64,000 bases of DNA from Heterodontus francisci (Eukaryota), in contig NC_090373.1 in NCBI RefSeq assembly GCF_036365525.1, positions 193,152,161-193,216,160 on the forward strand, written 5' to 3'. Below the pieces are notes generated by a model. The model was not told where the DNA came from, made no database searches, and saw only the letters and a list, made by a program, of their open reading frames with translations. The position numbers were made by a program, and so were the translations under genes. Positions 1-64,000 of the stretch are shown in pieces. Position 1 is the first letter of the stretch. Every line of letters begins with the position of its first letter.

Positions 1-372
1 CAGCAGTGTGTACCATCTACAAGATGCACTGCAGCAATGCACCAAGGCTCCTCAGACAGCACCTTCCAAACCCGCGACCTCTACCAACTAGAAGGACAAG
101 AACAGCAAATACATGGGAACACCACCACCTGCAAGTTCCCTTCCAAGTCACACACCATCTGGACTTGGAACTATATCACCGTTCCTTCACTGTCGCTGGG
201 TCAAAATCCTAGAACTCCCTTCCTAACAGCACTGTTGGTATACCTACCCCAAATGGACTGCAGCGGTTCAAGAAGGCAGCTCACCACCACCTTCTCAAGG
301 GCAATTAGGGATGGGCAATAAATGCTGGCCTGGCCAGCGTCGCCCACATCCCATGAATAAATTTTTTTAAAA
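1..372 (+). mobile_element. 3' end of a CR1/L2-group LINE (called family B here)
   Basis: Translates like an ORF2 C-terminus (..HLQVPFQVTHHLDLELYHRSFTVAGSKS..RFKKAAHHHLLKGN*), then CAATAAATGCTGGCCTGGCCAGC..CCCACATCCCATGAATAAA and an A/T tail. The same sequence is on the - strand at 61045-62146, where it continues into RT motifs. Confidence 0.8.
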
Positions 373-614
373 GCTCCAGCTTCGTAATGCGAGTAGCCAG
401 TAGCTGCAGATGGATATACTTCCTGCACACATGGTCGTCAGGCACACTGGAAGCCTTCCTGATTTCCCACATAGCGCAGGAGGAGCATAAACTATGCTCC
501 AACTTTCACACACAAACACACACACACGAAAATTTCATATACACAAGTAGGTTACATAGTGAAGAAGAATAGATTGAGTGGATTAGAGTACAGAACAAAT
601 AAAGGAATATACAG

Positions 615-1626
615 TGTTACGAAAGTGCGTCTGTTTTGTTAAATATATTTTTTGAGGATTCATTTTTGAAAGATTGAAGAAGTGTTAAAATTTGGGGTTT
701 CAAAGGGGGTCATGTAAAGGCCACTCGACTTTGAAAAACAGTCTCTGAATTTTCTTTTTAAAAGGGGCACTGAGAGGTCTTGTCAGGAAAACAAGCCTTT
801 CCAGGAAACCACCTGACTTCCAGTTACAACAATAACAAGCCTTTCCGGGAAATCACCTCACTTCCAGCTCAAGAAACAACAGAGAACATTGGACACCTGG
901 AGAAGTTGTTTACAAAGAAGTGACAGGTCAAGATTGATGGCAGTCAAAAGGTTACCTCCTGTTGTGGTTTCGCTTTTGAATTGTTTTATGTTGAGGTTGA
1001 ACTGTATAAAAAGGGAGAGAACTTCCAAGGAAGGAGAGAAGACCACAACCCAGCTCAGCTTTCCAACACCTCTCTAAAAGACCCTGAGAAGTCCAATGTC
1101 AATTCATCTCGTCTCCTGTCTTTGAAGAAAAGCCTGCTAAATTAATTCTCAATGCCCCCTGAAAATAACTGTTTTAAAAGATCCCAGTGACCTGTCTATG
1201 TGTACTCGGATGCCAGACTGTATGCCAGTTTTGGAACACAACATATCTCATCTGCTGTTTTCTTCAAGAATGAGCAAGTATTTAGCCCGTGTTTTTTTTT
1301 TGTCTGTCATTGAGCTCTGAAAACAAAAGTCCCTTTATTTCTCCGGTTAACGGTGTGCGTGTGAGTGTGAGGGGCTAAGGTAAAAAGGGAACTTTAATAT
1401 TTCAATCTGTGTGTTTATGCTTTACTTCATTACTGGTTAAGACGTGTTTTATAACAAACTGATAATGTTGTTGTTTATTAATGAAACCTGGTTAGTGTGT
1501 TTTATTCCGGGATAAAAATAGTCTGATTGATGGTTTCGGTAAGTGGGAAAAATTTTAAATATGTTGTGAGCCATGGAGAAGTGGAACTGGAATAAACAGT
1601 GCACTCCTCCTGCCTCTGTTGTAACA
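615..1626 (+). mobile_element. Solo LTR (ERV/Gypsy type), ~1012 bp
   Basis: Starts TGTTACGA and ends TTGTAACA (inverted termini). Flanked by a perfect 4-bp direct repeat ACAG (611-614, 1627-1630). Contains TATAAAA near 1006 and a ~35-bp internal tandem duplication (~790-870). Confidence 0.8.
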
Positions 1627-1949
1627 ACAGTCTGTGGAGTCCGGTAATTCCATTATCTTCCAGCTGAACTCGTGGTCCTGAAGTTGTTAGAGATTGCCAC
1701 CTGGTTTTCTCCCCGGGATCTCTGTCTGCCACAATGATAGACTTGAATGTTTTGCAGCCAGCAGGCAGGCTTTGAACTTACAGGGTTGCGTGGAGAGGGA
1801 AAGAGAGAGAAACAGACCTCCACTTTCATCCTGCACTGGTCAAACTCAGGTGCTTGTCTGCTGTAGAGAGAAGAAACTGCAAGTGTTCACATAGATGGAG
1901 AGTCTGTCACATGATGGCCTGGTGTATTCTCTCTTTTGCATCTTAATTA

Positions 1950-2134
1950 GACCAGCGTGTACAGACCTCAACATTGTGACTGTCCACGAGATCACCAAGG
2001 TACCCATAACTGCAGAAGAGACCAAGGGTACGCATATTGAGTCAGTCCAGAACCTGTACCCGGACAGGTTCGACGCCATAGGAGATTTCAAAGGCGATGC
2101 TTTACTGCACCTCAGACAAGATGCTCTCCCTGTG
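1950..2134 (+). mobile_element. Ty3/Gypsy-like pol fragment (protease end / start of RT region)
   Basis: RPACTDLNIVTVHEI..IESVQNLYPDRFDAIGDFKGDALLHLRQDALPV fits the typical Gypsy protease-RT linker pattern (..PAC..L.L....YP..F.GIG.F.G...I.L..DA.PV). Recognised by eye. Confidence 0.65.
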
Positions 2135-2803
2135 TCCAGCCCCCTGATATCTGAAATTGAGTCACAATTCCTCCAGGATCTCAGTGGTTCTGGTTTGGAG
2201 ATTATCAGCCCCTTCTCAGAGACGCCACACCAAGAGAATGAAGATCCAAATTCAGATGGTGCAAGTTCTTTGTCAACAGGCCGTGTTTCCTCACACTCCA
2301 CTGACTCAGAGGAAGAGATTGACATTGTAACCATTGAGAAGAAAAGGCTGTCAGTGGGGAACATTGCCAAGGGGAAATCTCCATGGACTGGAACCTGCTT
2401 GTAGACTCGGGCCAGCATCAAACGGTGCAGTCTGGAAATCCATCAACAGCACAACTATGAACCACCAGCACCACAACGAGCCAGAACAGACAGGTACCAC
2501 CATGAGGCCAAGTAATCCTCCCCGAAAAAGTCCTCAATCTTGAGCTGCAAGCCTTCAGACTTGGAGAATGAGGAGGCAAAGGACACGCAATGTCCTGAAG
2601 AGGTAGAGGAGGAATGAGTTGCAGCATTGTTTGTTGTCTCTTCGAGATGAGGTGCCAGAACTTTCCATAACGACAAGGCCTCAAAAGTGAGAAAAGCAAC
2701 AGAGTATGTTAGCAGGCTGAAGGCAGAACAACAGAAACTGAATGCAGAGAGGAAGAAACTTCAGAAAGAACAGCAACAGATGAGACACAAATTCTCCGAG
2801 TAA
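2135..2803 (+). pseudogene. myc: Intronless, disrupted myc-family sequence (MBIIIa-like, MBIIIb, MBIV, bHLH-leucine zipper)
   Basis: Motifs in order: FLQDLS (cf. c-Myc YLQDLS); STDSEEEIDIVTIEKKR (MBIIIb); after stop 2402-2404, IKRCSLEIHQQHNYEPP (MBIV); SDLENEE/RQRTRNVLKR*RRNELQHCLLSLRDEVPELS/NDKASKV-RKATEYVSRLKAEQQKLNAERKKLQKEQQQMRHKFSE* (bHLHZip, stop 2801-2803). There are several stops and frameshifts. Paralog not determined. Confidence 0.9.
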
Positions 2804-2984
2804 GAGTTATCAAACCACCAAAATGATATATGGATTTTGAAGCTATTATACTTGTAAATGTCACAAACCCTATTCTTGTACCTGTGAATTTTATAATCTA
2901 TATCCTTTACAAGTAATTTTGATATCTAATTTTATGTGTTTTTACTTGTAGCATATGAGACTTATATTTGGAAAGGGAATGGCA

Positions 2985-3234
2985 TGTGATCACATTAAGA
3001 GTGATATCCCTTTAAGATCTCTGTATGCTAATGATTAAGTACCAGGATGTAGTCAAGTGACTACAAGCCAGGGTCACTCTGCAACTGTACAACCCAGATG
3101 AAGGTTCTGTAAATAGTTTGCTCTGTACTGTATCCAATAGTTCAGCTGTTAATAAACCTGTTACAGATCTTCAGCAAACTGGACTCCATTCATCTCATTT
3201 ATGTTGCATCAGACAACACAAAGAACTCATTACA
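2985..3234 (+). mobile_element. Putative short 3' LTR preceded by a polypurine tract
   Basis: GGAAAGGGAA (2970-2979), then TGTGATC...CATTACA (TG..CA termini), with AATAAA at 3151-3156. A CR1 tail begins immediately after 3234. Confidence 0.55.
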
Positions 3235-3950
3235 GGAACAGAGGAACATAGGAGCAGGAGTAGGCCATTCAGCCCATCGAGCCTGCTCCGCTGTTCAGTT
3301 AGATCATGGCTGACCATCTACCTCAATGCCACTTTCCCATGCTATCCCGATATCCCTTGATGTCATTAGTATCCAAATATCTATCGATCTCTGTCTTGAA
3401 CATGCTCAAAGACTGAGGTTCCACAACCCTCTGGGGTAGAGAATTCCAAAGATTCACAACCCTCTGAGTGAAGAAATTCCTGCTCATCTCAGTCTTAAAT
3501 GGCCTACCTCTTTTATTCGGAGATTATGTCCCCCTGGTTCTAGACTCACCAGCCAGAGGAAACATCCTATCCACATCCACCCTGGAAGAATTTTGTAAGT
3601 TTCAATGAGATCACCTCTTATTCTTCGAAATTCTAGAGAATACAGGCCCAGTTTATTCAATCTCTCCTCATAAGACAATCCTGCCATCCCAGGAATCAGT
3701 CTGGTGAACCTTCAATGCACTCCCTCTATGGCAAGTATATTCTTCCTTAAATAAGTAGACCAAAACTGTACACAATACCCCAGGTGTGGTCTCATCAAGG
3801 CTCTATACAATTGCAAGACATCTTTACTCCTGTACTTAAATCCCCTTGCAATGAAGGTCAACATACCATTTGCCTTCCTAATTGCTTGATGCACCTGCAT
3901 ACTAGCTTTTAGTGACTCATAAACAAGAACACCCAGGTTCCTTTGGACAT
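3235..3950 (-). mobile_element. CR1 LINE 3' fragment
   Basis: ORF2 C-terminal motifs (KANGMLTFIARG, RPHLGYCVQFWS, LSYEERLNKLGLYSLEFRRIRGDLIETYKI) and a GAACATAG-type tail. A CR1 piece at ~7070-7195 may be its continuation. Confidence 0.85.
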
Positions 3951-5110
3951 TGTTATGACACGACCGCTTAAGACAAAGCCCCCAATCAAAATATATTATA
4001 CTGATTGTGGTGGGAGCAACACACTGTCAATTCAGTCTCCTTGCTCCACAGGTCATTCTTTAAGCTTTCCCAAATCAAAGAAAGCAGCAGCCGAATTGAA
4101 CAATGTAGTAACCCCCGAATGAGGTGAACCAAACAGGTATCTTTAGATATCAACAAATTAATTGGTTATTAAAAAAACTAAAATCTTAAACACTGCTAAG
4201 ATAAACCAATATCTAAAGACCTTATAACTTATTTACAGAATCGAACTGCTGCATTCACATACAAATAGACAAACTATCGGTAGTATGGTGTTTAATTAGC
4301 TGCCCGAAATGAAACAACCACTGACCACCTCCAGGCGCGTATCCATTGTCTCTCGAGATAAGGAGGCCCAAAAAGAAAAAGAAGAAAAGAAAGAATAAAG
4401 TCTTTGTTGATTTATGTTCCTTATGAAATGGAATCTTCAATGTAGACATAGTCCAAGGTTGCTTGAAGTCTTCACAGTTGTCCGATGGGAAAAAACAAGT
4501 TCTTCAACAATAGGAAATTCAGCAATCCAGTTCAGCAGTTGAAGTGTTACTCTTCTTTTTCCAGCGATGAACACAGCAGATCAACAATTTGCTAACACTT
4601 TCAAAAGAATCAATTTGGCTTAACTTTTAGAATTTTGAGAGGTAAATAAACAGACCAGATACGCTTCCTTCAGTTTAAATGGTCTGAGAGCTCTCCTTTC
4701 AGGTGCTAACACACAGCTATGTCAACTGTGTCATGCAGGCTCCCATCTGCCAAAAATGAGGCACTTTAATTTCAGCACATGGACATTAAGTTTCAAATTG
4801 TTGCTGGGAAGAAGAGAAGGCTTGTTACAAGGAATTGCCAGCCCCCTGGACAAAAAGACATTTTTGCATAGTAGCAGACAGTGTTGGAGCAAAGGACCAT
4901 TCCCTGACCCACCAAATACACAAAGCCAGAAGTAGTTTGTGACTGGTGAATGGTGGGTTCCGACTTTTTTTAAAAGCCTGCTGGAAAACCTCGAATCTGT
5001 CTGAAGTTCAGAAACTGCTGTTCCTGATGTCAGCACCTGTCAGCTGTGAAACTGACAGCACTATGTTTTAAAAAAATGACCAACCACAAAGCTGAGTGCT
5101 CCCGCTCCCT
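3951..5110. mobile_element. Nested LTR-like fragments
   Basis: Abrupt start TGTTATGACA inside the CR1. The reverse complement of ~4015-4055 resembles the 3' end of the 615-1626 LTR. A second TG-start (TGTCATGCAGGC) is at 4729. Boundaries uncertain. Confidence 0.4.
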
Positions 5111-5119
5111 GCAACTGTC

Positions 5120-6745
5120 AAAGAGAGAGGGAGAGGGGGACAAAGAGAGAGAATGAGGTGGGTTGGGGGGAGAGAGAGAGACAGCAAGCGGGGTGGGTGT
5201 GGGAGAGAGGGGGGAACAGGGAAAAAGAGTGGGGGACAGGGTGAGAGAGAGGGACAGGGCTAGGGAGAGGGGGACAGGGCTATGAAGGGGGAACTGGGTG
5301 AGAGAGAGAGGGGAACAGGGCAAGAGAGCGGGGACAGGGTGAGAGAGAGGGGGTATAGGGCGAGAGGGGTGTGACAGACAGAGAGGGGACAGAGAGAGGG
5401 GGAACAGAGAGAGAGAGAGATATGGGGGTCAGAGAGAGAGGGGCTGAGAGAGGGGGGATAGAGAGGGACACAGGGCACGAGAGAGGGGGGACAGGGTGAG
5501 AGAGAAGGAGGCAGGGGATGAGAGAGGGGGACTGCGCGAGAGAGGGGTACAGGGCACGAGAGAGGGGGGACAGGGTGCGAGAGAGGGGGACAGGGTGCAG
5601 GAGAGGGGGACAGGGCACGAGAGAGGGGGACAGGGTGTGAGAGAGGGGGACAGGGCACGAGAGAGGGGAACAGGGCACGAGAGAGAGGGACAGGGCACGA
5701 GAGAGGGGGGAACAGGGTGAAAGAGAGGGGGACAGGGTGCAGGAGAGGGGGACTGAGCGTGAGAGAGGGGGGACAGGGTGAGAGAGAGGGGGACAGGGCG
5801 TGAGAGGGGATTCAGGGTGAAAGAGAGGGGACAGGGCATGAGAGAGGAGGGACAGGGGGCGAGAGAGGGGGGACAGGGTGAGAGAGAGGGGGACAGGGCA
5901 TGAGAGAGGGGGGACAGGGTGAGAGAGAGGGGGACAGGGCGTGAAAGAGGGGGGCAGGACACAAAAGAGGGTGACAGGGCACGAGAGGGGGGACAGGGCG
6001 CGAGAGAGGGGGTCAGGGTGAGAGAGAGGGGACACAGCACGAGAGAGGGGGACAGGGCACGAGAGAGGGGTACAGGGTGAGAGAGAGGGGGACAGGGCAC
6101 AAGAGAGGGGGGACAGGGCACGAGAGAGGGGGTCAGGGTGAGAGAGAGGGGGACACAGCACGAGAGAGGGGGACAGGGCGCGAGAGAGGGGGACAGGGCG
6201 CGAGAGAGGGGGACAGGGCGCGAGAGAGGGGGACAGGGCGCGAGAGAGGGGACAGGGCACGAGAGAGGGGACAGGGCACGAGAGAGGGGGACAGGGTGCG
6301 AGAGGGGGGACAGGGTGATAGAGAAGGAGGCAGGGCAAGAGTGGGGAGTATAGGGCGAGAGGGGGGTGACAGACAGAGAGAGAGGGGGACAGAGAGAGGG
6401 GGGACAGAGAGAGGGGGAACAGAGAGATGGGGGATCAGAGAGAGAGAGAGGGGGGTCAGAGAGAGAGGAGCTGACAGAGAGGGGGGATAGAGAGAGGGAG
6501 CAGAGAGAGCGGGGGGGGTGGGGGGTGGAGAGAGAAAGATGGGATAGAGAGAGGGGACCAGAGAGAGAGGGGGCAGAGAGAGAGAAAGCGGGAGGACAAA
6601 GAGGGAGAAGGGGGACAGAAAGAGAAAGAGGGAGGACAGAGAGGGGGGCGGGGTCACAGAGAGCAAGGATGACACAGAGAGAGGTGACCCAGGGAGAGAG
6701 AGAGAGGGAGATAGATAGATAGAGAGGGAAAGAAAGAGAGAGAGT
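5120..6745 (+). repeat. Purine-rich minisatellite (~19-21 bp units, GGGGACAGGGCACGAGAGA-like)
   Basis: Directly visible tandem variants; + strand strongly G/A biased. Confidence 0.95.
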
Positions 6746-7049
6746 GATCAAGATCACTCCTGACTGATGGACATCTATCTGGAATACGCTGCATCGCTAC
6801 AATTGTGCAGGCAAACATTGACTACTCCTGCATGCAAAAAGATGCCAGGTATCTCACTAAATCAGTGTCCAACATAGTGATGAGAAAGTAAGTTCATAAA
6901 TTAAACTTCTCATTTAAAGCTTCTTTACAAAAATGCACATATATTGTTGTTTTGATTAATAGTAAGATAAATGTTTAATTCTTTTTAAAATTGTCTCACC
7001 GGACCCCGCCCCATGTAAGACAGAATTTGTAACGTGGTTCCCGCTGGCA

Positions 7050-7068
7050 AAAACTTTGGACACCCCTG
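7050..7068 (-). mobile_element. hAT-like terminal inverted repeat (one end only)
   Basis: Reverse complement reads CAGGGGTGTCCAAAGTTTT, the typical hAT/Charlie-type terminus. No partner end found. Confidence 0.4.
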
Positions 7069-7239
7069 ACTTAGCCTGCCCAAGTATCTGTGAAGCCTCC
7101 TTGCATCCTCCTCACAACTTTCCTGTCTAGTTTTGTGTCATCAGCAGATTTGGAAATATTACATTTAGTCCCCACATCCAAATCATTAATATTTATATTT
7201 GTTATAGCTGGTGTTGCCCAAATAAATAAACCCTTTCTT

Positions 7240-7423
7240 TCTCAACCGGAACCTTTCTTGCGCTCCTTCGGGTGCCTCATAAATGTTGCACGCTGTGCGG
7301 GGCGGAAGTGGTTGCTGGTGCAGCAGTTATCCAGGTCCCCCGGGGCGGAAGTGTCTTTTGGGTTGCTGGCGGCCAGTGGTGGCACAGGGATCCTGCTCCC
7401 CCGAGCCTCAGGCGGAAGTGAAA
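7240..7423 (+). promoter_or_regulatory. CNIH4 promoter/5'UTR with three ETS (GABPA/ELK-type) motifs
   Basis: GGCGGAAGTG occurs exactly at 7301-7310, 7344-7353 and 7411-7420, in a CpG-enriched stretch just upstream of the ATG. Confidence 0.7.
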
Positions 7424-7492
7424 ATGGAGGCGTTGGTTTTCATTGTGTCGCTGGTTGATTGCTGTACCCTGATTTTCATGGCGGTTTATTTC
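7424..7492 (+). CDS. CNIH4: Cornichon homolog 4, coding exon 1
   Basis: MEALVFIVSLVDCCTLIFMAVYF (69 nt), followed by the U12 donor GTATCCTT. Confidence 0.95.
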
Positions 7493-10400
7493 GTATCCTT
7501 TCAATCTGGAAGGAAAGATGGAATCTCTGGGAGCAGTTTGATAAATGGATCATGGCCAGAAACTGAGAGGTGCAGGGAGAGTGAGAGGAGTCAGAGAGGA
7601 CAGGAAGAAGGAGGGGACAGAGAGTGGAGTGGAGTGGAGTGGGACAGAGAGTGTGGAGGGGGGGGACAGAGAGTGGAGTGGGGGGACAGAGAGTGGAGTG
7701 GGGGGACAGAGTGGGGTGAGGGGGGGGACGGAGAGGGAGGGGACAGAGAGTGGGGTGGGGGGGACGGGACAGAGAGTGGAGTGGGGGGGGGGGACAGAGA
7801 GGGAGAGGCAGGGGACAGAGAGGGAGAGGCAGGGGACAGAGAGGGAGAGGCAGGGGACAGAGAGTGGGGGGGGGGACAGAGAGTGGGGGGGGACAGGACA
7901 GAGATTGGGGGGGGGGGACAGAGAGTGGGGGGGGGGACAGAGAGTGGGGGGGGGGACAGAGAGTGGGGGGGGACAGAGAGGGAGGGGACAGAGAGTGGGG
8001 GGGGAACAGAGAGTGGGGGGGGAACAGAGAGTGGGGGGGGACAGAGAGTGGGGTGAGGGGGGGGACGGAGAGGGAGGGGACAGAGAGTGGGGAGAGGGAG
8101 GGGACAGAGAGTGTGGAGGGGGGGGACAGAGAGTGTGGAGGGGGGGGACAGAGAGAGTGGGGGGGGACAGAGAGTGTGGAGGGGGGGACAGAGAGTGGAG
8201 TGGGGGGGGGACAGAGAGGGAGAGGCAGGGGACAGAGGGGAGGGAGGGGACAGAGAGTGGGGGGGGACAGAGAGTGGGGGGGGACAGAGAGTGGGGTGAG
8301 GGGGACGGGACAGAGAGGGAGAGGCAGGGGACAGAGAGTGGGGGGGGGGACAGAGAGTGGGGGGGGACAGAGAGTGGGGGGGGACAGAGAGTGGGGTGAG
8401 GGGGGGGACGGAGAGGGAGGGGACAGAGAGTGGGGTGGGGGGGACGGGACAGAGAGTGGAGTGGGGGGGACGGGACAGAGAGTGGAGTGGGGGGGACGGG
8501 ACAGAGAGTGGAGTGGGGGGGGGACAGAGAGGGAGAGGCAGGGGACAGAGAGGGAGAGGCAGGGGACAGAGAGGGAGAGGCAGGGGACAGAGAGTGGGGG
8601 ACGGGACAGAGAGTGGGGGACGGGACAGAGAGTGGGGGGGGGGGGACGGGACAGAGAGTGGGGGGGGGGGGGACGGGACAGAGAGTGGGGGGGGGGACGG
8701 GACAGAGAGTGGGGGGGGGGGGACGGGACAGAGAGTGGGGGGGGGGACGGGACAGAGAGTGGAGTGGGGGGGGGACAGAGAGTGGGGGGGGGACAGAGAG
8801 GGAGGGGACAGAGAGTGGGGGGGGAACAGAGAGTGGGGTGAGGAGGGGGACGGAGAGGGAGGGGACAGAGAGTGGGGTGAGGGGGGGGGACGGAGAGGGA
8901 GGGGACAGAGAGTGGGGTGAGGGGGGGGGACGGAGAGGGAGGGGACAGAGAGTGGGGTGAGGGGGGGGACGGAGAGGGAGGGGACAGAGAGTGGGGAGAG
9001 GGAGGGGACAGAGAGTGGGGAGAGGGAGGGGACAGAGAGTGGGGTGAGGGGGGGGGGACGGAGAGGGAGGGGACAGAGAGTGGGGTGAGGGGGGGGGGGA
9101 CGGAGAGGGAGGGGACAGAGAGTGGGGTGGGGGGGGACGGAGAGGGAGAGGCAGGGGACAGAGAGTGGGGGGGGAGGGAGGGGGAGGGGACAGAGAGTGG
9201 GGGGGAGGGAGGGGGAGGGGACAGTGGGGGGGGAGGGAGGGGGAGGGGACAGAGTGGGGGGAGGGAGGGGGAGGGGACAGAGAGTGGGGGGGGGACAGAG
9301 AGTGGGGTGGGGGGGACGGGACAGAGAGTGGGGGGGGAACAGAGAGTGGGGGGAACAGAGAGTGGGGGGGACAGAGAGTGGGGTGAGGGGGGGGGACAGA
9401 GAGTGGGGTGAGGGGGGGGGACAGAGAGTGGGGTGAGGGGGGGGACGGAGAGGGAGGGGACAGAGAGTGGGGTGAAGGGGGGGTGACGGAGAGGGAGGGG
9501 ACAGAGTGAGGTGGGGGGGTGACAGGGGGAGGGGACAGGGAGGGAGGCGGAGGGAACAGAGGGGGAGGGGACAGAAAGGGAAAGAGAGAGGGAGAGGACA
9601 GAGAGGGAGGCGACAGAGGGAGAGGAGAAGCGAGTGAGGGAGAGGGAGGGAACAGAGAGGAAGAGGGAAGTGACAGAGTGAGGTGGGGGGGGACAGAGTG
9701 AGGTGGGGGGGGACAGAGTGAGGTGGGGGGGGGACAGAGTGAGGTGGGGGGGGGACAGAGTGAGGTGGGCGGCGACAGAGGGAGAGGAGAAGCGAGAGGG
9801 GACAGAGAGAGAGAGGTGGGAGGGGGGAACGGAGAGAGAGGTGTGGGGGGGGGGGAAACAGAGAGAGAGGTGTGGGGGGGGGAACGGAGAGAGAGGTGTG
9901 GGGAGGGGGAACGGAGAGAGAGGTGTGTGGGGAGGGGGAACGGAGAGAGAGGTGTGTGGGGGGGGGGGAACGGAGAGAGAGGTGTGTGGGGGGGGGGGAA
10001 CGGAGAGAGAGGTGTGTGGGGGGGGGAACGGAGAGAGAGGTGTGTGGGGGGGGGAACGGAGAGAGAGGTGTGTGGGGGGGGGAACGGAGAGAGAGGTGTG
10101 TGGGGGGGGGAACGGAGAGAGAGGTGTGTGGGGGGGGGAACGGAGAGAGAGGTGTGTGGGGGGGGGAACGGAGAGAGAGGTGTGTGGGGGGGGGAACGGA
10201 GAGAGAGGTGTGTGGGGGGGGGAACGGAGAGAGAGGTGTGTGGGGGGGGGGAACGGAGAGAGAGGTGTGTGGGGGGGGGGAACGGAGAGAGAGGTGTGGG
10301 GGGGGAAGAACGGAGAGAGAGGTGTGGGGGGGGGGGAACGGAGAGAGAGGTGTGGGGGGGGGGGAACGGAGAGAGAGGTGTGGGGGGGGGGAACGGAGAG

Positions 10401-11794
10401 AGAGGTGTGGGGGGGGGGAACGGAGAGAGAGGTGTGGGGGGGGGGAACGGAGAGAGAGGTGTGGGGGGGGGGAACGGAGAGAGAGGTGGGGGGGAGGTGG
10501 GAACGGAGAGAGAGGTGGGGGGGAGGTGGGAAACGGAGAGAGAGGTGGGGGGGAGGTGGGAGACGGAGAGAGAGGTGGGGGGGAGGTGGGAGACGGAGAG
10601 AGAGGTGGGGGGGGTGGGAGACGGAGAGAGAGGTGGGGGGGGTGGGAGACGGAGAGAGAGGTGGGGGGGGTGGGAGACGGAGAGAGAGGTGGGGGGGGTG
10701 GGAGACGGAGAGAGAGGTGGGATGGGGGGGGGTGGGAGACGGAGAGAGAGGTGGGATGGGGGGGGGGGGAGAGACGGAGAGAGAGGTGGGATGGGGGGGG
10801 GGGGAGAGACGGAGAGAGAGGTGGGATGGGGGGGGGGAGAGACGGAGAGAGAGGTGGGATGGGGGGGGGGAGAGACGGAGAGAGAGGTGGGATGGGGGGG
10901 AGAGACGGAGAGAGAGGTGGGATGGGGGGGAGAGACGGAGAGAGAGGTGGGATGGGGGGGAGAGACGGAGAGAGAGGTGGGATGGGGGGGGGAGAGACGG
11001 AGAGAGAGGTGGGATGGGGGGGGAGAGACGGAGAGAGAGGTGGGGGGGAGAGACGGAGAGAGAGGTGGGGGGGGAGAGACGGAGAGAGAGGTGGGGGGGA
11101 GAGACGGAGAGAGAGGTGGGGGGGGAGACGGAGAGAGAGGTGGGGGGGGAGACGGAGAGAGAGGTGGGGGGGGAGACGGAGAGAGAGGTGGGGGGGGGGA
11201 GACGGAGAGAGGGAGAGGGCGGTGACAGAGTGAGAGGAGAAGCGAGTGGGGTAGAGAGAGGGGACAGAGAGGGGGAGATGGAAATGTATGAGAGGAGCAA
11301 TTGTGAGTGAGTGAGGGATGTGAATGAAAGGAAGATTGTGTCAGGGAGAGTGAGTGTGAGAGGGGAAGATGGGCAATGAGAGTGAAAGAGAGAGACAGAG
11401 AAAGAAAAAGGGATACAGAAAGAAAAAGTTAGACCTGCCGAGAATAACAGGAAAAGCAGAGGGGTTGTAAGAAAAGAGGGAAATGGAGAGATAGAAACTC
11501 GAGGGAAAAGTGAGAGAGGGAGTGAGAGCATGGAAAACGGGCAGAAGATGGTGAGAAATTGAGGGAAAGGAGGAAGACGAGAAGGGAGAGAGTGGGTGAG
11601 ATTGTCAAGTGGGAGAGAAGGGGAGGAAGAGAAACAGTGAAAGAGACAGGAGCTGAGGAAGGATCAGAGGCTGAAAGAAAATAAAGACAGGGAAAGGGTG
11701 CAAAACATCGAGAGAGAAAGCAACAGGGTAGGGAGAGAAAAACAAGCAGGAAGAGAGTCAGAGGTAGTGAGGGATTTCCTTGACCTGTGTAAAG
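7493..11794 (+). other. U12-type (minor spliceosome) GT-AG intron 1 of CNIH4
   Basis: 5' splice site GTATCCTTTC; branch site TTCCTTGAC (11776-11784) just before AG 11793-11794; no polypyrimidine tract. Confidence 0.9.
7610..11770 (+). repeat. G-rich/purine-rich compound minisatellite filling CNIH4 intron 1
   Basis: Successive unit types: GGGGACAGAGAGTGGGG (~7610-9800), GGAACGGAGAGAGAGGTGTGTGGGG (~9830-10500), GAGACGGAGAGAGAGGTGGG (~10500-11210), then degenerate GA-rich sequence. Confidence 0.95.
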
Positions 11795-11863
11795 ATTATA
11801 ACCCTGTCGGATTTAGAATGTGATTATATAAACGCCAGAGCGTGCTGCTCCAAACTGAACAAG
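11795..11863 (+). CDS. CNIH4: Cornichon homolog 4, coding exon 2
   Basis: [23 protein letters not shown] (cornichon signature), 69 nt, AG/GT boundaries. Confidence 0.96.
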
Positions 11864-12443
11864 GTGATTCCTCCACATAGGAAGCGTGTGGGGTGCGGGA
11901 TGGGGTGTGTGTGTGTTGCTGAGAGATGGAAAAGCTCCCTCCAGCTGGTGCTGTTTTCCAATTGGGGATAAACAAGCAGACGACCATGAGCAGATGCTTT
12001 CTGGTCACCAATCACTCCTGTGGCATCAGCACCTTTTGGGTGGCACGGTTTGTGATTTTATGTCTGTCTTTCCTCCCCTTCTCCAACAGAGAGCTGTCAT
12101 TGTGTTACTCCAGGCTGTGCGGCTGTATTGGACAACAGTACTTTCATGGACTAACTCGGTTCCTGTACAGATAGCTGCTGGGATAGTTTTCCTCTACCCA
12201 ACCCAGGTTCAGTGCTCTCTGTCCTGAGCCTGGGAATTCTTACAACCCTCGTGCCTTACTGAGGGAGGCTGGCAGTGCCAGGAGGGTGGAGTCAACAAGC
12301 AGCCTGTTTGTTTTGTGAGGAGAGCAGATGCTCAGTGATTCGGCCTTCTTGTTCCCAGTTAGCTCCTGCACCTCAGTGCCCAGTGTGACTGGTTCTGAAC
12401 CATCGGTTTCTCAAGATATACTGGTCTATACTTTCTCTTACAG

Positions 12444-12556
12444 TGGGTACTGCCCGAGCTGGTAGCTCTAGGAATTGTTACAGTGCTGATGTTCGTCTCC
12501 ATGCATTGGTTCATATTCCTGCTCAATCTGCCAATAGCAGCATGGAATCTTTACAG
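12444..12556 (+). CDS. CNIH4: Cornichon homolog 4, coding exon 3
   Basis: [37 protein letters not shown](R), 113 nt, ttacag/ and /gtgggt boundaries. Confidence 0.95.
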
Positions 12557-12709
12557 GTGGGTGCCCGTTACTCAGTCAGCTCCGCTTTGAGTCTGGCTGG
12601 GAATCTTCACACAGCCTTTGGGCTGCTAACCCAGCAAGTAAATTTCAAGGGCCTTGTTTCCTGAATGTCCTGCACAGAGGTCGCACATCACCTTGAGGTC
12701 CACTTATAA

Positions 12710-15700
12710 CTCAGTGGGTAACACCCGCCTCCAAGTCAGTGTGTTGTAGGTTCAACCTCCGCACCAGAGACATGACCCTATTATCCAGATTGATACATTC
12801 AGAGCAGTACTGAGGGAGAGCTGCACTGCCGGAGGGTCTGTACCGAGGGCGTGCGGCACTGCCGGAGGGTCTGTACCGAGGGCGTGCGGCACTGCCGGAG
12901 GGTCTGTACCGAGGGCGTGCGGCACTGCCGGAGGGTCTGTACCGAGGGCGTGCGGCACTGCCGGAGGGTCTGTACCGAGGGCGTGCGGCACTGCCGGAGG
13001 GTCAGTACCGAGGGCGTGCTGCACTGCCGGAGGGTCAGTACCGAGGGAGTGCTGCACTGCCGGAGGGTCAGCACCGAGGGAGTGCTGCACTGTCGGGGGG
13101 TCAGAACCGAGGGAGAGCTGCACTGTCGGAGGGTCAGTACTGAGGGAGTGCTGCACTGTTGGGGGGTCAGTAGAGCTGCACTGTCGGGGGGGGTCAGTAC
13201 TGAGGGAGTGCTGCACTGTCGGAGGGTCAGTACTGAGGGAGTGCTGCACTGTCGGAGGGTCAGTAGAGCTGCACTGTCGGGGGGGGTCAGTACTGAGGGA
13301 GTGCTGCACTGTCGGAGGGTCAGTACTGAGGGAGTGCTGCACTGTCGGAGGGTCAGTAGAGCTGCACTGTCGAGGGTTCAGTACTGAGGGAGTGCTGTAA
13401 TGTCGGGGGGGTCAGTACTGAGGGAGTGCTGCACTGTCGGAGGGTCAGTACTGAGGGAGTGCTGCACTGTCGGAGGGTCAGTACTGAGGGAGTGCTGCAC
13501 TGTCGGAGGGTCAGTACTGAGGGAGTGCTGCACTGTCGGAGGGTCAGTACTGAGGGAGTGCTGCACTGTTGGAGGGTCAGTACTGAGGGAGTGCTGCACT
13601 GTCGGAAGGTCAGTACTGAGGGAGTGCTGCACTGTCGGAGGGTCAGTACTGAGGGAGAGCTGCACTGTCGAGGGGTCAGTAGAGCTGCACTGTCGGGGGG
13701 GGATCAGTACTGAGGGAGTGCTGCACTGTCGGAGGGTCAGTACTGAGGGAGTGCTGCACTGTCGGAGGGTCAGTACTGAGGGAGTGCTGCACTGTCGAGG
13801 GTTCAGTACTGAGGGAGTGCTGCAATGTCGGGGTCAGTACTGAGGGAGAGCTGCACTGTCGGAGGGTCAGTACTGAGGGAGAGCTGCACTGTCGGAGGGT
13901 CAGTACTGAGGGAGTGCTGCACTGTTGGAGGGTCAGTACTGAGGGAGTGCTGCACTGTCGAGGGGTCAGTAGAGCTGCACTGTCGGGGGGGTCAGCACTG
14001 AGGGAGTGCTGCACTGTCGGGTCAGAACTGAGGGAGAGCTGCACTGTCGGGGGGTCAGAACTGAGGGAGAGCTGCACTGTCGGAGGGTCAGTACTGAGGG
14101 AGTGCTGCACTGTCGGAGGGTCAGTACTGAGGGAGTGCTGCACTGTCGGAGGGTCAGTACTGAGGGAGTGCCGCACTGTCGGGGGGTCAGTACTGAGGGA
14201 GAGCCGCACTGTCGGGTCAGAACTGAGGGAGAGCTGCACTGTCGGGGGGTCAGAACTGAGGGAGAGCTGCACTGTCGGAGGGTCAGTACTGAGGGAGTGC
14301 TGCACTGTCGGAGGGTCAGTACTGAGGGAGTGCTGCACTGTCGGAGGGTCAGTACTGAGGGAGTGCTGCACTGTCGGAGGGTCAGTACTGAGGGAGTGCT
14401 GCACTGTCGGAGGGTCAGTACTGAGGGAGTGCTGCACTGTCGGAGGGTCAGTACTGAGGGAGTGCTGCACTGTCGGAGGGTCAGTACTGAGGGAGTGCTG
14501 CACTGTCGGAGGGTCAGTACTGAGGGAGTGCTGCACTGTCGGAGGGTCAGTACTGAGGGAGTGCTGCACTGTCGGAGGGTCAGTACTGAGGGAGTGCTGC
14601 ACTGTCGGAGGGTCAGTACTGAGGGAGTGCTGCACTGTCGGAGGGTCAGTACTGAGGGAGTGCTGCACTGTCGGAGGGTCAGTACTGAGGGAGTGCTGCA
14701 CTGTCGGAGGGTCAGTACTGAGGGAGTGCTGCACTGTCGGAAGGTCAGTACTGAGGGAGTGCTGCACTGTCGGAAGGTCAGTACTGAGGGAGTGCTGCAC
14801 TGTCGGAAGGTCAGTACTGAGGGAGTGCTGCACTGTCGGAAGGTCAGTACTGAGGGAGTGCTGCACTGTCGGAAGGTCAGTACTGAGGGAGTGCTGCACT
14901 GTCGGAAGGTCAGTACTGAGGGAGTGCTGCACTGTCGGAAGGTCAGTACTGAGGGAGTGCTGCACTGTCGGGGGGGTCAGTACAGAGGGAGTGCTGCACT
15001 GTCGGAGGGTCAGTAGAGCTGCACTGTTGGGGGGTCAGTACTGAGGGAGAGCTGCACTGTCGGGGGGTCAGTTCTGAGGGAGTGCTGTACTGTCGGGGGG
15101 GTCAGTTCTGAGGGAGAGCTGCACTGTCGTGGGGTCAGTACTGAGGGAGAGCTGCACTGTCGTGGGGTCAGTACTGAGGGAGAGCTGCACTGTCGTGGGG
15201 TCAGTACTGAGGGAGAGCTGCACTGTCGTGGGGTCAGTACTGAGGGAGAGCTGCACTGTCGTGGGGTCAGTACTGAGGGAGAGCTGCACTGTCGTGGGGT
15301 CAGTACTGAGGGAGTGCTGCACTGTCGAGGGTTCAGTACTGAGGGAGTGCTGCAATGTCGGGGTCAGTACTGAGGGAGAGCTGCACTGTCGGAGGGTCAG
15401 TACTGAGGGAGAGCTGCACTGTCGGAGGGTCAGTACTGAGGGAGTGCTGCACTGTCGGAGGGTCAGTACTGAGGGAGTGCTGCACTGTCGAGGGGTCAGT
15501 CGAGCTGCACTGTCGGGGGGGTCAGCACTGAGGGAGTGCTGCACTGTCGGGTCAGAACTGAGGGAGAGCTGCACTGTCGGGGGGTCAGAACTGAGGGAGA
15601 GCTGCACTGTCGGAGGGTCAGTACTGAGGGAGTGCTGCACTGTCGGAGGGTCAGTACTGAGGGAGTGCTGCACTGTCGGAGGGTCAGTACTGAGGGAGTG

Positions 15701-18700
15701 CTGCACTGTCGGGGGGTCAGTACTGAGGGAGAGCCGCACTGTCGGGTCAGAACTGAGGGAGAGCTGCACTGTCGGGGGGTCAGAACTGAGGGAGAGCTGC
15801 ACTGTCGGAGGGTCAGTACTGAGGGAGTGCTGCACTGTCGGAGGGTCAGTACTGAGGGAGTGCTGCACTGTCGGAGGGTCAGTACTGAGGGAGTGCTGCA
15901 CTGTCGGAGGGTCAGTACTGAGGGAGTGCTGCACTGTCGGAGGGTCAGTACTGAGGGAGTGCTGCACTGTCGGAGGGTCAGTACTGAGGGAGTGCTGCAC
16001 TGTCGGAGGGTCAGTACTGAGGGAGTGCTGCACTGTCGGAGGGTCAGTACTGAGGGAGTGCTGCACTGTCGGAGGGTCAGTACTGAGGGAGTGCTGCACT
16101 GTCGGAGGGTCAGTACTGAGGGAGTGCTGCACTGTCGGAGGGTCAGTACTGAGGGAGTGCTGCACTGTCGGAGGGTCAGTACTGAGGGAGTGCTGCACTG
16201 TCGGAGGGTCAGTACTGAGGGAGTGCTGCACTGTCGGAAGGTCAGTACTGAGGGAGTGCTGCACTGTCGGAAGGTCAGTACTGAGGGAGTGCTGCACTGT
16301 CGGAAGGTCAGTACTGAGGGAGTGCTGCACTGTCGGAAGGTCAGTACTGAGGGAGTGCTGCACTGTCGTAAGGTCAGTACTGAGGGAGTGCTGCACTGTC
16401 GGAAGGTCAGTACTGAGGGAGTGCTGCACTGTCGGAAGGTCAGTACTGAGGGAGTGCTGCACTGTCGGGGGGGTCAGTACAGAGGGAGTGCTGCACTGTC
16501 GGAGGGTCAGTAGAGCTGCACTGTTGGGGGGTCAATACTGAGGGAGAGCTGCACTGTCGGGGGGTCAGTTCTGAGGGAGTGCTGTACTGTCAGGGGGGGT
16601 CAGTTCTGAGGGAGAGCTGCACTGTCGTGGGGTCAGTACTGAGGGAGAGCTGCACTGTCGTGGGGTCAGTACTGAGGGAGAGCTGCACTGTCGTGGGGTC
16701 AGTACTGAGGGAGAGCTGCACTGTCGTGGGGTCAGTACTGAGGGAGAGCTGCACTGTCGTGGGGTCAGTACTGAGGGAGAGCTGCACTGTCGTGGGGTCA
16801 GTACTGAGGGAGAGCTGCACTGTCGTGGGGTCAGTACTGAGGGAGAGCTGCACTGTCGTGGGGTCAGTACTGAGGGAGAGCTGCACTGTCGTGGGGTCAG
16901 TACTGAGGGAGAGCTGCACTGTCGTGGGGTCAGTACTGAGGGAGAGCTGCACTGTCGTGGGGTCAGTACTGAGGGAGAGCTGCACTGTCGTGGGGTCAGT
17001 ACTGAGGGAGAGCTGCACTGTCGTGGGGTCAGTACTGAGGGAGAGCTGCACTGTCGTGGGGTCAGTACTGAGGGAGAGCTGCACTGTCGTGGGGTCAGTA
17101 CTGAGGGAGAGCTGCACTGTCGTGGGGTCAGTACTGAGGGAGAGCTGCACTGTCGTGGGGTCAGTACTGAGGGAGAGCTGCACTGTCGTGGGGTCAGTAC
17201 TGAGGGAGAGCTGCACTGTCGTGGGGTCAGTACTGAGGGAGAGCTGCACTGTCGTGGGGTCAGTACTGAGGGAGAGCTGCACTGTCGTGGGGTCAGTACT
17301 GAGGGAGAGCTGCACTGTCGTGGGGTCAGTACTGAGGGAGAGCTGCACTGTCGTGGGGTCAGTACTGAGGGAGAGCTGCACTGTCGTGGGGTCAGTACTG
17401 AGGGAGAGCTGCACTGTCGTGGGGTCAGTACTGAGGGAGAGCTGCACTGTCGTGGGGTCAGTACTGAGGGAGAGCTGCACTGTCGTGGGGTCAGTACTGA
17501 GGGAGAGCTGCACTGTCGTGGGGTCAGTACTGAGGGAGAGCTGCACTGTCGTGGGGTCAGTACTGAGGGAGAGCTGCACTGTCGTGGGGTCAGTACTGAG
17601 GGAGAGCTGCACTGTCGTGGGGTCAGTACTGAGGGAGAGCTGCACTGTCGTGGGGTCAGTACTGAGGGAGAGCTGCACTGTCGTGGGGTCAGTACTGAGG
17701 GAGAGCTGCACTGTCGTGGGGTCAGTACTGAGGGAGAGCTGCACTGTCGTGGGGTCAGTACTGAGGGAGAGCTGCACTGTCGTGGGGTCAGTACTGAGGG
17801 AGAGCTGCACTGTCGTGGGGTCAGTACTGAGGGAGAGCTGCACTGTCGTGGGGTCAGTACTGAGGGAGAGCTGCACTGTCGTGGGGTCAGTACTGAGGGA
17901 GAGCTGCACTGTCGTGGGGTCAGTACTGAGGGAGAGCTGCACTGTCGTGGGGTCAGTACTGAGGGAGAGCTGCACTGTCGTGGGGTCAGTACTGAGGGAG
18001 AGCTGCACTGTCGTGGGGTCAGTACTGAGGGAGAGCTGCACTGTCGTGGGGTCAGTACTGAGGGAGAGCTGCACTGTCGTGGGGTCAGTACTGAGGGAGA
18101 GCTGCACTGTCGTGGGGTCAGTACTGAGGGAGAGCTGCACTGTCGTGGGGTCAGTACTGAGGGAGAGCTGCACTGTCGTGGGGTCAGTACTGAGGGAGAG
18201 CTGCACTGTCGTGGGGTCAGTACTGAGGGAGAGCTGCACTGTCGTGGGGTCAGTACTGAGGGAGAGCTGCACTGTCGTGGGGTCAGTACTGAGGGAGAGC
18301 TGCACTGTCGTGGGGTCAGTACTGAGGGAGAGCTGCACTGTCGTGGGGTCAGTACTGAGGGAGAGCTGCACTGTCGTGGGGTCAGTACTGAGGGAGAGCT
18401 GCACTGTCGTGGGGTCAGTACTGAGGGAGAGCTGCACTGTCGTGGGGTCAGTACTGAGGGAGAGCTGCACTGTCGTGGGGTCAGTACTGAGGGAGAGCTG
18501 CACTGTCGTGGGGTCAGTACTGAGGGAGAGCTGCACTGTCGTGGGGTCAGTACTGAGGGAGAGCTGCACTGTCGTGGGGTCAGTACTGAGGGAGAGCTGC
18601 ACTGTCGTGGGGTCAGTACTGAGGGAGAGCTGCACTGTCGTGGGGTCAGTACTGAGGGAGAGCTGCACTGTCGTGGGGTCAGTACTGAGGGAGAGCTGCA

Positions 18701-21075
18701 CTGTCGTGGGGTCAGTACTGAGGGAGAGCTGCACTGTCGTGGGGTCAGTACTGAGGGAGAGCTGCACTGTCGTGGGGTCAGTACTGAGGGAGAGCTGCAC
18801 TGTCGTGGGGTCAGTACTGAGGGAGAGCTGCACTGTCGTGGGGTCAGTACTGAGGGAGAGCTGCACTGTCGTGGGGTCAGTACTGAGGGAGAGCTGCACT
18901 GTCGTGGGGTCAGTACTGAGGGAGAGCTGCACTGTCGTGGGGTCAGTACTGAGGGAGAGCTGCACTGTCGTGGGGTCAGTACTGAGGGAGAGCTGCACTG
19001 TCGTGGGGTCAGTACTGAGGGAGAGCTGCACTGTCGTGGGGTCAGTACTGAGGGAGAGCTGCACTGTCGTGGGGTCAGTACTGAGGGAGAGCTGCACTGT
19101 CGTGGGGTCAGTACTGAGGGAGAGCTGCACTGTCGTGGGGTCAGTACTGAGGGAGAGCTGCACTGTCGTGGGGTCAGTACTGAGGGAGAGCTGCACTGTC
19201 GTGGGGTCAGTACTGAGGGAGAGCTGCACTGTCGTGGGGTCAGTACTGAGGGAGAGCTGCACTGTCGTGGGGTCAGTACTGAGGGAGAGCTGCACTGTCG
19301 TGGGGTCAGTACTGAGGGAGAGCTGCACTGTCGTGGGGTCAGTACTGAGGGAGAGCTGCACTGTCGTGGGGTCAGTACTGAGGGAGAGCTGCACTGTCGT
19401 GGGGTCAGTACTGAGGGAGAGCGGCACTGTCGTGGGGTCAGTACTGAGGGAGAGCGGCACTGTCGTGGGGTCAGTACTGAGGGAGAGCGGCACTGTCGTG
19501 GGGTCAGTACTGAGGGAGAGCGGCACTGTCGTGGGGTCAGTACTGAGGGAGAGCGGCACTGTCGTGGGGTCAGTACTGAGGGAGAGCTGCACTGTCGTGG
19601 GGTCAGTACTGAGGGAGAGCTGCACTGTCGTGGGGTCAGTACTGAGGGAGAGCTGCACTGTCGTGGGGTCAGTACTGAGGGAGAGCTGCACTGTCGTGGG
19701 GTCAGTACTGAGGGAGAGCTGCACTGTCGTGGGGTCAGTACTGAGGGAGAGCTGCACTGTCGTGGGGTCAGTACTGAGGGAGAGCTGCACTGTCGTGGGG
19801 TCAGTACTGAGGGAGAGCTGCACTGTCGTGGGGTCAGTACTGAGGGAGAGCTGCACTGTCGTGGGGTCAGTACTGAGGGAGAGCTGCACTGTCGTGGGGT
19901 CAGTACTGAGGGAGAGCTGCACTGTCGTGGGGTCAGTACTGAGGGAGAGCTGCACTGTCGTGGGGTCAGTACTGAGGGAGAGCTGCACTGTCGTGGGGTC
20001 AGTACTGAGGGAGAGCTGCACTGTCGTGGGGTCAGTACTGAGGGAGAGCTGCACTGTCGTGGGGTCAGTACTGAGGGAGAGCTGCACTGTCGTGGGGTCA
20101 GTACTGAGGGAGAGCTGCACTGTCGTGGGGTCAGTACTGAGGGAGAGCTGCACTGTCGTGGGGTCAGTACTGAGGGAGAGCTGCACTGTCGTGGGGTCAG
20201 TACTGAGGGAGAGCTGCACTGTCGTGGGGTCAGTACTGAGGGAGAGCTGCACTGTCGTGGGGTCAGTACTGAGGGAGAGCTGCACTGTCGTGGGGTCAGT
20301 ACTGAGGGAGAGCTGCACTGTCGTGGGGTCAGTACTGAGGGAGAGCTGCACTGTCGTGGGGTCAGTACTGAGGGAGAGCTGCACTGTCGTGGGGTCAGTA
20401 CTGAGGGAGAGCTGCACTGTCGTGGGGTCAGTACTGAGGGAGAGCTGCACTGTCGTGGGGTCAGTACTGAGGGAGAGCTGCACTGTCGTGGGGTCAGTAC
20501 TGAGGGAGAGCTGCACTGTCGTGGGGTCAGTACCGAGGGAGAGCTGCACTGTCGTGGGGTCAGTACCGAGGGAGAGCTGCACTGTCGTGGGGTCAGTACC
20601 GAGGGAGAGCTGCACTGTCGTGGGGTCAGTACCGAGGGAGTGCTGCACTGTCGTGGGGTCAGTACCGAGGGAGTGCTGCACGGTCTGAGGGTCAGTACCG
20701 AGGGAGTGCTGCACTGTCTGAGGGTCAGTACCGAGGGAGTGCTGCACTGTCTGAGGGTCAGTACTGAGGGAGTGCTGCACTGTCTGAGGGTCAGTACTGA
20801 GGGAGTGCTGCACTGTCTGAGGGTCAGTACTGAGGGAGTGCTGCACTGTCTGAGGGTCAGTACTGAGGGAGTGCTGCACTGTCAGAGGGTCAGTACTGAG
20901 GGAGTGCTGCACTTTCGGAGGGTCAGTACCGAGGGAGTGCTGTTCCATTGGAGGTGTCGTCTGTCAGTTGGGAGGTTAAACTGAGCCCCCATCTGCTGTC
21001 TGACTTGAATGTAAAAGGTCACACAGCCACAGGAAAAGCTCAGGTGTCCTGCCCAATAATTATTCCTCAACCCGT
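12710..21075 (+). mobile_element. DeuSINE-like SINE split by internal tandem amplification
   Basis: SINE head at 12710-12805 and body continuation at ~20955-21075. Both are collinear with the unexpanded copy on - at 58385-58835. Confidence 0.7.
12805..20955 (+). repeat. 33-bp minisatellite, ~8.1 kb (roughly 240-250 units), in CNIH4 intron 3
   Basis: Unit GGGTCAGTACTGAGGGAG(T/A)GCTGCACTGTC(GGA/GTG); near-homogeneous from ~16620 to ~20530. Confidence 0.98.
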
Positions 21076-21084
21076 CAAGAAGGG

Positions 21085-21800
21085 CTGCACTGAGATGCAG
21101 AGGGATCTGGATGTTCCAGTGCATGAATCACAAAAGGTTAGTATGCAGGTACAGCATGTAATTAGGAAAGCTAATAGAATGTTACTGTTTATTGTGAGGG
21201 GTATTGAATAAAAAAGTAGGAAGGTTATGCTTCAGTTATACAGGGCATCAGTGAGACCACATCTGGAGTACTGTGTACAGTACTGGTCTCCTTATTTAAG
21301 AAAGGATGTAAATGTGTTGGAAGAATTTCAGAGGAACTTTACTAGACTAATAATTGGAATGGGCGGTTTGTTTTATGAGGAAAGATTGGACAGGTTCGGC
21401 TTGGATCTGCTGGAGTTTAGAAAAATAAGAGGCGACTTGATTGAAACATAAGATCCTGAGGGGTCTTGACAGGGTGGATGTGGAAAAGATGTTTCCCCTT
21501 GTGGGAGAATCTAAAACTAGGGGTCACTGTTTAAAAATAATGGATCACCCATTTAAGATAGATGTGAAATGTTTTATCTGAGGGTCGTGAGTCTTTGGAA
21601 TTCTCTTCCTCAAAAGGCAGTGGAAGCAGAGTCTTTGAATATTTTTAAGATAGAGGTAGATTCTTGATAAACAAGGGGGTGAATGGTTATCAGGGGTAGG
21701 TGGAAATGTGGAGTTGAGATTACAATCAGATCATCCATGATCTTATTGAATAACGGAGCAGGCTCGAGGGGCCTACTGCTGCTCCTAATTCGTATGTAAC
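21085..21800 (+). mobile_element. CR1 LINE 3' fragment
   Basis: QRDLDVPVHESQKVSMQVQHVIRKANRML, RPHLEYCVQYWSPYLRKD, RGDLIET, then CR1 3'UTR. Confidence 0.85.
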
Positions 21801-22385
21801 CAATATCACAAAAACAGGATGAAAGTTTCCGCTGATAATGAGTTGCTATTTGTGACCTCTTGCTGGTCGCACAATGGCGGATGCATTTGACCACACGCTC
21901 AGCAACTGCTCTTCGAAGTAACTCTAGTGTATGTGAAGTGTTTGGGAAATTTCCAAATGACCGGTGGTGATGGAAGCCAAGTTAGTGGAACAAACCCAGA
22001 ATGGTTTGTTTTATTCTTGTTATAAAGATTTTCCTCGCTGCCAGTTTCTGTGTTGATGCTGACTCACAAGGTAGATACGAATGAGCAAATCTTCCCGACA
22101 GCCAGCCTGTCTGGTGAAAGCCCACTGTCCCCCATTGGAGTAGTGAAAGAATGACTGGTCAGAAGTCACCAATCAGCATGTTTCAGGTGATGAGCAGAGT
22201 GGAGAATAGTGAATGCATGGCCTGACATTAAGATGGAGCAAAGAGGAGGACACATTGACTTCGAACCTGGGATGGGTTGTGCAGCAGTGAAAGTCTGAGT
22301 TTGGAAATTAGGCACATTGCATATGTGTTTTATCTTGAGCAGTTGTGAGGTCAGTAAGTGCATGTTATCCCTTACTCTGCCCTAG

Positions 22386-22526
22386 GTACCTGGCAGTTCC
22401 TTGTGGTAATGTGGGAATCTTTGACCCAACTGAGATCCACAATCGTGGACAGCTCAAGACTCACATGAAGGAGGCGATGATAAAACTAGGATTCCACCTC
22501 CTCTGCTTCTTCATTTATCTGTACAG
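22386..22526 (+). CDS. CNIH4: Cornichon homolog 4, coding exon 4
   Basis: [46 protein letters not shown], 141 nt, cctag/ and /gtgagt boundaries. Confidence 0.96.
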
Positions 22527-22569
22527 GTGAGTGTGTTGCCAATGTCAACAGCCGCAAGGGGCTGGGGTA

Positions 22570-23205
22570 ATAGAGTTATAACACTGTGTCCGATACAGAG
22601 GGTGGAATGTGTAATACAGAGAGTTAAACACTGTGTCCGATACCGAGCGTGGAGCGTGTCATAGAGTTAAACACTCTGTCCGATACAGAGGGTGGAGTGT
22701 GTAATACAGAGAGTTATAACACTGTGTCCGATACAGAGGGTGGAACGTGTAATACAGAGAGTTATAACACTGTGTCCGATACAGAGGGTGGAGTGTGTCA
22801 TAGAGTTAAACACTTTGTATTACACATTCCACCCTCTGTATCGGACAAAGTGTTTAACTCTATGACACACTCCACCCTCGTTATCGGACAGAGTGTTATA
22901 ACTCTCTGTATTACACATTCCACCCTCTGTATCGGACAGAGAGTTATAACACTCTATTACACATTCCACCCTCGTTATCGGACAGTGTTATAACTCTCTG
23001 TATAACACGCTCCACAGAGAGTTATAACACTGTCCGATACTGAGGGTAGAGTGTGTAATACAGAGTTATAACACTGTCCGATACAGAGTGTGGAGTGTGT
23101 AATACAGAGTGTTATAACTGTCCGATAACGAGGGTGGAGTGTGTAATACAGAGAGTGGAGTGTGTAATAGAGAGTTATAACACTGTCCGATACTGAGGGT
23201 ATTAC
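22570..23205. repeat. ~43-48 bp tandem repeat with an internally inverted block
   Basis: Unit AGAGTTATAACACTGTGTCCGATACAGAGGGTGGA(A/G)TGTGTAATACAG. Forward ~22570-22815, reverse-complement ~22816-23015, forward again to ~23205. Confidence 0.9.
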
Positions 23206-23696
23206 ACGCTATAGGAAGGACATGGTTGCACTGGAGATGGTGCAGAGGAGATTCACCAGGATGTTGCCTGGGCTGGAGCATTTCAGCTATGAAGACTGAA
23301 AAGGCTAGGGTTGTTTTCCTTAGAGCAGAGAAGGCTGAGTGGGGGGGATCTAATTGAGGTATACAAAATTGAGGGGCATAGACAGAGTAGATAGGAAGAA
23401 ACTTTTTCCCTTAGCGGAGGTGTCAATAACCAGGGGGCTTAGATTTAAGGTAAGGGCAGCTCAGCACCACCTTCTTGAGGGCAATTAGAGATGGACAATA
23501 TACACTGGCCTAGCCAGCGATGCTGACATCGATGTGCATGATGGAAAGAGTTACAATGTGGTCTGATATTGAGGATGAGGTGTGTAATGGGGAGAGTTGT
23601 AACAGACAGTGGGGTGATCTATTCCAGTTTGCTACTCAGCTTCTTACTCCAGATAATTGTGAAAGCCAACAATCTGCTGCTGTTTTCCTTTTGCAG

Positions 23697-23724
23697 TATG
23701 ATCCTGGCTTTGATAAATGACTGA
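23697..23724 (+). CDS. CNIH4: Cornichon homolog 4, last coding exon
   Basis: ttttgcag/T ATG ATC CTG GCT TTG ATA AAT GAC TGA = (S)MILALIND*. Exons sum to 420 nt = 139 aa plus stop. Confidence 0.95.
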
Positions 23725-23892
23725 CACTGTTGTGGACCCCCCTCAATGGCAACGCGCTCGAAGTACAGACCAGGGACTGTTGCTCCCGCTCAGTTCTGTT
23801 CACTTGGAAGTTCTCAAGTACAAGAAAAGGATGCATCATGCAGTTTATTTTTTGGACATGATTCAAATGTGTTTTGAAATTATTTTTTAAGC

Positions 23893-23898
23893 AATAAA
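23893..23898 (+). terminator. Probable CNIH4 polyadenylation signal
   Basis: AATAAA ~170 nt after the stop, in a T-rich context. Confidence 0.6.
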
Positions 23899-25897
23899 AG
23901 TTACTGTTTAAAAGGAAGTTGTTGATTCCCAGTTTGACTTATCAGGGAGAGATTTCCCATTGGCCCTTGCAGCACAGGCATTACCTGAATTGTACTTAGT
24001 GGGATTGGATTGCCAGAATGACCCTCAGTACCCTTGGGTTCAGGAAGGAACAATCCAAGCTGAGCTCCTCCTCCATCAACAATCGACAATGGTTTTATGG
24101 TTGCCATTAGACAAGCTTTTAATTCTAGATTTTTTTTTATTAATTGAATTCAAATTTCACCCTCTGCTGTGGTGGGTTTCGAACCCATGTCCCAAGAGCC
24201 TGGGGGGGTCTGGATTACTAGTTGTGACAATACCACTGTCTCAAGTATGTCTCTCACTTGCTGCAGAAGTTTCTACCTTTTGCTTTTTCCCATCTGCATC
24301 AGATAAATATTAGTCAGATGATGTCCCCTGTAATTGTTGTGCACTGCCCCTTCATCATCCTTCTCAATTTTTACATGAAGCAGAATGGCATGGCTAACCA
24401 ACACCTCACCACCATCAACCAGCTGAGTGGGCCTGCCCACACCTAGTTCCATTCCTTTCTATCTAATTGTAGCCAGAGAAGCACCGATGGTGGTTTATTT
24501 CCCCACCTGGACCATTGCCTCTGGTGTTCCTCAATAGTGTGAGGACTCTGCATCATGGCAGTCATGAGCTGTGAAATTTGGATTCTAAATTACATTTGGC
24601 CAGTTCTGTCCAGGGAGGGAGGGGATGAGTGAGGGATTGGGGGCTTCAAGGTGTGTGTGCTAATCAAATCACCTTAATGCTGATGGTTAGTTTGAACACA
24701 AGATTAAAAATGTAAACACAATTCATATTGCACTGTGTAGTCCTGCAGCCACAGCTCCTTTTTATCAAGAGTACTTTTTTCAATACAGTGTGGGAGTGCT
24801 GGGCACTAAGTGCTCCAACACCAAGCCAGGCAGTGAGCCAATGATAAGTGAATCTCTGCAACACAATGGGTGTTTAAGCAGGTGCTGCCCTGGTCAATGT
24901 TTCTTTCTGTACATCATCACCGATGGACTAGTCTCACGGCAGTTAGTGGGACCTTGCTGTTACCTGCATAACAGTTTGCGCACTTCAAGTGGTCAGTCGG
25001 GGCAGAATCCCCCACTTTCCCTGTCTGTCTCTTTCTCTCTCTGTCTCCCTAACTATGTCACTGACTGACTCACTCACACCCTATGTCTCTCATTGTGTCT
25101 TTTCTCTCACTCACTGTTCCCATTAACAAATAGTACAAGGACTGGAGGACACAGATTGGAAGTTTTGGGCAAAGGATGCAGGGGGAGTATGAGGAAGCAC
25201 TTTTTTTTTTTACACAGCGAGTGGTAACGACCCGGAATTCGCTGCCCATAATTACTTCAAGAGGAAGTTGGATGACCACCTCAGAGAAATAGACTTGCAA
25301 GGCTACAGGGATCGAGCTGGGGAGTGGGACTGATTGCATAACTCGATGGGCCGAATGACTCTGACTCTAATCGACAGAGTGCAAGTGTTGAGAGGAGTTC
25401 CTGACGAGAGAACAGCATACTGAAAGAATATACTACAGATTATTACTCAACTGAGGGGTGGAGGACAGGCTTATAGACATCAGCTGCACTTCAGAAGCTC
25501 AGGCAAGTGGTCAATCTGCATAGCTAAGCCTCGGCAGGGAGTTTCTACAGACCATGAAGCATCATATCCACAAACACAGTAGGAGCAGGATTCAGGCAGA
25601 GTTCCCTCTGACCTTTACACTTGGGGAATATTGGAACAGGAGTCGTCCATTTATCCCCTCGAGCCTGTTCCACCATTCTATGAGCTGATCTGTCACCCAA
25701 CTCCGTATACCCACCTTTGCACCATCTCCCTTATTATCTTTAGTTAGTTTCAAAACAGTGATATTTTTCTTTACCATTGATATAGCATCACTTGCCCTTT
25801 ATGTGTAGAAGTGTTTCCTAATTTCACTCCTGAAAGATCTGGTCCCGTTTTTAGACTATGCTCCCTAGTCTTAGATTGTCCAATCAGCAGAAATAGT

Positions 25898-26070
25898 AAA
25901 GTACTGTAAAGACTGGAAATCTGAAATAAAAACTAAGTGCTAGAAATATCAGCAGGTCTGACAGCATCTGCGGAGAGAAACCTGAAACCAGACTTGAAAT
26001 GTTAACTCTGTTTCTCTCTCCACAGATGCTGCCAGACCTGCTGAGTATTTTCAGCACTTTGTTTTTATTA
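25898..26070. mobile_element. Short palindromic non-autonomous element inserted in a decayed CR1
   Basis: Arms AATAAAAAC..CAGCAGGTCTGACAGCATCTGCGGAGAGA and TCTCTCCACAGATGCTGCCAGACCTGCTG..GTTTTTATT. Flanked by a 13-bp direct repeat CAGCAGAAATAGT (25885-25897, 26071-26083). Confidence 0.7.
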
Positions 26071-26256
26071 CAGCAGAAATAGTTTCTCTCTAATCCTATT
26101 CCCTTTAATATCTTGAAAACTTCTTCAAATCACTCCTCTTTCTAAATTGCAGGGAATACAATCTTTGTTGCACTTTCTCCAAGGCCAATATATCCTTCCT
26201 AAAGTGTAGTGCCCAGATCTGTTCAGAGTACTCCAGGTGTGGCATTGAAGCCAGTT

Positions 26257-26608
26257 GTGGCGCAGTGGTTAGCACTGCAGTCTCACAGCTCCAGGGACCC
26301 GGGTTTGATTCTGGGTACTGCCTGTGTGGAGTTTGCAAGTTCTCCCTGTGTCTGCGTGGGTTTTCTCCGGGTGCTCCGGTTTCCTCCCACAAGCCAAAAG
26401 ACTTGCAGGTTGGTAGGTAAATTGGCCATTATAAAAATTGTCACTAGTATAGGTAGGTGGTAGGGAAATATAGGAACAGGTGGGGATGTTTGGTAGGAAT
26501 ATGGGATTAGTGTAGGATTAGTATAAATGGGTGGTTGATGGTCGGCACAGACTCGGTGGGCCGAAGGGCCTGTTTCAGTGCTGTATCTCTAATCTAATCT
26601 AATCTAAT
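26257..26608 (+). mobile_element. tRNA-derived V-SINE (HE1-like)
   Basis: A/B-box head, V-domain TGTGTGGAGTTTGCA..GGGTGCTCCGGTTTCCTCCCAC, CR1-like 3' end GGGCCGAAGGGCCTGTT, (CTAAT)n tail. Confidence 0.85.
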
Positions 26609-29600
26609 AATGTCCCTGTCAAGATCAGCTGTCTACAGACCAGGGATTAAACCTGGGACCTTTTGCTCCATTAGACTCAGTGCCACACTAATAGCGAGCT
26701 CACTTACTGAGCCAGGACTCTGGAATCTCCCTATAACTCTGACCCTTCCTCTTATTCTCAGTACTGCAGACAAGGCATCTTACACCTTAGCCAGAATCAC
26801 TGATAAAACTTTGTCCTGTCAAGACCACAGCTTTTCCCAGGTATGAATAAAAGCTGAAAGTTCAGTAAGATGCAGTAATTTATTTTTTATTGAGTTTTAA
26901 GAAACAGGGGTACAAATCATCCTTGTTTTTTTCCTGATTTTTGAAGCATCACGTGCATTGCAGTGATGTGACAAAGTGGATTTTCTCAAACCTAATACAA
27001 CAGGAACAGAAATATTGGAAGCAGTTAACATTTATCAATCATTACGATATATTTAAAATGCTGTAACCTTTATAAAATAATGAAATGGTTTAAAATAATC
27101 TAAATTGGAAAAAATAAATAGGCAAAAAACAGGCTGGATATTAGGTTGTGTAATGGATTAACATAGAAACTAATGCAGAAAGAATTTACTTGTTCAATGT
27201 TGTTTCTAGGATTTAATGTAATGGCAAAGAAAATTGTGATATACACACCTTGTGTGATACTCATCCCCTCAGATTCTTCACACTACCAGTGACAGACACT
27301 AGTACTTCACCCGGTGTTACACGGTTCAAACTGCCCTCTCCAGATACAACCCAAGCTTGGAATCTGCAGTTGTATCTAGCTCGGCATGTTGATGCAAGCT
27401 CTCACACACCACACTGTTACACTTCATAGAAATCCCAGTTACAGCAGCTTGTTCAACGTTGCAAATTTCAAAAATAAGAGGCCAAAAGCAGTCACTCGAG
27501 CAAGAACATGACTGGTAGAGCAAATGATGAGTGTGCTCTTTGACATTTAGTATTAGCCTATTGCAAATATCCTTATAAATACCAAAAGCTCTAAATAAAT
27601 TAGCTCTACCACATCTGTGCATAAAGTCAAAACAGCAAAAGGACCTTCAGCTCAAATGGGCTTCCTGCCTGCCACTCTTCATCGCTAGAACAAAGGCTCT
27701 TAAAGAACATCTATTTACTTCCCCTTCAGAGGCCAGCAGACAGTTGGTTCATTGTGGAGCGAACCTGCAATGGTAACTTTCAAACATCCCATCTCTGTTG
27801 TGAGATGGATATAATATTGATGTAATTATGCATTATACACTTTAGCAATAGAGAAATGGGGTTTTGTTCAAATACACCCACATTAAAATAGTTACATAAG
27901 GAACAGATTTTCTTTTTCAGATTCATGGGGCTCAAGAAACCAAAGGTTAAACCGAACACTTAACCAGAGTAATGATCAGACAACGGACTATCAAGTAAAA
28001 ATTCTGGAAATATGCACAGGAGGATGTGTCAGCATCTGAAAGAGTAAAGGCTGTTTCGCATCTGGCTTTCTCAGTTCTGGGAGTGGAGGTCTACCCAAGA
28101 TGCTGCCTTTTTCCTTCATGGATACTGACACATCATTCTGCGTTTAACCAGAATTTCCGATTCTTTTCTGGAAAATCGAGGGGGAAAACCCACTTGGGCA
28201 ATCAGACAGTTAAAACCACCTAACTTTAGGATATGAACATGAACTGTCCATCCTCTTGTTAGGTTGTTTTTTAATCAGTGACTAAATTTGGGTCGAGAGA
28301 ATGATTTCTACAAATGCACAAATCACTATTCTGATCAAAGGACCGATCAAATGCGGTTGCATTTTACTGGCCTTGTAATGTCCAATAGGCCTTTTAATTT
28401 CAAATATCATTTAAGAAAATTTTCTTTTGATACATAGCAAAACTTGATTGTGTTTAATTTATTATAATGCAGAATATAAGTCTGATAGCTCTCTTTATGG
28501 CTGAAATTGTATTTTTCAAAGTGTGGGGCAGCAGTTCTGGGAATGGAACACTTATCCAGGGGTCCCAGGTCAAGTATAGCACCTGGGTTTTATACACAAC
28601 AAAACTTCTTCTACATGGCCTCAATAATATGCCATAGCACCAACCTTCAGAAGGGAACTCTGTACTGTACCAGGGTGATTTCCCCACCCTCCCACCTTCC
28701 ATATGGCTTGATCGAGACTGATTATTCTTTTGGTGTGCATTAGTGCTAAATTAAGGCAATTCTATGCAGCAGACCTACTAGGGATCAAGGTTAAGCCTGT
28801 TCCCTAACTGACTGAGGAGTCCTCACACACTGCTTGCAGAGACAACATTTAACAAATGAACACAAGTCTCTAAATATTGAAGATCGTGTGATAACCTACT
28901 CTACCTCTGGTTACAATGCATCATAGTCTGCCGCATTAGGATGGTATTTGCCCATGGATTCCACGGCAACAAAGAGGAAACTCTAGTTCAACACATGGCC
29001 TGTCACACCCACAGATGTGTCTTGGTACTCTGTGCTCGCAATATGCTACACCATCATTATTACAGCTGTACAGAATGGATTTAGGCAATAGCAAAAGCAT
29101 ATCTTAACAGGAAGTTTAAAACCCCTTTGTTAGAGGTAGGTTTATGCAAACTCGCTACTGATTGTTAAGCCACAGCACATCTGAGCAATTGTCTGATTTA
29201 AGTCACAGCCTTGGAGACAGGCAACCTCTAATCCAGTCCCAATACAAGGGTCATCAGCCCTGGAGACAGGTAACCCCTATCAGTTCCAATACAAGGGTAT
29301 GTTCTTTCCGTTAAGTAGCAAATGCTGCATCGCTTAAGGCTACTGATAATTCACTGCATTGAGGTAATTTATACTCTACAACCTCTCCCAAGTTGCCACC
29401 TTGTTATAGGCAGCATCTTGTGATATTCTGGGCAATTTCAAGGAGCTGAGCATCACACTTGCAATAAAGGCCCCCTGAAACCTTAGGTTCTGGTCAAAGA
29501 GCTCAAAATCTGGGTCCCCATTATCATCATCATTTCTCAATGAACACAAGATGCTAAGGATGTTGAAGATAGTGTAATAACCAAATCAGGCAGTGAAATA

Positions 29601-30379
29601 ACAGACAGCAGCCACCTGCCAGCTTAATCTCAAGACAACAATGGCACAATACTTTAATATTTCCCTACGGATTGTACAGAAGATTCAATGTTGGGAACAA
29701 ACATTCTGTCTGCTCATGTCATTGACCTCTACAATTCCTGGGTTCTGCCACCAGAAGGGAGCGGAGAGTCATAGCAAACCACGCATCTCCAGAAATTAAC
29801 TGACACACTGAAAACCTCAGCAATTTGCACTACCAGATTAAACGGCCATTCATCTCATTGCTGTTTACTAGATCTTGTGTGTGCAAAACAGTGGATACAT
29901 TTACCTATGTAAGGCATGACACCTCAAAGTAACTGTGTGTGTGAAGCACTTTGACTGGGCTGAGATACAGTAAGGTGTTGTGTAAATGCCAGTCTTAACT
30001 GTTTTTAACACAATGCTTGAAATAATTTAATATCCCCACCATTAACTACCCTATAGAAAGGGATTTTTTTTTTTTTTAAGCAGGGTGGGGTTTAAGGAAG
30101 TATTAGGTTGTAGCAAAGCCCCAAACCCAGTGTCTGCTTAAACAGTTTAACGTGCATTTGAGGAGCTAAATTTGATCTGTTGGCTCTTCAATGGCATTTC
30201 TTCTGTTTCGGGTAGCTTGCTCAATGTTAGAGTGTGTCTCAGAGTTAACTATATTATAAAAAGCATCTCAGCTAAAGGTTCAGGTCCTTTGCGCAATCCA
30301 TAAGCAGCAGCAGAGAATACCTGAAGTTTCAGTCAAGAGGCCAATAGTTAACTCAAAGGTTGAGGAATCAGGATAAACC

Positions 30380-31150
30380 CTGGGTAATGGCCATCGATGG
30401 AAACTGGGCACTGAAAGGAGTTACATTGAGGGAGAGGGGTAGAATGTTGGGACCACTATTGTTTCTAAATTACATCAAGGACCTGGATTTAGAAACTCAA
30501 AATAAAATGGTCATATTTGCAAATACCAAATTAGGAGGGATCGTGAAATCAGAAGATGCTTCTCAACAATAGAAAAAGAAATATAAAGTTTAATACAAAC
30601 GTTCTAATATCCTGCAGATAGGACGGAAAAATAGATGGGATTCATATCCATGAATGGTGTTGAAATAACTAAGGAGTAAACTCATACACCTGGGAGTTTT
30701 TGATTTGGCTTTAGACATGTCCAGCCACTGCAGAGCAGCAATCAACAAAGCCAATAGAATATTGAACTATGCAGCCAAGGCGGCAGAGTATGCCACAGAT
30801 GGTGATCAAACTGTACAGTGTTCTGGCCAGACAGCACCCCAAGTACTGTATACCGGCTGCCAAGAAAAATGGGCCATTCAAACGCTAGACAGTTGGTATC
30901 AAGGGTCTATGTTATGAGACACACTCAGGTTTTTCATCCTGGGAAGAAGTCTGAAGATGGAGGGGTATCTAAGAGTAGGATAAGGGAATACAGGTAGAAA
31001 GTGATGAGAAAAATATTTAGGGCCGACACCAGAAAACTATTCAATAACTTGCATGAAATAGACTGGATAAAGTAGTGGAGGCAACAATTAAGAAACATGG
31101 ATACCGCAAGAAAGATTTCTGGATCAATGAATTTAGATAGCTACATTTGC
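30380..31150 (+). mobile_element. Old, highly decayed CR1 fragment
   Basis: LGPLLFLNYIKDLD, FANTKLGG, HCRAAINKANRILNY remnants. Confidence 0.6.
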
Positions 31151-34100
31151 TCCATCTTGTGAAACTCCTGACTAGACGAGGAATACAAATTTCATCTAGG
31201 ATAAAGAGATCGATCTAAATTCTTTTGACACAAATAAAAAACTGTGCTCCTACCCAAGACAAATAGATCCACTCAAGTGTCACGGGGTAAGATCGCACTC
31301 TTATTTATACATGATTCACAAGCTATTCTTGCAATTGTACATCTATACCTACTGGGCTACAATGTTGTGAGGAGCCCACAAAAACAGCCAATATTGACAA
31401 GTTCAAATGCCATCTTTCAGACTGACATAGCCCAAGAAAATAACATTTGTGAACTGGATTGAAAAGGACAGGAAAGACTTAAGACATGACTGTCAAAGTA
31501 TTACCACCCTGTGACATACTTAGCTGATGCAAGTGAACTATCACAACAAGTTGAACCTGAAAGGCATTTAAAATCAGCAACAAATACGGCAGGCACCAAG
31601 GAAGGGCAGTGAAGAAGGTCTTAGTAGATGCCAGGTCTGAAGTCCTGGATATCTTGAGGTCCTGAAAAGAGATGCTGTATGGAATATGCCAATTGAAACC
31701 TAACTGGGTACAGGGTCCATATGAGCTGACTGATAACAAGTATACACCACTAAACCAATTGAGATTGAGATATGTATATGCAGGCTTCATTACAATGTAT
31801 TACAAGACTATGAATGCAGAGGTTCTACTTAATAACTTTAACTTGCAGTGGCAGTACTTAAAAGCAAAGAAACTCAATATCCCTCACCAATGGATGCATC
31901 AAAGTAGATAACCTTGAGAGCCCGTATTACTCAGCAACCATACTGAGCTTTGAGATTTCTTTTATCAGATGTAGGATATATTAAATCACTGTGGTGAACT
32001 ATGAAGGGAGACCAAACTTGGCTCTGTTCCAAGCTTCAAGCACTTTCTCAACAGCACCAGAGGATAAAATCCAATCTTGACAGTGAGGCACCCCATAACA
32101 ATATCAAAATGGGCCAGCCTTCAGGCATCAGTGGAAACGATCTTCTGAAGCTAAACAATTTCGTCGAGGAACCAGAATCACTGATTGGATACATCAGGTG
32201 GTCTCTTTTGGGACTCCAAGCCACAGCACAGGCTCTTAAATCCCAAACAAAAACAAGCCCTTCTTTCAAGGAACTCATTTCAACTATAATCATCTCCTGG
32301 TTCTGTAAGTCAGAAGAATGGCCTTTGTCACTAAGTGGTTCTCTTCCTGGTATTTCCTGACCCTTTAGTAATGGCAGGGGATGAGCCAACACAATAAGCC
32401 ACAGGACTCTCCAACATCTTGGAACCTTGGTGTGGTCTCCATTGTTCATTCTCTAGTGCTTAAAGAGGAGTGGTTTTATCCTTTGCTGTTCCTGCCCTCA
32501 GAATACTGTCTCATATGGCAAGTTGAATTCATGTAACAAATTTGTTGCAAAGCAATTTGTAGCTTTGAGTTCAAGTTGAGGTATTCCACAAAGTCCATTT
32601 TTAACACATTCAGAGGAAGAGCGAGCGAGGGTTTGAGCTCTGTCTGCCAAATTTCCTAATTCAAGACCAGTTACAATAGGACACTGCAATTGTTGGGCCA
32701 AGCCATTCCCCCAAGTTCATCATCAAGCAGTCACTTCCGACTGGTATATGGATGGATGATTCTGCTCACTGTGTCATTTAGAGGCAGGGTGAAACTCAAA
32801 CTCCTGGCAAGGTGTGTAATGTACTTATCCAATAGATGGAGTGGCGGTGACATCCATATATACAGAACACATCCCACTTGGGTACTAAGGATATCAAAAC
32901 AATAGTGTAAAGTAGAAAATGTTCACTATTGCATGCTGATACCACAGAGAACCCAACCATTACAAGTCCCAGGATACTCCAATTCTGACAAAGCCTTTTT
33001 TTGCTCCTGTTTATGAAATTATGCTTGAGATATCTTTGCAAAAAAAATCTCCATTAACTTATTTGTCAGAAAAGGTAAATCATTCTGTTTAGCATCATTT
33101 AAAACAGCAATGTTCTTGAATGTAAATGCAAGACGCAGAAAGTGTTTACAGTATGGAATGCTGCTGAAAAATTCACTGAAAAGAAAAGCAGCTAGACAAA
33201 ATGCTGAACTTTGTGCATATTGCTGGCAGCCTCTTACCAAGCAATATTAAATATCCTTTGCACAATTTTTAATTTAAAATATCAAAGGTATTTCCTCGGA
33301 ACAAGGTATAGAGACAGGTTATCAAAATACTGGCCAACCATCTTTTTGTGTGACTGGTTGGCAGAGGTGGGCAATGTCTATAAAAGGTATAGAGACAGAA
33401 GATCAATATACTGGGGGGGGGGGGGGGGGGGGGGGTGGAGATGGGAAATGGAGATGGGAAATGTCTGTAAAGGCACTAGAACCATCACAGGAATGATTAC
33501 ATTCTGCATCTGGCTACCTACTGGCTCATAATACGAATATTGTACCCATCCATAAAGTCCCAGGTGTCAGTGTAGCCGTGGGGAGGGGGGTAAACAGAGG
33601 GTTAAATTAGGCATGGTCCCAACTGATGATCAGTAACTTGATGGAATGTGAACATGACTAGTCTTAGATGTGGTGCTACCCATAGTTGAATAGCCTAACC
33701 CAGTGTCTAGATTTGCGTGCAGAAAATAAAAAACAAATTGGGGAAATGCCTGCATCAGGTACGAGAGCTGAATACCATACCTTTCAATATTTAAGAGTCT
33801 GCTCTCTTCACTGGATATGAACTCTTAACCCAAGGGACACTTCACCAAAGGAGATTCTGAAGCCAAACATAAAGCATCCCCTTATTTTTCTGACAATAAC
33901 AAAGACTGTGGGAAGTTGTCAAAGTCCTAGATTCTGACCAACCTCAATGTCTAGGGACTACCTATTAGTTTTTCCAATGAGCTCCCTCTATCAACCTCGA
34001 CAGATCTGAAGATTAAATCATGACCACTTGCGTTTGTGCAGAGTTAGCAGGTGCCACCTGGGGAAATAGGATATGTGCTACAATTAGCCTCTGTACCCTA

Positions 34101-37100
34101 GGGCAAGAGAAGAGCAAAACAAGCCTAGGTTTCCACCTCTGTCTCTAATTATCTTTACTGTGTGACTATTGTGTGAGTTAAATAATCACCCCAGATCAGC
34201 ATATATGCATCACTAGGGTCACAATTTTTGAAGCTGGGATATAAGCAGTCTCCAGAACTAGAACACAGTGCACCCAACTAACAGGCCAACCTGCACCTTC
34301 TAACAGTAAACTGAACTGATTGACAAGGGCTGTGTAGTTCGCAATCTCTACTTTGTAGCTGGCACAATATAGCTCAAGGTGCACTGCCGACAGAACTCCA
34401 AAGCTGCATCATAATTTATATGAAAAGATGATTTGGTTTGTTCTGGTGGGATCTGCTCACAAACCTGCTCTTCCCAGTTTTTGGATCAAAACATCTGCTG
34501 ACAACATGCTTCTCAGGAACTAAGCAATGTGAATATTGCACAAGGATCCACACAAAAGTATTTGTATCGCTAAGAATTGGTGCTATTTTAAGGACGGCAA
34601 ACTCATCACAAAAAATGCTCAAATCAGTTTCCCCTTCTTTCTGAACACACTCAGCTTTGGATTTCACTCAAGGGGCTCTATTAGTGCTACACACAGATGT
34701 AAAGGCAGGTTTGCAGAAACATGTAAACTTGTCAGACAAGATTTTGAAACACTGTTTTAACTGAATGCGTTTAAAATAGAAACTTGGAATATATGTATTA
34801 ACTGTATCTAGAATAATCTTGCCAAGAGCTGGAAAAACAGAACATATTTCCAATCTAAGACTGGTAAATTGTCAGTTAATATCTCATATCTATTCCCTAG
34901 TGCACAGCATCTAAACTCACACTGAAATATTGAATTTATACAGCACACTATATTTAAAGGTGGTCTGAAGGAACACACACTGTCGAAAGTACTTCCCCAA
35001 TGTTTATATTGAACAAAGTGAATAATCTGATGCTCTTTTATCAATTTCCTACCTCTAACAGACACAGCAGGTGGGCCCTACTCACTGCTTGGCATAACAG
35101 AAAGAGCCTTATGTGGCTCAGGAGCAGCTCTGCAGAATCTAAATCTTGAATGGAATTGTACTACTAGGGGATATAAAACCTGTGGGAGTTGTGACAGAAA
35201 ATTGATTATATAATAATTTTAAGTATATTCTGGGGTGGGGAGTAATATGAACACACTCCTACCCTTCTCTTATATTAAACCAACATTGTAAGATCACTTT
35301 ATATAGAATGTTGAAGCTGTAGTCATTTTGTGTTACCTAACCCATCAAAATCGACTAGCAGTTAACCCAATCACCTAGGTTCATTAAGGGACACTCCCAA
35401 ACTTTGAAAATTTAAAAGTGACTATTTAGCATCCTACTCCAAAATATATGACCAATGTGGCATGATAAATCATTTGAAATATCAAACAGTGCGGAGTATT
35501 AACACCACTTACATTTTCTATTTCACATTAAGATAGCAAATAACTAGCACACTCCAGGGGAACCTTTCTGCCCACTCTGTAACCTCAGGTCAGTAGATCT
35601 AGGGCAGTAAGTAACTAGCAAAAGGAACAAGTCACATGTCAGGGAGCATAAAATGAATGAAAGCAGGAACAAATCCTGCAAATATATTAACTAATTGGGA
35701 AGAAAACCCAATGCTGATCCATGTGGACATTCAATTCTTTGCACTGAAATTAGAGACCCAGTGCTAAAACTCTGCAGAACTAATGCTAAATGCAGATCAC
35801 TGGAGCTGCCCCTGTTACAGAGACACAAATGTGAAAACATTAATACTGACTGCAATTAATTGACACCTTCAGAGCTATGGTGTGTGTGTTCAGCATGGGT
35901 ATGAATCACAGCTAGTGAAACCATCCCAGGTGTGGGCCTGATTGACACTGGCACAAATTCTGGCTTTAAGTTGGGTGTTTTGCATGGCACACTGCCAGTT
36001 CTGAAGTACAGCCAATCTCTAACTGGACAAAGTCAGATTACAGTCTCTCAGCAATGCAGCTTTCTCTCCCCAACACTGAGTTTAACAGACTAAATACAAA
36101 CTACAATTTTTGTTAATAGGATCCAATTTGCACCCCCATCTCGACAAAGTGATCTTTGTTTTCCTTTTCCTCTCCTTCCCCAGTGCAAAAAAGCAAACTT
36201 CCAAATAACACAAACCCAAATTTGGAAGAGATTTAATCTTGGTTCTAATAGCAGTTGTACATAAAAAATAAATCGTGGACTCTAAAAGAATGTACAAATA
36301 AATTGGCAAAGTACAAATTTGTGATCGATAGATATCTGATTGATCGAGTCACTATTCAATTTCAGATTGCATTGCTGTTTCCCCACGCCACCCTCCCCAC
36401 CCCAGATCCAACTCACACAGGTCAAGTACTAGCTACACTACGAAATAAAGGCATTAAACCACATTGCTGCACCTTTTCTCTTGAGCCCTTAGACCTGCAC
36501 ACTTCCTTCAATGTCACTTTTCAAAAGGAGGAACAAATTCTATAGTAGAGAATGGTTCACCAGTAGGAGGTAACACCTATGCACTTCCCACTCCAGCAGC
36601 AGTGCAACACCTGGCAATTGTCAGTGTCGGTTAATAGTTTTGAGGGGTACATTAAATTATATTGGTAACATATGCAAAAAAAAATCTAAGCAGATTGGCC
36701 AATATGTGGTGAGAAATCTTGGGAGATTACTGTAACTAGTTGAGAATTTAAAAATGGGCAAAATAGAAATGGCAAAATAAAAAAGGGCAAACAGGATCAT
36801 AGTATATTGCACAAGTGAAGGTGCGATAAGGTTTCTCCTCCTTAAGCATTTACATTTTCGCTTGTCCTTGCTTTAAGCCTTCCCATACTCAGCAGCAGTT
36901 CCCTGACAGGAAGGAAAGAAGGCATGTGCCCTGCTTCCAAGCCTCTACCAATGCTGCTCTGTAATCATCCACCTGAAAAGGTGCTGCAGGGTTCACTCAG
37001 TGATTTTTTTTTTAAACCAACTCATACCACCCACCCCACTCCCGCCCACTCCAAGGGAAAAGCACCTGGTGTCAACCCCGAGCTAAGATCAACAACTTGC

Positions 37101-38052
37101 CAAATTGAAATCAATGATGTAAAATCTTGCCACAGCTAGTTAGTACACTGGGCATGTCACATCACTTGGCACTGATTCTGTCTGCAATTCAAACAGGTGA
37201 AGTTACCAATCTGAATGAAAGAACATGTACTACTGTACAATTAGCAGTACCACACAATCTCTTCCAGTCAGCGTCAGTTTGGATTTAAAATCATCCCTAT
37301 ACAAATCAATGTAGCATCCCACTGCAGTGAAGTTAAAAAAAAAATCACTGCTGTGATCATTTCAAGAACACTGAAGTGAATTTATCATAAAACAAATGGA
37401 AGACCATGATGAGGGAATGAGTGCAGGAAATTAAGATTTAAATTTTTCAGCTAACATTAAGGTTCTTAAAAAACCCTGAAATTTTGTACATGAATTCCTA
37501 GCTCTTCCCCTTTCCAATAAACCACAATGAAAAGAAGTTCCAGGGCAGCATGACCCAAGGTGAAGTCCATGAACTGAGCTGTAGTAATTTCCACGAATTC
37601 AGGCTACCAGATTGAAAACAATCTTCTATTTGAGTGCATGTTTGTTCCAGACTAAAGCTTTCTTCACCCTAGCACGCCTAACTGTGTTAGACTCCAAACA
37701 AGCACTTAAAATTCCATGGTGTACGGCAAGGTGGTAGGCTGTCAGAGCAAAAAAAACCAAAAAGGCAGAAAACAATCTAAGTTCGATGGAGTCTCAATGT
37801 AACACACATTCCTCAAGATCAAATGGGTAAAATTCAAAATGGCATCCCACTGGGACCTAAAGGAGATTACTTCTCTTGGATTTGTAACTATGAAGCAAGG
37901 TGGTAAGATGCTGGCACCGGTTATAGGACCGGGAATGAGTTTTTTGTCACAAGCATGTCTTATCCAGTGATCAACCGCAGTTGCTTTGTGCCAAAACCCA
38001 AGCTGTTTTGTTCCGTGACTAATTTCAGTTCGAGGCTGTTGCAAAGTCACCG

Positions 38053-38075
38053 TCAACTATCCATGCTACTGCAAG
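38053..38075 (-). CDS. WDR26: WD repeat protein 26, last coding exon
   Basis: ttcctctttctcctcaag/CT TGC AGT AGC ATG GAT AGT TGA = (A)CSSMDS*, matching the WDR26 C-terminus. Phase is compatible with the upstream exon. Confidence 0.85.
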
Positions 38076-38336
38076 CTTGAGGAGAAAGAGGAACACTAGA
38101 TTAATATGGTAAAGCAAATTTGAAATTAAACCATTTGTGGCCAGCACATGTGTGATTTAACGTAACTGCATTACAGGGAAACAATTGTTTGGGCTGTTCA
38201 ATGAACAATGTTGCTGGTTCCAGGTATCCCACAGTGGGTCCCCTAGTGACTGTCCATCAGGAAGAGATCTGAATTTAGCTTTCCCTTCAAATGTTTTAGT
38301 TTTGGAGTCACTTTACCAAATTGGTTACATCAACAC

Positions 38337-38680
38337 GGGCGGCACAGAGGTTAGCACCGCAGCCTCACAGCTCCAGCGACCCGGGTTCAATTCTGGGTAC
38401 TGCCTGTGTGGAGTTTGCAATTCTCCCTGTGTCTGTGTGGGTTTTTGCCGGGTGCTCCGGTTTCCTCCCACCACCAAAAGACTTGCAGGTTGGTAGGTAA
38501 ATTGGCCATTATAAATTGCCCCTAGTATAGGTAGGTGGTAGGGGAATAGAGGGACAGGTGGGGATGTGGTAGGAATATGGGATTAGTGTAGGATTAGTAT
38601 AAATGGGTGGTTGATGGTCGGCACAGACTCGGTGGGCCGAAGGGCCTGTTTCAGTGCTGTATCTCTAAATAAATAAATAA
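38337..38680 (+). mobile_element. tRNA-derived V-SINE (HE1-like)
   Basis: Near-identical to 26257-26608; (TAAA)n tail; AACAC direct repeat on both sides. Confidence 0.88.
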
Positions 38681-39204
38681 ACACATGGACTTGGAATTAA
38701 AGAAATGACAGAACACACAGCAGCCATTCAGTTCTATTGCACCTGTGCTGCCAGCTTTTCAACTAGAGCTCTAAACTCAATTCGGGTAATGTTGGCAAAA
38801 TGCTAATTATTCCATGCTTACACACACACTGGAAAAAAATAGTGAACACACTGAAATTTAAGAAACAAGGCATAAACATTTTGGTAATATAGGCTCTCAA
38901 CTTAAAAGGAATTTGTACTGTTTTTGATTTAGAAACCATCAAAAATCTGCAATTCTTTTGCATCTTTAATGTAGGAAAGACACATCAAAATCAGTGTAAA
39001 CCATTTCTGCAGAATGCGATTCCAGGCTTCAAGTGGTGTAAAGTCATAACTTGAATCCTAAAGCTCCACAATTTTATTTTTCTGCTAATTGTCTAATCCC
39101 AGTAATTTCCAGTACAAACATCCTATTAACAGTGTTCATATAATTTTGCCTTGTAAACCAATATGCAGCTACTGTACATCTTACAACGCCAAGTTTGTGA
39201 CGTA

Positions 39205-40049
<845 letters not shown>

Positions 40050-41344
40050 TCACACGCAGATCCAACCCATATTTCACAAATTGATTAGTAACAAGAAAAT
40101 TAAATGGTAAAAGTTTAGTGTTAATTACTGTTATGTTAGCATTTTATCATTAAACCCCCGCTGCAGTCTCCTGGCTGAGGGGGTCAGGCAGGCAGTCTAC
40201 TCTCTGCTCTCAGCCACTCCGCACTCAACCATCTAGAAGGGGCCTCTATATTAGATGCAGCCTGGCAAAAGTGCAGATCAGGGCAACTTGCCCAGTGATT
40301 TCTCTTTTCCACACTGTGGAAGAATCAGGCTTCTGTTTGTCACCTCCTAACCAATGCACCCAACACCAGCAAATGCAGAGAATCAGGAGACAGAATGGGA
40401 CAGGGTAGGGCAGGAGAGATTTTGCCTTCCCATTCTGTGATGGAGCAACAACTTCCTATCTCAGCTGACAGTTACCATCATCCACCACTGGTCACAGTTC
40501 CAAATCAGAGCTATATTGTTTGGTGGATGGCAAGCAAAAATGTCCCACTTTCCCACAGGGAGTCGGCAGCAGAAAACCTTTTTAAAAAATCTACTGTGAA
40601 CCCTCAATTCTAGTCAATTAACTACCTGAGTTAACTGAATGGGGCTGAACACACTCTTTCATCACAGGCGTCATCACAATTAAAGTGCCCCAATATTAAA
40701 AAAAAATCTCATTTACAGATACAAGCTGAAGACTGTATTTTAAAGAAAGATGTGTGTTTCCAAACTGCTAATCTCTATTTTTTTTTAAACCCCTTAGGTT
40801 CGCACGAACAGCCACAACCCAGGGTGAAGGTCAGGAGGAGGCAGCTATAGCAGTCAGCACTGAAAACAGTCTGTTACAAAATCTTCAATGTACCTTTGTT
40901 ACTCAGGAGTGGCATCACAGCACAGCAAATCATCAGCACACAGTTCAGGGCAGTGCAAACAGGGTCGCCAACCTTTGATCAGAGCTGTGGTGCTGTGGGA
41001 AACTGATAAGCTGAGGACAGATGGTTCTCCATATGGGGAGGTGCAAGTCAACCAGCTCAAAGCAGAAAGAGCTGAGAGCAGACTCCATGCCTGTCCCTCT
41101 CTGCCCCAGGATGTGGTGAGTCCTAGGAAAGCTGATGATATTTATCATCTCACAATGCTAGTAAGATTGTGTGAAAAATAGAAAATGTGGACCATAAAAT
41201 TTTATACAGTCATTGCTGAAAAACAAATTGTTTGAGGTAGATCCACAAAGTGACACAGGAAATATTAGAATCATAGAAAGTTTAAGGCACAGAAAGAGGC
41301 CACTTGGCCCATCATGTCTGTGCCGGCCGAAAAACGATGCACCG

Positions 41345-43085
41345 ACTTTGGAATCAAGAGAAAATGGGTGAGATTCTAAACGAGTACTTTGCATCGGTAT
41401 TCACCGAGGAGAGGGATATGACGGATGTTGAGGTTCGGGACAGATGTTTGATTACTCTAGGTCAAGTCGGCATAAGGAGGGAGAAAGTGTTGGGTATTCT
41501 AAAAGGCATTAAGGTGGACAAGTCCCCAGGTCCGGATGGGATCTATCCCAGGTTACTGTGGGAAGCGAGAGAGGAAATAGCTGGGGCCTTAACAGATATC
41601 TTTGCAACATCCTTAAACACGGGTGAGGTCCCGGAGGACTGGAGAATTGCTAATGTTGTCCCCTTGTTTAAGAAGGGTAGCAGGGATAATCCAGGTAATT
41701 ATAGACCGGTGAGCCTGACGTCAGTGGTAGGGAAGCTGCTGGAGAAGATACTGAGGGATAGGATCTATTCCCATCTGGAAGAAAATGGGCTTATCAGTGA
41801 TAGGCAACATGGTTTTGTGCAGGGAAGGTCATGTCTTACCAACTTAATAGAATTCTTTGAGGAAGTGACAAAGTTGATTGATGAGGGAAGGGCTGTAGAT
41901 GTCATATACATGGACTTCAGTAAGGCGTTTGATAAGGTTCCCCATGGTAGGCTGATGGAGAAAGTGAAGGCGCATGGGGTCCAAGGTGTACTAGCTAGAT
42001 GGATAAAGAACTGGCTGGGCAACAGGAGACAGAGAGTAGCAGTGGAAGGGAGTTTCTCAAAATGGAGATGTGTGACCAGTGGTGTTCCACAGGGATCCGT
42101 GCTGGGACCACTGTTGTTTGTGATATACATTAATGATTTGGAGGAACGTATAGGTGGTCTGATTAGCAAGTTTGCAGACGACACTAAGATTGCTGGAGTA
42201 GCAGATAGTGAAGGGGACTGTCAGAGAATACAGCAGAATATAGATAGACTGGAGAGTTGGGCAGAGAAATGGCAGATGGAGTTCAATCAGGGCAAATGCG
42301 AGGTGATGCATTTTGGAAGATCCAATTCAAGAGTGAACTACACAGTAAATGGAAAAGTCCTGGGGAAAATTGATGTACAGAGAGATTTGGGTGTTCAGGT
42401 CCATTGTTCCCTGAAGGTGGCAACGCAGGTCAATAGAGTGGTCAAGAAGGCATGCTTTCCTTCATCGGACGGGGTATTGAGTACAAGAGTTGGCAGGTCA
42501 TGTTACAGTTGTATAGGACTTTGGTTCGGCCACATTTGGAATACTGCGTGCAGTTCTGGTCGCCACATTATCAAAAGGATGTGGATGCTTTGGAGAGGGT
42601 GCAGAGGAGGTTCACCAGGATGTTGCCTGGTATGGAGGGCGCTAGCTATGAAGAGAGGTTGAGTAGATTAGGATTATTTTCATTAGAAAGACGGAGGTTG
42701 AGGGGGGACCTGATTGAGGTGTACAAAATCATGAGAGGTATAGACAGAGTGGATAGCAAGAAGCTTTTTCCCCAGAGTGGGGGATTCAATTACTAGGGGA
42801 CACGAGTTCAAAGTGAAAGGGGAAAGGTTTAGGGGGGATATGCGTGGAAATCTCTTTACGCAGAGGGTGGTGGGTGCATGGAACGCTTTGCCAGCGGAGG
42901 TGGTAGACGCGGGCACGATAGCCTCTTTTAAGATGTATCTAGACAGATACATGAATGGGCAGGAAGTAAAGAGATACAGACCCTTAGAAAATAGGCGACA
43001 GGTTTAGATAGAGGATTTGGATCGGCGTAGGCTTGGAAGGCCGAAGGGCCTGTTCCTGTGCTGTAATTTTCTTTGTTCTTTGTAC
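41345..43085 (+). mobile_element. Young 5'-truncated CR1 LINE (RT region to 3' tail)
   Basis: ORF with KSPGPDG, NYRPVSLTS, QHGF, DFSKAFDKV, GVPQGSVLGP, FADD. Frameshifts near 42450 and 42770. Confidence 0.95.
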
Positions 43086-43086
43086 T

Positions 43087-44155
43087 TTAATCCCACCTTC
43101 CAGTATTTGGTCCGTAGCCCTGCAGATTACGGCACTTGAGGTGCATTTCCAGACTCCTTTTGAATGAATTCCAGACCCCCACCACCCTCCAGGTGAACAA
43201 GTTTTTCCTCATCACCCCTCTAATTTTTCTACCAATCACTTTAAATCTATGCCCCCTTGTCACTGACCTCTCTGCTAAGGTGAATAGGCCCTTCACCTCC
43301 ACTCTATCCAGGCCACACAAAATTTTGTACATTTCAATCAGATCTCCCCTCAGCCTTCTCTGTTCCAAGGAAAACAACCCCAGCCTATCCAATCTTTCCT
43401 CATAGCTGCATTTTTCCAATCCTGGCAACATCCTCATAAATCTCCTCTGTACCCTCGCTAGTGCAATTACATCCTTTCTGTAATGAGGTGACCAGGACTA
43501 CACACAATACTCAAGTTGTGACCTAACCAATGATTTATACAGTTCCAGCATAACATCCCTGCTCTTATATTCTATACCTCGGCTAATAAAGGAAAGCATT
43601 CCATATGCCTTCTTAACCACCTTATCGACCTATCCTACTACCTTCAGGGACCTGTGGACATTCACTCCAAGGTCCCTCACTTCCTCTACACTTCTCAGTA
43701 TTTTCCCTTGGCCTTGTTTGACCTCCCCAAATACATGACCTCACACTTCTCCAGGTTGAATTCCATTTGCCTCTTTTCTGCCCATCTGACCAGACCATCA
43801 ATATCTTCCTGCAGCTATCCTCCTCGCTATCTACCACACAGCCAATCTTAGTGTCATCTGCAAACTTCTTGATCATGTCCCCTAGACCACATAAACTGCA
43901 CTACCCTCATCTATCTTCCTTGTTACTTCTTCAAAAACTTTGATCAAGTTGGTCAGACAAGATCTTCCCTTAACAAATCCATGCTGACTATCCTTGATTA
44001 ATCTGGGCCTAAGTGACAGTTTATCCTGTCTCAGAATAGATTCCAGTAATTTGCCCACTACTGAGGTTAGACTGACTGGCCTGTAATTATTCGGTCTATC
44101 CATCGCTCCCTTTTTAAACAGAGGTACAAGGTTAGCAGTTCTCCAATCCTTCCAG
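43087..44155 (-). mobile_element. CR1 LINE fragment (its 3' tail lies at ~41265-41340)
   Basis: [43 protein letters not shown] on the - strand. Confidence 0.88.
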
Positions 44156-44412
44156 TGGATTATTATTGTATTATTATTGTATTTACTGCAATTTTTTCTG
44201 GCCCAATTATATGGTGGGTTTCTGTTAATAAAATGCCAAGACCTAGGCATTTAATGATCATTTTCTCTCTAACACCCACATCAAGACCTACCATGGGCGG
44301 GCAAACAGAACTAAGTGGATAACTCTTGCAGAGAGCTGGCATAGGTACAATGGGCCAAATGGTTTCCACCCGTGCTGTAAAGGTCTATGATGTTGTGTAC
44401 CCCTCTTCTTAC

Positions 44413-44542
44413 CTTCACTGCCACTGGCTATAAAGTCTTCATTGTTGCCTCCAAAACATGAATGAATTGTGTAAAACCCTTGTGTGACACCTTGATACTT
44501 TCTCACTAAAACACGGTCCTGCAGGTCCCATAGATGAACTCC
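44413..44542 (-). CDS. WDR26: WD repeat protein 26, internal coding exon
   Basis: [43 protein letters not shown](D), 130 nt, AG/GT boundaries. Confidence 0.95.
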
Positions 44543-46039
44543 CTGGCAACAGAAGATAGGCAAAAGTTTAGATTTTCTTTCTATTGCATTTCATGCTAGA
44601 TAAAATAGCCTTAAATAAAAAATGTGCAATTAACATTCAGATGTTCTGGACAGTAGGAAGGGATGATACCCAGATGGCCACCTTACAGTAATAATTTGAT
44701 TAGAAGTACCTTTTTGGTTGACAGAGAGCATCTGAAAAGATTAAGATTTCTGGTTCTGGCAAGGGTTCAACATTAAGCTGCCCCTTGTCTTTTCAGATGC
44801 AGATTGGTCTTCTGTACTTTTCCGGTATTTCCATTTAAATTTTTAAAAAATTTATAGCATTTGCAGAGCTACGCAGATAAACACTCCACACTGGGCTTTA
44901 AAAGTCGAGGCCACTGCAGCTCTTAGTGCATGGTTTGAGCGCTAGCCAGTAGCTAACAATTTTTCCATTGATGGTTTTAACTATTTAACCAAACTGGCTC
45001 ACTGTGGTTAAGTGAGTTTGGATGTAATCAGCTATCATGCACTCATGTTTCTTCCAAACTCTGATGCATTATAGTTTGGCTGTGTTCCTGGCCCAGAGTC
45101 TTTTAAACGCAGCAATAATCCACCTCCCTCCCCATCTTTCAGATCTTTTTAAAGCACTATTTCTTTGACCAAGCTTTTAGTTACCCTCTTATATTTAATG
45201 TCCATGTTTTGTTGTACACCTCTGTGAAGCACCGTGGGACTTTTTCTACACCGAGAGGTACTATATAGATGGAAAAACAGCAGCTTACATCATGTCCACA
45301 TTGCTTTTCTCCACATTAGTCATCTTATCTAATCTTACGCTTCCCCATTCCCTTTCACAGATACACAGACATGGATCCAAAGAATGAAATATTGCAAGGA
45401 TAACCAAAAGCTTGGTCAATGAAGTGGAATTTTAAAAGATCTTAAAGGAGAGAAGGGAGGTGGAGTGGCTTAAGAAAGTATTTCTAGATCATGGGGTACA
45501 GGTGGCTGAAGGCATGGTTACCAGCAATGAGGCAACGGAAGAGAAACACATAAGAGGGCAGACTCAAATTGTTTCAGTTCTGGAACACTCTATGATTCCA
45601 AGTTAATGCTGGAAACAGCACACTTTCCACATTAAGTACCTCCTGCCAGCATAAAGGTACTCTACCTCGACAATTTAGTTCAGCTCCAGAGGAGTGCATT
45701 TATTTGTGCCAGATTACCAGCTAGTGCCGTTTAGTGCTGTGAGCCCTTATTCATATTCAAAGCTCCCCAAGCATTCACTATTCAGTACTGTACTAGAAAA
45801 TGATACAATAGAACCTCATTATAACAAACATTTATTTTACACGAAGAGGTACAAATTTCTCAGTTATAAGTTTTGCCAGGATTGAAATATGTTTGATAAT
45901 TAAACCTTTCATAATTTCAGTACAAATTGATCAGCATTACTTGCAAAAAAGTCAGTGCAAAATATACACGGATTATTTAGGTCCCTGCAAAAAAAAAAGG
46001 CTCAAGCACAGAAAACAGCATGTTATGGTAAATGGTTGT

Positions 46040-47168
46040 TTCAAAAGGTGAAGTCACACGGGATCAGAGGTGAGCTGGCAAGATGGATACAGAACTGGCT
46101 CAGTCACAGAAGACAGAGGGTAACAGTGGATGGGTGTTTTTCTGAATGGAGGGATGTGACTAGTGGTGTTCCACAGGGATCAGTGCTGGGACCTTTGCTC
46201 TTTGTAGTATATATAAATGAGTTGGAGGAAAATGTCGCTGGTCTGATTAGTAAGTTTGCGGACAACACAAAGGCTGGTGGAGTTGCGGACAGTGATGAGG
46301 ATTGTCAGAAGATACAGCAGGATATAGATCGGTTGGAGACTTGGGCGGAGAAATGGCAGATGGAGTTTAATCCGGACAAATGTGAGATAATGCATTTTGG
46401 AAGGTCTAATGCAGGTGGGAAGTATACAGTAAATGGCAGAACCCTTAGGAGTATTGACAGGCAGCGAGATCTGGGCGTACAGGTCCACAGGTCACAAAGT
46501 GGCAACGCAGGTGGATAAGGTAGTCAAGAAGGCATACGGCATGCTTGCCTTCATCGGTCGGGGCATTGGGTATAAAAATTGGCAAGTCATGTTGCAGCTG
46601 TACAGAACTTTAGTTAGGCCACACTTAGAATATTGCGTGCAATTCTGGTCGCCACACTACCAGAAGGACGTGGAGGCTTTGGAGAGGGTACAGAAGAGGT
46701 TTACCAGGATGTTGCCTGGTCTGGAGGGCATTAGCTATGAGGAGAGGTTGGATAAACTCGGATTGTTTTCACTGGAACGACGGAGGTGGAGGGGTGACAT
46801 GATGGAGGTTTACAAAGTTATGAGAGGCATGGACAGAGTGGATAGTCAGAAGCTTTTTCCCAGGGTGGAAGAGTCAGTTACTAGGGGACATAGGCTTAAG
46901 GTGAGAGGGGCAAAGTTTAGAGGGGATGTGGGGGGCAAGTTCTTTACACAGAGGGTGGTGAGTGCCTGGAACTTGCTGCCGGGGGAGGTGGTGGAAGCAG
47001 GTACGATAATGACGTTTAAGAGGCATCTTGACAAATACATGAATAGGATGGAAATAGAGGGATACGGTCCCCGGAAGTGCAGAAGGTTTTAGTTTAGGCA
47101 GGCATCAAGATCGGCGCAGGCTTGGAGGGCCGAATGGCCTGTTCCTGTGCTGTACTGTTCTTTGTTCA
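46040..47168 (+). mobile_element. CR1 LINE 3' portion
   Basis: GVPQGSVLGPLLFVVYIN, KWQMEFN, RPHLEYCVQFWSPH, CR1 tail. Confidence 0.92.
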
Positions 47169-48235
47169 AACTGGAGGATGGTAGACAGTGGTGTTTCCCA
47201 AGGGTCAGTGCTGGGGCCACTGCTTTTTTGCTATATATAGATGACTTTGATCTTGGAATACAAAATGGAATTTCAAAATTTGTTGACACCAACTTGAAGG
47301 AGTGGCTAACAGTAATGATATGAGCAGCCTGCAGCAGGACATAGATAGGCTAGCAGAATGGGCAGACAAGTGGCAGATGGAATTTAATGCAGACATATGT
47401 GGGGTGATACATTTTGGCAAAAGGGATAGTGTGAGGCAATATCGACTTAACGGCAGTTCTAAAGAGTGTGCAGGAAGTATAATCGATCTTTGAAAATGGC
47501 AGGACATATTGAGTGTGTGGTTAGCAAAACTTATGGGATCTTCATCTTCATAAATAGAGGCATACAGTACAGAAGCAGGGAAGTTATGCTGAAACTTTAT
47601 AAAGCTCTGGTTAGGCCACAACTAGAATATTACATCCAGTTCTGGTCATCACACAGGAAAGATGTGAGGGTCCTTGAGAGAGTGCACAGGAGAGTTACCT
47701 GAATGTTTCCAGGGATGGGGGACACCTTAGTTACAAGGTTAGGCTGGAAGAAATGGGGTTGTTCTCCTTAGAGCAAAGGAGATTGAGGGGCAATTTCATA
47801 GATAAGTTAGACAAGGAAAAACTGTTCCCATTAACTGATGGGTCAAGGACTATGACACAGATTGAAAGTTCCGGGCAAGAGATGCAGGGGGAATGGAAGA
47901 AGGCATCTCACTACCACCTTCTCATGGGCAATTAGAAATGGGCAATAAATGCTGGCCTGGCCAGCAACGCCCACATCCCCATAAACGAAAAAAACACTTT
48001 TTTACGCAGTGAGTGGTAATGACCTGGAACACTCTGCCCACGAGGGTGGTGGAAGCTGAGACAATGATTTTAAAAGGAAATTGGATGGACACTTGAAGTA
48101 AATAAACTTGCAGGGCTACAAAGATTGAGCGGGGGGTGGGGGAGTGGGATTGACTGGATTGCTCCACAGAGAGCCAGCATGGACTTGATGGGCCGAACGG
48201 CTGCCTACTATGCCGTAAATGACCAAACATGACTC
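47169..48235 (+). mobile_element. Older CR1 fragment containing a family-B LINE tail (~47900-47995)
   Basis: LQQDIDRLAEWADKWQMEFN, RPQLEYYIQFWS; inserted GGCAATAAATGCTGGCCTGGCCAGC tail. Confidence 0.8.
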
Positions 48236-50419
48236 GGTAGGGCGTATGTGGGAAATTTGAACTTCTAAAACATAATCAGAAAAATACTTTAAAAATGCAA
48301 CAGGTGATTGAAGCAGCTCATTGCAAATAGTCTGGTTTCAATCCTAACACTGGCAAATTGCCTTATTTATTACAAACCAGATGTTTTCTGCTGGCAAATT
48401 CCAAAAGCCAGTCATTTCCTGAATTTCCATCATCCAGTGTTGTTCAAAGTTAAGAATCTGTAGCAGAATTCTCAATTGCTGGAAATCTTTTCAAAGTAAT
48501 GTCCACTGAGCTGTAAGATGCAGCTGGTTATACAAATAGAATTTGCACAGTATCTTCTTATTGCAGGCTCCCACTACTTCAGTCAGTTTCACTCAAATGG
48601 ATTTTCTTTTTCATGGAGTCACTATGGCTTGCAGTTGTGTACCGTTTAACCAGACGGCCCACTGGCTTTCTGGAGGTTGTAATGCTTAGTAAGTCACTGA
48701 GAACCTCCCTTCTCTATCTTTCTGAACAATGCTGCATTCTGATCACACTTGTAGATGAGTGGACACCACCGCTAGGTTTTTCTCTTTATATTGACCCAAG
48801 AGATGCAGTAATAAGCTCACTGTAAGAGGACCCTCAATACTCATAGGTCAGGAAGAACTGGAGAGGTGTAGTAATCAGCTCACCGCAATTGGGCCCTCAA
48901 TACTCTCAGATTATGAAGAGATCCATCATATTGTTACTATAAGAGACTGAGTTTCTGAATTCCAAAGAAAACGACAGCAACATGACCTTTTACATCACTA
49001 ACTGGAGACACCTGTCCACGCCTGAAACAAGAAATCAAGGTGACAGAGGTGATGGTCAAGGTCAAGAGATCCACTTTAACTGTGTGAAGTTAGTCAGCAC
49101 TGAGGTCATTGGAAGGATCTGGTATGTCCCTCCCAGCAAGTAGATTCATCATCGCTTTAATCCTCTCCATTGAGTGGTCTAAACACGCAGATCACAGTGT
49201 TGGGTCAAACAGGCAGACATTCAGAGCCATCATCCAAGGTCAAAAATCTCTCCATTCTGTCCTAAAACTACCAGATGTAGGACCACCCCCCCTCCAACCC
49301 ACAATCCCATTTCTATATTAGTTTTTAACTTTCAATTTCACAACTGACCCAAAAGCAGCTGAGTCAAATCTACTTTCAGTAAGGCAAAGTCCATCAAACA
49401 TTGTGCTAATCAAAAATCAGAGTTCTTCAACTTTAGGCAGTGAGCTTCTTTCATTAGTTTAAAAAATTTTCAGATTGCTGATGAAATCTATAGCGTTCGT
49501 TCCACCATCCTGCGTGCAACCATTAAAAAAAGTCTTAAAGGTAGTTGGACCAAGACCCTAAGTCACCATCACTACTTAGTGTCAAAAGCAGTATAAGCTT
49601 AAATCAGTTTTGGTTGTTTTGTGCAGACTTTCTACTCACTCTGGAGCGAATCGGCTTCTCCTGCCTTTTCTCTTCATCTTCCACTGTCTTTAGTTACATT
49701 TTCACCATGCAGAGGGAAACATATGAGTCCTGTTAAAAATTCAATTCCAAATAGCTGGCTGCTTCTTCAGGTATCCCAGAGAGATCAATGTACTTGCAGG
49801 TAGATATAACGGAGAGATCTTGCAGTAGAGGTTGGAGGAAAAGCACATAAAAAGACAAAAAAAAACACAAAGCTGCCATCAAGTGATAAATGCACCCCTC
49901 CCCATTAATCTGATCAGCTTCGTCAGAAGCAAAAAAGACAGCTGGTTTCAGTGCAGTGAATGCAGTGATAATACTGTGGGAAAGCATCAAGAACTAAGAC
50001 TAACGCTTCCTGCACAGTTTGTGGTGTTCAATACCAACATTCAATCTGCCATCTTAATGAATGGCCGACATTACACTGGTTTAAGGCCTACAAGTACCAG
50101 TGAATAATTTCCATCTGTTCAAATGGAAAGCATGCTTTTCTACATCTAATTATCTATATTATACCACCTCCTCACACATGAAGTTGGTTCATCATGACAA
50201 ACCGCCAGAAGTATCTCATGATGGAAGCAAATGTTAAAAAGTAAACACTACCATCGTAACTAGGAAATCCCAGGTTTGATCATTGCTGAATTGGCCTTAA
50301 TCAAATCATAATTAAGTCAGTTCTCCCACTGTTGATTGCTATCCAGCCAACTATGCTGAAAAATGCATGTGTGGATGTTGGACGGGGGAGAAAAGTGGCT
50401 TGGCTGTGATAATTTCTTT

Positions 50420-50840
50420 GTTAATTCATTCAGCAGATATGGCCATTGCTGGCAAAGACAGCATTTACTGCCCATCCTGAAATGCTCTTAAACTGGTGTT
50501 CTGAGCTGCCTTGACAAGTGAGTGGCTTGCTGGGCCATTTCAGAGGGCAGCTAAGAGTCAGCCACATTACTGTGGGTCTGGAGTCACATGTTGGCCAGAC
50601 GGGGTAAGGACAGCAGTTTTCCTTCCCTGAAGAAAATTAGCAAACCAGATGGGTTTTTAATGACAATCTGGTAGTTACATGTGCACAATTACTAATATTA
50701 GTTTTTTAAATAACAGATTTATTTAATTAACAGAACTCAAATTCCTCAGCCGCCGTTGAGAGATTAGAACTCATGTCTCCAGATCATTAATCCAGGCTTC
50801 TGGATTATTAGTCCAGTAACATAACCACTATGCTATCGTT
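50420..50840 (-). mobile_element. tRNA-headed SINE sharing its 3' tail with family-B LINE
   Basis: Reverse strand starts with a tRNA-like head (GATAGCATAGTGGTTATGTTACTGGACTAATAATCCAGA) and ends with a decayed version of the family-B tail seen at 300-360. Confidence 0.6.
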
Positions 50841-51295
50841 CCCAATATAACCACACCTCCCAACGTCAAACTGCCATATTGGATCAGGCAAGAAGAATGT
50901 CCACTTGGGTAAGGGACCTGGGGAAGCAGGCACCCACAAAACCATCCCTCAGCACCTCGAAGGTAGGAACTACAGGGAGTGCTATGTACAAAAGTGGATT
51001 TGTAAGGACACGGGTTTGTGCTCACAATTCTTGAATCACAGTTATCCAATTTAAACTGCACTGTTATAAGTGCATACTTGCTTTTAGATAACACTATTTC
51101 AACACTGCCAAAAAACAGCTCAAAATGTTCCATACAGTGAAGTACAGCAAGTTATATAGGCAAACTCCCCCGTAATAAAGGTACTGAGTGAAGGCCAAGA
51201 GAGAGGGCAGAAAAGGTCGGTCACCCCAGGTTGGTCTCACATAGGCAGTTTCAGACTCCCAACAGTAGAGGGCTAGGAACTCTATTAAAATATGA

Positions 51296-54200
51296 ATTTA
51301 ACAACTTGCATTTATATAGCACCTTTAATGTATAAAACACCCCAAAGCATTTTACAAGCATTATAAAACAAAATTTGATATAGCCATATTAGGACAGGTG
51401 AACAAACTGGATCAAAGAGGTAAGTTTTAAGGAGTATCTAAAATGAGGAAAACGAAGTAGAGAGGCAGAGAGATTTAAGGAGGGAATTCCAAGCTTAGGG
51501 CCCAGGCAGCTGAAGACACAGCCAGCAATGCTGGAGCAATTAAAATCGGGAATGCTCAAAGGCATGAAACTTCTGAATGTTGATGTTCAAAGAGATTTGT
51601 GTGTACTCGTACAAGGAACAGAGTTAGCATGCACGTACAGCAAGCAATTAGGAACGCAAATGGCATGTTAGCCTTTATTGCAAGAGGATTGCAGTATCAG
51701 GAAGTCGTACTACAATTGAACAGGGCTTTAGTGACACCACACCTGGAGTACTGTGTGCAGTTTTGGTCTCCATATTTAAGGAAGGATATACTTGCATTGG
51801 AGGCGATACAGCACAGGTTCACTAGATTGGTCCCAGGGATGAGCGGGTTGTCCTATGATGAGGAGTTGAGTAAATTGGGCTTATACTATTTGGAGTTTAG
51901 AAGAATGAGAGGTGATCTCATGAAAATATACAAGATTCTGAAGGGGCTTGACTGGGAAGACACAGAGATTGTTTCCCCTGGTTGGGTATCTAGAATGTGG
52001 GGGCATAGTCTCAGGATAACGAGTCGATCATTTAGGATTAAGAGGAGAATCTTCTTTGGATGGGAACCAAATGAGGTCAGTGGACAGTAAGGAGGTAGTA
52101 ACTAAAGCCTGTAAGGAACTAGATAATGAATTCAGCGTGACTAAGGGAAAGAGTAGGCAGGGAGCAGATGATGAAAGCAAAGGGACTGGTGGTCTGAGGT
52201 GCATTTGTTTTAATGCAAGAAGTGTAGTAGGTAAGGCAGATGAACTTAGGGCTTGGATTAGTACCTGGGAGTATGATGTTATTGCTATTACTGAGACTTG
52301 GTTGAGGGATGGGCATGATTGGCAACTAAATATCCCAGGATATCGATGCTTCAGGCGGGATAGAGAGGGAGGTAAAAGGGGTGGAGGAGTTGCATTACTG
52401 GTCAAAAAGGATATCACAGCTTTGCTGAAGGAAGGCACCATGGAGGACTCGAGCTGTGAGGCAATATGGGCAGAACTCAAATAGGAAGGGTGCGGTAACA
52501 ATGTTGGGGCTGTACTACAGGCCTCCCAACAGTGAGCGTGAGATAGAGGTACAAATATGTAAACAGATTATGGAAAGATGTAGGAGCAACAGGGTGGTGG
52601 TGATAGGAGATTTTAATTTTCCCAACATTGACTGGGATTCACTTAGAGGTCTAGATGGAGCAGAATTTGTAAGGAGCATCCAGGAGGGTTTTCTAGAGCA
52701 GTATGTAAATAGTCCAACTCGGGAAGGGGCCATACTGGACCTGGTGTTGGGGAATGAGCCCGGCCAGGTGGTTGAAGTTTCAGTCGGGGACTACTTTGGG
52801 AATAGTGATCACAATTCCGTAAGTTTTAGAATACTCATGGACAAAGACGAGAGTGGTCCTAAAGCAAGAGTGCTAAATTGGGGGAAGGCCAACTATACCA
52901 AAATTCGGCAGGAGCTGGGGAATCTAGATTGGGAGCAGCTGTTTGAAGGTAAATCCACATGTAATATGTGGGAGGCTTTTAAAGAGAGGTTGATTAGCGT
53001 GCAGGAGAGACATGTTCCTGTGAAAATGAGGGGTAGAAATGGCAAGATTAGGGAAGCATGGATGACAGGTGAAATTGTGAGACTAGCTAAGAGGAAAAAG
53101 GAAGCATACATAAGGTCTAGGCGGCTGAAGACGAAGCTTTGAAAGAATATCGGGATTGTAGGCGCAATCTGAAACGAGGAATTAAGAGCGCTAAAAGGGG
53201 TCATGAAATATCTTTAGCAAACAGGGTTAAGGAAAATCCCAAAGCCTTTTATTCATATACAAGGAGCAAGAGGGTAACTAGAGAAAGGATTGGCCCACTC
53301 AAGGACAAAGGAGGAAAGTTATGCGTGGAGTCAGAGAAAATGGGTGAGATTCTAAACGAGTACTTTACATCGGTATTCACCGAGGAGAGGGACATGACGG
53401 ATGTTGAGGTTAGGGACAGATGTTTGATTACTCTCGGTCAAGTCGGCATAAGGAGGGAGGAAGTGTTGGGTATTCTAAAAGGCATTAAGGTGGACAAGTC
53501 CCCAGGTCCGGGTGGGATCTATCCCAGGTTACTGTGGGAAGCGAGAGAGGAAATAGCTGGGGCCTTAACAGATATCTTTGCAACATCCTTAAACACGGGT
53601 GAGGTCCCGGAGGACCGGAGAATTGCTAATGTTGTCCCCTTGTTTAAGAAGGGTAGCAGGGATAATCCAGGTAATTATAGATTGGTGAGCCTGACATCAG
53701 TGGTAGGGAAGCTGCTGGAGAAGATACTGAGGGATAGGATCTATTCCCATTTGTAAGAAAATGGGCTTATCAGTGATAGGCAACATGGTTTTGTGCAGGG
53801 AAGGTCATGTCTTACCAACTTAATAGAATTCTTTGAGGAAGTGACAAAGTTGATTGATGAGGGAAGGGCTGTAGATGTCATATACATGGACTTCAGTAAG
53901 GTGTTCGATAAGGTTCCCCATGGTAGGCTGATGGAGAAAGTGAAGGTGCATGGGTCCAAGGTGTACTAGCTAGATGGATAAAGAACTGGCTGGGCAACAG
54001 GAGACAGAGAGTAGCAGTGGAAGGGAGTTTCTCAAAATGGAGACGTGTGACCAGTGGTGTTCCACAGGGATCCGTGCTGGGACTACTGTTGTTTGTGATA
54101 TACATAAATGATTTGGAGGAAAGTATAGGTGGTCTGATTAGCAAGTTTGCAGACGACACTAAAATTGGTGGAGTAGCAGATAGTGAAGGGGACTGTCAGA

Positions 54201-56720
54201 GAATACAGCAGAATATAGATAGATTGGAGAGTTGGGCAGAGAAATGGCAGATGGAGTTCAATCAGGACAAATGCGAGGTGATGCATTTTGGAAGATCCAA
54301 TTCAAGAGTGAACTATACAGTAAATGGAAAAGTCCTGGGGAAAATTGATGTACAGAGCGATTTGGGTGTTCAGGTCCATTGTTCCCTGAAGGTGGCAACG
54401 CAGGTCAATAGAGTGGTCAAGAAGGCACACGGCATGCTTTCCTTCATCGGATGCGGTATTGAGTACAAGAGTTGGCAGGTCATGTTCCAGTTGTATAGGA
54501 CTTTGGTTCGGCCACATTTGGAATACTGCGTGCAGTTCTGGTCGCCACATTACCAAAAGGATGTGGATGCTTTGGAGAGGGTGCAGAGGAGGTTCACCAG
54601 GATGTTGCCTGGCATGGAGGGCGCTAGCTATGAAGAGAGGTTGAGTAGATTAGGATTATTTTCATTAGAAAGACGGAGGTTGAGGGGGGACCTGATTGAC
54701 CTGTACAAAATCATGAGAGGTATAGACAGGGTGGATAGCAAGAAGCTTTTTCCCAGAGTGGGGGATTCAATTACTAGGGGACACGAGTTCAAAGTGAAAG
54801 GGGAAAAGTTTAGGGGGGATATGCGTGGAAAGTTCTTTACGCAGAGGGTGGTGGGTGCCTGGAACGCATTGCCAGCGGAGGTGGTAGACGCGGGCACGAT
54901 AGCGTCTTTTAAGATGTATCTAGACAGATACATGAATGGGCAGGAAGTAAAGAGATACAGACCCTTAGAAAATAGGCGACAGGTTTAGATAGAGGATCTG
55001 GATCGGCGTAGGCTTGGAGGGCCGAAGGGCCTGTTCCTGTGCTGTAATTTTCTTTGTTCTTTGTTCACTCAGATGGTTGTGAAGCTTTGGAATTCTCTAC
55101 CCAAGGGTTGTGGATGCTCCATTGAGTATATTTAAGGTTGAGACAGACAGATCAGGCAGGAAGAATGCCCACTTGGGCAAAGGACCTGGGGAAGCAGGCA
55201 CCCATGAAACCATCCCTCAGCACCTCGAAGGTAGGAACTACAGGGAGGAAAAATGTGCTATGTACAAAAGTGGATTTGTAAGGACATGGGTTTGTGCTCA
55301 CAATTCTTCAGTCACAGTTATCCTCAGGGAATCAAGGGATATGGGGAATGGGCAGGAGAAAGTGGAGTGAGGCAAAAGATTGGCCATGTACGTATTGAAT
55401 GGCGGAGTAGTTTCAAGGGGCCATATGGCCTAAGCCTGCTCCTATTTCTAATGTCCTTATGCTCAAGAGCCCAGAATTGAATGAGAGCAGAGATCGCAAT
55501 GGGCTGTAAGGCTGGAGGAGATTACAGAGATAGGGTGGGGCAAAGCCAGAGAGAGATTTGAGAACACGGAATGAAAATTTTAAAAACTGAGGTGTTGCTG
55601 AACTGGGAGCCAATGTAGTTCAACAAGCACAGGGATGACAGGTGAATGGGACTATAGGACTTGGTGCAAGTTACGACGGGGTAAGCAGAGTTTTGGATGA
55701 CAAGTCTGCAGAGGGTAGAACTAGGGAGACCAGCCAGGAGAGCATTATAAGTCACATTTAGAGTTAACAAAGGCATGGATGAGGGTTCCAGCAGATGAGC
55801 TGAGGCAGGGGCGGAGCCAAGCGATGTTATGGAGGTGGAAATAGGTGGTCTTAGTGATGGTGCAGATTTGTGGTTGAAAGCTCATCATGGGGTCAGATAT
55901 GACACTGATGTTCCAGTCAGGCTGAGCCTCATTCAGCTGCTAGGGAGAAGGATGGAGTCAATGACAAGGGAATGGAGCTTGTAATAGGGACCAAAGACAA
56001 TGGCTTCAATCTTCCCAATATTTAGTTTGAGGAAATTTTCAACATCCAGTACAGGATGTCAGACAAGTAGTGTGACAGTTTATTGGCACTGGAGGGATCA
56101 AGAGAGGTGGTGGGGAGTTAGAGCAAGGTACTGTCAGCACATGTGGAAACTGATGTGTTTTCGGATGATATTACCAACGGCAACATGTAAATAATAGGAG
56201 GTGGCCAACGGTAGATCTTTGGGGAACCAGAAGTAATGGTGCGGGAGTGAGAAAAGAAGCCATTGCAGGTGATTCTCTGGCTGCTACTGGGTAGATAAGA
56301 ATGGAACCAGGTGAGTCCAGTCCCACCCAGCTGAATAACAGTGGACAGGCGCTGGAGCAGGATTTTGCGGTCAACTGTGTCAAAGCTGCTGACAGATTGA
56401 GAAGGACAAGGGGGGACAAATTACCTTTGAGTGTCATAAAGGACGTTATTTGTGAATTTGGTTAAGAGCTATTTTGTTATTTTGGCATGGGAGGAAACCC
56501 AACAGGAGGAATTCAAACACTAAGTTCTGAGAAAGATGGGCACAGATTTGGCAGGTTTCATAAACATTCAAGAATTTGACAGGCCAATGGGTTTGGTGGT
56601 GGAACAGTCATTTACCAGGACAGATAGGTCAAGGGTTGCTTTCTTGAGAGGATTGAGGATGGCAGATTTGAAAGAGGGAACAGTACCTGAAAGGAGAATA
56701 CCATTAAGATAAGCTAACAA
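51296..56720 (-). mobile_element. L2-type LINE split into 51296-51559 and 55459-56720 by CR1 insertions
   Basis: 3' end ACTTGCATTTATATAGCACCTTT and RT remnant LVLLNLSAA (cf. LLDLSAAFD). ATGCTCAA is repeated at 51552-51559 and 55459-55466 around the inserted CR1. Confidence 0.7.
52058..55065 (+). mobile_element. Young CR1 LINE with nearly complete ORF2 (APE endonuclease + RT), disrupted
   Basis: CFNARSV, IAITETWL, GDFNFP, SDHN (endonuclease); KSPGP, GVPQGSVLG, FADD (RT). Frameshifts or stops near 52480, 53140, 53754 and 53955. Confidence 0.95.
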
Positions 56721-57117
56721 AGGAGCCAGGAACTGTCTAATTAAGAAACACTACACCAAAGCATTCACATTCATTGAATTACACTCAACTATAGTGACAT
56801 TTATTAGGCAAATGTGGCAGCTATTTGGCTTACAAGATCAAAGAAACAGTAATGACAGTTAATCTGTTTTTGATGCTGTTTGTTGGGGAAGGAATATTGG
56901 CCAGTATACTGGGAGAACTGTTTGAATAGCATCATAGATCTTTAATTTGATCTTGGAATGTCCACCTTAGCCACTGGACAACAGGCAGGCAGGGCCGCAT
57001 GTAACATCTCATCCATAAGGCAGCACTTACAACAACGCAGCAGTTCACAAGTACTGCACTGGACGTCAGCCTAGATTATGTGCTCAAACTTTGGAATGGA
57101 GCTTGAAACCTTTTGAC

Positions 57118-57221
57118 CAATGTTCCCTCAAAAGACATGCGCAGGTCGCACAGCAACCTTAAAAGGGACCACGCAGTGCATCAAACCGGTCATGCACAAA
57201 GAAAAATTAGAGGGAACATTA
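57118..57221. mobile_element. hAT-type MITE, ~104 bp
   Basis: TIRs CAATGTTCCCTC / GAGGGAACATTA; 8-bp flanking repeat CTTTTGAC / CTTCTGAC. Sits in a decayed DeuSINE-like copy (~56800-57265, -). Confidence 0.65.
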
Positions 57222-58010
57222 CTTCTGACAGAGGTGTAAGTGCTAGTAACTAAACCAACTTGGCACTTCGGCAGCAAAAGGAAATAGTCTCTCAACAAAA
57301 AAATTGCATTGCATGCAAAATTAATGGCTGGGAGACAAATTGCAGAAGCTTATTCTCTTGTTCGCCTGAACATGCCACCCAGTTGTCACAAAATTAATTA
57401 AAAACCAATAGACTATCTCCAAGTCATCCGCGACCATTTCTCCATATGCTGTACATCTGGTAAGAGGAAGATAACTACAGTATGTTCAAGCCTAAAGATA
57501 GCTTTGAACACAACATGGAGTACTTTTCAGTGTCAACAGCCAAGCACGGAGAGATGTTGCTTCAAACTTCATTACTGCAGTGCATCTATAGAATATACTT
57601 TTAGTAATCCACCCTCAGAAGCCGTATAAAATTAATAGAACCCAGAAAGTTCTTTGCTCCAATTTCCCTATTCTTTCATCAGAGGATGCTGACCAAGAGT
57701 AGGGCAATTGCATCAAAAGTTTCATGGAAAATGTAATAGAATACAACAAATCTCACCCTCTTAAAACAAATTTTATGATTTTCTTTGTGATTGGGAAGTT
57801 AGGCAAAGGAAGTAACTAAAGGCAGTCAAAGAGGCAGGTTTCAAGGAGCCCTTTGAAGGTAGCAAGTGGTGTAGCAAGCCGGAAGGATTTAGAAAGCACT
57901 CAAGTCCTGATTCGAAAGAATGGAGTGTTCAAGCTGTGTTAGGGTTGAAGAAAGTTGCAGGGGTAAGGTTTGTCAAAGACACAGAGGGATCTGTAACTGA
58001 CAATCATTTA

Positions 58011-58352
58011 GAATTCATAGAGTCATAGAGAGATACAGCACTGTAACAGGCCCTTCGGCCCACCGAGTCTGTGCCAACCATCAACCACCCATATTATACT
58101 AATCATACATTAATCCCATATTCCCTACCACATCCCCACCTTCCCTCAATTCTCCTACCTACACTAGGGGCAATTTACAATGGCCAATTTACCTATCAAC
58201 CTGCAAGTCTTTGGCTGTGGGAGGAAACCGGAGCACCCGGCGGAAACGCACGCGGTCACAGGGAGAACTTGCAAACTCCGCACAGGCAGTACCCAGAACC
58301 GAACCCGGGTCGCTGGAGCTGTGAGGATGCGCTGCTAACCACTGCGCCGCCC
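58011..58352 (-). mobile_element. tRNA-derived V-SINE (HE1-like)
   Basis: Reverse complement of the 38337-38680 element, a related variant. Confidence 0.85.
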
Positions 58353-58384
58353 AATGTGCTGAAAAATGGGGAACTAATAGTGGT

Positions 58385-58835
58385 AATGAAAAAAATATTT
58401 GCATTTAGATCACAATTTTCATAACCACCGGACAAAGTGCTTTACAGCCAAATTACTTTTGAAGTCATTGTTGTAATGTAGGAAACTTGGCATCCAATTT
58501 GTGCACAGCAAGCTCCCACAGATGGCAATGAGATAATGACCATATAGTCTGCTTTAGAGATGATGAATGAGGGATAAACATTGGCCAGGACACTGGGGAT
58601 AATTCCCCTGCTCCTCTTTGAATAGTGCTATGGGATCTTTTACATCCAGCCAGGAGGGCAGACAGGGCCATGGCTGAACGTCTCATCTGAAAGACGGCAC
58701 TCCGACAGTGCAGCACTACCTCAGTACTGCGTTGGAGCATCAGCCTTGATTTTTGTGTCCAAGTCCTGGAGTGGGACTTGAACTTGGAACCTTGTAACTT
58801 AGAGGTGAGAGTACTACCAACTGAGCATGGCTAAG
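58385..58835 (-). mobile_element. DeuSINE-like SINE, unexpanded copy
   Basis: tRNA-like head, a single GCAGTACTGAGGTAGTGCTGCACTGTCGGA segment (~58701-58730), and the conserved body GTGCCGTCTTTCAGATGAGACG..GTAAAAGATCCCATAGCACTATT. Confidence 0.8.
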
Positions 58836-59608
58836 ATGTTTGAGAAGACCTTGGTGCAACTGGTTCAGTTGGAGTTTGGAAAGACTGTTAGGAAAAGCCG
58901 GAAAAGTCAAGCCTTGATATGGAAAGTTTGTTGAGGGTTTTAGTAATAGTGGGATGAGGTACAGATGCAAGAAGTAATGTTTTAGAGGTGGAAACAGGCC
59001 TTCCTGATACGTGGAAATGAGGTCTGAAGTTCAGCTCAAGATTAAATCAGACTCCAGGTTCAGCTTGAGATTGGTCAAGGAGAAATCAATGGTTTGTGGC
59101 TTGTGTCTGACAGGCAGACAGCATAACAGTAATGAAGTCAGAATGATGACAGAGAGGCAAAGTTTGGTGTCACTGGCATACATGTAGAAACTGACCCAAT
59201 ACTTATTAATGTCAGACAGGCAGTATGTAAATATGGAATAGAAAGCAGCCAAGGACAGAATCTTGGGGCACACTGGAGGTGTATTTATAAGGGCAGTTAG
59301 AAAAATAACTGCAGGAGATCAGACAAGGAATAGGATGATAAAAGGGTGATGTTGCAAAGAGGCAACGGAGAACTGACCCTCACTGGACAGCAACAAGTGA
59401 GAACTCTGCCTGATTTCCTCCCCCTCATGAGGTGGTCTCTGCATCTAGAAATGAAGCCAACTACACACAACTGTTCCAAGCTGATCTCAGCTTAGTACAG
59501 ACCATGGAATCTAACCCAGGATCAACCTGATTTCCACGTCTCAGCAACCAACCATGTGGTGCATTTACCTACTGCGTTAAGGTGAGGCATTCATACACTA
59601 TCAAATTA

Positions 59609-59851
<243 letters not shown>

Positions 59852-61044
59852 CTACTTCAATGCACTGGATATACTTGAATAACTTTCACAGCACAATGAG
59901 TTGAGGCAGCTATGGGCAATTATGAGTCAAGATTTTTCATCATACAGGTTATACACAAGTAGATAGGAAGGTCTTAAAAAGCAACTCTTCCTTAACATCT
60001 CAATAAAACTACAATCAATGGACATCCAGTTATTTTATTCCATTATTTTAAGATTTTTTTCTTTAAAAATTTCTTTAAAAATTTCTTTAAAAACAAGTAT
60101 TAGCATTGGAGATAAGGGATTGAGAGGATTACTGAATTCCATCACATGATGAAATAGAATTAAACAGTTAGTGCTGAAGTATACCAGATTGACAATCTCT
60201 ATTAATATTAGTTAAACCCAGAGTGTCCAACTATCTTTTCTTCATAGGCTGCATAGGTGTGCAATAATTGAATCCTGGGAAGCACGAATAAAGCTTAAAT
60301 CAGTGTTTCAATTAGTCTGCACGTTTCTGAAGCTGTGGAAGCAGATCTTGCTGTTAACGACTTATCCACCAGTGAAGCAATAGCCATTTCCAAGTCCGAG
60401 GCCCACAAAATTACAAATAAAAATTTGATAGAAACATAGAAAATAGGAGTACGCCATTCGGCCCTTCGAGCCTGCTCCGTCATTCATCATGATCATGGTT
60501 GAACATCCAACTCAGTAACCTGTTCCCACTTTTGCCCCATATCCTTTGATCCCTTTAGACCGAAGAGCTATATCTAACTTCTTCTTGAAAACATACAATG
60601 TTTTGGCCTCAACTGCTTTCTGTGGTAGTGAATTCCACAGGCTCACCACTCTCTGGGTGAAGAAATTTCTCCTCATCTCAGTCCTGAAAGGTTTACCCCA
60701 TATCTTGAGACTATGACCCCTGGTTCTGGACTCCCCCACCATTGGGAACATCCTTCCTGCATCTAACCTGTTAGAATTTTATAGGTTTCTATGAGATCCC
60801 CCCCTTACTCTTCTGAACTCCAGCGAATATAATCCAAACCGACTCAATCTCTCCTCATACGTCATCCCAGGAATCAGTCTGGTAAACCTTCACTGCACTC
60901 CCTCTATAGTAAGAACATCCTTCCTCAGATGAGACCAAGACTGCACACAATATTCCAGGTGTGGCTTCACCAAGGCCCTGTATAATTACAGCAAGACATC
61001 CCTGCTCCTGTACTCGAATCCTCTCGCTATGAAGGCCAACATAC

Positions 61045-62146
61045 CTTTTTTTTTAATTCATGCATGGGATGTGGGCGTCACTGGCCAGGCCAGCATTTAT
61101 TGCCCATCCTTAATTGCCCTCGAGAAGGTGGTGGTGAGCTGCCTTCTTGAACTGCTGCAGTCCATATGGGGTAGGTACACCCACAGTGTTGTTAGGAAGG
61201 GAGTTCCAGGATTTTGACCCAGCAACAGTGAAAGAACAGCGATGTCAGGATGGTGTGTGACTTAGAGGGGAACTTTCAGGTGGTGGTATTCCCATGCATT
61301 TGTTGCCCTTGTCCTTCTAGTTGGTAGAGGTCGCGGGTTTGGAAGATGCTGTCTAAGGAGCCTTGGTGCATTGCTGCAGTGCATCTTGTATATGGTACAC
61401 ACTGCTGCTACTGTGCGTCAGTGGTGGAGGGAGTGAATGTTTGTAGATGGGGTGCCAATCAAGCGGGCTGCTTTGTCCTGGATGGTGTTGAGCTTCTTGA
61501 GTATTGTTGGAGCTGCACCCATCCAGGCAAGTGGAGAGTATTCCATCACACTCCTGACTTGTGCCTTGTAGATGGTGGATAGGCTTTGGGGAGTCAGGTG
61601 GTGAGTTACTCCCGCAGGATTCCTAACCTCTGACCTGCTCTTGTAGCCACGGTATTTATATGGCTACTCCAGTTCAGTTTCTGGTCAAAGGTAGCCCCGA
61701 GGATGTTGATAGTGGGGGATTCAGCGATGGTAATGCCATTGAATGTCAAGGGGAGATGGCTGGATGGTCATTGCCTGGCACTTGTGTGGCGCGAATGTTA
61801 CTTGCCACTTATCAGCCCAAGCCTGGATACTGCCCAAGTCTTGCTGCATTTCTACACGGACTGCTTCAGTATTTGAGGAGTCGCAAATGGTGCTGAACAT
61901 TGTGCAACCATCAGCAAACATCCCCACTTCTGACCTTATGATTGAAGGAAGGTCATTGATGAAGCAGCTGAAGATGGTTGGGCCTAGGACACTACCCTGA
62001 GGAACTCCTGCAGTGATGTCCTGGAGCTCAGATGATTGACCTCCAACAACCACAACCATCTTCCTTTGCGCGAGGTATGACTCCAGCCAGCGGAGGGTTT
62101 TCCTCGATTCCCATTGACCTCAGTTCTGCTAGGGTTCCTTGATGCC
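61045..62146 (-). mobile_element. Family-B CR1/L2-group LINE, 5'-truncated
   Basis: GVPQGSVLGPTIFSCFINDL, MFADG, WADKWQVTFAPHKC; 3' end matches 1-372. Confidence 0.88.
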
Positions 62147-62225
62147 TTTTGCCATTTGCCTTTTTTACCGCCTGTTGGACCTGCATGCTTACCTTCAGCA
62201 ACTGGTGTACGAGAACACCCAGGTT

Positions 62226-62574
62226 TTGATTGATTTTTGATTTAGAGATACAGCACTGAAACAGGCCCTTCGGCCCACTGAGTCTGTGCCGACCATCAAC
62301 CACCCATTTATACTAATCCTACACTAATCCCATATTCCTACCACATCCTCACCTGTCCCTATATTCCCCTACCACCTACCTATACTAGGGGCAATTTATA
62401 ATGGCCAATTTACCTATCAACCTGCAAGTCTTTTGGCTGTGGGAGGAAACCGGAGCACCCGGAGGAAACCCACGCAGACACAGGGAGAACTTGCAAACTC
62501 CACACAGGCAGTACCCAGAATTGAACCCGGGTCGCTGGAACGGAGAGGCTGCGGTGCTAACCACTGCGCCGCCC
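62226..62574 (-). mobile_element. tRNA-derived V-SINE (HE1-like)
   Basis: Reverse complement near-identical to 38337-38680. Confidence 0.88.
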
Positions 62575-63061
62575 GATATGCAGTCTCACTGCATATTCCC
62601 CTCTCTGTTTATAGCTGTTCAGATAATAATCTGCCTTCCTGTTTTTGCTACCAAAGTGGATAACTTCACATTTATCCACATTATACTGCATTTGCCATGC
62701 ATTTGCCCACTCACTTAACCTGTCCAAATCACCCTGAAGCCTCTCTGCATCCTCCTCACAACTCACCCTCCCAGTTTTGTGTCATCTGCAAATTTGGAGA
62801 TGTTACATTTAGTTCCTTCACCTAAATCATTAATATACATTGTGAATAGCTGGGGTCCTAGCACCGATCCCTGCAGTACCCCACTAGTCACTGTCTGCCA
62901 TTCGGAAAAAGATCCGTTTATCCCTACTCTTTGTTTCCTGTCTGCCAACCAATTTTCTATCCATCGCAATACACTAACCCCAATCCCATGCGCTTTAATT
63001 TTACACGCTAATCTCTTATGTGGGACTTTGTCGAAAGCCTTCTGAAAGTCCAAATAAACCA

Positions 63062-63540
63062 CATAGGAACATAGGAACAGGAGTAGATCATTCAGCCCCT
63101 CGAGCCTGTCCCGCCATTCAATGAGATCATGGCTGATCCGTGACCTAACTCCATATACCTGCCTTTGGCCCATATCCCTGAATACCTTTGCTTAACAAAA
63201 ATCTATCTATCTCAGATTTAAAATTAACGACTGTTCAAGCTTCAACTGCTGTTTGTGGGAGAGTGTTCCAAACCTCTACCACCCTTTGCTTGAAGAAGTG
63301 CTTAACATCACCCCTGAATGGTCTGGTCCTAATTTTTAGACTATGCCTCCTAGTTTTAGAATCTCCAACCAGTGGAAATAGTTTAACTTTATCTAGCCTG
63401 TCTTTTCCAGTTAATATCTTGAAGCCTTGGATCAGATCACCCCTTAACCTTCTAATTCTAGTGAAAACAGGCCTAATGTGTGTAATCTCTCCTCGCAACT
63501 TAACCCCTGTCCAGGTATCATTCTTGTAAACCTACGTTTA
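63062..63540 (-). mobile_element. Second CR1 3' fragment nested in the host CR1
   Basis: Has its own (ACATAGGA)n tail and RRLRGDLIQGFKIL..FFKQRVVEVWNTLP. Confidence 0.82.
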
Positions 63541-64000
63541 ACCTACATCAACTGGCACCCCCCCCACCCTCATCAACTCTACCAGTTACATCCTCAAAGA
63601 ATTCTAGTCGATTTGTCAAGCATGATTTCCCTTTTGTAAATCCATGCTGACTCTGCCTGATTCTACCACTGTTCTCCAAGTGCTCTGCTATAAAATCTTT
63701 GATAATGGACTCTAGAATTTTCCCCACAACTGACGTCAGGCTGACTGGTCTATAATTTCCTGTTTTCTTTCTACCTCCCTTTTTAAATAGTGGGGTTACA
63801 TTAGCGACCCTCCAATCTGTAGGAACTGTTCCAGAGTCTAAAGAATCTTGGAAGATGACCACCAATGCATCCACTATTTCTAGGGCCACTTCCTTAAGTA
63901 CTCTGGGATGCATACCATCAGGCCCTGGGGATTTATCGGCCTTCAATCCCATCAATTTCCCCAACACCATTTCTCTACTAATACTGATTTCCTTCAGTTC

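Follow-up and report, generated by a model that had tools for sequence, protein, structure and literature searches.

MC29 is an acutely transforming retrovirus that carries a gag-myc fusion. The general route by which acutely transforming retroviruses capture host genes has been described (PMC4299795, PMC13297096), and LTR-mediated gene capture is already known, including that of growth-related mRNAs by crocodilian ERVs (PMC4299795). CrocERV29, with KIT-ligand, and CrocERV31, with nectin3, are vertebrate germline retroelements that carry growth-related host mRNA in several copies; they belong to the Retroviridae, are present in 9 and 6 copies, respectively, and encode their cargo in separate ORFs that are reported to be under purifying selection (PMC4299795). 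Maize Bs1, named in PMC5131818, is a non-autonomous LTR retrotransposon, a plant element, with captured pieces of cellular mRNA from three donor genes, and its cargo is not a transcription-factor domain. The main text of PMC5131818, by Tan et al. (2016), describes LTR-mediated retroposition in animals, in which the internal ORFs of an element are partly replaced by a partial spliced mRNA, with ~6 bp of microsimilarity at both switch points, no poly(A), and further rounds of non-autonomous movement; the cases reported there occupy single or few loci (15 polymorphisms in fly, 3 retrocopies in mosquito, 7 in zebrafish and 10 in chicken).

The window analysed here, a stretch of 64,000 nucleotides from Heterodontus francisci (NC_090373.1, positions 193,152,161 to 193,216,160), contains a decayed, 5'-truncated copy of a non-autonomous Ty3/Gypsy family in whose full copies mych stands where RT, RNase H and the greater part of integrase would be. 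That mych was captured and then amplified in this Ty3/Gypsy family is, in our view, practically certain. In contrast to the cases of Tan et al. (PMC5131818), in the form in which the main text gives them, a single capture is found here at 614 or more sites, in nested subfamilies and probably on several helper backbones. The family shares with MC29-type viruses a defective genome, an in-frame fusion of Gag to spliced myc-family sequence, and dependence on a helper; unlike MC29, the carrier is an env-less Ty3/Gypsy element that is germline and fixed, the captured gene is mych, its activation end was left behind, and most copies have lost the glutamate that reads E-boxes. The route of capture thus appears to be like that of MC29, with a cargo that is probably not oncogenic. 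In comparison with the crocodilian elements, the shark family encodes its cargo within a Gypsy polyprotein, numbers hundreds to thousands of copies, and gave no detected signal of purifying selection. It offers a germline fossil record of the route by which acutely transforming retroviruses capture genes, but from an LTR element that is not a retrovirus and with a donor from the Myc family, and the parent gene, the helper, both junctions and the later trimming steps can all be read in one genome. The large number of copies allows the fate of a captured proto-oncogene in the germline to be tested, and here it seems to have been cut to its dimerisation domain and to have lost its DNA-reading residue. 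No published account of this family, or of a Myc capture amplified so far, was found in a literature search that lay outside Repbase, Dfam, GyDB, most subscription papers and the supplements of PMC5131818 (fish cases). The features of the window copy are as follows.

1895..2404, + strand: residual open frame over the pol-myc junction
1951..2124, + strand: Gypsy pol remnant, comprising the C-terminal end of protease and the linker before RT, with the 5' truncation at 1951 (80-84% to RT-bearing helper copies; blastx)
2120..2124, + strand: what is left of the microhomology at the 5' capture point (7 nt long in the host gene and helper copies, 5 nt in the window copy)
2120..2309, + strand: captured 3' portion of mych coding exon 1, residues ~122-184 (86% to mych on G000:C16)
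2310..2793, + strand: captured mych coding exon 2 (residues ~184-357), running from the acidic box to the bHLH-zipper and following exon 1 with no intron between them (83% to the host exon)
2586..2600, + strand: basic-region positions 5 and 9, host His286 and Glu290 (host alignment; register against human Myc in PDB 1NKP)
2788..2793, + strand: 3' capture microhomology, a 6-mer where mych passes into the integrase tail (host and helper sequences)
2794..2969, + strand: helper-derived remnant of the integrase tail and 3' UTR, shortened by the class D/E/F deletion (72-88% to helper copies just 5' of their 3' LTR)
2970..2979, + strand: polypurine tract (same place in most of 20 long copies)
2980..3234, + strand: 3' LTR, TG...CA, 255 bp, with AATAAA at 3151-3156 (paired in 18 of 20 long copies; common to the helper family)

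The original prediction was of a pol-like frame running directly into myc-like sequence, and the open frame at 1895-2404 bears this out: window positions 1952-2131 match residues 416-470 of P0009, an intact single-ORF Gypsy polyprotein (47% identity, E 2e-16, blastx; all 10 tested proteins were hit), and the myc part matches mych. The frame closes at 2402-2404, further stops and frameshifts follow downstream, and the exon 2 part carries stops and indels. The pol homology of the predicted peptide is therefore real, but its end had been placed too far downstream, at 2134; homology to the helper stops at ~2124, and DALPV belongs to the common junction. Position 2803 had been taken as the myc stop, yet the similarity to myc extends only to 2793, and the TAA at 2801-2803 arose by a nonsense change within a tail that derives from the retrotransposon (4 of the 80 tails printed stop there); the ~165 nt of AT-rich sequence is the integrase tail and 3' UTR of the helper and not a myc 3' UTR. 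The purine tract at 2970-2979 and the LTR are genuine and common to the family, with the LTR starting at TG in position 2980 rather than at 2985. The description of the locus as a decayed, 5'-truncated copy stands, and no 5' half, 5' LTR or target duplication was found in the window or in 60 kb upstream. In its basic region, this copy has Arg at 2586-2588 (position 5) and Lys at 2598-2600 (position 9). Other repeats lie nearby: a ~1-kb TG...CA segment at 615-1626, with ACAG on both flanks and a part that matches other loci at up to 84%, probably represents the solo LTR of a different family; on the - strand, at 3235-3951, a repeat containing RT-like frames adjoins the LTR end, recurs at other loci, and presumably resembles the 3' part of a CR1-type LINE; and a 33-nt minisatellite array spans ~12734-21000, with at least 212 overlapping matches.

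Full copies of the family are ~3.4 kb and consist of paired ~255-bp LTRs with 5-bp target duplications, a tRNA-Leu primer site, gag-protease, and then mych. A first look with the window stretch gave 8,923 candidates, and the 40 that were scored comprised the window and 39 other places at 79-84% identity. Two LTRs with TG...CA ends were present in 18 of 20 copies with long flanks, most of which measured ~3.4 kb end to end. Target duplications of 5 bp were perfect in 9 of the 22 myc copies in which both LTRs were scored (with four of five letters in 3 more) and in 2 of 5 helper copies, and the LTR pairs of those 22 myc copies have diverged by 7.1-16.9%. In its commonest form (15 of 36 sites), the primer site agrees at 14 of 15 positions with the 3' ends of tRNA-Leu genes from the same genome; a tandem array at G000:C34:18.73-19.00 Mb contains ~80 matches to the tRNA-Leu 3' end with a 3,050-bp period. 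The sequence between the LTRs encodes gag with a zinc-knuckle-like region, protease and myc. Pfam gave no match for gag and a weak one for protease (E 0.098); protease was assigned from a DTGA motif and the match to P0009, with homology shown by blastx to intact polyproteins. Many copies (L002, L111, L112, L116, L119, L124, L125, L134 and L161) have gag interrupted at almost the same position, as might be expected if some other mobile element has an insertion hot spot there. The 39 further loci, the paired LTRs and the helper described below confirm that this is, as predicted, a multi-copy non-autonomous Ty3/Gypsy family in which spliced myc-family mRNA replaces RT, RNase H and most of integrase, and neither a single-copy junction, nor missing pol homology, nor a non-repeated LTR, nor a myc part with its own poly(A) and target duplications was found.

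A 19-mer from the host mych exon had 615 exact matches in the genome, compared with 0 for the control, and one of the 615 is the host gene, leaving at least 614 element sites. Because the same 19-mer is present in 19 of 44 copies that were not chosen by it, the matches suggest a family of ~1,400 copies, and probably more, since those 44 copies are among the least decayed. A query with the mych exon gave 2,899 candidates. An RT 19-mer (picked as the best such word and present in 10 of 15 copies) had 650 matches, and comparison with the 615 indicates that myc-bearing and RT-bearing copies are similar in number. Five myc copies with identical scores at G000:C29:33.4-42.0 Mb are likely segmental duplicates, and L064/L065 and L072/L073/L075 look duplicated as well. 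The NCBI protein P0007, named 'N-myc proto-oncogene protein-like', is an element copy with a surviving open frame (L207, G000:C8:37405941-37406699); we do not take that frame as evidence of domestication, as ~1.4% of copies are expected to be open over 253 codons by chance. P0006, an uncharacterized 1,346-aa model with TRIM-like domains, includes element sequence too. Names such as that of P0007 mean that counts of myc genes in this shark can be inflated.

The donor can be specified further than the myc-family gene that had been predicted: it is mych. The top five protein matches of the myc-like part are all shark mych-type, with 78% to P0001, a 'myelocytomatosis oncogene homolog' of H. francisci that is 100% identical to a two-exon gene on G000:C16, and the best element copies show 90-92% DNA identity to that gene. 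The host mych intron (~1.7 kb, GT-AG) is missing from the captured sequence, and of the 63 copies in which this could be scored, 62 have the two mych exons directly side by side (11 further copies were unscored, and class F and two single copies were omitted as they do not have that junction). Pfam Myc_N and HLH domains were found on other element copies. The captured piece corresponds to the spliced rear two-thirds of mych, residues ~122-357; neither the upstream part of the mych exon (residues 1-121) nor the host mych 3' UTR has a match in any of 94 copies, and there is no poly(A) at the 3' junction. P0001 has residues that differ from all four other shark mych proteins, and most copies carry these at 8 of 10 positions, so that capture likely took place in the H. 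francisci lineage. In protein searches, fused copies appeared only under the name H. francisci, a weak indication with regard to other sharks, as decayed copies are rarely annotated. Copies differ from their own class by 7-9%, and no examined copy looks young. A second, 43% match to the mych N-terminus, at L052 (G000:C5:179850112-179850462), is probably another myc paralogue.

A protease query returned 30 loci, of which 7 carry myc and 23 cease to match the window at 2102-2124. Long copies among these 23 are RT-bearing helper copies of ~5.4 kb, which have their LTRs and both junctions in common with the myc family; L094 and L102 contain RVT_1, RT_RNaseH, Integrase_H2C2 and rve in Gypsy order (Pfam), and no env-like ORF was noted in the ~5.4-kb helper. 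It matches the K02A2.6-like polyproteins P0009 and P0013 (Patiria miniata) from gag to integrase in one ORF, at ~60% in RT-RNase H, although the Pfam lists of those polyproteins include no Myc domain. The nearest named matches of the helper are K02A2.6-like or 'Gypsy', and it may resemble the Mag clade. The nearest named relatives of L094:4052-4723 are from echinoderms (59-62%; Diadema, Patiria, Holothuria), with teleost elements at 45-50% and no shark names among the 120 matches listed; horizontal transfer of the helper is possible on these similarities.

At the 5' junction, GGATGCA is common to host and helper (exact in 19 of 36 RT-bearing copies), and at the 3' junction, CAAATT is common to both (exact in 21 of 36, with 9 unscored), followed after five letters by a further 8-mer that host and helper have in common. 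Assuming equal base frequencies, the chance of two overlaps of at least 6 nt is ~2e-6. Both joins are in frame, and natural early-class copies read through to the integrase stop. About 2.2 kb of pol has been replaced rather than interrupted, with microhomology at each end. From the in-frame 6-7-nt microhomologies at both junctions, we infer that mych was likely captured by one double template switch, the pattern of capture reported by Tan et al. 2016 (PMC5131818).

The copies sort into nested classes, in which later subfamilies have trimmed the cassette by in-frame deletions and kept the bHLH-zipper.

Classes A, B and C: full 5' junction, with progressively shorter in-frame integrase tails
Class D (the class of the window copy): a tail deletion that shifts the frame just after the zipper
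Class E: in addition, a 120-nt in-frame deletion over the 5' junction
Class F: protease end fused in frame to residue ~201
Class X (2 copies): another in-frame deletion

The deletions approach the bHLH-zipper from both sides without reaching into it in any amplified class. Class F, in which trimming has gone furthest, accounts for 18 of the 30 copies that the myc 19-mer sampled on contig C1. In a gag tree with weak support, RT-bearing copies interleave with the myc classes and have the same LTR and 5' UTR types, suggesting that the cassette was likely moved between helpers by recombination and is now found on several LTR/gag backbones. The tree of the myc parts has a star-like shape and poor support. 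L110 and L125 (G000:C8:111.2 and 112.4 Mb) belong to different structural classes and have near-identical myc parts (support 100/100), which suggests gene conversion or recombination. Contigs from three sequencing runs span one copy at 80% likeness and the class F junction; they come from one sample that we guess to be RNA and in which DNA may be present, and were not counted as expression.

Residues 1-121 of P0001, for which the cargo has no counterpart, contain the motifs LPTPP and DCMW, which we take to be MBI and MBII. In c-Myc, the N-terminal region comprises the activation domain and MB0-MBII (PMC7780693). His286, Glu290 and Arg294 of P0001 align with positions 5, 9 and 13 of the human Myc basic region (PDB 1NKP), which are the base-reading positions, with Glu9 making the strongest E-box contact (PMC8431614). 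Glu290 does not vary among five shark mych proteins, yet only 9 of 92 element copies retain it, all of them among the 25 early copies and none among the 67 late ones, and His286 is kept in 41 of 90 (22 of 26 early and 19 of 65 late), where some of the late His codons may have been restored by CpG decay. Arg294 (83 of 92 copies) and the zipper leucines 333, 340 and 347 (81 of 90, 84 of 90 and 71 of 91) are kept at background rates. Two of the ~6 class-wide changes in the bHLH-zipper fall on the three base-reading positions (post hoc P ~0.015). The cargo is predicted to be a domain that lacks activation capacity and is blind to E-boxes, though it may still be able to pair with Max. It is like Omomyc and ID-type dominant negatives in being an activation-less dimerisation domain, with a predicted loss of E-box reading as in ID (PMC7780693, PMC8431614); unlike them, it is natural and retroelement-borne and its dimerisation is putative, and Omomyc keeps DNA binding (PMC7780693).

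The ratio pN/pS for the myc part between early and late classes was 0.52-0.79, compared with a neutral baseline of 0.56-0.69 from private changes (binomial P 0.63), and purifying selection on Myc substitutions was not detected in these 13-17 changes; the proposed check for a dN/dS below 1 on the myc part gave no sign of purifying selection within the element lineage. All four shared events upstream of the zipper are in frame, compared with 57 of 161 private deletions of at least 6 nt (P ~0.016; this in-frame test and the hypergeometric one are both post hoc, with 4-6 events behind them), which is suggestive of frame conservation in that region, and the sole shared out-of-frame deletion lies after the zipper. 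Many class-specific indels of 1-2 nt have become fixed in the LTR and 5' UTR, and none in gag-protease. The lack of fixed stops is weak evidence, since there are only ~13 class-wide changes in 420 nt. Among 70 protease-bearing elements sampled blind to their downstream part, 40 carry pol, 27 carry myc from one capture, and 3 carry neither, where two of the myc rows are one inverted pair and the search pattern under-samples class F. The pol-deletion derivatives in this sample have their own breakpoints each, and the myc lineage is the sole deletion derivative that has been amplified. We rejected low gag pN/pS between myc classes (0.16, P 2e-4) as a sign of selection in the myc lineage, because RT-bearing copies fall within the same clades; synonymous divergence in gag (0.19), far above that in myc (0.05; P 0.005), also counts against crediting the gag ratio to the myc lineage. 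A pN/pS of 0.17 between the host and the early class was rejected as well, since changes on the host branch contribute to it, and of two frequent stop columns in gag, one stems from a deletion that the reference copy carries and the other from a CpG site whose decay is just as common in helper copies.

The reading that we prefer, with a probability of roughly 0.55, is that a Gag-protease-Myc polyprotein was likely made, and that its Myc part was a disarmed and tolerated passenger, which would neither activate genes nor read E-boxes. Helper RT would have jumped onto a co-packaged mych mRNA and back, and the product would have relied on the helper for copying in trans and have recombined with its RNAs, which would have placed the cassette on several LTR/gag backbones. 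One uninterrupted frame, reaching from gag through the whole cassette, may have been favoured through packaging of the RNA by its own Gag or through escape from RNA decay. A Myc unable to activate but still able to bind E-boxes would interfere in germ cells with the targets of host Myc/Max, and variants that had lost the base-reading glutamate would therefore have taken over. What speaks against the tolerated passenger is that pN/pS in the myc part is no lower than the neutral baseline and most Myc residues show no signal of selection; moreover, the tests of frame and residues are the post hoc ones on 4-6 events, class X consists of just 2 copies, and the trees are weakly supported. The position of myc as the only amplified deletion derivative among the 70 sampled elements fits better with a cargo that was of use.

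That the Myc helix-loop-helix-zipper was kept since it aided spread of the element is possible, although we consider it unlikely. A DNA-blind Myc released by the protease could sequester Max and so relax, in germ cells, the repression that depends on it; alternatively, the Myc nuclear localisation signal could bring particles or cDNA to the nucleus. The way in which deletions close in on a bHLH-zipper that no amplified class enters, the predominance of class F in the contig C1 sample, the mostly kept zipper leucines, and the 27 of 70 elements with myc from one capture, set against pol-deletion derivatives with individual breakpoints, are all consistent with such a use. MAX represses meiotic genes in mouse germ cells (PMC10909893), and Max sequestration is a proposed action of Omomyc (PMC7780693). 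However, Myc substitutions carry no purifying signal, the evidence on Max comes from mouse, and founder luck could let one derivative dominate. If the cargo was indeed useful, a Gypsy element made a captured host transcription factor its own tool by trimming it to a DNA-blind HLH-zipper, and this would explain why one capture is the only amplified non-autonomous lineage and is about as numerous as its helper.

Less likely still is that myc only fills the space between gag-protease and the purine tract, with the in-frame joins and basic-region changes being chance hitchhikers. The equality of between-class myc pN/pS with the neutral baseline is what would be expected of a filler, the few class-wide changes mean that absent fixed stops say little, and Tan et al. 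report that most young LTR-mediated retrocopies are in frame, possibly just from youth (PMC5131818). The four in-frame events of four and the two hits on base-reading positions (P ~0.015 each) argue against it, as does the fixation of 1-2-nt indels in the LTR and 5' UTR but not in gag-protease.

A v-myc-like oncogene, in which the fusion drove proliferation of germ cells and so spread the element, is very improbable. The capture route is as in acutely transforming retroviruses, the fusion to Gag is in frame, the copy number is very large, and mych is maternal in zebrafish (PMC2323570), which would give access to the germline; nevertheless, the absence of residues 1-121 from all 94 copies largely refutes such a function, and Glu290 has been lost in 83 of 92 copies. 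In a functional sense, the oncogene transduction that the original prediction had envisaged finds no support, given the same two results. Finally, a LINE-made myc retrocopy that landed inside an LTR element would also explain the loss of the intron, but we give it next to no weight, as the copies are without the mych 3' UTR and without poly(A) at the 3' junction, and it is refuted by the replacement of ~2.2 kb of pol with microhomology at both ends.
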